Shown: positions 1-23,987, counted from the first letter of the stretch. The stretch is 23,987 bases of DNA from Verrucomicrobiota bacterium (GCA_021160185.1 JAGHDA010000115.1:1-23987), one strand, 5' to 3'. The notes: generated by a model not told the origin, from the letters alone. A program made the numbers and translations.

Positions 1-1
1 C

Positions 2-85
2 AACGAAGCCTCGCGCCATCCGGAGATTGTGGCTCGCCTCACCCGCGCCCACGAAGCCTGGCTTGAAGACCTCAGCAAGCCGTAG
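2..85 (+). CDS. 3' end of an upstream gene (C-terminal 27 codons, ...NEASRHPEIVARLTRAHEAWLEDLSKP*); product unknown, possibly a sulfatase-like C-terminus
   Basis: Frame 2 is open from the window edge to TAG at 83-85, and third codon positions are strongly G/C-biased like the confirmed genes. The 'HPEIVARL...W' ending resembles sulfatase C-termini from memory only. Confidence 0.3.
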   Translation, partial: NEASRHPEIVARLTRAHEAWLEDLSKP

Positions 86-113
86 CCCGGCCTGGTTCGG
101 CATCGTCCGCCGG

Positions 114-359
114 TCAGTCCTCCGCTTCGTCGGGGGCGGACGGAGGTTGATCTTCCTGATGCCAGCCCTGCTGCGAAGCCGCTTCTCCGACGGGCTCGCT
201 GATCCGGTATTCCTCTCCGAGCCAACGGCCCAGATCAATCAGGCGGCAACGCTTGGAGCAGAACGGTCCGTGCGGGCCGTCGAACCAGGATCCCCGCTTG
301 CCGCAGGTGGGGCATCTGACTTGGAGCTTTTTGTCTCCCACGGCCGGGCGAGAGTTCAC
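114..359 (-). CDS. yacG: DNA gyrase inhibitor YacG (zinc-ribbon protein)
   Basis: The C-terminal 68 aa of ORF 114..635 read VRCPTCGKRGSWFDGPHGPFCSKRCRLIDLGRWLGEEYRI. This matches the YacG signature CPxCGK...PFCSxRCxxIDLGxW. The likely start is GTG at 359..357, overlapping the upstream stop (GTGA). The N-terminal part of the long ORF is low-complexity and overlaps the DUF2905 gene. Confidence 0.65.
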   Translation of the reverse strand: MNSRPAVGDKKLQVRCPTCGKRGSWFDGPHGPFCSKRCRLIDLGRWLGEEYRISEPVGEAASQQGWHQEDQPPSAPDEAED

Positions 360-577
360 CGGTTGAAAATCGTGAACAACAGCGTAAGCAGAAGGCTCAG
401 CGCCAGGCAGGTGACGATCGGGAAGTAGAAGCGGAAATTGCCTTTCTCGATCGCGATGTCGCCCGGGAGAAACCGCCCGCCATGCGTTCCCAGGAGCCAG
501 ATCAGGCCTCCCAGCGCCGCCAACGCCAACCCTGTGAGGATGATCCATTTCGCCAACGGTTCCATCGGATCCATCAT
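356..577 (-). CDS. DUF2905-family small membrane protein (73 aa, two TM helices)
   Basis: MMDPMEPLAKWIILTGLALAALGGLIWLLG...RFLPGDIAIEKGNFRFYFPIVTCLALSLLLTLLF. The motif LPGDIxIxxGNFxFYFPI is the DUF2905 signature as I recall it. The ATG at 577..575 overlaps the ClpX-like stop (ATGA). Confidence 0.7.
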   Translation of the reverse strand: MMDPMEPLAKWIILTGLALAALGGLIWLLGTHGGRFLPGDIAIEKGNFRFYFPIVTCLALSLLLTLLFTIFNR

Positions 578-2160
578 CCTTGAGACCGGGGCTGCGCGAA
601 CTCCGGCTTCTCGCCTTCGCGATAACTCTGGACAACCAACCGGCTCAACTCCTGATCCGGAGCTTCGACCATGCTCCGGGTGATTTCAAATTCCGTCTGG
701 CCCGTGTTTTTCGAAACCAGCTTGAGCCCGAAATAGAGGTCCTGGAATCGCTCCGCGCAAAACTCGCGCACCGGCTTGCCGGCCTCGGCGGCCAACTCGA
801 CCGCTCTCTCCGCGGCGTCCTCGGCGAAGCGGATCCGGATCTCATGCTCCTTGGAAAACCGCTCGGCAAACTCATCCACAAAGTGGCGCAACACGGCCCG
901 CTGCTCGACGGCCTGTTCCTCGCGAATCCGCTGCAGCGCCTCCAACGGCCGGTCCGTCACTTCGCGCGTCACCACAAACTGCCTGATCTGGGTGGAAGGC
1001 AGCTCGAACTTGAATTCGCGGAGGACGCGTTCGCACACAGTCATCAACCCGCGCGCGCCGGTTTGCTCCTCCGCCGCCAGCTCGGCGATGCGCCGCAGGC
1101 CGTCTTCCCGAAACGAAACCTGGATGCCGTAAGCGGCCATCGTCTCCTCGATCTGGCGGATGATGCTTCCCTCCGAGTCGCGAAGGATCCGAAACAAGTC
1201 TTCCACCGTCAACGGGTGGCAGAAGACACGCACGGGCAATCGGCCGATGAACTCCGGTTCAAACCCATAGTCGATGAAGTCTTTCGTCTGCGCCTGGCTT
1301 AGCAGGGCGGTTTCGTCGGCGGGCTCCGCGGCGGAGGCGGCAAATCCAATAGCGCTGCTGCGCAGCCGCCGTTGAACGATTTCCCGCAAGCCGTGGAAAG
1401 CGCCGCTCACCACAAAGAGGATATGCTTGGTGTTGATCATCTCCGGCGCCGCGGGGCGGCCCGCCCTGCGCCCTCCAAAGGACTGCTGCATCATCGCGCG
1501 GAGTTGGCCGGCGATATCGTTCGGCGAACGGGCGCTGACTTCGGTTTCTTCCATCAGTTTGAGGAGATTGCTCTGAACGCCGCGCCCGCTCACATCCCGC
1601 CCGGAGTTCTGAGGCGAGGAGGCGATCTTGTCGATCTCGTCGATGTAGACGATCCCGTATTCGGCCCGCTTCACATTGTCGTCCGCCCGCCGCAACAGCT
1701 CCCTCACCAGATCCTCCACGTCCGCGCCCACATAGCCGGTTTCAGAAAACTTCGTAGCGTCGGCCTTCACAAACGGCACGCCGATCAGATCGGCCAGGCT
1801 GCGGATGAGGTAGGTTTTCCCTACGCCGGTGGGCCCCACGAGCAAAACGTTCTGCTTGGCGTAATTGGGCTGCTTCTTGCCTTTGAGCGCCAGGCGCACA
1901 TGGTGGTAATGATCGCAGAGAGCGACGCTGAGGACTTTCTTCGCTTCTTCCTGGCCGATCACAAAGCGGTCCAGGTATGCCTTGACCTCCCGCGGAGTCA
2001 GATTGAACTCCTCAATCGGGTCAGGTTTTTCTTCCTCCGCCGGCTGCTCGCCGGATCCAGCTCGATCTTCGCCGAACGCCTCCGCGCCCAAGCCGGGGCC
2101 GAACCCTCCGGCCATCATCTTGCGCCGGAACTCTTCCAGGGCTTTTTGGAACTCATCCAT
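574..2160 (-). CDS. ClpX/HslU-family AAA+ unfoldase with ClpX-like architecture: no N-terminal zinc-binding domain, IGF loop present, ~120-aa C-terminal extension
   Basis: Walker A is GPTGVGKT. The pore-1 loop SETGYVGADVE and Walker B / sensor GIVYIDEIDKI...RDVSGRGVQSNLLKLMEET are present. HILFVVSGAF and the ClpP-docking-like AIGFAAS...EPEFIGRLPV are also present. There is no I-domain insertion between GYVG and DEID, unlike HslU. There is no CxxC...CxxC zinc-binding domain at the N-terminus. The protein is 528 aa, versus ~420 for ClpX. Confidence 0.85.
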   Translation of the reverse strand: MDEFQKALEEFRRKMMAGGFGPGLGAEAFGEDRAGSGEQPAEEEKPDPIEEFNLTPREVKAYLDRFVIGQEEAKKVLSVALCDHYHHVRLALKGKKQPNYAKQNVLLVGPTGVGKTYLIRSLADLIGVPFVKADATKFSETGYVGADVEDLVRELLRRADDNVKRAEYGIVYIDEIDKIASSPQNSGRDVSGRGVQSNLLKLMEETEVSARSPNDIAGQLRAMMQQSFGGRRAGRPAAPEMINTKHILFVVSGAFHGLREIVQRRLRSSAIGFAASAAEPADETALLSQAQTKDFIDYGFEPEFIGRLPVRVFCHPLTVEDLFRILRDSEGSIIRQIEETMAAYGIQVSFREDGLRRIAELAAEEQTGARGLMTVCERVLREFKFELPSTQIRQFVVTREVTDRPLEALQRIREEQAVEQRAVLRHFVDEFAERFSKEHEIRIRFAEDAAERAVELAAEAGKPVREFCAERFQDLYFGLKLVSKNTGQTEFEITRSMVEAPDQELSRLVVQSYREGEKPEFAQPRSQG

Positions 2161-2276
2161 GATATTGTTGGGAAGCGGCCTTCACTCGAATTCAGATCGT
2201 TCGGAAACCGCTCCGAAAGCCGCCTTCTTTAACCTACACGCCCGCCGCCGAGTTGCAACAACCGCGCGCTGCCAAG

Positions 2277-2309
2277 CGCAAAAGAGGAGCGCGCCGGCAC
2301 GCGCGCGCA
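2277..2309 (-). terminator. Possible intrinsic terminator downstream of infC
   Basis: A GCGCGC / 6-nt loop / GCGCGC hairpin at ~2289-2306. On the minus-strand RNA it is followed by UCCUCUUUUG (2288-2279). It lies ~20 nt past the infC stop (2330-2332). The U-tract is imperfect. Confidence 0.3.
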
Positions 2310-2329
2310 ACAGCCGGCCGCCCAGAGTC

Positions 2330-3049
2330 TCAGTTCTCCGGGGCGGCGAAGGGGTTGTTGATAAAGCCCTCGGCTCGCTCGGGAGGCGAGGAGGTGTTTC
2401 CCTCGGCCCCTTTCGTCGCTTGCTTCGCCTCCGCCGAGGATTGGGCCGGACTCTCGGCTTTTTCGGGAGGCTCTGCTTCCTCGGCCGCGCGGGGATTGGG
2501 AGCGCGCTTATTGCGGGGAAGCGGATTGACCACCACCTGAATCCGCCGGCCCTCTTTGCGGGGAGTGTCCGCCGCACGCCCATAAGGGGCAAGCGCCTCG
2601 AGGAAATCCCGAACCACCTTCTCGCCGAGTTCCTGGTGAGCCATCTCCCTGCCGCGGAAGCGAAGGCAGACCTTGACCTTCATGTCCTCGCAAAGGAAGT
2701 CCACAGCGCGTTCGAGCTTGATCTTGAAGTCATGGGGATCAATCCCGGGCCGGAGCTGGACTTCCTTAAGCTTGCTGGCCTGCTGGTTTTTGCGGGTTTC
2801 CTTTTCCTTCTTGGCCTGCTCGTACCGGAATTTGCCGTAATCGACGATTCGGCAGACGGGGGGATTGGCTTGCCGGGCGATCTCGACCAGGTCCAGGCCG
2901 TTGGATCGGGCGAGGCTGATGGCCTCCCGCAGCGGCAGGATGCCGATTTGCGCCCCGTTGGGGCCGATGACCCGCACTTCCCGAGCGCGGATCTGCCCGT
3001 TTACTCTGAATTCCGGTTCCCTTCTGTAACGATGCTTTGGCCGCCTCAA
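2330..3049 (-). CDS. infC: Translation initiation factor IF-3 with a ~55-aa acidic Pro/Ala/Glu-rich C-terminal tail
   Basis: INGQIRAREVRVIGPNGAQIGILPLREAISLARSNGLDLVEIARQANPPVCRIVDYGKFRYEQAKK...FRGREMAHQELG...EGRRIQVVVNP aligns with IF-3 throughout. The start is TTG at 3049..3047, preceded by AGGAGG (3060..3055) with a 5-nt spacer. Stop is TGA at 2330-2332. Confidence 0.9.
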   Translation of the reverse strand: MRRPKHRYRREPEFRVNGQIRAREVRVIGPNGAQIGILPLREAISLARSNGLDLVEIARQANPPVCRIVDYGKFRYEQAKKEKETRKNQQASKLKEVQLRPGIDPHDFKIKLERAVDFLCEDMKVKVCLRFRGREMAHQELGEKVVRDFLEALAPYGRAADTPRKEGRRIQVVVNPLPRNKRAPNPRAAEEAEPPEKAESPAQSSAEAKQATKGAEGNTSSPPERAEGFINNPFAAPEN

Positions 3050-3320
3050 GCAGCCCTCCTCTGTTGAGGTTTCACGGCTCCGGCAAGGAGCGCCTCCTTC
3101 TCTCCCAATTTCCCGGGCTCATCCTCGCTACAAAGCGAGCCGCACATGCCTCTTATTGCGAACACAGGTTCATTCAATAGTCTCTTCCGGGGCCGCGTCA
3201 AGCCCCCGAAAGCCAATTTAGAGCGGTTTTCAGCCCGAGAGGCGCCGTTCCTTAGACTTGCATTGGGGCCGGAACCGCGCAGCATGGATCCGCCCGAGGA
3301 CAACAAATCGGAGTCGACTT

Positions 3321-4682
3321 ATGCGTAAACAGAGAAGCCACGCCCCGAATCGGACCAGCCGGCGCGTTTTCCTGCAGCAATTGACGGCGGCCCTGAGCGC
3401 CGCCCCTTGGATCGCGCGCGGGGAAGCCGCCGCCGAGAAGGAGGAGCCGTCCGAAACCGAGCTGCTCCGGGAAGCCGACCGGCGCATTCTTAAACACCGC
3501 CGCGGGCTTGTGTCCGTCCGAATCCTCGGTCGGGACGGCAGGCCGCTGGCCTTTGCTCCCGCGCGGTGGACGCAGACCCAACATAAGTTCCTCTTCGGCT
3601 GCAACCTGTTTCGATTCGGCCGCATTCCCGATCCGGAGCGAGAAGCCCGGTACCGAAGCCGCTTTGCGGATCTGTGGAACTATGCCACGCTGGGCTTCTA
3701 CTGGCCCTATTTCGAACCGGTCCAAGGCCGCCCGCGCTACGCCTACATCGACCAAGCGGTCGCCTGGTGTCGCGAGCAGGGCGTCACGCCCAAAGGGCAT
3801 CCGTTAATGTGGGATTACGCCGACCCCTCCTGGCTGCCGCGCGACTTCAAGCGCATTCAAGCGCTGGCTCAGGCGCGCGTCCGGAAAATCGTTTCCCACT
3901 ACAAAGGACGCATCGACATCTGGGACGTGGTCAACGAGCCCACCCATCTCGGCCGTTTCGGCACGCGGCTGGGCGAATGGGCGCTTTCCCTCGGAGCCGT
4001 CCCTTATGTGGTCATGCACTTGAAAGCGGCGCGAGAAGCCAACCCTCAAGCCCTGCTGCTGGTGAACGACTATCGCACCGACGCGAAGTATTATCGGATC
4101 CTCGAGTTGGTCCGGGCGACGAACCAGGCGCTCTTCGACGTCATCGGCATCCAGAGCCATATGCACGGCGGGACGTGGCCGCTCGCGCGCGTCTGGAAAG
4201 TGTGCGACATGTTCTCGCGGCTCGGTCTCCCGCTGCACTTCACGGAAACGACAGTGCCGAGCGGCAAGCGGCTTCCCCGCAGTTCCGGCAGGGGCTCCGC
4301 CTGGGAGGGAACCACCCTGGAAGGCGAAGCGGCCCAGGCGGCCTACACGGAGAAATTCTACCGAATGCTCTTCGGCCATCCCGCCGTGGAGGCGATCACG
4401 TGGTGGGACTTTTCCGACGACGGGGCTTGGATGGGCGCGCCCGCGGGGATCCTCCGGCGGGACATGTCGCCCAAGCCGGTCTTCCACGCCCTGCGCAACC
4501 TTATCAAGGGGCGGTGGTGGACCGCCGCCTCGGGCCAAACCGACAAGGATGGCCGCTGGCAGGTCTCCGCTTTCCACGGGACGCACCGGTTAAGCGTCCG
4601 CCTGCCCGACGGCCGGGAAGCGACGCGGATTGTGGAGACCGGCCCCGAAGGGCCTCGGGAAATCGTTTGGCGCGTAGTTTGA
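3321..4682 (+). CDS. Tat-secreted glycoside hydrolase, clan GH-A, most likely GH10 (endo-beta-1,4-xylanase-like)
   Basis: ATG at 3321 is preceded by GGAG with a 7-nt spacer. The twin-arginine signal is SRRVFLQQLTAALSAAPWIA. KGHPLMWDY resembles GH10 GHTLVWH. WDVVNEP carries the acid/base Glu. IGIQSHM matches the GxQxH motif. HFTETTV carries the nucleophile Glu in a TE context. The ORF-track start at 3258 is an upstream in-frame extension without a signal-peptide context. Confidence 0.75.
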   Translation: MRKQRSHAPNRTSRRVFLQQLTAALSAAPWIARGEAAAEKEEPSETELLREADRRILKHRRGLVSVRILGRDGRPLAFAPARWTQTQHKFLFGCNLFRFGRIPDPEREARYRSRFADLWNYATLGFYWPYFEPVQGRPRYAYIDQAVAWCREQGVTPKGHPLMWDYADPSWLPRDFKRIQALAQARVRKIVSHYKGRIDIWDVVNEPTHLGRFGTRLGEWALSLGAVPYVVMHLKAAREANPQALLLVNDYRTDAKYYRILELVRATNQALFDVIGIQSHMHGGTWPLARVWKVCDMFSRLGLPLHFTETTVPSGKRLPRSSGRGSAWEGTTLEGEAAQAAYTEKFYRMLFGHPAVEAITWWDFSDDGAWMGAPAGILRRDMSPKPVFHALRNLIKGRWWTAASGQTDKDGRWQVSAFHGTHRLSVRLPDGREATRIVETGPEGPREIVWRVV

Positions 4683-4697
4683 ATTCTCCGCAGCCAT

Positions 4698-5252
4698 TCA
4701 GAAATCCGCGTCCGGCGCTTCGCGCACGGCCGGTTTGACGCGAAAATAGTCTTCCGGTTTAAAGCCAAAGAGCCTGGCGACCAGATTGCTCGGGAAGGAT
4801 TCGCACTTGTTGCGGTAGTCCCGCACGTTGCCGTTGTAGAACCGGCGCGCGGCCTGAATCCGATCTTCAGTCCGGACCAACTCTCGTTGCAGCTCCAGGA
4901 AATGCTTGTCGGCTTTCAGCTCCGGATACCGCTCCACCACCGCGAGCAACTGGCGAAGCCCGTCCACCAACTGCTCTTCCTCGACGGCCTGGGAAGACAC
5001 CGGCCCGCGGTTCGCCGCACACCGGTTACGCAGCTCCACCACCCGCTCCAGCACTTCCCGCTCATGCCGGGCGTAGCCGCGCACTGTTTCCACCAGATTC
5101 GGGATCAGCTCGTACCGCCGCTTCAATTCGGTGTCCACGTCGGCCCACGCCTCGCGAATGTGATTGCGCAGCGCGACCAGGCCGTTGTACTGGGCAATCA
5201 CATAAATCGCGGCCAGGAGCAGAACCGCCGCCGGAAGAATGATCGGTTCCAT
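4698..5252 (-). CDS. lemA: LemA family protein
   Basis: N-terminal TM helix, then YNGLVALRNHIREAWADVDTELKRRYELIPNLVETVRGYARHEREVLERV, the canonical LemA core. GGGAGG precedes the ATG with a 7-nt spacer. Confidence 0.85.
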   Translation of the reverse strand: MEPIILPAAVLLLAAIYVIAQYNGLVALRNHIREAWADVDTELKRRYELIPNLVETVRGYARHEREVLERVVELRNRCAANRGPVSSQAVEEEQLVDGLRQLLAVVERYPELKADKHFLELQRELVRTEDRIQAARRFYNGNVRDYRNKCESFPSNLVARLFGFKPEDYFRVKPAVREAPDADF

Positions 5253-5264
5253 AGCTTCGCCTCC

Positions 5265-5981
5265 CTATTCGAACAGATACTCAGGCATCAACGCCCGCAC
5301 TTCCGCAAGGCGCTGGAGGTTGCCCTCCACCGTCCCAGGCTTTAATCGGCCGGAGAAAACAAACGCCAACGCGTTCCCTTCCACCTCGATGCTCAGGTCC
5401 GGATTGGCTAAAAGATATTCCATCATCCGGGCGTGGCAAAAGTCGTAGGCGAACCGCTTGTCCTTCGAGCGGACACAGAACTTGCGGGAAAACTCGTGCG
5501 ACTCGAAGTCGATGTCGTCGTAGCCGAAGGCCTGGGCGATCTTCGAAAGCAATCCCTCCCGGGCGACTGTCAGTTCCGGAAACCGTTTCGGGAGCCGCAT
5601 GAGATAACAGCAAAGATAGTGATGGTGAGTCCGCGAACGCCCCTTGGAGTCCGTCGAATAGGTTTCATAATGGTAGTCAAAGACCAGGACGGGCGATCCT
5701 CGGTATTCCCCCTCCATGATATTGAAGGCATAGCGGTTGGAGCCGCGCCGAAGCCGATCCAAAAAGGCGCATTCGCTTGCCAAGCCCCGATCGCGTTCCT
5801 GCCGGAAGCGGAAGCCCAGCCGTCCCGCCAACCGACGCAACGCCTCGCGGCGTTTCCGCTCGGCCAGAACGCCGAGAACCACCAAAACGACGACTAATAC
5901 AAGAAAGCCGACAACGAAAACCTCGCCTCCCATGCCATGGAACGTAGCGCGGCCCTCAAAGCGCAGGAAGCGCAAAGCCAA
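5265..5981 (-). CDS. Membrane-anchored hypothetical protein, DUF3137-like (LemA-associated)
   Basis: One N-terminal TM helix (FVVGFLVLVVVLVVLGVLA) followed by a soluble domain (YHYETYSTDSKGRSRTHHHYLCCYLMRL...). It sits 12 nt upstream of lemA on the same strand. The ORF-track start at 5981 is TTG. An internal ATG at 5933 immediately precedes the TM helix and is an equally plausible start. The DUF3137 assignment is from memory and not verified. Confidence 0.55.
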   Translation of the reverse strand: MALRFLRFEGRATFHGMGGEVFVVGFLVLVVVLVVLGVLAERKRREALRRLAGRLGFRFRQERDRGLASECAFLDRLRRGSNRYAFNIMEGEYRGSPVLVFDYHYETYSTDSKGRSRTHHHYLCCYLMRLPKRFPELTVAREGLLSKIAQAFGYDDIDFESHEFSRKFCVRSKDKRFAYDFCHARMMEYLLANPDLSIEVEGNALAFVFSGRLKPGTVEGNLQRLAEVRALMPEYLFE

Positions 5982-5993
5982 TGCGGGCTCGCG

Positions 5994-6368
5994 TCAATTC
6001 CGCCGCCGGAAGGCCGTCGGATCGGCAAAAGCCGCCAGAAGAAACAGAAGGCCCGGCAGAGAAAACACCGCGAACCATGGCCCGCCCGGCAAATGTCCTG
6101 CAACTGCAAGGTGAACCGCATAAAACCCGGCCAGGGAGAGCAGAGTAAACACGCCCCCGGACATCTCAATCCACCAGCCTAACACCATGCCCGCGGAGAC
6201 GCCCAAAGGGAAAAATGCGAACAGGATCTTCTCCCGCCACCCCGCGTCGAGCGCCCTGCCTCCCTCGCCCCACACGAACAGAAACAACCCCCCTACGGCA
6301 ACCGCGCTCAAGCCCCGAGCGCTCCACCGCAAAACCGCGTAAAGAACCTTGCCGCTTCCATCTCGCAC
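5994..6368 (-). CDS. Hypothetical small polytopic membrane protein (~124 aa, ~4 TM helices)
   Basis: GTG start. Hydrophobic segments are LSAVAVGGLFLFVW, ILFAFFPLGVSAGMVLGWWI, VFTLLSLAGFYAVHLAV and WFAVFSLPGLLFLLAAF. It is on the same strand and tightly spaced with the DUF3137-like gene. No recognisable family. Confidence 0.4.
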   Translation of the reverse strand: MRDGSGKVLYAVLRWSARGLSAVAVGGLFLFVWGEGGRALDAGWREKILFAFFPLGVSAGMVLGWWIEMSGGVFTLLSLAGFYAVHLAVAGHLPGGPWFAVFSLPGLLFLLAAFADPTAFRRRN

Positions 6369-6620
6369 GCCCCGGGAATCTCCCGGCTTTCGGACTCCAT
6401 GTCAAACCCGGGGCGACGCCCTTGCGGAACCTTCGGAGCAACGCGGCCTCCAGCCCTCTTACAAGGCGGAATGGGAAAAATCGCAGCCGCCGACGCGAAG
6501 GGGCGTCAGGCAGGATGCAGCCCAACGGGCAAACGGCTGTTCGGTTTTCTCCCCAGCTCCGACCTGCCTCGTTGCCCCGGGAACTACGGGAAACTCGCCG
6601 CGCCCTCAAGTCCGGCGCAG

Positions 6621-7754
6621 TCAGCGCGGGGAAGAAGCTCGACGTCTCAACGGATCGACCGCCTCGGCAACGAAAGAAGCCGCCGCGCCGCCAGGAGCTT
6701 TAATCACCCCCTGAATACGAAAACTTCCTCCCGGCCGCCCGGACAACGTGGCTTTGACCCGAAGCCGGCCGGCGCCGGCCGGCAAGGGGCCTTCGGCTGT
6801 AAACGCCCAGCGCGCCCCTGAATTGCCGAAAACCCCGGCCGCTTCCCAACCGAGGATGTCAGCCCGAAAACCGCTTTGGTCTTGAAGCTTCCACCCCGTT
6901 GGTTCCCGAAGGATCATGAACCCCGAAAGCGCCGGCTCGCCTCCCGGCAAGACCCGACGTTGGCTTGCAAGCGAGTCCGCATCCACCGTGAATCGGGTCG
7001 GCCCCGGCAAAGGCGGCTTCACAGGAGCAGCTCCCTCCTTGGCAGTGTCGTTGGAAATCCCTTTCGAGCGCTTTTCGGAACAGGCTTGAACGGCAAGCGG
7101 CTCTCCCCCGCGTCGGAGAGCGCCGGCGGCGGTCGGAAGCGGGGCGGGAGAAGCGCCGGCGCCTAAGCGGGCGCGCGGCGCGGCGCGCGGCGCGCCAGGC
7201 GGCGCAATGCTTGGTTCGGCGCGGCGCGCAGGCTTGGATGAAGCCTGAGAAGCGCGGAATGCCGACTTGGCCAACGCTTCCTCCCGAACCGGACCGGAGC
7301 GCCTCGGCGCTTCTTCAGGCTCAGACGCGGGCGGCGCTTTAGGTTTAGGAAAAGCGGTGCGCAAGGCGCGCGCCGGAGAAGCAGGCGACGGAGGAGGAGA
7401 AGCCTCGGAAAGACTCGCGGCAGGAATCATTTTGGGCCCCGCCGCCAGAGGCTTCGGCGCGCGCAGGCTCGGGCCAAGCGCCAACCAACCGGCCGCGCAC
7501 ACGGCCGCCGCCGCGGCGAGGGCCGCGCCGCATCGCGCCCAGACCGGAAACTCGGCGACCCAACCCCGCAATTCTTCGAACGCCAGGGCCAAACGCCCCG
7601 CGGCCGCCCGGCCGCCGAGGCTCCGTTGCGCTTCCGCCACAAGCCGCGCGCGCGCCTCTTCCGGCAAGGAGCGGCCCCGGCCGAACTCCTCGCGCCGCCG
7701 TCGCGCCCATTCGACCAGCTTCCGCTCCATCCGTTCTGTGTCCCGTTCGATCAT
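6621..7754 (-). CDS. Anti-sigma factor: cytoplasmic N-domain, single TM, Pro/Ala-rich linker, periplasmic C-domain
   Basis: It lies immediately downstream of the ECF sigma gene. The ATG (MIERDTERMERK...) at 7754 is 7 nt after the sigma stop. The TM helix is AALAAAAAVCAAGWLALG, followed by a proline-rich spacer and a structured C-terminal domain. The ORF-track TTG start at 7826 would overlap the sigma gene by 64 nt and is rejected. Confidence 0.6.
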   Translation of the reverse strand: MIERDTERMERKLVEWARRRREEFGRGRSLPEEARARLVAEAQRSLGGRAAAGRLALAFEELRGWVAEFPVWARCGAALAAAAAVCAAGWLALGPSLRAPKPLAAGPKMIPAASLSEASPPPSPASPARALRTAFPKPKAPPASEPEEAPRRSGPVREEALAKSAFRASQASSKPARRAEPSIAPPGAPRAAPRARLGAGASPAPLPTAAGALRRGGEPLAVQACSEKRSKGISNDTAKEGAAPVKPPLPGPTRFTVDADSLASQRRVLPGGEPALSGFMILREPTGWKLQDQSGFRADILGWEAAGVFGNSGARWAFTAEGPLPAGAGRLRVKATLSGRPGGSFRIQGVIKAPGGAAASFVAEAVDPLRRRASSPR

Positions 7755-7761
7755 CAATCCG

Positions 7762-8388
7762 TTAGTTAGACGGCAAGCGCCGACGCTCTGCTGCCCCGCC
7801 GCTGAGTTTTTCGTAGGCGGCCGCAAGCCGACGCAGGCACCGCGAGAGCCGCGAGCTTACGGTCTTGGGGTGAAGGCCAAGGGCCGCCGCCAATTCCTCG
7901 TAGCTCAAATCGCCGAAATAACGGAGCTGGATCAGCTCCCGACAACGGGCGGGCAGCAGGGCCAACGCCTCCGCTATAAGCGCCGCCTCTTCCCGTCGAG
8001 ACACAACCTCGCTCGGAAGCGGCCCTTCATCCGCCGCTTGCGCAGCCGGCTCGCCTTCTCGCCCAGGCTCGTTCAGAGAAAGGAGCGCGCGGCCGCCGCC
8101 GCGTTTTTCGGCCTGACGCCGGGAAAGGAAATCCCGCGTCTTGTTGACTGCAATGCGGAAGAGCCACGTCTGGAGGGCGCTTCCGCCCCGGAAGCGGCGT
8201 AAATGTCTCGCTGCGGCGAGAAGGGTTTCCTGGGCGATTTCCTCGGCGTCCTCGATCGAAAGATCGGCGCTTAGTTGATAAGCGAAACGGCAGATCGGCT
8301 CGTAGTGCGCCTCGAACAAGCGCTCCCACGCCTTTGTCTCGCCACGGAGACAACGCTCGATCAACTCCGCCTCATCCCGGAGATTCAT
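7762..8388 (-). CDS. RNA polymerase ECF-type sigma-70 family factor (sigma-24-like)
   Basis: Region 2 is LIERCLRGETKAWERLFEAHYEPICRFAYQL...AQETLLAAARHLRRFRGGSALQTWLFRIAVNKTRDFLSRR. Region 4 is LPARCRELIQLRYFGDLSYEELAAALGLHPKTVSSRLSRCLRRL. Confidence 0.9.
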   Translation of the reverse strand: MNLRDEAELIERCLRGETKAWERLFEAHYEPICRFAYQLSADLSIEDAEEIAQETLLAAARHLRRFRGGSALQTWLFRIAVNKTRDFLSRRQAEKRGGGRALLSLNEPGREGEPAAQAADEGPLPSEVVSRREEAALIAEALALLPARCRELIQLRYFGDLSYEELAAALGLHPKTVSSRLSRCLRRLAAAYEKLSGGAAERRRLPSN

Positions 8389-8445
8389 CGCCCAGGGTTC
8401 GCTTTCCCGTTGTTCACCATTCGGCTTTCCCCCATTCTATGAGGC

Positions 8446-8832
8446 GTGTCGGAGCCTCTGGCCATCATCTTTTACGAGAACCTGCTGGCGGGCAACCAAC
8501 TGGCGAATCGCCTGCGGGACCTGGGCTACGGGGTGAGAAGAGCGCGCGTGGCGCAAGAAGTCCCCGAGGAGGCGGCGCGGCTGCAGGCGCTTTTTGTGTT
8601 CCTCGAAATAGGCGAAGCGCAGGAAGCGGCGCTGGAAGCGGTGCGCGCCCTCAAGTCTTCCCCGCGCACGCGGCATGTGCCCGTGCTCGCGTTCACCGGC
8701 GAACAAGCCCCCGCCGAGCAGCAAAAACGCCTTCAGGCGGCGCGGGAAGCCGGGGCGGACGCGGCGACTGAGGAACGGGGGTTGCTTGCGCATCTGCCGG
8801 CGATGCTGGAGCAACTGCTGAACCTGGATTAA
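8446..8832 (+). CDS. Degenerate response-regulator receiver (pseudo-receiver) domain protein, stand-alone
   Basis: 128 aa with CheY-like alternation (IIFYEN / ALFVFLEIGE / HVPVLAFTG). The usual acidic pocket (DD) and the phospho-acceptor Asp are replaced (YE; LE). GTG start with a poor SD. Strong GC3 codon bias supports coding. Confidence 0.45.
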   Translation: MSEPLAIIFYENLLAGNQLANRLRDLGYGVRRARVAQEVPEEAARLQALFVFLEIGEAQEAALEAVRALKSSPRTRHVPVLAFTGEQAPAEQQKRLQAAREAGADAATEERGLLAHLPAMLEQLLNLD

Positions 8833-8859
8833 ACGGCGCGCCGGCTGAGGAACGGCGCA

Positions 8860-8878
8860 AGCCCGCCGGCGGCTTTTC
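8860..8878 (+). terminator. Weak candidate terminator between convergent genes
   Basis: GC-rich imperfect palindrome (gcccgccggcggc) followed by TTTT at ~8874-8877, in the 66-nt gap between the convergent 8446..8832 (+) and 8899..10602 (-) genes. The stem is imperfect. Confidence 0.2.
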
Positions 8879-8898
8879 CCGAATGCTCCGTGCGCCTA

Positions 8899-10602
8899 TT
8901 ACGGGGCCTCCGTCGGCTGCTGCGGCCGCTCATCTCGGCCCAGAGGCGTGTGGATGCCGCTCAGGCGGTAGTAGTATTCGTACCACTCACGGAAGGCCGT
9001 CGACTCGCGCGTCCGCGCCAGCCGCGCCATGTACTCAGGCAAAACCTCTTTCAACTCCTGCTCAGTCACCGGATGGCGCTTGACCACATGGAGCACAAAT
9101 CCGCCGTCCTGTGTGGGGATCAAATCGCTGACATCGCCTTCCTTCAAATCGGCAGCCACCCGCTTGACCTGGTAAAAGTTTAAGCGCCGGTCCCACTGAG
9201 GAAGGGACGTGGAAGACTGGGAAAAACGCGGCAGAGTCACGACCGGCACATTTTCCTCCAGGCACACCTGGCGGAAGCTTTTGCCCTGGCTCATGGCCGT
9301 AATCAATTTCTTGTGGAAGCGCTTCCCGGCCTCCCGAGCCAGCTCACGCGCCCGATCCAACCGGAAATCGCGCTCCACACGCGCCTTGACACTCTCGAAA
9401 GGCGGGATCTCGCTGGGCAATCGTTGCTTTAAAGCCAGGATGTAGACGCCGTCTTCGGAGACGATCGGCGAGGTGAAAGGCTGGGCCTCGTTCAACTGGA
9501 AGACCGCGTCGATCATCCGTCGAGAGGCGGGAATCTCCAGAGGGCCCGTGGCCTCTGGGAACGGGCGAGTGACGCCCACTTTGAGCCCTTCTTTGGCGGC
9601 CAGGGCGGCCAGGTTCTCCGCCTTCATCGGGGTCATCTCAAACAGCTTCGAGCCGAAGGCCGCCGCATCCCGCCGAGCCAGGATCGTCGCCTGCTGCCGA
9701 ACCCACTGCTGCTTGATCCGCTGCTTCGCCTTTTCCGGAGGAAGCGGCTGGCCCTTGGCGTCCAGGAAAGCGTCCGCGCCCCGACGGGCGTATTCCTGAT
9801 CCAACGCCGCTGTCAAATTGGTTTGTGAATTGAGCTTCTTTTCCGCCTGGGCCAGGTAGTTGGTGATCGGAAAGCGCACATAGCTGACCGCCACCCGCTC
9901 CGGAATGCGGTATCGGCTCAAGTGGTTGCTGTAGTACTGAAGGAGCGCCTCCGGCGTCGGTTTCACCTGTTTCCAGTAATTGGTGGACTCAAAAACCACC
10001 GCCTCGGCGTCGATGCGTTCGTTGAGCTCCTTGTATTGCTCGCCCGCTTCTCTGGGAGTGATCAGATCGCCCAACACGCCCGCCGTGCGGATTAGATGGA
10101 GAATAGCCGCTTCGTGCCGCGCAAACTGGGCCAACTGCTTGGCCGTTATCCCCCGTCGGGTTAACTCCGGATTCTTCAGGAGCGCGAGAAAATTCCTCTT
10201 GGCTGATTCAGGACGGCTGGGATCGGCCAGGCGGCGCCGAAGCCAATCCGCCGCGGCCTTGTCGCCCACCTTGATCCCCGCTTGTTTCACCAAGTCCAGA
10301 AGCACCAGCCGGTTCCGGGCCTCCCGTTCGGGAATGAAGTTCGCCTGCTTCGCCACGGGCCCCTCCGGCCAAACGCCGCGATACCGGAAGAAAAAGCTCA
10401 AATGCGCCTCCAGCCACGCCTGGCGGTACTCCTTCAGAGAAATGGGGCGTCCGTGGATCTCGCCCACGGTGGAAGGGCCGCGCACCGAAGCCCTGCGGCC
10501 CACGGTGGGCGTGAAGAAAATCACAAAGGTGATGATCGTGACCGCGCTGACGACGATCCACAACCACTTCTGATGCTTTCTAATCGTGCCGAACATAGGC
10601 AA
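8899..10602 (-). CDS. ppiD: Periplasmic chaperone PpiD-like (SurA N-terminal domain / parvulin-type PPIase family), membrane-anchored
   Basis: N-terminal MFGTIRKHQKWLWIVVSAVTIITFVIF anchor typical of PpiD. ~560 aa with SurA-N-like and PPIase-like regions. The start is TTG at 10602 or ATG at 10596. Confidence 0.75.
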   Translation of the reverse strand: MPMFGTIRKHQKWLWIVVSAVTIITFVIFFTPTVGRRASVRGPSTVGEIHGRPISLKEYRQAWLEAHLSFFFRYRGVWPEGPVAKQANFIPEREARNRLVLLDLVKQAGIKVGDKAAADWLRRRLADPSRPESAKRNFLALLKNPELTRRGITAKQLAQFARHEAAILHLIRTAGVLGDLITPREAGEQYKELNERIDAEAVVFESTNYWKQVKPTPEALLQYYSNHLSRYRIPERVAVSYVRFPITNYLAQAEKKLNSQTNLTAALDQEYARRGADAFLDAKGQPLPPEKAKQRIKQQWVRQQATILARRDAAAFGSKLFEMTPMKAENLAALAAKEGLKVGVTRPFPEATGPLEIPASRRMIDAVFQLNEAQPFTSPIVSEDGVYILALKQRLPSEIPPFESVKARVERDFRLDRARELAREAGKRFHKKLITAMSQGKSFRQVCLEENVPVVTLPRFSQSSTSLPQWDRRLNFYQVKRVAADLKEGDVSDLIPTQDGGFVLHVVKRHPVTEQELKEVLPEYMARLARTRESTAFREWYEYYYRLSGIHTPLGRDERPQQPTEAP

Positions 10603-10858
10603 TCAAACGTGAGCGACAGCGTAGACGCCCGCTGTCGGGCCGGTCAAACGCAAAACGAGCTTCCGCGTCAAAAACTGCGCCCTCTCCAGACAAAGCCGCC
10701 TCCTCACAACGGAAGCCCCGCCTTCATCCCCTGCCCGAGGGCCGCCGGTTCCGACCTTGACCCCTTCCCTCGAGAAGCAAGGCCGCGTTGTTTCCGCTCC
10801 CCCCGCGCCGCCGAGCCGCATAGATCCATTCTGAATTTCTTGAACGCGCCCTCTTGCT

Positions 10859-10878
10859 CGGTCTTAATCGGTCTTAAT
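10859..10878. repeat. Perfect tandem direct repeat (CGGTCTTAAT)x2 in the promoter region of the FG-GAP gene
   Basis: cggtcttaat cggtcttaat read directly at 10859-10878. It is an AT-rich island in a GC-rich region, 19-46 nt upstream of the candidate starts. Confidence 0.6.
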
Positions 10879-10923
10879 GGCTCCGGGAACCAAAGGATGG
10901 CTGGAAACTCGGTCGCTCTCATC

Positions 10924-12168
10924 ATGAATATCTCAGCTAGAAGCTTGAATTGCCTCCGGATCCTTGTCTGCGCGGGGCTGGCAGCAACGGGGGCGGCATG
11001 CCGGCAAGCCCGCGCCCGCGAAGGGTGGGCGCGGCATGTGATCGACCGATCCTCGCAAGGGGCGGACGGCGTGCGGCTGGGCGACCTGAACCGGGACGGC
11101 TTGCCCGACATTGCGACCGGATGGGAAGAAGGCGGCCGCGTGCGCGTCTGTCTCAACCCCGGACCGGCCAAAGCCCGAGAGCCATGGCCGGCGGTCACCG
11201 TGGGCAAGGTTCCCAACGTCGAGGACGCCCTGCTTGTGGATCTGGACGGAGACGGCCGGCAAGACGTGGCGAGCTGCGCCGAAGGCCGCACGCGGGCGAT
11301 GTTCGCGCACTGGGCGCCTCGGTCTCCGAAACGCCTTCTCGATCCGAAGGCCTGGCGCACGGAAGCGATTCCCGCCTCGCGCGGCAAGATGATGTGGATG
11401 TTCGCCGCGCCGATCCGGGCAGAGGGCAAACGCGGCGCGGACTTGATCGCAGGGGGAAAGGGCCCAGGCGCGGCGCTGGGTCGGTGGCGATTGCCCGAGC
11501 GGGCCCGGAATCCGGCTGCGTGGCATTGGCGCGCCCTGCGTCCGGTAGGATGGCTCATGTCCCTGGTCATTGAGGATATGAACGGCGACGGCCGCCAGGA
11601 CGTGTTGTTCTCCGACCGCAAAGGCCCCCGGCGGGGTTGTTTCTGGCTGGAACAACCCGGCGCCGACGCCCCGGAAGCCCCCTGGCGGGAACACCCGGTG
11701 GGCGGAGAGGGCCTTGAGGCCATGTTCCTTTCCACGGCGGATCTGGATCAGGACGGCCTGGAAGACGTGGTGGCAGCCGCAAAGCCGCGTCTGATCCTCT
11801 TTTGCCGCCGGTTGAACGTCTCGGGAGACAAATGGCGGGTCTTCCCGACCCGCATGCCCGAGGAAGCGGGCACAGCCAAGGCCGTGGCGGCGGGCGATAT
11901 GAACAACGACGGCCGTCTCGACCTCGTGTTCACCACGGAACAGGCCTCGCACGGACGCCAGGGCGTCATGTGGCTGAGCTATCGAGAGAGCCCCTTCCGG
12001 CCCGATTGGCAGCCGCACGCCGTCAGCGGCGTGGACGGCGTCAAACACGACCTGATCGAACTGATCGATCTGGACAACGACGGCGATCTGGATGTGCTCA
12101 CCTGCGAGGAAGCGCGCAACCTGGGCGTGTTCTGGTACGAGAACCCCCTGCTCGAGCCTCGGGACTGA
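10924..12168 (+). CDS. Secreted FG-GAP / VCBS-type beta-propeller repeat protein
   Basis: Signal peptide MNISARSLNCLRILVCAGLAATGAAC. At least 7 repeats of the D-x-[DN]-x-D-G-x-x-D calcium-binding-like motif (DLNRDGLPD, DLDGDGRQD, DMNGDGRQD, DLDQDGLED, DMNNDGRLD, DLDNDGDLD). An alternative ATG at 10897 has an adjacent AAGGA. The ORF-track start at 10282 is antisense-shadow extension. Confidence 0.75.
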   Translation: MNISARSLNCLRILVCAGLAATGAACRQARAREGWARHVIDRSSQGADGVRLGDLNRDGLPDIATGWEEGGRVRVCLNPGPAKAREPWPAVTVGKVPNVEDALLVDLDGDGRQDVASCAEGRTRAMFAHWAPRSPKRLLDPKAWRTEAIPASRGKMMWMFAAPIRAEGKRGADLIAGGKGPGAALGRWRLPERARNPAAWHWRALRPVGWLMSLVIEDMNGDGRQDVLFSDRKGPRRGCFWLEQPGADAPEAPWREHPVGGEGLEAMFLSTADLDQDGLEDVVAAAKPRLILFCRRLNVSGDKWRVFPTRMPEEAGTAKAVAAGDMNNDGRLDLVFTTEQASHGRQGVMWLSYRESPFRPDWQPHAVSGVDGVKHDLIELIDLDNDGDLDVLTCEEARNLGVFWYENPLLEPRD

Positions 12169-12245
12169 CCCGCCCAGGCGCGCAGAGAAGGCGCCGTAAG
12201 GAAGCAACCTTGCATTCCAGAGACGGGCTTCCCACACTCTGGGCG

Positions 12246-12263
12246 CTCCCCCGACGGGGGGAG
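12246..12263 (+). promoter_or_regulatory. Stable hairpin sequestering the Shine-Dalgarno of the prepilin peptidase gene
   Basis: CTCCCCC (12246-12252) / loop gacg / GGGGGAG (12257-12263) form a perfect 7-bp stem. The 3' arm contains the GGAGG SD, 18 nt upstream of ATG 12282. There is no U-tract after it, so it is not an intrinsic terminator. Confidence 0.4.
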
Positions 12264-12281
12264 GAACAAGACGCGGAACTC

Positions 12282-13448
12282 ATGGGAAGCGAAGCGGCAT
12301 GGGGGCGGATGCCCTTTCACTTTTGGTCCGTCACAGCCTTTGTTGTGGGGTGCGTGACGGGTAGTTTTCTGAACGTTTGCATCCATCGGCTTCCCCGCGG
12401 GGAAAGCATTGTCTCCCCGCCTTCCCATTGCCCTCATTGCGGCCGCCGGATCCCCTGGCATCTAAACCTGCCGCTGATCAGTTGGTTGGCGCTTCGGGGG
12501 CATTGCGCCTGGTGTCGCGCGCCGATCTCGCCGCGGTATTTTGTCGTGGAGCTGATCACAGGGCTGGCGTTCCTCGGCGTCTGGCTGCGCTTCGGGGCGG
12601 CTGACCCGGCCGCGGCGGCGGTGTGGGCCGTGTTCCTTGCCGGATTGATCGCCGCGACCTTCATCGACGTGGAGCACTTTATCATTCCGGACCGGATCAC
12701 CCTCGGCGGAGCGGCGGCGGGGTTCTTGTTTTCCTTTTTTGTGCCGGCTGTTCAGGGAACTTCCTCGTCGGTCGAGGCGATGACGCGCTCCCTTGTCGGG
12801 GCGGCCGCCGGCGCGGGCAGTCTTTACCTCGTCCTGCGAGGGGGCAAACTGTTGTTCGGCCGCAAGCGCCTTCGGTTTGAAGCGCCTCTCTGGATTCTCT
12901 TCGGCCGCCGAGGACTCCATCTGCCTGAGGAAAGCGCGGCCTACGAAGATCTGCTCTATCGGGGAAACGATCGAATCCGAGCCCCGGAGGCTCAAGTCGA
13001 ACTGGAAGACCGGTGTTTGCTCCGCGCCGAAGTGCGCGCGGGGTTGAAAGGAAAGGAAGTCCGGGAACTGCCTTCCTTCCCACAGGGCGGATCGGAAGCC
13101 TCCTCCGCAAGCGCCGGCCGAGAGGAAGCGTTGTTCGCGTTGCGACTGCGCCTGGAAGAAGGGCCGTTGATCTGGGCCCGGTGCAAGGAGCTGATTCTTC
13201 CCCGCGAAGTGATGGGCCTCGGGGACGTCAAGTTTCTGGCCGCCATCGGGGCCTTCACAGGTTGGCAAGGAGCGCTCTTCGCCATCATGGCCAGCGCGCT
13301 GATCGGCTCGGCCGCCGGGCTTGCAGCTGTGGCGCTAGGCAGGCGCCAATGGTCGGCGCAAATTCCCTACGGTCCCTACCTGGCCGCCGCAGCGGCGCTT
13401 TGGATTTTCGCCGGGCCGCAGATCGCGGCCCGCTGGCTCGGGATGTAA
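12282..13448 (+). CDS. pilD: Prepilin (type IV leader) peptidase, A24 family, with a ~110-aa insertion in the cytoplasmic loop before the second catalytic Asp
   Basis: FLNVCIHRLP; Zn tetracysteine CPHCGRR...CAWCRAPISPRY; first catalytic Asp in IDVEHFIIPD; second in GLGDVKFLAAIGAFTGW. The two Asps are 186 residues apart, versus ~64 typically. ATG 12282 or ATG 12309 (MPFHF...) are both plausible starts. The ORF-track start at 11802 is shadow. Confidence 0.8.
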   Translation: MGSEAAWGRMPFHFWSVTAFVVGCVTGSFLNVCIHRLPRGESIVSPPSHCPHCGRRIPWHLNLPLISWLALRGHCAWCRAPISPRYFVVELITGLAFLGVWLRFGAADPAAAAVWAVFLAGLIAATFIDVEHFIIPDRITLGGAAAGFLFSFFVPAVQGTSSSVEAMTRSLVGAAAGAGSLYLVLRGGKLLFGRKRLRFEAPLWILFGRRGLHLPEESAAYEDLLYRGNDRIRAPEAQVELEDRCLLRAEVRAGLKGKEVRELPSFPQGGSEASSASAGREEALFALRLRLEEGPLIWARCKELILPREVMGLGDVKFLAAIGAFTGWQGALFAIMASALIGSAAGLAAVALGRRQWSAQIPYGPYLAAAAALWIFAGPQIAARWLGM

Positions 13449-13450
13449 GC

Positions 13451-15514
13451 TCAGGCCGCGCCCGCGGCGGGCGCGATCCTGGCGCCCGGCGCAGGCCCTC
13501 CGGCGGCGCCGCTGTCAGCCTCGGGTCGGAACGGCTCCAGCTCCTCGCCTTGGCGCACCAACCTCGCGCTGTTGAACACGACGATCAGAGAGCCCACATT
13601 GTGGAGAATCGCCGCGAGGATCGGATTGATGTATCCGAAGGCGGAGAAAGTCAGGCCGCTGATGATAAACAGCACCCCAAAGGCGAAGTTTTGATTGATT
13701 ACGCTGCGCGTGGACCGGGAAAGACGGACAAGGAAGGGGATGCGCCGCAGGTCGTTGTTCATGAGGGCGATCGTGGCGCTGTGGATCGCCACCTCGCTGC
13801 CGGCCGCTCCCATCGCCACGCCCATGTCGCCCGCGGCCAAGGCCGGGGCGTCGTTGACGCCGTCGCCGACAAACGCCACGCGGTACCCCTTGGCGCGCAG
13901 AGAGGCCACAAAGTCGACCTTGTCCTGGGGGAGACACTCGGCCAGAACCTCCTCGCAGCCCATTTCCCGGGCAACCCGCAGGGCCACCGGTTTGCGGTCG
14001 CCGGTCACCATGGCCACCCGGCGCACTCCCGCCTCTTTCAGGCCGGCCAAAGCTTCCTTGGCTTCCTTCCGCACTTCATCCCGCAGGCCGATCCAGCCCA
14101 GATAGCGGCCGTCCACAGCCACGTAGATCAAGCTGTAGCCTTCGGTCTCCTTCAGGTCGATCGCTTTGCTCAAGTCTTCCTGAACCCCGTTTTGTTTCAG
14201 CCACGCGGCGCGGCCCACGACCACCTTCTTTCCATCCACCACGGCGCGAACGCCGCGGCCGGCGGTTTCGGAAAATTCCCGCGGCTCCGCCAGAGGCACC
14301 CCGGCTTCGCCGGCGAGCTCGGCCAAGGCTTTCGCTGTGGGGTGGTTGCTGTACTGCTCGGCGGAAGCGGCCAGGCGGAGCAGCTCGGCGGCCTTGATCC
14401 CCGCCGCCGGGGCTAGCCGGCTCACCGCGAGGACGCCGGTGGTGAGCGTGCCGGTCTTGTCAAACACAAAGGCGTTGATGCGAGCGGCCAACTCGATGTC
14501 GGCCACGTTCTTGATCAACACGCCAAGCCGGGCGGCGGCGGAAAGCGCGGCCACCATGGCGGTGGGCGAGGCCAGAATGAAGGCGCACGGACAGGACACG
14601 ATCAGGACGGCGATCGTGCGGTCCAGGCTCCGGGTGAAGGCCCACACCAAGGCGCCCATCAAGAGCACCAGCGGAGTGTAGTAAACCATGTACTGGTCGA
14701 CGATACGGAGGAATGGAAGCTTGGTCTTCTGAGCGGCCAGAATCAACTCGCGCACGCGTCCCAAGGTGGTGTCCTCGCCGGCGCGGGTCACCCGCACCTC
14801 GAGCGCGCCGGTCAGGTTCTGCGTCCCGGCGAAGACCTGGTCGCCGGTCCCCTTGTCCACAGGAAGCGATTCGCCGGTGATGTTGGCCTCGTTAATCGAA
14901 GCCTCGCCGGAAACGATCACGCCGTCAGCGGGAACGCTGTCGCCCGGACGCACGCGGATGACGTCGCCCACGCGCAATTCCTGGGCGGGGATCTCCTCCT
15001 CGGAGCCGTCGGGCCGAATCCGCCGGGCTCGGGTGGGAGTCAACTTGATCAGGGACTCGATCGAGGCGCGCGCGCCTTCGGCGGTGCGCGTCTCGATAAG
15101 CTCGCCCAGGAGGAGGAAGAAGGCGACGACGCCGGCGGTCTGATAGTTGCCGCTGCCGAAGCAGGCGAGCACGGCGATCGTGACCAGCTCATTGATGCTG
15201 AGGATGTTCCGTTGAAGGTCGCGGATCGAGTTGAGCACGATCGGGATTCCCAGGATAAGCGCGCCGATCATAGCGCTGGCGCTGGCGACCGCCGCGCCGG
15301 TTTCGGGGAACACCCAATGGAGGACATAGGAATTGATGACAAAGATGAGCCCTACGAACATCTGCGGCAGTCGCACCGAGATGTGTTCGTGCTCATGCTC
15401 ATGGCCTCCTTCGCCCGCTCCGGGAACGGCGCAACAACTGCAAGCGACCCCGCCGCCGGCTTCCTCGCGCAGCGCGCGCGCCTCGCTTCGGCTCAAAATT
15501 CTGTTCTCACGCAT
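13451..15514 (-). CDS. Heavy-metal translocating P1B-type ATPase (CPC type; probable Zn/Cd/Co-like)
   Basis: TGES (ITGESLPV), DKTGTLT, GDGVNDAPAL, and SCPCAFILASPTA in TM6. The N-terminus has CSCC and HEHEHEH metal-binding motifs instead of a classical GMTCxxC HMA domain. The TM8 region is HNVGSLIVVFNSARL. Confidence 0.9.
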   Translation of the reverse strand: MRENRILSRSEARALREEAGGGVACSCCAVPGAGEGGHEHEHEHISVRLPQMFVGLIFVINSYVLHWVFPETGAAVASASAMIGALILGIPIVLNSIRDLQRNILSINELVTIAVLACFGSGNYQTAGVVAFFLLLGELIETRTAEGARASIESLIKLTPTRARRIRPDGSEEEIPAQELRVGDVIRVRPGDSVPADGVIVSGEASINEANITGESLPVDKGTGDQVFAGTQNLTGALEVRVTRAGEDTTLGRVRELILAAQKTKLPFLRIVDQYMVYYTPLVLLMGALVWAFTRSLDRTIAVLIVSCPCAFILASPTAMVAALSAAARLGVLIKNVADIELAARINAFVFDKTGTLTTGVLAVSRLAPAAGIKAAELLRLAASAEQYSNHPTAKALAELAGEAGVPLAEPREFSETAGRGVRAVVDGKKVVVGRAAWLKQNGVQEDLSKAIDLKETEGYSLIYVAVDGRYLGWIGLRDEVRKEAKEALAGLKEAGVRRVAMVTGDRKPVALRVAREMGCEEVLAECLPQDKVDFVASLRAKGYRVAFVGDGVNDAPALAAGDMGVAMGAAGSEVAIHSATIALMNNDLRRIPFLVRLSRSTRSVINQNFAFGVLFIISGLTFSAFGYINPILAAILHNVGSLIVVFNSARLVRQGEELEPFRPEADSGAAGGPAPGARIAPAAGAA

Positions 15515-15535
15515 GGCTCGTTCTCACGGTGTCGA

Positions 15536-16693
15536 TCAAGGCTGCCGCCGGCCCGAAGCCGACTTGGGCTTCATCGGCGTTCGGTTCAACAACAGGCGAA
15601 TTTCCCGCGTCACCCCGGGCGGCAGCTCGGGAAGGAAAAACTTGTCCTGGGCGTTGGTGGCCACCTGGCCCAGGGCGGCGATCAGGAGCCGATTTCGAAA
15701 AAGCCAGGGATCCTTCTCGTATTCGGGCAGCATCTTCTCGAATGATTCGGCCAGCGCGGCCACCGCCTGAACGAGCCGGTTGCTGCGGGTCAAGCCTTCG
15801 TTGAGAATGGCCTGGGCCTCGCCCTGGGCGCGACGAAGGATTTCCTGTTGATAGCCCCGCGCGTCGCTGATCGCCCGGCTCCGCTCCTGCTCCGCGGAGA
15901 TGACGTTTTCAAAGGCCTGCCGCACGTCCGCCGGCGGCTTGGTTTCCACATCGCTCGGTTCGAGCGTCACTCCCAGGCTCAGCTCATCCACGAGCTCGTT
16001 GACCCGAGCCAGCACCAAATCGCGGTAGCCGCTCTTGTTTTTGTAGAGCGCGTCGTCGGCGGTCATCCTGGCGGCGGCGTAGAAGATCGCCTCGTTGACG
16101 ATGTTGGTAAGGATGGTTTCCGGCTTGGCGAAGCCGAAGAAATATCGGAGCGGATCAGTAACGCGATACTTCACCCGAGCGCGGGCGTGGATGATGTTTC
16201 CGTCGGCGGTGATGACATAGCCGTCGGCTTCCGGGCTCAAATAGCCGCGAGGGGGCGGCTCGCCGCCGGAGGCCTCCATTTCCGGCGTCACGGCGTGCCA
16301 TCCGGCGGTGGAGGCGACGGTCTTAGTCTCTCCGACTCGGATGCGGACTTTCTCGTCGATGGGCGGCGGATAGGCCCAATGCCAGCCGGGGCCTTTGAGC
16401 ATTTCAGGGCCCTTGCCCACCGGCTTGCCGAAGCGAAGCAGCACGACCACCTCGTTGGGGCCCACAATGAAGGAGCCGGAGAAGAAGAAGACCGCCAACA
16501 GCGCCACCATGAGGAAGCGGATGATCTTGAAGCTGCTGCTCAGCGCTTCAGAAAGGGCCTGGGAGCTGGCGTCTTCGGGCGTCACAGGCGGCGTCTCCGG
16601 CGCGGCTCGCCTCTCTTGCCGGGGAGCGCCGCTTTCCTCTTTATCGGGCTGGAGATTTTGGGAGGCCATGGCGTGAGGCGATAGACGGTTCAA
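15536..16693 (-). CDS. hflK: SPFH/band-7 protein, HflK-like protease modulator
   Basis: Cytoplasmic N-tail, TM FLMVALLAVFFFSGSF, then IVGPNEVVVLLRFGKP and an HflK-like C-terminal coiled region (RQAFENVISAEQERSRAISDARGYQQEILRRAQGEA...LPEYEKDP). The TTG at 16693 overlaps the HflC stop (TTGA). An internal ATG at 16669 is an alternative start. Confidence 0.8.
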   Translation of the reverse strand: MNRLSPHAMASQNLQPDKEESGAPRQERRAAPETPPVTPEDASSQALSEALSSSFKIIRFLMVALLAVFFFSGSFIVGPNEVVVLLRFGKPVGKGPEMLKGPGWHWAYPPPIDEKVRIRVGETKTVASTAGWHAVTPEMEASGGEPPPRGYLSPEADGYVITADGNIIHARARVKYRVTDPLRYFFGFAKPETILTNIVNEAIFYAAARMTADDALYKNKSGYRDLVLARVNELVDELSLGVTLEPSDVETKPPADVRQAFENVISAEQERSRAISDARGYQQEILRRAQGEAQAILNEGLTRSNRLVQAVAALAESFEKMLPEYEKDPWLFRNRLLIAALGQVATNAQDKFFLPELPPGVTREIRLLLNRTPMKPKSASGRRQP

Positions 16694-17649
16694 TTCTTCC
16701 CGGCTTGCTTGGCTTCGCCCGGCTTGGCAGGGGCGGGAGGGGGCGATTGCGTGTCGGCGTTTTTGGGAAACGCGTCGCCGCGAAGCAAGTCAAACGGCGG
16801 GGTGCGCGGATCCAGCACCAGGGTCGAGCGCTCCTTGAGAGCCTGCTGGAGGGCCTTCAGCTTGAGGAGGAAGACGGCCAGATCCGGATTCTTCTCGAAC
16901 GTCTTAAGCTCCTTCGCCGCTTGGGCCTCGGCCTGGCCTTCAATAACGGTGGCCTGGGACTCGGCCTGGGCCAGGATCTTGGCTTTCTGCGTGTCGGCGT
17001 TGGAGCGGATCTTCTGCGCTTCGGCTTCCCCTTCGCCCCGGTACTTGCGCACCAACTCCTCCCGCTCGGCCTTCATGCGCTCGAAGACCTTGGCGGTGAT
17101 CGACTCGGGCAGGCCGATCTGCTTGATGCCCAGCAGGGCCACTTCAATGCCGTAGGTGTTCGTCGCGCGCGACTGCATGGCGGCCAGCATTTCCTGCTCC
17201 ACCTGGTCGAACTTCAACGCTTTCGGGTCGGGCGAGATGAAGTCGGCGAGCGGGTGACGGCCCACCACGCTGTTTTTGGCGTCGCGCAGCAAGCCTTCCA
17301 GGCTCTGCTCGGCGCGGGTGATGTCGCCGTTGAATCGCTCCAGGAACAGCTTGGGATCGCGGATCTTCCATCCCACAAACGCCTCGATGAGGATGATCCG
17401 CCCGTCCTGCGTGGTGGTCTGTTCGTACTTCTTCTCAAAATTGTGGATGCGGTTGTCGAACCGATACACGTTCTGGATCGGCCAAGGCCAGCGAAATTTC
17501 AGGCCGGGCTTCTCGATCGTGCGGGTGTATCGGCCGAAAGTGGTTACTACGGCCACCTCGGTCTGCCGCACTTGGAAGGCGACCAGCATCGTCACGAAGA
17601 TCAGGCCGATCAGAACCGCCGTCAGGATGGTCAATGGATTCCGTTTCAT
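16690..17649 (-). CDS. hflC: SPFH/band-7 protein, HflC-like protease modulator
   Basis: An immediate N-terminal TM, then VVTTFGRYTRTIEKPGLKFRWPWPIQNVYRFDNR...VFERMKAEREELVRKYRGEGEAEAQKIRSNADTQKA...NPDLAVFLLKLKALQQAL. These closely parallel E. coli HflC motifs. Confidence 0.85.
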   Translation of the reverse strand: MKRNPLTILTAVLIGLIFVTMLVAFQVRQTEVAVVTTFGRYTRTIEKPGLKFRWPWPIQNVYRFDNRIHNFEKKYEQTTTQDGRIILIEAFVGWKIRDPKLFLERFNGDITRAEQSLEGLLRDAKNSVVGRHPLADFISPDPKALKFDQVEQEMLAAMQSRATNTYGIEVALLGIKQIGLPESITAKVFERMKAEREELVRKYRGEGEAEAQKIRSNADTQKAKILAQAESQATVIEGQAEAQAAKELKTFEKNPDLAVFLLKLKALQQALKERSTLVLDPRTPPFDLLRGDAFPKNADTQSPPPAPAKPGEAKQAGKN

Positions 17650-17679
17650 CGCCGTCTGGTTTGTTCCCTGGAAAAAATT

Positions 17680-19572
17680 CTATGGTTGGCCCTGGGTCTC
17701 GTTCCCGGGCAAGGTCACGTCCAACAGATCGGGCCGGATTTCATCCTCAAGATTAAACTGCACCACCTGGTTCGCGTTGGTCGGCACGACCACGTAGATC
17801 CGCGCGTTGGTGATCGAGCCGCTCACGGTGTCCAGATACATGTAGAGCGGATACACGCTCGGCGAAGCCTGGTAGGCCGCTTCTTGGTTGAGGAAGCGCT
17901 CCGCGGTGGCCTTGGCCAAGGAAACAAGGCGCGTGCGATAAGCGGTCGCCCGGTTCACCACCTGAACCCCTTCGGCATCGGCTTTGGGCACCGTCTCGGC
18001 GGCGTACGCGCGGGCGTAATGATTGGTTGCAGCCGCGTCCTGGATGGCGCCGATGACCTTCTCGAACTCAGGGGCCACTCTCACCGGCGGATGGATCCCA
18101 TGCAGTCCCACGAAGAGGATTTTCACGCCCAGCTCAAGCCGGTCCGCCTCGGCCTGGATCCGGCGCAGCAGCTCCTCGGCCGCTTTCCGGCGGCCTGGCC
18201 CCATCACGTCGTACAGATCCACGCTCACGAGGTACTTGGTCAGTTCCCTGCCCGCCACCTCCTTCAGCAGTTCCCCTGCGTCGCGGTGATTGTACACATA
18301 CGCCTTGAGGTCGCGGATCTAGTAATGCACCGGCACAGCCACGCTGAGCAGGTTCACCGGCACGGTTTGTTCCTCGTTCCCCGCCGCGTCCAACTGCTGC
18401 CGGCTGGCCACAAGCATGTTGAACTCCTGCTTGGCGTGCGGCCGGGTCCACAACAACACCCTGCTCTGCGCCTCCTGGGCTTTCTCTTCCTCGGTTTCCT
18501 CCGCACGACCGAGAGTGAACACCTGGACCAGGTCGGTTCGATAGCGGTACACATGGTCGATGGGCCAGGGCCATTTCACATGCAGCCCAGGCTCCAGAAC
18601 ATTCCGATCCCCCGCAGGCCGACCGAAGCGCTCCAGCAACGCCCCCTCGCCCGGCGGGATCACCACAAAACAAGTGGAAAGCTCCAACACCGTCAGTTGG
18701 AGGAGAATGAACCACCCGATAGTCTTCTCGAGAAAGCGGTAGAACCAGGTCTCCGAAACCTTGAACCCGAACTGATAGTCCAACGCCTGGGCCACGGTGC
18801 GGATGATTCCGCCCGGCTGGCTCAACATCCCGATCAAGCGGCTTTCGTAAAGGGGCCGCTCCTCCGCGCCCCGCACCCGCGGTCGGTACGCTTCCAGCAA
18901 CAGGCGCACCAGGTTCTCCGCCCCCACCAAAGCCAAGACCGCCAACAAGCCCCGGGCGACGATCGGATCCAGCTCCGGCCGCCCCGACCATCCGGCCGCC
19001 TCCACCGCCGCGGTAAGCAGCGTCAGCAACGCCCCTAGCAGCAGATAGGCGGCTTGGGGCCGCAAAAGCCACTGGTTCTCCAGCCGGGCGAACACGGCCG
19101 AGTATTTGCCGAACTGGAAGAACAGCAGGGCGAAGAGTCCGTTGAGCGCCATGGCCACGGTGGCCTGGCGCAGATTCGAGGGCTGATCTTTGCCCACGTA
19201 GTCCCAAAGGAAATAGACGGCCAGACCCTGGATGATCAGCAACAGGACGGCCGTAAAAGGCACAAAGTATTTCTCGAACTGGAGGCGCGCTTGCCGGGCG
19301 GGAAACAGGTCGCCCGCCTCCTCCTCGAAAAGCGACTCGCTCGCCGCCCGCCTGCGCAGCTCCTCATGCTCCAGCCGCTCCAGCTCCTCCCGCTCGTAAA
19401 GGCGCATCTGGAAGTAGCTGACGGCCGCCGTCAGAACCCCCATTCCCAAAAACACGCTGGAGACCAGCCCCGTGGCCGAATGGCTGTAGCGGGCGATCGC
19501 CGCCGCCGCCGCCCCCAAGACCAACAGCGTCAGGCAGTTGATCAGCCCCTTTCGCAAGATATTCTGCTCCAT
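17680..19572 (-). pseudogene. HflK-like SPFH protein fused to an N-terminal ~270-aa polytopic membrane domain, interrupted by a single in-frame TAG (18319-18321)
   Basis: ORFs 18319..19572 and 17680..18297 are in the same frame, separated only by TAG plus 7 sense codons. Upstream half: 4-5 TM helices, then IPPGEGALLERFGRPAGDRNVLEPGLHVKWPWPIDHV...VAVPVHY*. Downstream half: IRDLKAYVYNHRDAGELL...GVKILFVGLHGIHPPVRVAPEFEKVIGAIQ... The stop falls where HflK has the Y-R-I of VQYRITDP. Both halves keep coding-like codon bias. Confidence 0.7.
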
Positions 19573-19578
19573 GCCGTC

Positions 19579-20538
19579 CTAAGAAAGCTCGCGATCCTCG
19601 AACAAAAACAAGCCCGCGCACAGCGCCGCGCCCAGATAGCCGAGCGCGTAGCCGGCCGTGTGCGCCACGTAGCTCCAGGGGATCTTTTTCCCCATCGAGA
19701 GCGTGTCGCCCATCCAGAAAAGCTGCCAATTGGGCAGCGCCCCGTACGCGACGTTGGCCCACCACTCCCCCGCTTCGGCGCGCCGGCCGAAAAGATAGTC
19801 CGACATCAGCCCCAACACGAACACCACCGTGCATAACGCCAGCGTCGGCGCCAGCTCCAGCCGAGTCGAACACGCCAATGCGATCGCCGCCAACACGCAA
19901 AGCGCCAGGACAATCAGCACGCCCGCCGGAACCAGCCGCCAGTCCACCTGCGCCACCTTCCCGAAGGAACGATGCAGGGTCGCCAGGAACGCAATGTAAC
20001 AAAACGCCGCCGTCACCGTCAGGACCATCGCGAACACCGCGTCCGCCACAAACACCCGATTCAAAAAATAGTTCGTGAACGCCCCCGCCAGATACGCCGC
20101 CGCCACGGCGATCGCGTAGGCCGTCAGGGACTGAAAATCGGTGCTGTCGTAAGCGTCGTAGGCCATCCGACTGGCCAGCAGCACAGCAAGCATGTTCACG
20201 TAGGTCAAGACGCTCAACGCGCCCACCAGCCCGAAATACTTGCCCAGGAGGAACTTCATGCGGCTTACCGGCTTGGCCAGCACCGCCAGCGCCGTGCCCG
20301 ACCGCACCTCCTCGCCCACCGAAGCCGAAGCGCTGATCACCGTGCCGAAGAGCCCCGCCAGAAGCGTGAGCGCCAACGTCATGGTCTTGACCATGTTCGG
20401 ATCATCGCCGAAGCCGAAGTAGGGAATGGCGGCCAGAAAGACGTTTAGCGTGGCCGAGGCGGTCATCAGCAGCAGGAAAACCGGCTGCCGAATCAGCTCC
20501 ATGAAACTGTTAGCGGCGATGGTCCAAACTTGCCTCAT
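19579..20538 (-). CDS. ABC-2 family transporter permease (6 TM), with no cognate ATPase in the operon
   Basis: The ABC-2 signature SASVGEEVRSGTALAVLAKPVSRMKFLLGKY (consensus ...GTLExLLSxPVSRxxxLLGK) and six hydrophobic segments. It is the first gene on the minus strand after a divergent intergenic region, 6 nt upstream of the SPFH fusion gene. Confidence 0.7.
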   Translation of the reverse strand: MRQVWTIAANSFMELIRQPVFLLLMTASATLNVFLAAIPYFGFGDDPNMVKTMTLALTLLAGLFGTVISASASVGEEVRSGTALAVLAKPVSRMKFLLGKYFGLVGALSVLTYVNMLAVLLASRMAYDAYDSTDFQSLTAYAIAVAAAYLAGAFTNYFLNRVFVADAVFAMVLTVTAAFCYIAFLATLHRSFGKVAQVDWRLVPAGVLIVLALCVLAAIALACSTRLELAPTLALCTVVFVLGLMSDYLFGRRAEAGEWWANVAYGALPNWQLFWMGDTLSMGKKIPWSYVAHTAGYALGYLGAALCAGLFLFEDRELS

Positions 20539-20656
20539 CCTCTCTCATCCAATCCGCTCCAAGCCGCGCATGGTGGCTTATCGCCCTCTCGTTTGCAAAC
20601 GCTTATCCCTCCTCGCCCTCCCCGGCTCGATCCAACTCCAATCTCTCCGCGCTGAA

Positions 20657-20680
20657 CAGTGTGCTTTTTCCGGCACACTG
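20657..20680. promoter_or_regulatory. Perfect 8-bp inverted repeat CAGTGTGC-N8-GCACACTG (candidate operator)
   Basis: Read directly: cagtgtgc tttttccg gcacactg. It ends 14 nt upstream of the radical SAM ATG (20695) and lies in the divergent region ~120 nt upstream of the ABC-2 permease start. There are no flanking U-tracts, so it is not a terminator. Confidence 0.5.
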
Positions 20681-20694
20681 CTTATGATGACAAC

Positions 20695-21759
20695 ATGACC
20701 CTGGAGGAGGGTTCATACGAAAAACCGATCCGACGCGCCGCGGCCCCGGAGCCGTATCCCGCAAAACGGGCCGCGCGCGGCCGATGGATTCGCCGCCTCC
20801 GTCCGCCCGTCGCGCCGTGCGACCCATGGACCCCCCAAGCCGTCTTTTGCGAAACCGAGCCCGACCCGGATGACCGCCGGCCTCGCCGGACGCTGACGGT
20901 CCTGCTGACCGGCCGCCGGTGTCCCTGGACCTGCGTCATGTGCGACCTGTGGCGGCGCGCCGCGCCCGGGCCGATCCCGCCCGGCGCGGTTCCCCGCCAG
21001 CTCGCCGCCGCTCTCCGAACCGGCGCGCCCAACGGCCTCCCGGCGCAGGCGCTCAAGCTTTACAACGCCGGGAGCTTTTTCGACGCGGCCGCCGTGCCGC
21101 CCCGGGACTGGCCCGCCGTGGCGGCCCATGCCGTCGGCTTCGAGCGGGTGATCGTCGAATCCCATCCCAAACTGGTCGATCCGGGCGCGGCGCGCTTCCT
21201 CGAAGCCCTTCGCGCGGCGGCCCGAGCGCGCGGCCGGCCGGCCCCCGCGCTCGAGGTCGCCCTCGGCCTGGAAACCGCCCATCCCGCGGTCCTCGAAAAA
21301 CTCAACAAAGGCGCGACGCTCGAGGATTTCCGCCGGGCCTGCGCTTTCCTGCGCGGGTTGGGGGCGGAAGCCCGCGCCTTCGTGCTGCTCAACCCGCCGT
21401 TCCTCCCACCCGAAGAGCATTTGCCCTGGGCGGTGCGCTCGGCGGCGTTCGCCTTCGACTGCGGGGCGGCGGTTGCGGCGATCCTTCCCGTTCGCCCTGG
21501 AAATGGCGCGATCGAAGCCCTTCAGGAGCGCGGACTGTTCCACCCCGCCCCGATCCGCCTTCTGGAAGAAGCCCTCGCGGCGTGCTTTCGGCTGGGCCGA
21601 GGCATCGTCCTGGCCGACACATGGGACCTGGACCGGTTGGAATGCTGCCGCCGCTGCCTGCCTCTCCGGGCGGAAAACCTCGAACGGATGAACCTTTCCC
21701 AAACGCCCAGCGCCCCCGTCGTTTGTCCGGACTGCGATCCGGCCGGAGGGCAGCCATGA
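20695..21759 (+). CDS. Radical SAM domain protein (CX3CX2C), subfamily unresolved, with a C-terminal Cys cluster
   Basis: LLTGRRCPWTCVMCDLW carries the radical SAM cysteine triad. ~355 aa. The C-terminus has ECCRRC...x27...CPDC. The ORF-track GTG start at 20659 lies inside the inverted repeat, so I prefer ATG 20695 (MTLEEG...). Confidence 0.7.
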   Translation: MTLEEGSYEKPIRRAAAPEPYPAKRAARGRWIRRLRPPVAPCDPWTPQAVFCETEPDPDDRRPRRTLTVLLTGRRCPWTCVMCDLWRRAAPGPIPPGAVPRQLAAALRTGAPNGLPAQALKLYNAGSFFDAAAVPPRDWPAVAAHAVGFERVIVESHPKLVDPGAARFLEALRAAARARGRPAPALEVALGLETAHPAVLEKLNKGATLEDFRRACAFLRGLGAEARAFVLLNPPFLPPEEHLPWAVRSAAFAFDCGAAVAAILPVRPGNGAIEALQERGLFHPAPIRLLEEALAACFRLGRGIVLADTWDLDRLECCRRCLPLRAENLERMNLSQTPSAPVVCPDCDPAGGQP

Positions 21760-21817
21760 TCAAATCGCCGCGCAGCCCGGGGGGCTTCTTGGCTTGAAAC
21801 GTGCTGTCAGTCGCAGG

Positions 21818-21846
21818 TTGACCGGTTATTCCGCCGGCTGAAGAAT
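21818..21846 (+). promoter_or_regulatory. Candidate sigma-70-like promoter for the pseudopilin gene
   Basis: TTGACC (21818-21823), a 17-bp spacer, then AAGAAT (21841-21846). The ATG is at 21857, which implies a very short leader. Weak -10 match and low confidence. Confidence 0.2.
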
Positions 21847-21856
21847 AGGCGCTCGA

Positions 21857-22753
21857 ATGGTTCAAGCCGCCGCGCATCGCCGAGTCCGCGCCGGGCCGCC
21901 GCTCAATCAAGCGGCGGGGAGGCGGCGCGCCGCGTTCACGCTGATCGAGCTGCTGGTTGTCATCGCCATTATCAGCATCTTGGCTTCGATGCTTCTGCCC
22001 TCCTTGAGCCGCGCCAAGGAAAAGGCTCAGACAATCACCTGCATCAACAACCTCCACCAGATCAGCCTGGCGATCATGCTCTACATCGACGAGAATCAGG
22101 GGCGTTACCCGCTTTCTTGGGCCTACGAAGTGGATCCGCGCACGGGGCGGCGCGTAAACGTCACGAAAAGCGCGCGCCAAACCCTGGGCGGCTACGACCC
22201 CGCGCCTGCGCTGCGGGGCTGCGCGCTCTCCGCAAGGGCTCGGCCGCTGTGGCCCTACTTGAAACCCTCGGCTGTTTTCCGCTGCCCTCGCGACAAGGGC
22301 CAATCCATCCTCCCCTGCTCGTGCGGGGCCAAGCAGACGCCCTCCAACTTCCAAAGCATCGGCTGCAGCTACTGCTACAACGCCGGCGGCCTGACCGTCC
22401 TCAGCGGGGGCGGATTCCGCCGTCAGCCCGTGGATTCGAAGGAAGGCATCGCGGGCAAGACCGAGGATTATGTGGAAAATCCTTCTCTCTACATTCTGCT
22501 GCATGAGCCTCCGGCGCGCATCTGGGGCTGCGCGGGAACCGGCCCCCGCTGGTACCAGTGGCACTACGCCCGCGGCGCGTATTCCTTCGTGGACGTGCGC
22601 CGAGCGCCCTCTCTCTTCTACTCGGCCGTCGCCTTCGTGGACGGCCACACCGGCTTTCTCAATTTTTCCCGATCCCTCCAGGACGATCCCTACTACCCCT
22701 ATGAACCGACCAAAGATTGGGTCTGGTACACGCCCGAAGGCGGCAGTTCCTGA
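21857..22753 (+). CDS. Prepilin-type N-terminal cleavage/methylation domain protein of the DUF1559 (H-X9-DG) family (type II secretion pseudopilin-like)
   Basis: ...[55 protein letters not shown] is a class III signal with the conserved Glu at +5. The C-terminus has [10 protein letters not shown], the DUF1559 motif. The predicted leader is 26 aa. Confidence 0.85.
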
Positions 22754-22759
22754 ACAAGC

Positions 22760-23323
22760 ATGAGCGCCGAGGAAGGCCAAATGGAGCTGGACGTCGCGGT
22801 GGAGCAAGCGCCTGCAATGTGTCTGGCCATCGCCCGCGCCCTTGGGGAGGCCGGCTACGGCGCAGGCCACATCCAGCGCCTGTTCCGGGAGGCGGTCCTG
22901 GTCGAGTGCGTGGGATGCGGCATCCGGCTCACGGCGGACGAACTGACGGCTTTGCTTGTCCGTGGCGAAGAGCAAGCCGAAGAGCTGCCTCCCCGGCTCA
23001 AGCGGCTCAAGCTGGGCTACTGCGCCCGCAACGGCTGCGATTCGCGCTTCTACCGCATCACAGTCGCCAGCGGTCGAGGGATCCCCTGGAGCCGGATCCT
23101 GAATCGGGCGTTGGATCTTTGCGGCATGCCGAATCCGACTCCGGAGGAGGAAGAGAAGCCCGATCCGGCGGCAAGGCAAGTCCGGCTCCGCAAGCTGGCT
23201 GCCCTTGCCTCCATCGCTCTGGTCCTTCTTCTGATCATCCTCTATCAGAGCCGCAGCCGGTTGCCCGGCTTCCAGCCGGAAGTCTCGCCGTTTCAGGTGG
23301 ACACCAACTCCCTGGTGGAATGA
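22760..23323 (+). CDS. Hypothetical tail-anchored protein with a putative zinc-ribbon (CxxC...CxxxxC)
   Basis: 187 aa starting 6 nt after the pseudopilin stop. ECVGCG...x52...YCARNGC. C-terminal TM LAALASIALVLLLIILY. Acidic N-terminus. Coding-like GC3. Confidence 0.5.
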   Translation: MSAEEGQMELDVAVEQAPAMCLAIARALGEAGYGAGHIQRLFREAVLVECVGCGIRLTADELTALLVRGEEQAEELPPRLKRLKLGYCARNGCDSRFYRITVASGRGIPWSRILNRALDLCGMPNPTPEEEEKPDPAARQVRLRKLAALASIALVLLLIILYQSRSRLPGFQPEVSPFQVDTNSLVE

Positions 23324-23345
23324 ATCGCGCGCCAAGGGCGATCTT

Positions 23346-23693
23346 CTAGCCCTTCGCGTCCTCTGCCGGCGGCCGTTCCGACCCGGCGGCGCGCCGCCCC
23401 TCGGCCACGATCTGCTCCAAGGCGGCCAGGTATTTCTCGAACGCCGCCCGGCCCTTAGGCGTCAGGGAACACGTGGTCCAGGGCCGGCGATTCCGGGAGC
23501 TCCGGCTCACCGCCACGTAGCCGGCCCTCCGCAGGGTTTGCAGGTGCACGCTGAGATTGCCGTCCGTCATCCCCAGCGTGTCGCGCAGCTCTACAAACGA
23601 GAGTTCCGGCGAGGCGGCCAGCAGGGAGACGATCGAGAGCCGCCCCTTCTCATGGATCACGCGATCCAATTGCTGGAACAAGTCCGGATTCAC
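23346..23693 (-). CDS. Winged-helix transcriptional regulator (HTH_34 / PadR-ArsR-like small regulator)
   Basis: VNPDLFQQLDRVIHEKGRLSIVSLLAASPELSFVELRDTLGMTDGNLSVHLQTLRRAGYVAV...SLTPKGRAAFEKYLAALEQIV. The GTG start at 23693 overlaps the upstream stop (GTGA). The longer ORF-track version (23984 start) has an R/G-rich nonsense N-terminus and is rejected. Confidence 0.6.
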   Translation of the reverse strand: MNPDLFQQLDRVIHEKGRLSIVSLLAASPELSFVELRDTLGMTDGNLSVHLQTLRRAGYVAVSRSSRNRRPWTTCSLTPKGRAAFEKYLAALEQIVAEGRRAAGSERPPAEDAKG

Positions 23694-23980
23694 GAGTCCG
23701 CGTCTCGGCGGGTGATCCACAGATAGGCGGCGTAGAGCAAGTGCGCGCCGCCGAACGCCCCGCCCATCACAGCCAACGGCGAAGGCGCGCGCTGCGGCGC
23801 AACGGCCAGCGCCATCGCATAGGCCGCTCCCAGCGCAACGAAGATCCACCCCGCCAGTTTCAGGCCGCGGCGCATGAAGAAGCCCGCGGCGTGCAGCGCC
23901 GTTCCGTAAAACACCAGCCACAACGCCGCCGCAAGACGGGTCGCCGCCGCCACATGCTCCGGCTCCTCGACGCGGCTCAT
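23690..23980 (-). CDS. Small membrane protein (3 TM helices) co-transcribed with the winged-helix regulator
   Basis: LAAALWLVFYGTALHAAGFF / WIFVALGAAYAMALAV / GGAFGGAHLLYAAYLWI. ATG at 23980, 7 nt from the window edge, so the true start could lie outside the window. Confidence 0.4.
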   Translation of the reverse strand: MSRVEEPEHVAAATRLAAALWLVFYGTALHAAGFFMRRGLKLAGWIFVALGAAYAMALAVAPQRAPSPLAVMGGAFGGAHLLYAAYLWITRRDADS

Positions 23981-23987
23981 CCAAATC

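Follow-up and report, generated by a model that had tools for sequence, protein, structure and literature searches.

The window, a 23,987-nt stretch of DNA from a Verrucomicrobiota bacterium, carries five minus-strand ORFs at 13451–20538, which an ORF check of the window identified as real genes. In transcriptional order, these encode an ABC-2-type permease, a long HflK, an HflC, a second HflK, and a P1B-type ATPase, with spacings of 6, 30, −4, and 21 nt; the −4 nt overlap becomes a +20 nt gap if the second HflK starts at ATG 16669, from which its relatives are called (377 aa). The coordinates in the initial annotation are right and four of its five ORFs are intact, but the gene described as a fusion is interrupted by an in-frame TAG. 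The features are as follows.

20539..20658, minus strand: intergenic region between the 5′ end of the first gene and a divergently oriented radical-SAM gene, with a partial copy of a promoter-like motif
19579..20538, minus strand: ABC-2-type (NosY-like) permease, first gene, 319 aa, ~6–7 hydrophobic segments
17680..19572, minus strand: long HflK, whole gene, the 'polytopic-HflK fusion' of the initial annotation
18886..19572, minus strand: long HflK residues 1–229, six-TM domain, predicted CDF/SLC30 membrane fold
18322..18885, minus strand: long HflK residues 230–417, cytoplasmic linker, seventh TM helix, and start of the HflK-type SPFH domain
18319..18321, minus strand: in-frame TAG (Q418*), splitting the long HflK within the conserved SPFH strand VHY*IRDL
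17680..18318, minus strand: long HflK residues 419–630, rest of the SPFH domain, coiled-coil helix, and C-terminal tail
16690..17649, minus strand: HflC-type SPFH protein, 319 aa, one N-terminal TM; TIGR01932 143.5 bits; E. coli HflC 8e-34
15536..16693, minus strand: second HflK-type SPFH protein, 385 aa from TTG, one TM; TIGR01933 138 bits
13451..15514, minus strand: P1B-type ATPase, 687 aa; TIGR01525 573 bits; CPC and LHNVGS

Long HflK carries a nonsense codon and a predicted CDF-like domain

A nonsense mutation interrupts the long HflK gene in this window. Codon 418 is CAG in three contigs of 99.4–99.6% identity and encodes Gln in all homologs examined, while TAG acts as an ordinary stop elsewhere in the window. 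Downstream of the stop, the part encoding residues 419–630 is an ORF only from a GTG at 18297. Because of the nonsense codon, this strain may have a defective system.

The N-terminal domain had been called novel, a description that no longer fits: hydropathy comparison across three sequence-divergent groups revealed a 2+4+1 TM architecture common to most of the long HflKs compared, and predicted models place the six-TM domain in the CDF-transporter fold. The TM6 Glu is invariant across the long HflKs compared, and the conserved membrane polar residues of the domain are restricted to N12, Q115, D202, and E219. Alignments, conservation, and hydropathy further delineated a highly conserved linker (RPR...YESRL...DYQFG), with Band_7 profile positions 2–49 falling in residues 230–417. 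Unlike the CDF transporters YiiP/FieF, CzcD, and ZnT/SLC30, the long HflK has no Pfam Cation_efflux match (nor did a family-profile search return any CDF match at E ≤ 10), and it lacks both the canonical TM2/TM5 H/DxxxD metal site and the cytoplasmic C-terminal domain; its bundle is followed by the conserved linker, the seventh TM helix, and the SPFH domain.

Three HflK/HflC-type paralogs in a K-C-K order

All three SPFH proteins match PF01145, and their SPFH parts are HflK- or HflC-type by sequence and by predicted fold. The HflC-like and HflK-like proteins each contain one hydrophobic segment, and the long HflK contains 6+1. Against the NCBIfam models, the HflC-like protein lies above the HflC cut-off (TIGR01932, 143.5 vs 134.4 bits), the HflK-like protein falls under the TIGR01933 equivalog cut-off (138 vs 159.4 bits), and the long HflK fragment, at 83.6 bits, is also under the HflK cut-off. 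The HflK-like protein finds its best PDB match in E. coli HflK (3e-23; family profile 1.4e-29) and its best proteobacterial counterpart in the third SPFH gene of the module. For the HflC-like protein, the top PDB match is E. coli HflC (8e-34). The gene order is not simply inverted, as had been proposed from the hflC-hflK pair, but reads K-C-K, the first pair (long HflK and HflC) being canonical.

Such family membership raises the possibility of FtsH-centered quality control, in which a specialized HflK/HflC triad controls the access of an FtsH encoded elsewhere to the P1B pump, either recruiting it or keeping it away. The amount of pump would then track metal status, and the CDF-like domain would act as an adaptor. 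The HflC-like score above the equivalog cut-off, the HflK-like score close to it, and the FtsH-bound HflK/HflC complexes as closest solved structures are all consistent with this proposal, as is the fact that FtsH is itself a zinc protease (PMC11761036, PMC9431628). On the other hand, neither ftsH nor hflX was found in the window, as first noted, or in any related locus retrieved. We regard this explanation as rather unlikely, and it overlaps the pump-dedicated SPFH assembly favored below instead of excluding it.

The five genes form a conserved verrucomicrobial operon

The order ABC-2 permease, long HflK, HflC, HflK, and P1B ATPase is kept in 80 of 80 species-level verrucomicrobial genomes, wherever the contig extends far enough, and is thus far beyond chance. 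The homologs are 41–77% identical to the window proteins, with the ATPase being the most conserved. Median intergenic gaps among these loci are 7, 25, 7, and 34 nt, and no excess of internal promoters or terminators was found within the operon. Upstream, SurA-like and PdxA genes are recurrent neighbors.

A promoter-like motif, TTGCA[AT]-N15-19-TAnnnT (mostly N17), is carried by 47 of 73 related loci, against a background rate of 0.012 per 250 nt, and ends ~20 nt before the permease ATG in 38 of the 47; 5′ of the internal genes it is absent (0–4 loci). The window has a partial copy, GGATAAGCGTTTGCAAAC at 20594–20611, whose −10 element is not clear-cut. Taken together, the invariant synteny, the short gaps, and a promoter-like motif only before the first gene indicate, at the level of sequence, that the five genes are one conserved operon, bearing out the operon-like cluster initially described from its correctly given spacings.

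The permease is present in all verrucomicrobial loci whose contig reaches upstream and absent from the proteobacterial modules examined. The window protein shows weak matches to Pfam ABC2_membrane_4/2/3, all sub-threshold (23.6 vs a gathering score of 27); among its orthologs, 18/21 match PF12730 (E ≤ 0.01; best E-value 9e-8) and 14/21 match PF12679. Homologs are named 'ABC-2 type transport system permease' or 'multi-copper enzyme maturation permease subunit' in their sources. A partner ABC ATPase was found neither in the window (tblastn) nor at the loci of its clade, in agreement with the permease having been described as lacking one. In the more distant relatives, however, an ABC ATPase, a second, paralogous ABC-2-like permease, and a third protein close the operon in 43/43 loci having enough downstream sequence. 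Most verrucomicrobial lineages share this operon end, and the permease is an orphan only in the window's clade, which lacks the three terminal genes at the locus. The same 43 loci speak against the suggestion that the permease is non-transporting.

These observations bear on whether the locus is primarily a NosFY-like ABC-2 transporter system, serving a periplasmic metal cofactor or an envelope component, with the SPFH proteins and the P-type pump as accessories. The first position of the NosY-like permease, the ABC genes closing the operon in the 43 relatives, and a metagenomic locus (L094) in which an ABC ATPase, an ABC-2-like protein, and a TPR protein adjoin the cassette would fit such a system. 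The SPFH-P1B core nevertheless occurs without any ABC genes in Proteobacteria, and the window's own clade retains the core while having neither the ATPase nor the second permease at the locus, making this explanation improbable.

The P1B ATPase has a distinct signature

The ATPase matches PF00122 and PF00702, contains FDKTGTLT, and is of P1B type. It lacks an HMA domain, is His-rich at its N-terminus, and carries CPC and LHNVGS in its metal-site and last helices, respectively. Cys-Pro is invariant among 65 orthologs and the second Cys is present in 63. TIGR01512 ('cadmium family') scores 485 bits, the window protein falls far under the cut-offs of the CopA and ZntA equivalog models, and its PDB relatives are CopA, CoaT, and ZntA. 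The CPC plus LHN signature recurs in the proteobacterial module ATPases and the nearest cluster representatives. Identity to the proteobacterial module ATPases is 36–38%, about as distant as from CopA, so the subtype assignment rests on motifs and common gene context.

By motif, the protein fits none of three known subgroups: P1B-1 (Cu+; YN plus MxxSS) and P1B-2 (Zn2+; Lys plus DxG), as TM5 lacks YN and Lys and TM6 reads LH(N/V)xGS, and P1B-4 (Co2+; SPC plus HEGxT), as CPC and LH(N/V)xGS occur instead. The ATPase shares the eight-helix P1B core and DKTGT with both P1B-2 (ZntA/CadA) and P1B-4 (CoaT/CzcP), CPC with the former, and a histidine at the HEGxT motif position with the latter. It differs from P1B-2 in lacking the TM5 Lys and TM6 DxG, from P1B-4 in lacking SPC and HEGxT, and from both in having LHN(x)G/S and no HMA domain. 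By these motifs, the cassette's ATPase would represent a distinct P1B subtype, which lacks HMA, is usually His-rich at the N-terminus, and carries CPC plus LHNxG/S.

The four-gene cassette recurs across phyla and has a probable link to zinc in Proteobacteria

The core of long HflK, HflC, HflK, and CPC/LHN-type P1B ATPase is also present in Alpha-, Beta-, and Gammaproteobacteria and in metagenomic lineages. It was found in Rhizobium, Burkholderia, Paraburkholderia, a Klebsiella plasmid, and a Kosakonia island, where position-by-position best matches to the window proteins established orthology, and in each of the four divergent cluster representatives that had a record and were tested. The layout, in which a P1B ATPase gene follows three SPFH genes transcribed in the same direction, is that of the hmtA-type locus. 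The cassette is conserved as a unit across phyla, and the association of SPFH triad and P1B ATPase first noted in the window is a specific link.

This recurrence bears directly on the view that the SPFH genes are general FtsH modulators whose linkage to a metal pump has no functional meaning. Annotation pipelines do label them 'protease modulator HflK/HflC'. Yet the SPFH genes stay linked to this single ATPase subtype in different phyla, even where the flanks vary or the locus is on a mobile element; there are always three paralogs, one with a six-TM domain; and among cassette-bearing Proteobacteria, P. aeruginosa and Enterobacterales are known to have canonical hflKC elsewhere in the genome. 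Synteny brings this housekeeping reading close to refutation, and we consider it very unlikely.

Zinc-related features accompany some proteobacterial copies of the cassette: L091 has znuABC-like genes and a GTP-binding protein as neighbors, L096 has ZnuA and an ABC ATPase, and Zur-box-like palindromes lie upstream in Kosakonia; neither zinc-related such neighbors nor a Zur-like box was seen at the verrucomicrobial loci. The arrangement had been regarded as undescribed, whereas P. aeruginosa PA2439–PA2435, with three HflK/HflC-family genes plus hmtA, has been reported (PMC4542158, PMC8531726, PMC11761036), and by published annotation and gene order the cassette appears to match it. There, both a znuA mutation and zinc depletion induce PA2435 and PA2437–2439, and the PA2439 promoter is bound by Zur (PMC4542158, PMC11761036, PMC8531726); in one study, hmtA mRNA was not repressed by zinc (PMC8531726). 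HmtA has been described as a Zn/Cu importer, a claim reviewers call unconfirmed (PMC10393844). The initial designation of the pump as metal-effluxing outruns this evidence: HmtA, the sole studied relative by annotation, is a reported importer from a zinc-limitation-responsive locus.

A proposed dedicated SPFH assembly for a transition-metal pump

Our preferred explanation, which we hold as probable, is that a widespread, horizontally moved four-gene cassette is represented here by its verrucomicrobial version, and that its SPFH assembly works with a transition-metal pump. In Verrucomicrobiota, the cassette lies inside one operon starting with the ABC-2 permease. A dedicated assembly acting together with such a pump is the most likely function, with transport direction and mechanism inferred.

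The long HflK would comprise a CDF-fold six-TM domain, the conserved cytoplasmic linker, the seventh TM helix, and a periplasmic HflK-type SPFH domain. E. coli HflK and HflC form an alternating cage (PDB 7VHP, 7WI3); from this, and from the HflK-/HflC-type sequences and predicted folds, the three paralogs may co-assemble into a similar ring- or cage-shaped structure at the periplasmic side of the inner membrane. Such an assembly could organize, stabilize, or gate the co-encoded pump, with the CDF-like domains inside the enclosed membrane patch presenting a conserved cytoplasmic surface. The pump substrate would be a divalent transition metal, most likely zinc and possibly copper. In Proteobacteria, the system would serve zinc-limited cells, and transport might run in either direction.

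Comparison with known systems

What was known already is the PA2439–PA2435-type arrangement, a matching gene set by annotation that is switched on by zinc starvation in P. aeruginosa. By annotation, PA2439–PA2434 shares with the window an HflK-family gene, an HflC, a further HflC/HflK-family gene, and a P1B ATPase (hmtA, PA2435); the PA2435 product is a P1B ATPase without classic specificity and the locus is co-regulated (PMC4542158, PMC8531726, PMC11761036, PMC9431628). It differs from the window in carrying PA2436 as an additional gene between its SPFH genes and hmtA, and in having no reported ABC-2 permease.

Compared with NosDFY-type ABC-2 systems, the window permease falls in ABC-2 Pfam families through the matches of its orthologs (PF12679, PF12730), its homologs bear the JGI label of multi-copper-enzyme-maturation (NosY-type) permease, and an ABC ATPase accompanies it in the window's relatives; the differences are the lack of NosD, NosL, and NosZ, the two different permease paralogs, and the embedding in an SPFH/P-type ATPase operon. 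E. coli HflK/HflC-FtsH (PDB 7VHP, 7WI3, 9CZ2) resembles the window in its SPFH domain types, long coiled-coil helix, and K-then-C gene order, and in the single-TM anchor found in two of the three window proteins. The window differs in having three paralogs rather than two, one with a six-TM CDF-fold domain, in its linkage to a P-type ATPase rather than hflX/ftsH, and in two HflK proteins scoring below the NCBIfam HflK cut-off. As in the SPFH-partner operons QmcA-YbbJ and stomatin-NfeD, a dedicated membrane partner appears to be co-transcribed with the SPFH genes, but in the window that role falls to a primary active transporter plus a fused transporter-like domain instead of an NfeD protein.

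A conserved five-gene operon in Verrucomicrobiota

The operon occupies 13451-20538 on the minus strand of the window (G+C content 64%) and comprises, in order from the permease end:

19579-20538, minus strand: ABC-2 permease, 319 aa, weak ABC-2 membrane matches
17680-19572, minus strand: long HflK, with a six-TM N-domain, a linker, a seventh TM and an SPFH (Band 7 family) domain
16690-17649, minus strand: HflC-type protein, 319 aa, TIGR01932 at 143.5 bits against a cut-off of 134.4
15536-16693, minus strand: HflK-type protein, 385 aa, TIGR01933 at 138 bits, below cut-off
13451-15514, minus strand: P1B ATPase, 687 aa, TIGR01525 at 573 bits, Pfam scan without an HMA domain

The ORFs of the initial annotation are real and its spacings for the five genes are right; several of its descriptions are wrong, such as that of long HflK as a single ORF. 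Neither ftsH nor hflX was found within the window, as it had stated, and the window contains no Rfam element or riboswitch.

Intact long HflK (620–630 aa) has thousands of database relatives, mostly annotated as "protease modulator HflK". We scanned one genome per species with two motifs from its N-domain, which disclosed relatives in 490 genomes. Among the best 80 of the loci found, almost all labelled Verrucomicrobiota, the order permease, long HflK, HflC, HflK and P1B ATPase on one strand is retained in 80 of 80, where the contig allows, with 41–77% identity to the window proteins and the ATPase as the most conserved. Median intergenic gaps among relatives are 7, 25, 7 and 34 nt. The flanking genes vary from locus to locus; no metal-related neighbour recurs in the verrucomicrobial loci, only SurA-like and PdxA genes.

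Upstream of the permease gene, 47 of 73 loci carry a promoter-like motif, TTGCA[AT] and TAnnnT separated by 15–19 nt (mostly 17 nt), against a background of 0.012 per 250 nt. In 38 of these 47 the motif ends ~20 nt before the permease start codon; it is essentially absent ahead of the internal genes, and the window displays only a partial copy (20594-20611). Two further elements are shared by distant loci (L004–L087): GAATAAC(C/G)GT, which usually abuts the –35-like TTGCA on its 5' side, and GATTCG, just ahead of the –10-like TAACCT. They may represent a regulator site rather than a promoter alone. Internal sigma-70 promoters and terminators showed no excess over shuffled sequence. Because the order is kept, the gaps are short, the promoter-like motif sits at the first gene and internal promoters or terminators are not in excess, the five genes are one conserved operon; this earlier claim thus withstood the synteny check, loss of synteny being the outcome that did not occur.

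Two complete Limisphaerales genomes (L081 and L078) carry extra sequence between the SPFH genes of the operon. The L081 inserts (11918-13645 and 15343-16846) contain ORFs on the same strand (575, 327 and 166 aa), none of which matches Pfam, and the L078 insert is located between HflC and HflK.

Several other genes of the window were also recorded. A divergent radical-SAM protein (20659-21759, plus strand) has its best match in RaSEA, a family of archaeosine biosynthesis (72 bits, well under the cut-off), an unusual relative for a bacterium. A prepilin peptidase (A24; 12300-13448, plus strand), convergent with the ATPase gene, has ~200 residues between its N-terminal and catalytic Pfam regions, suggesting a large insert. 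A small winged-helix regulator (HTH_34, ArsR/MarR-like; 23346-23693, minus strand) lies ~3 kb upstream of the operon and is not conserved as a neighbour in other loci, and a run of small membrane-associated genes at 4698-6368 (minus strand) encodes LemA, DUF3137-like and DUF7670 proteins.

A nonsense codon in long HflK

In the window, 17680-19572 is not one ORF: an in-frame TAG at 18319-18321 (CAG to TAG, Q418*) falls in a conserved SPFH strand (VHY*IRDL). This codon, missed when the gene was described as an intact polytopic-HflK fusion, is CAG (Gln) in three contigs from other samples that are 99.4–99.6% identical to the window. Gln occupies residue 418 in every homologue examined, and among the four near-identical contigs only the window carries TAG; differences in the neighbouring genes among these contigs are almost all synonymous. 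Recoding or read-through of TAG was rejected, since TAG ends this same long HflK gene, the permease gene and others in the window. Long HflK is truncated in this strain, unless the TAG base is a variant or an error.

The core cassette in other phyla

A search of plasmids and chromids with long HflK identified a unit in which long HflK (568–672 aa) and HflC are accompanied by a third SPFH protein and a P-type ATPase; it occurs in Rhizobium tumorigenes, Paraburkholderia sprentiae, a Klebsiella aerogenes plasmid and Burkholderia sp. FXe9. In the last of these (L088, 11308-13250) the ATPase is frameshifted into ORFs of 473 and 197 aa and does not appear in the plasmid's protein table. A further copy, from Kosakonia (L092), resides in a genomic island with integrase and transposase fragments. 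The cassette ATPase family is common in Enterobacterales, and a search with the Klebsiella-plasmid ATPase matched Enterobacterales only; the four divergent 50%-cluster representatives of this family that were tested (40–55% identity to the query) all belong to the four-gene unit (4/4), and the ATPase cluster representatives include a planctomycetal one (Calycomorphotria). The upstream ABC-2 permease is absent from all these non-verrucomicrobial copies. At L094, a taxonomically unassigned metagenomic locus, the cassette is accompanied by an ABC ATPase, an ABC-2-like protein and a TPR protein. Small ORFs downstream of the proteobacterial ATPases gave no match to DUF4946 or any other family.

The best proteobacterial matches of the window proteins are their positional counterparts, at 23–26% identity for long HflK, 26–31% for HflC, 24–30% for HflK and 36–38% for the ATPase. 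Since positional counterparts match best, the gene order is, as judged from sequence, K-C-K: a canonical hflK-hflC pair followed by an extra hflK paralogue. The supposedly inverted hflC-hflK order resolves accordingly, the first pair being canonical with the second hflK paralogue after it. That the SPFH genes are housekeeping HflKC genes lying merely beside a pump is contradicted by this synteny and is close to refuted.

A CDF-fold N-domain is predicted for long HflK

Hydropathy analysis of long HflK indicated 2+4 TM segments, a loop of ~60 residues and one TM before the SPFH domain, and the same 2+4+1 pattern was observed in verrucomicrobial, Kosakonia and two metagenomic copies. Verrucomicrobial conservation peaks on the predicted cytoplasmic face, at the TM2 extension, the pre-TM3 helix and linker residues 230–275, with few conserved polar residues in the membrane (N12, Q115, D202 and E219 within Verrucomicrobiota); all phyla compared share a conserved TM6 Glu and conserved parts of the linker. 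The N-domain has no sequence similarity to any solved structure and no CDF signal at the sequence level. A TspO/MBR Pfam match was rejected as weak, sub-threshold and not seen structurally. Modelling predicts a CDF fold, and the domain is probably transporter-derived. Long HflK lacks two features of CDF proteins, the H/DxxxD site of TM2/TM5 and a cytoplasmic C-terminal domain, and the modelled domain is unlikely to act as a canonical Zn/H antiporter.

The ATPase belongs to a CPC/LHN type

The ATPase contains DKTGT, and its metal-site helix carries an invariant Cys-Pro, completed by a second Cys in 63 of 65 orthologues; its last helix reads LH(N/V)xGS, conserved in 65 orthologues. Its N-terminus consists of a conserved MQVTSLLSR, then a stretch rich in His and Asp, and often also CxxCGHDHEH. 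Proteobacterial cassette ATPases likewise carry CPC and LHN(x)(G/S)(S/T), often with a His-rich N-terminus. The window ATPase lacks the motifs of Cu(I) pumps (YN/MxxSS), ZntA-type pumps (Lys/DxG) and CoaT-type pumps (SPC/HEGxT). When cluster representatives are ranked by similarity, nearly all of the top ~50 are of the CPC/HN type, where the motif is readable, and HEGST, DxG and MxxS types occur only lower in the ranking. The motif signature suggests that the ATPase represents a P1B subgroup of its own, for divalent transition metals.

The permease as a probable part of an ABC-2 transporter

In the clade more distant from the window (loci with long HflK 46–54% identical), the ATPase gene is followed by three further same-strand genes in every locus that extends far enough downstream (43 of 43). 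The three genes occur in most relatives (L006 and L031–L086). Exemplified within L006 16097-20296, they encode:

extra gene 1, same strand: ABC ATPase of ~400 aa (PF00005) with a ~150-aa C-terminal extension
extra gene 2, same strand: protein of ~460 aa with weak ABC-2 matches and a ~190-aa inserted loop
extra gene 3, same strand: protein of ~500 aa without a Pfam match, with a TM at its N-terminus

Over its C-terminal half, hhalign identifies the ~460-aa protein as paralogous to the permease of the first gene (probability 81%, E 1e-5), and the two have a common ...RELS/RELA end. PF12730 matches 18 of 21 first-gene permease orthologues, which their sources name ABC-2 permeases or "multi-copper enzyme maturation permease subunit"; the best 120 matches listed in a permease homologue search are all close verrucomicrobial orthologues. 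The three extra genes are missing at the locus in the window's clade (~17 loci with at least 3.7 kb of room), and the window holds no trace of them. Because the distant clade has an ATPase and a paralogous permease where the window's clade has neither, the permease most plausibly belongs to an ABC-2 transporter whose remaining components have been lost or relocated in the window's clade, rather than being the orphan, non-transporting partner proposed initially; it is an orphan in that clade only.

Zinc, the hmtA locus and a model for the SPFH–pump unit

In P. aeruginosa PAO1, PA2435 (HmtA) is grouped with PA2437 ("HflC family"), PA2438 (HflC) and PA2439 ("HflK family"), and PA2435 and PA2437–PA2439 are up-regulated in a znuA mutant (PMC4542158); their proteins increase upon zinc depletion (PMC11761036). 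HmtA was reported as a Zn/Cu importer from overexpression phenotypes, which according to a review needs confirmation (PMC10393844). The match of the cassette to PA2439–PA2435 rests on published annotation and gene order. The cited P. aeruginosa papers do not address why three SPFH genes lie beside the pump, and our literature search on SPFH proteins with P-type ATPases or CDFs returned nothing beyond the hmtA-locus papers. Zinc-related context also surrounds other copies: znuABC-like genes and a GTP-binding protein adjoin the cassette at L091, ZnuA and an ABC ATPase at L096, and in Kosakonia two Zur-box-like palindromes, GTTACAATATAAC and TGTTATTTCATAGCA, lie ~183 and 97 nt ahead of the gene for long HflK. 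The verrucomicrobial loci showed no zinc-related context.

Structures have recently become available for SPFH cages (HflK/C, prohibitin, stomatin, flotillin, erlin). The three SPFH proteins of the cassette may form a joint ring in the manner of E. coli HflK/HflC, anchored in the inner membrane and facing the periplasm. Such an assembly would be dedicated to the co-encoded pump, providing organisation, stabilisation, gating or controlled turnover; FtsH-mediated pump control is compatible with this SPFH–pump model as a variant of it. The substrate would be a divalent transition metal, most likely zinc, and in Proteobacteria the system may serve zinc-limited cells. The initial proposal that SPFH proteins serve a metal pump survives in part, without the arrangement's novelty, the orphan permease and, probably, "efflux", HmtA being reported as an importer.

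A bolder arrangement, which we consider unlikely, is that the SPFH cage closes over a membrane patch with the P1B pump and the CDF-fold domains, sealing off a periplasmic space that zinc (or copper) would be pumped into or out of, with the fused CDF-like domain as a transporter-derived element recruited into the SPFH scaffold. If true, such a metal microcompartment would allow cells starved of zinc to supply exported metalloproteins with metal or to take up what little metal is available, and it would account for the puzzling HmtA "importer" phenotype.

The cassette offers a compact genetic case in which a P-type metal pump is tied to a three-paralogue HflK/HflC set across phyla, with one SPFH paralogue fused to a transporter-like domain. 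Cross-phylum conservation and the predicted CDF-fold fusion are grounds for experimental follow-up, and recognising a four-gene unit with such a component makes specific experiments possible in an organism that is easy to work with. In P. aeruginosa the hmtA locus belongs to the zinc-starvation response; the direction of transport by HmtA is contested, and the three SPFH genes next to it have received no attention. The arrangement, initially taken as undescribed, had already been noticed in P. aeruginosa and never explained. The verrucomicrobial form places an ABC-2 transporter in the same operon as the cassette, and the present locus is, by annotation and gene order, the verrucomicrobial, ABC-2-extended form of that P. 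aeruginosa gene cluster.
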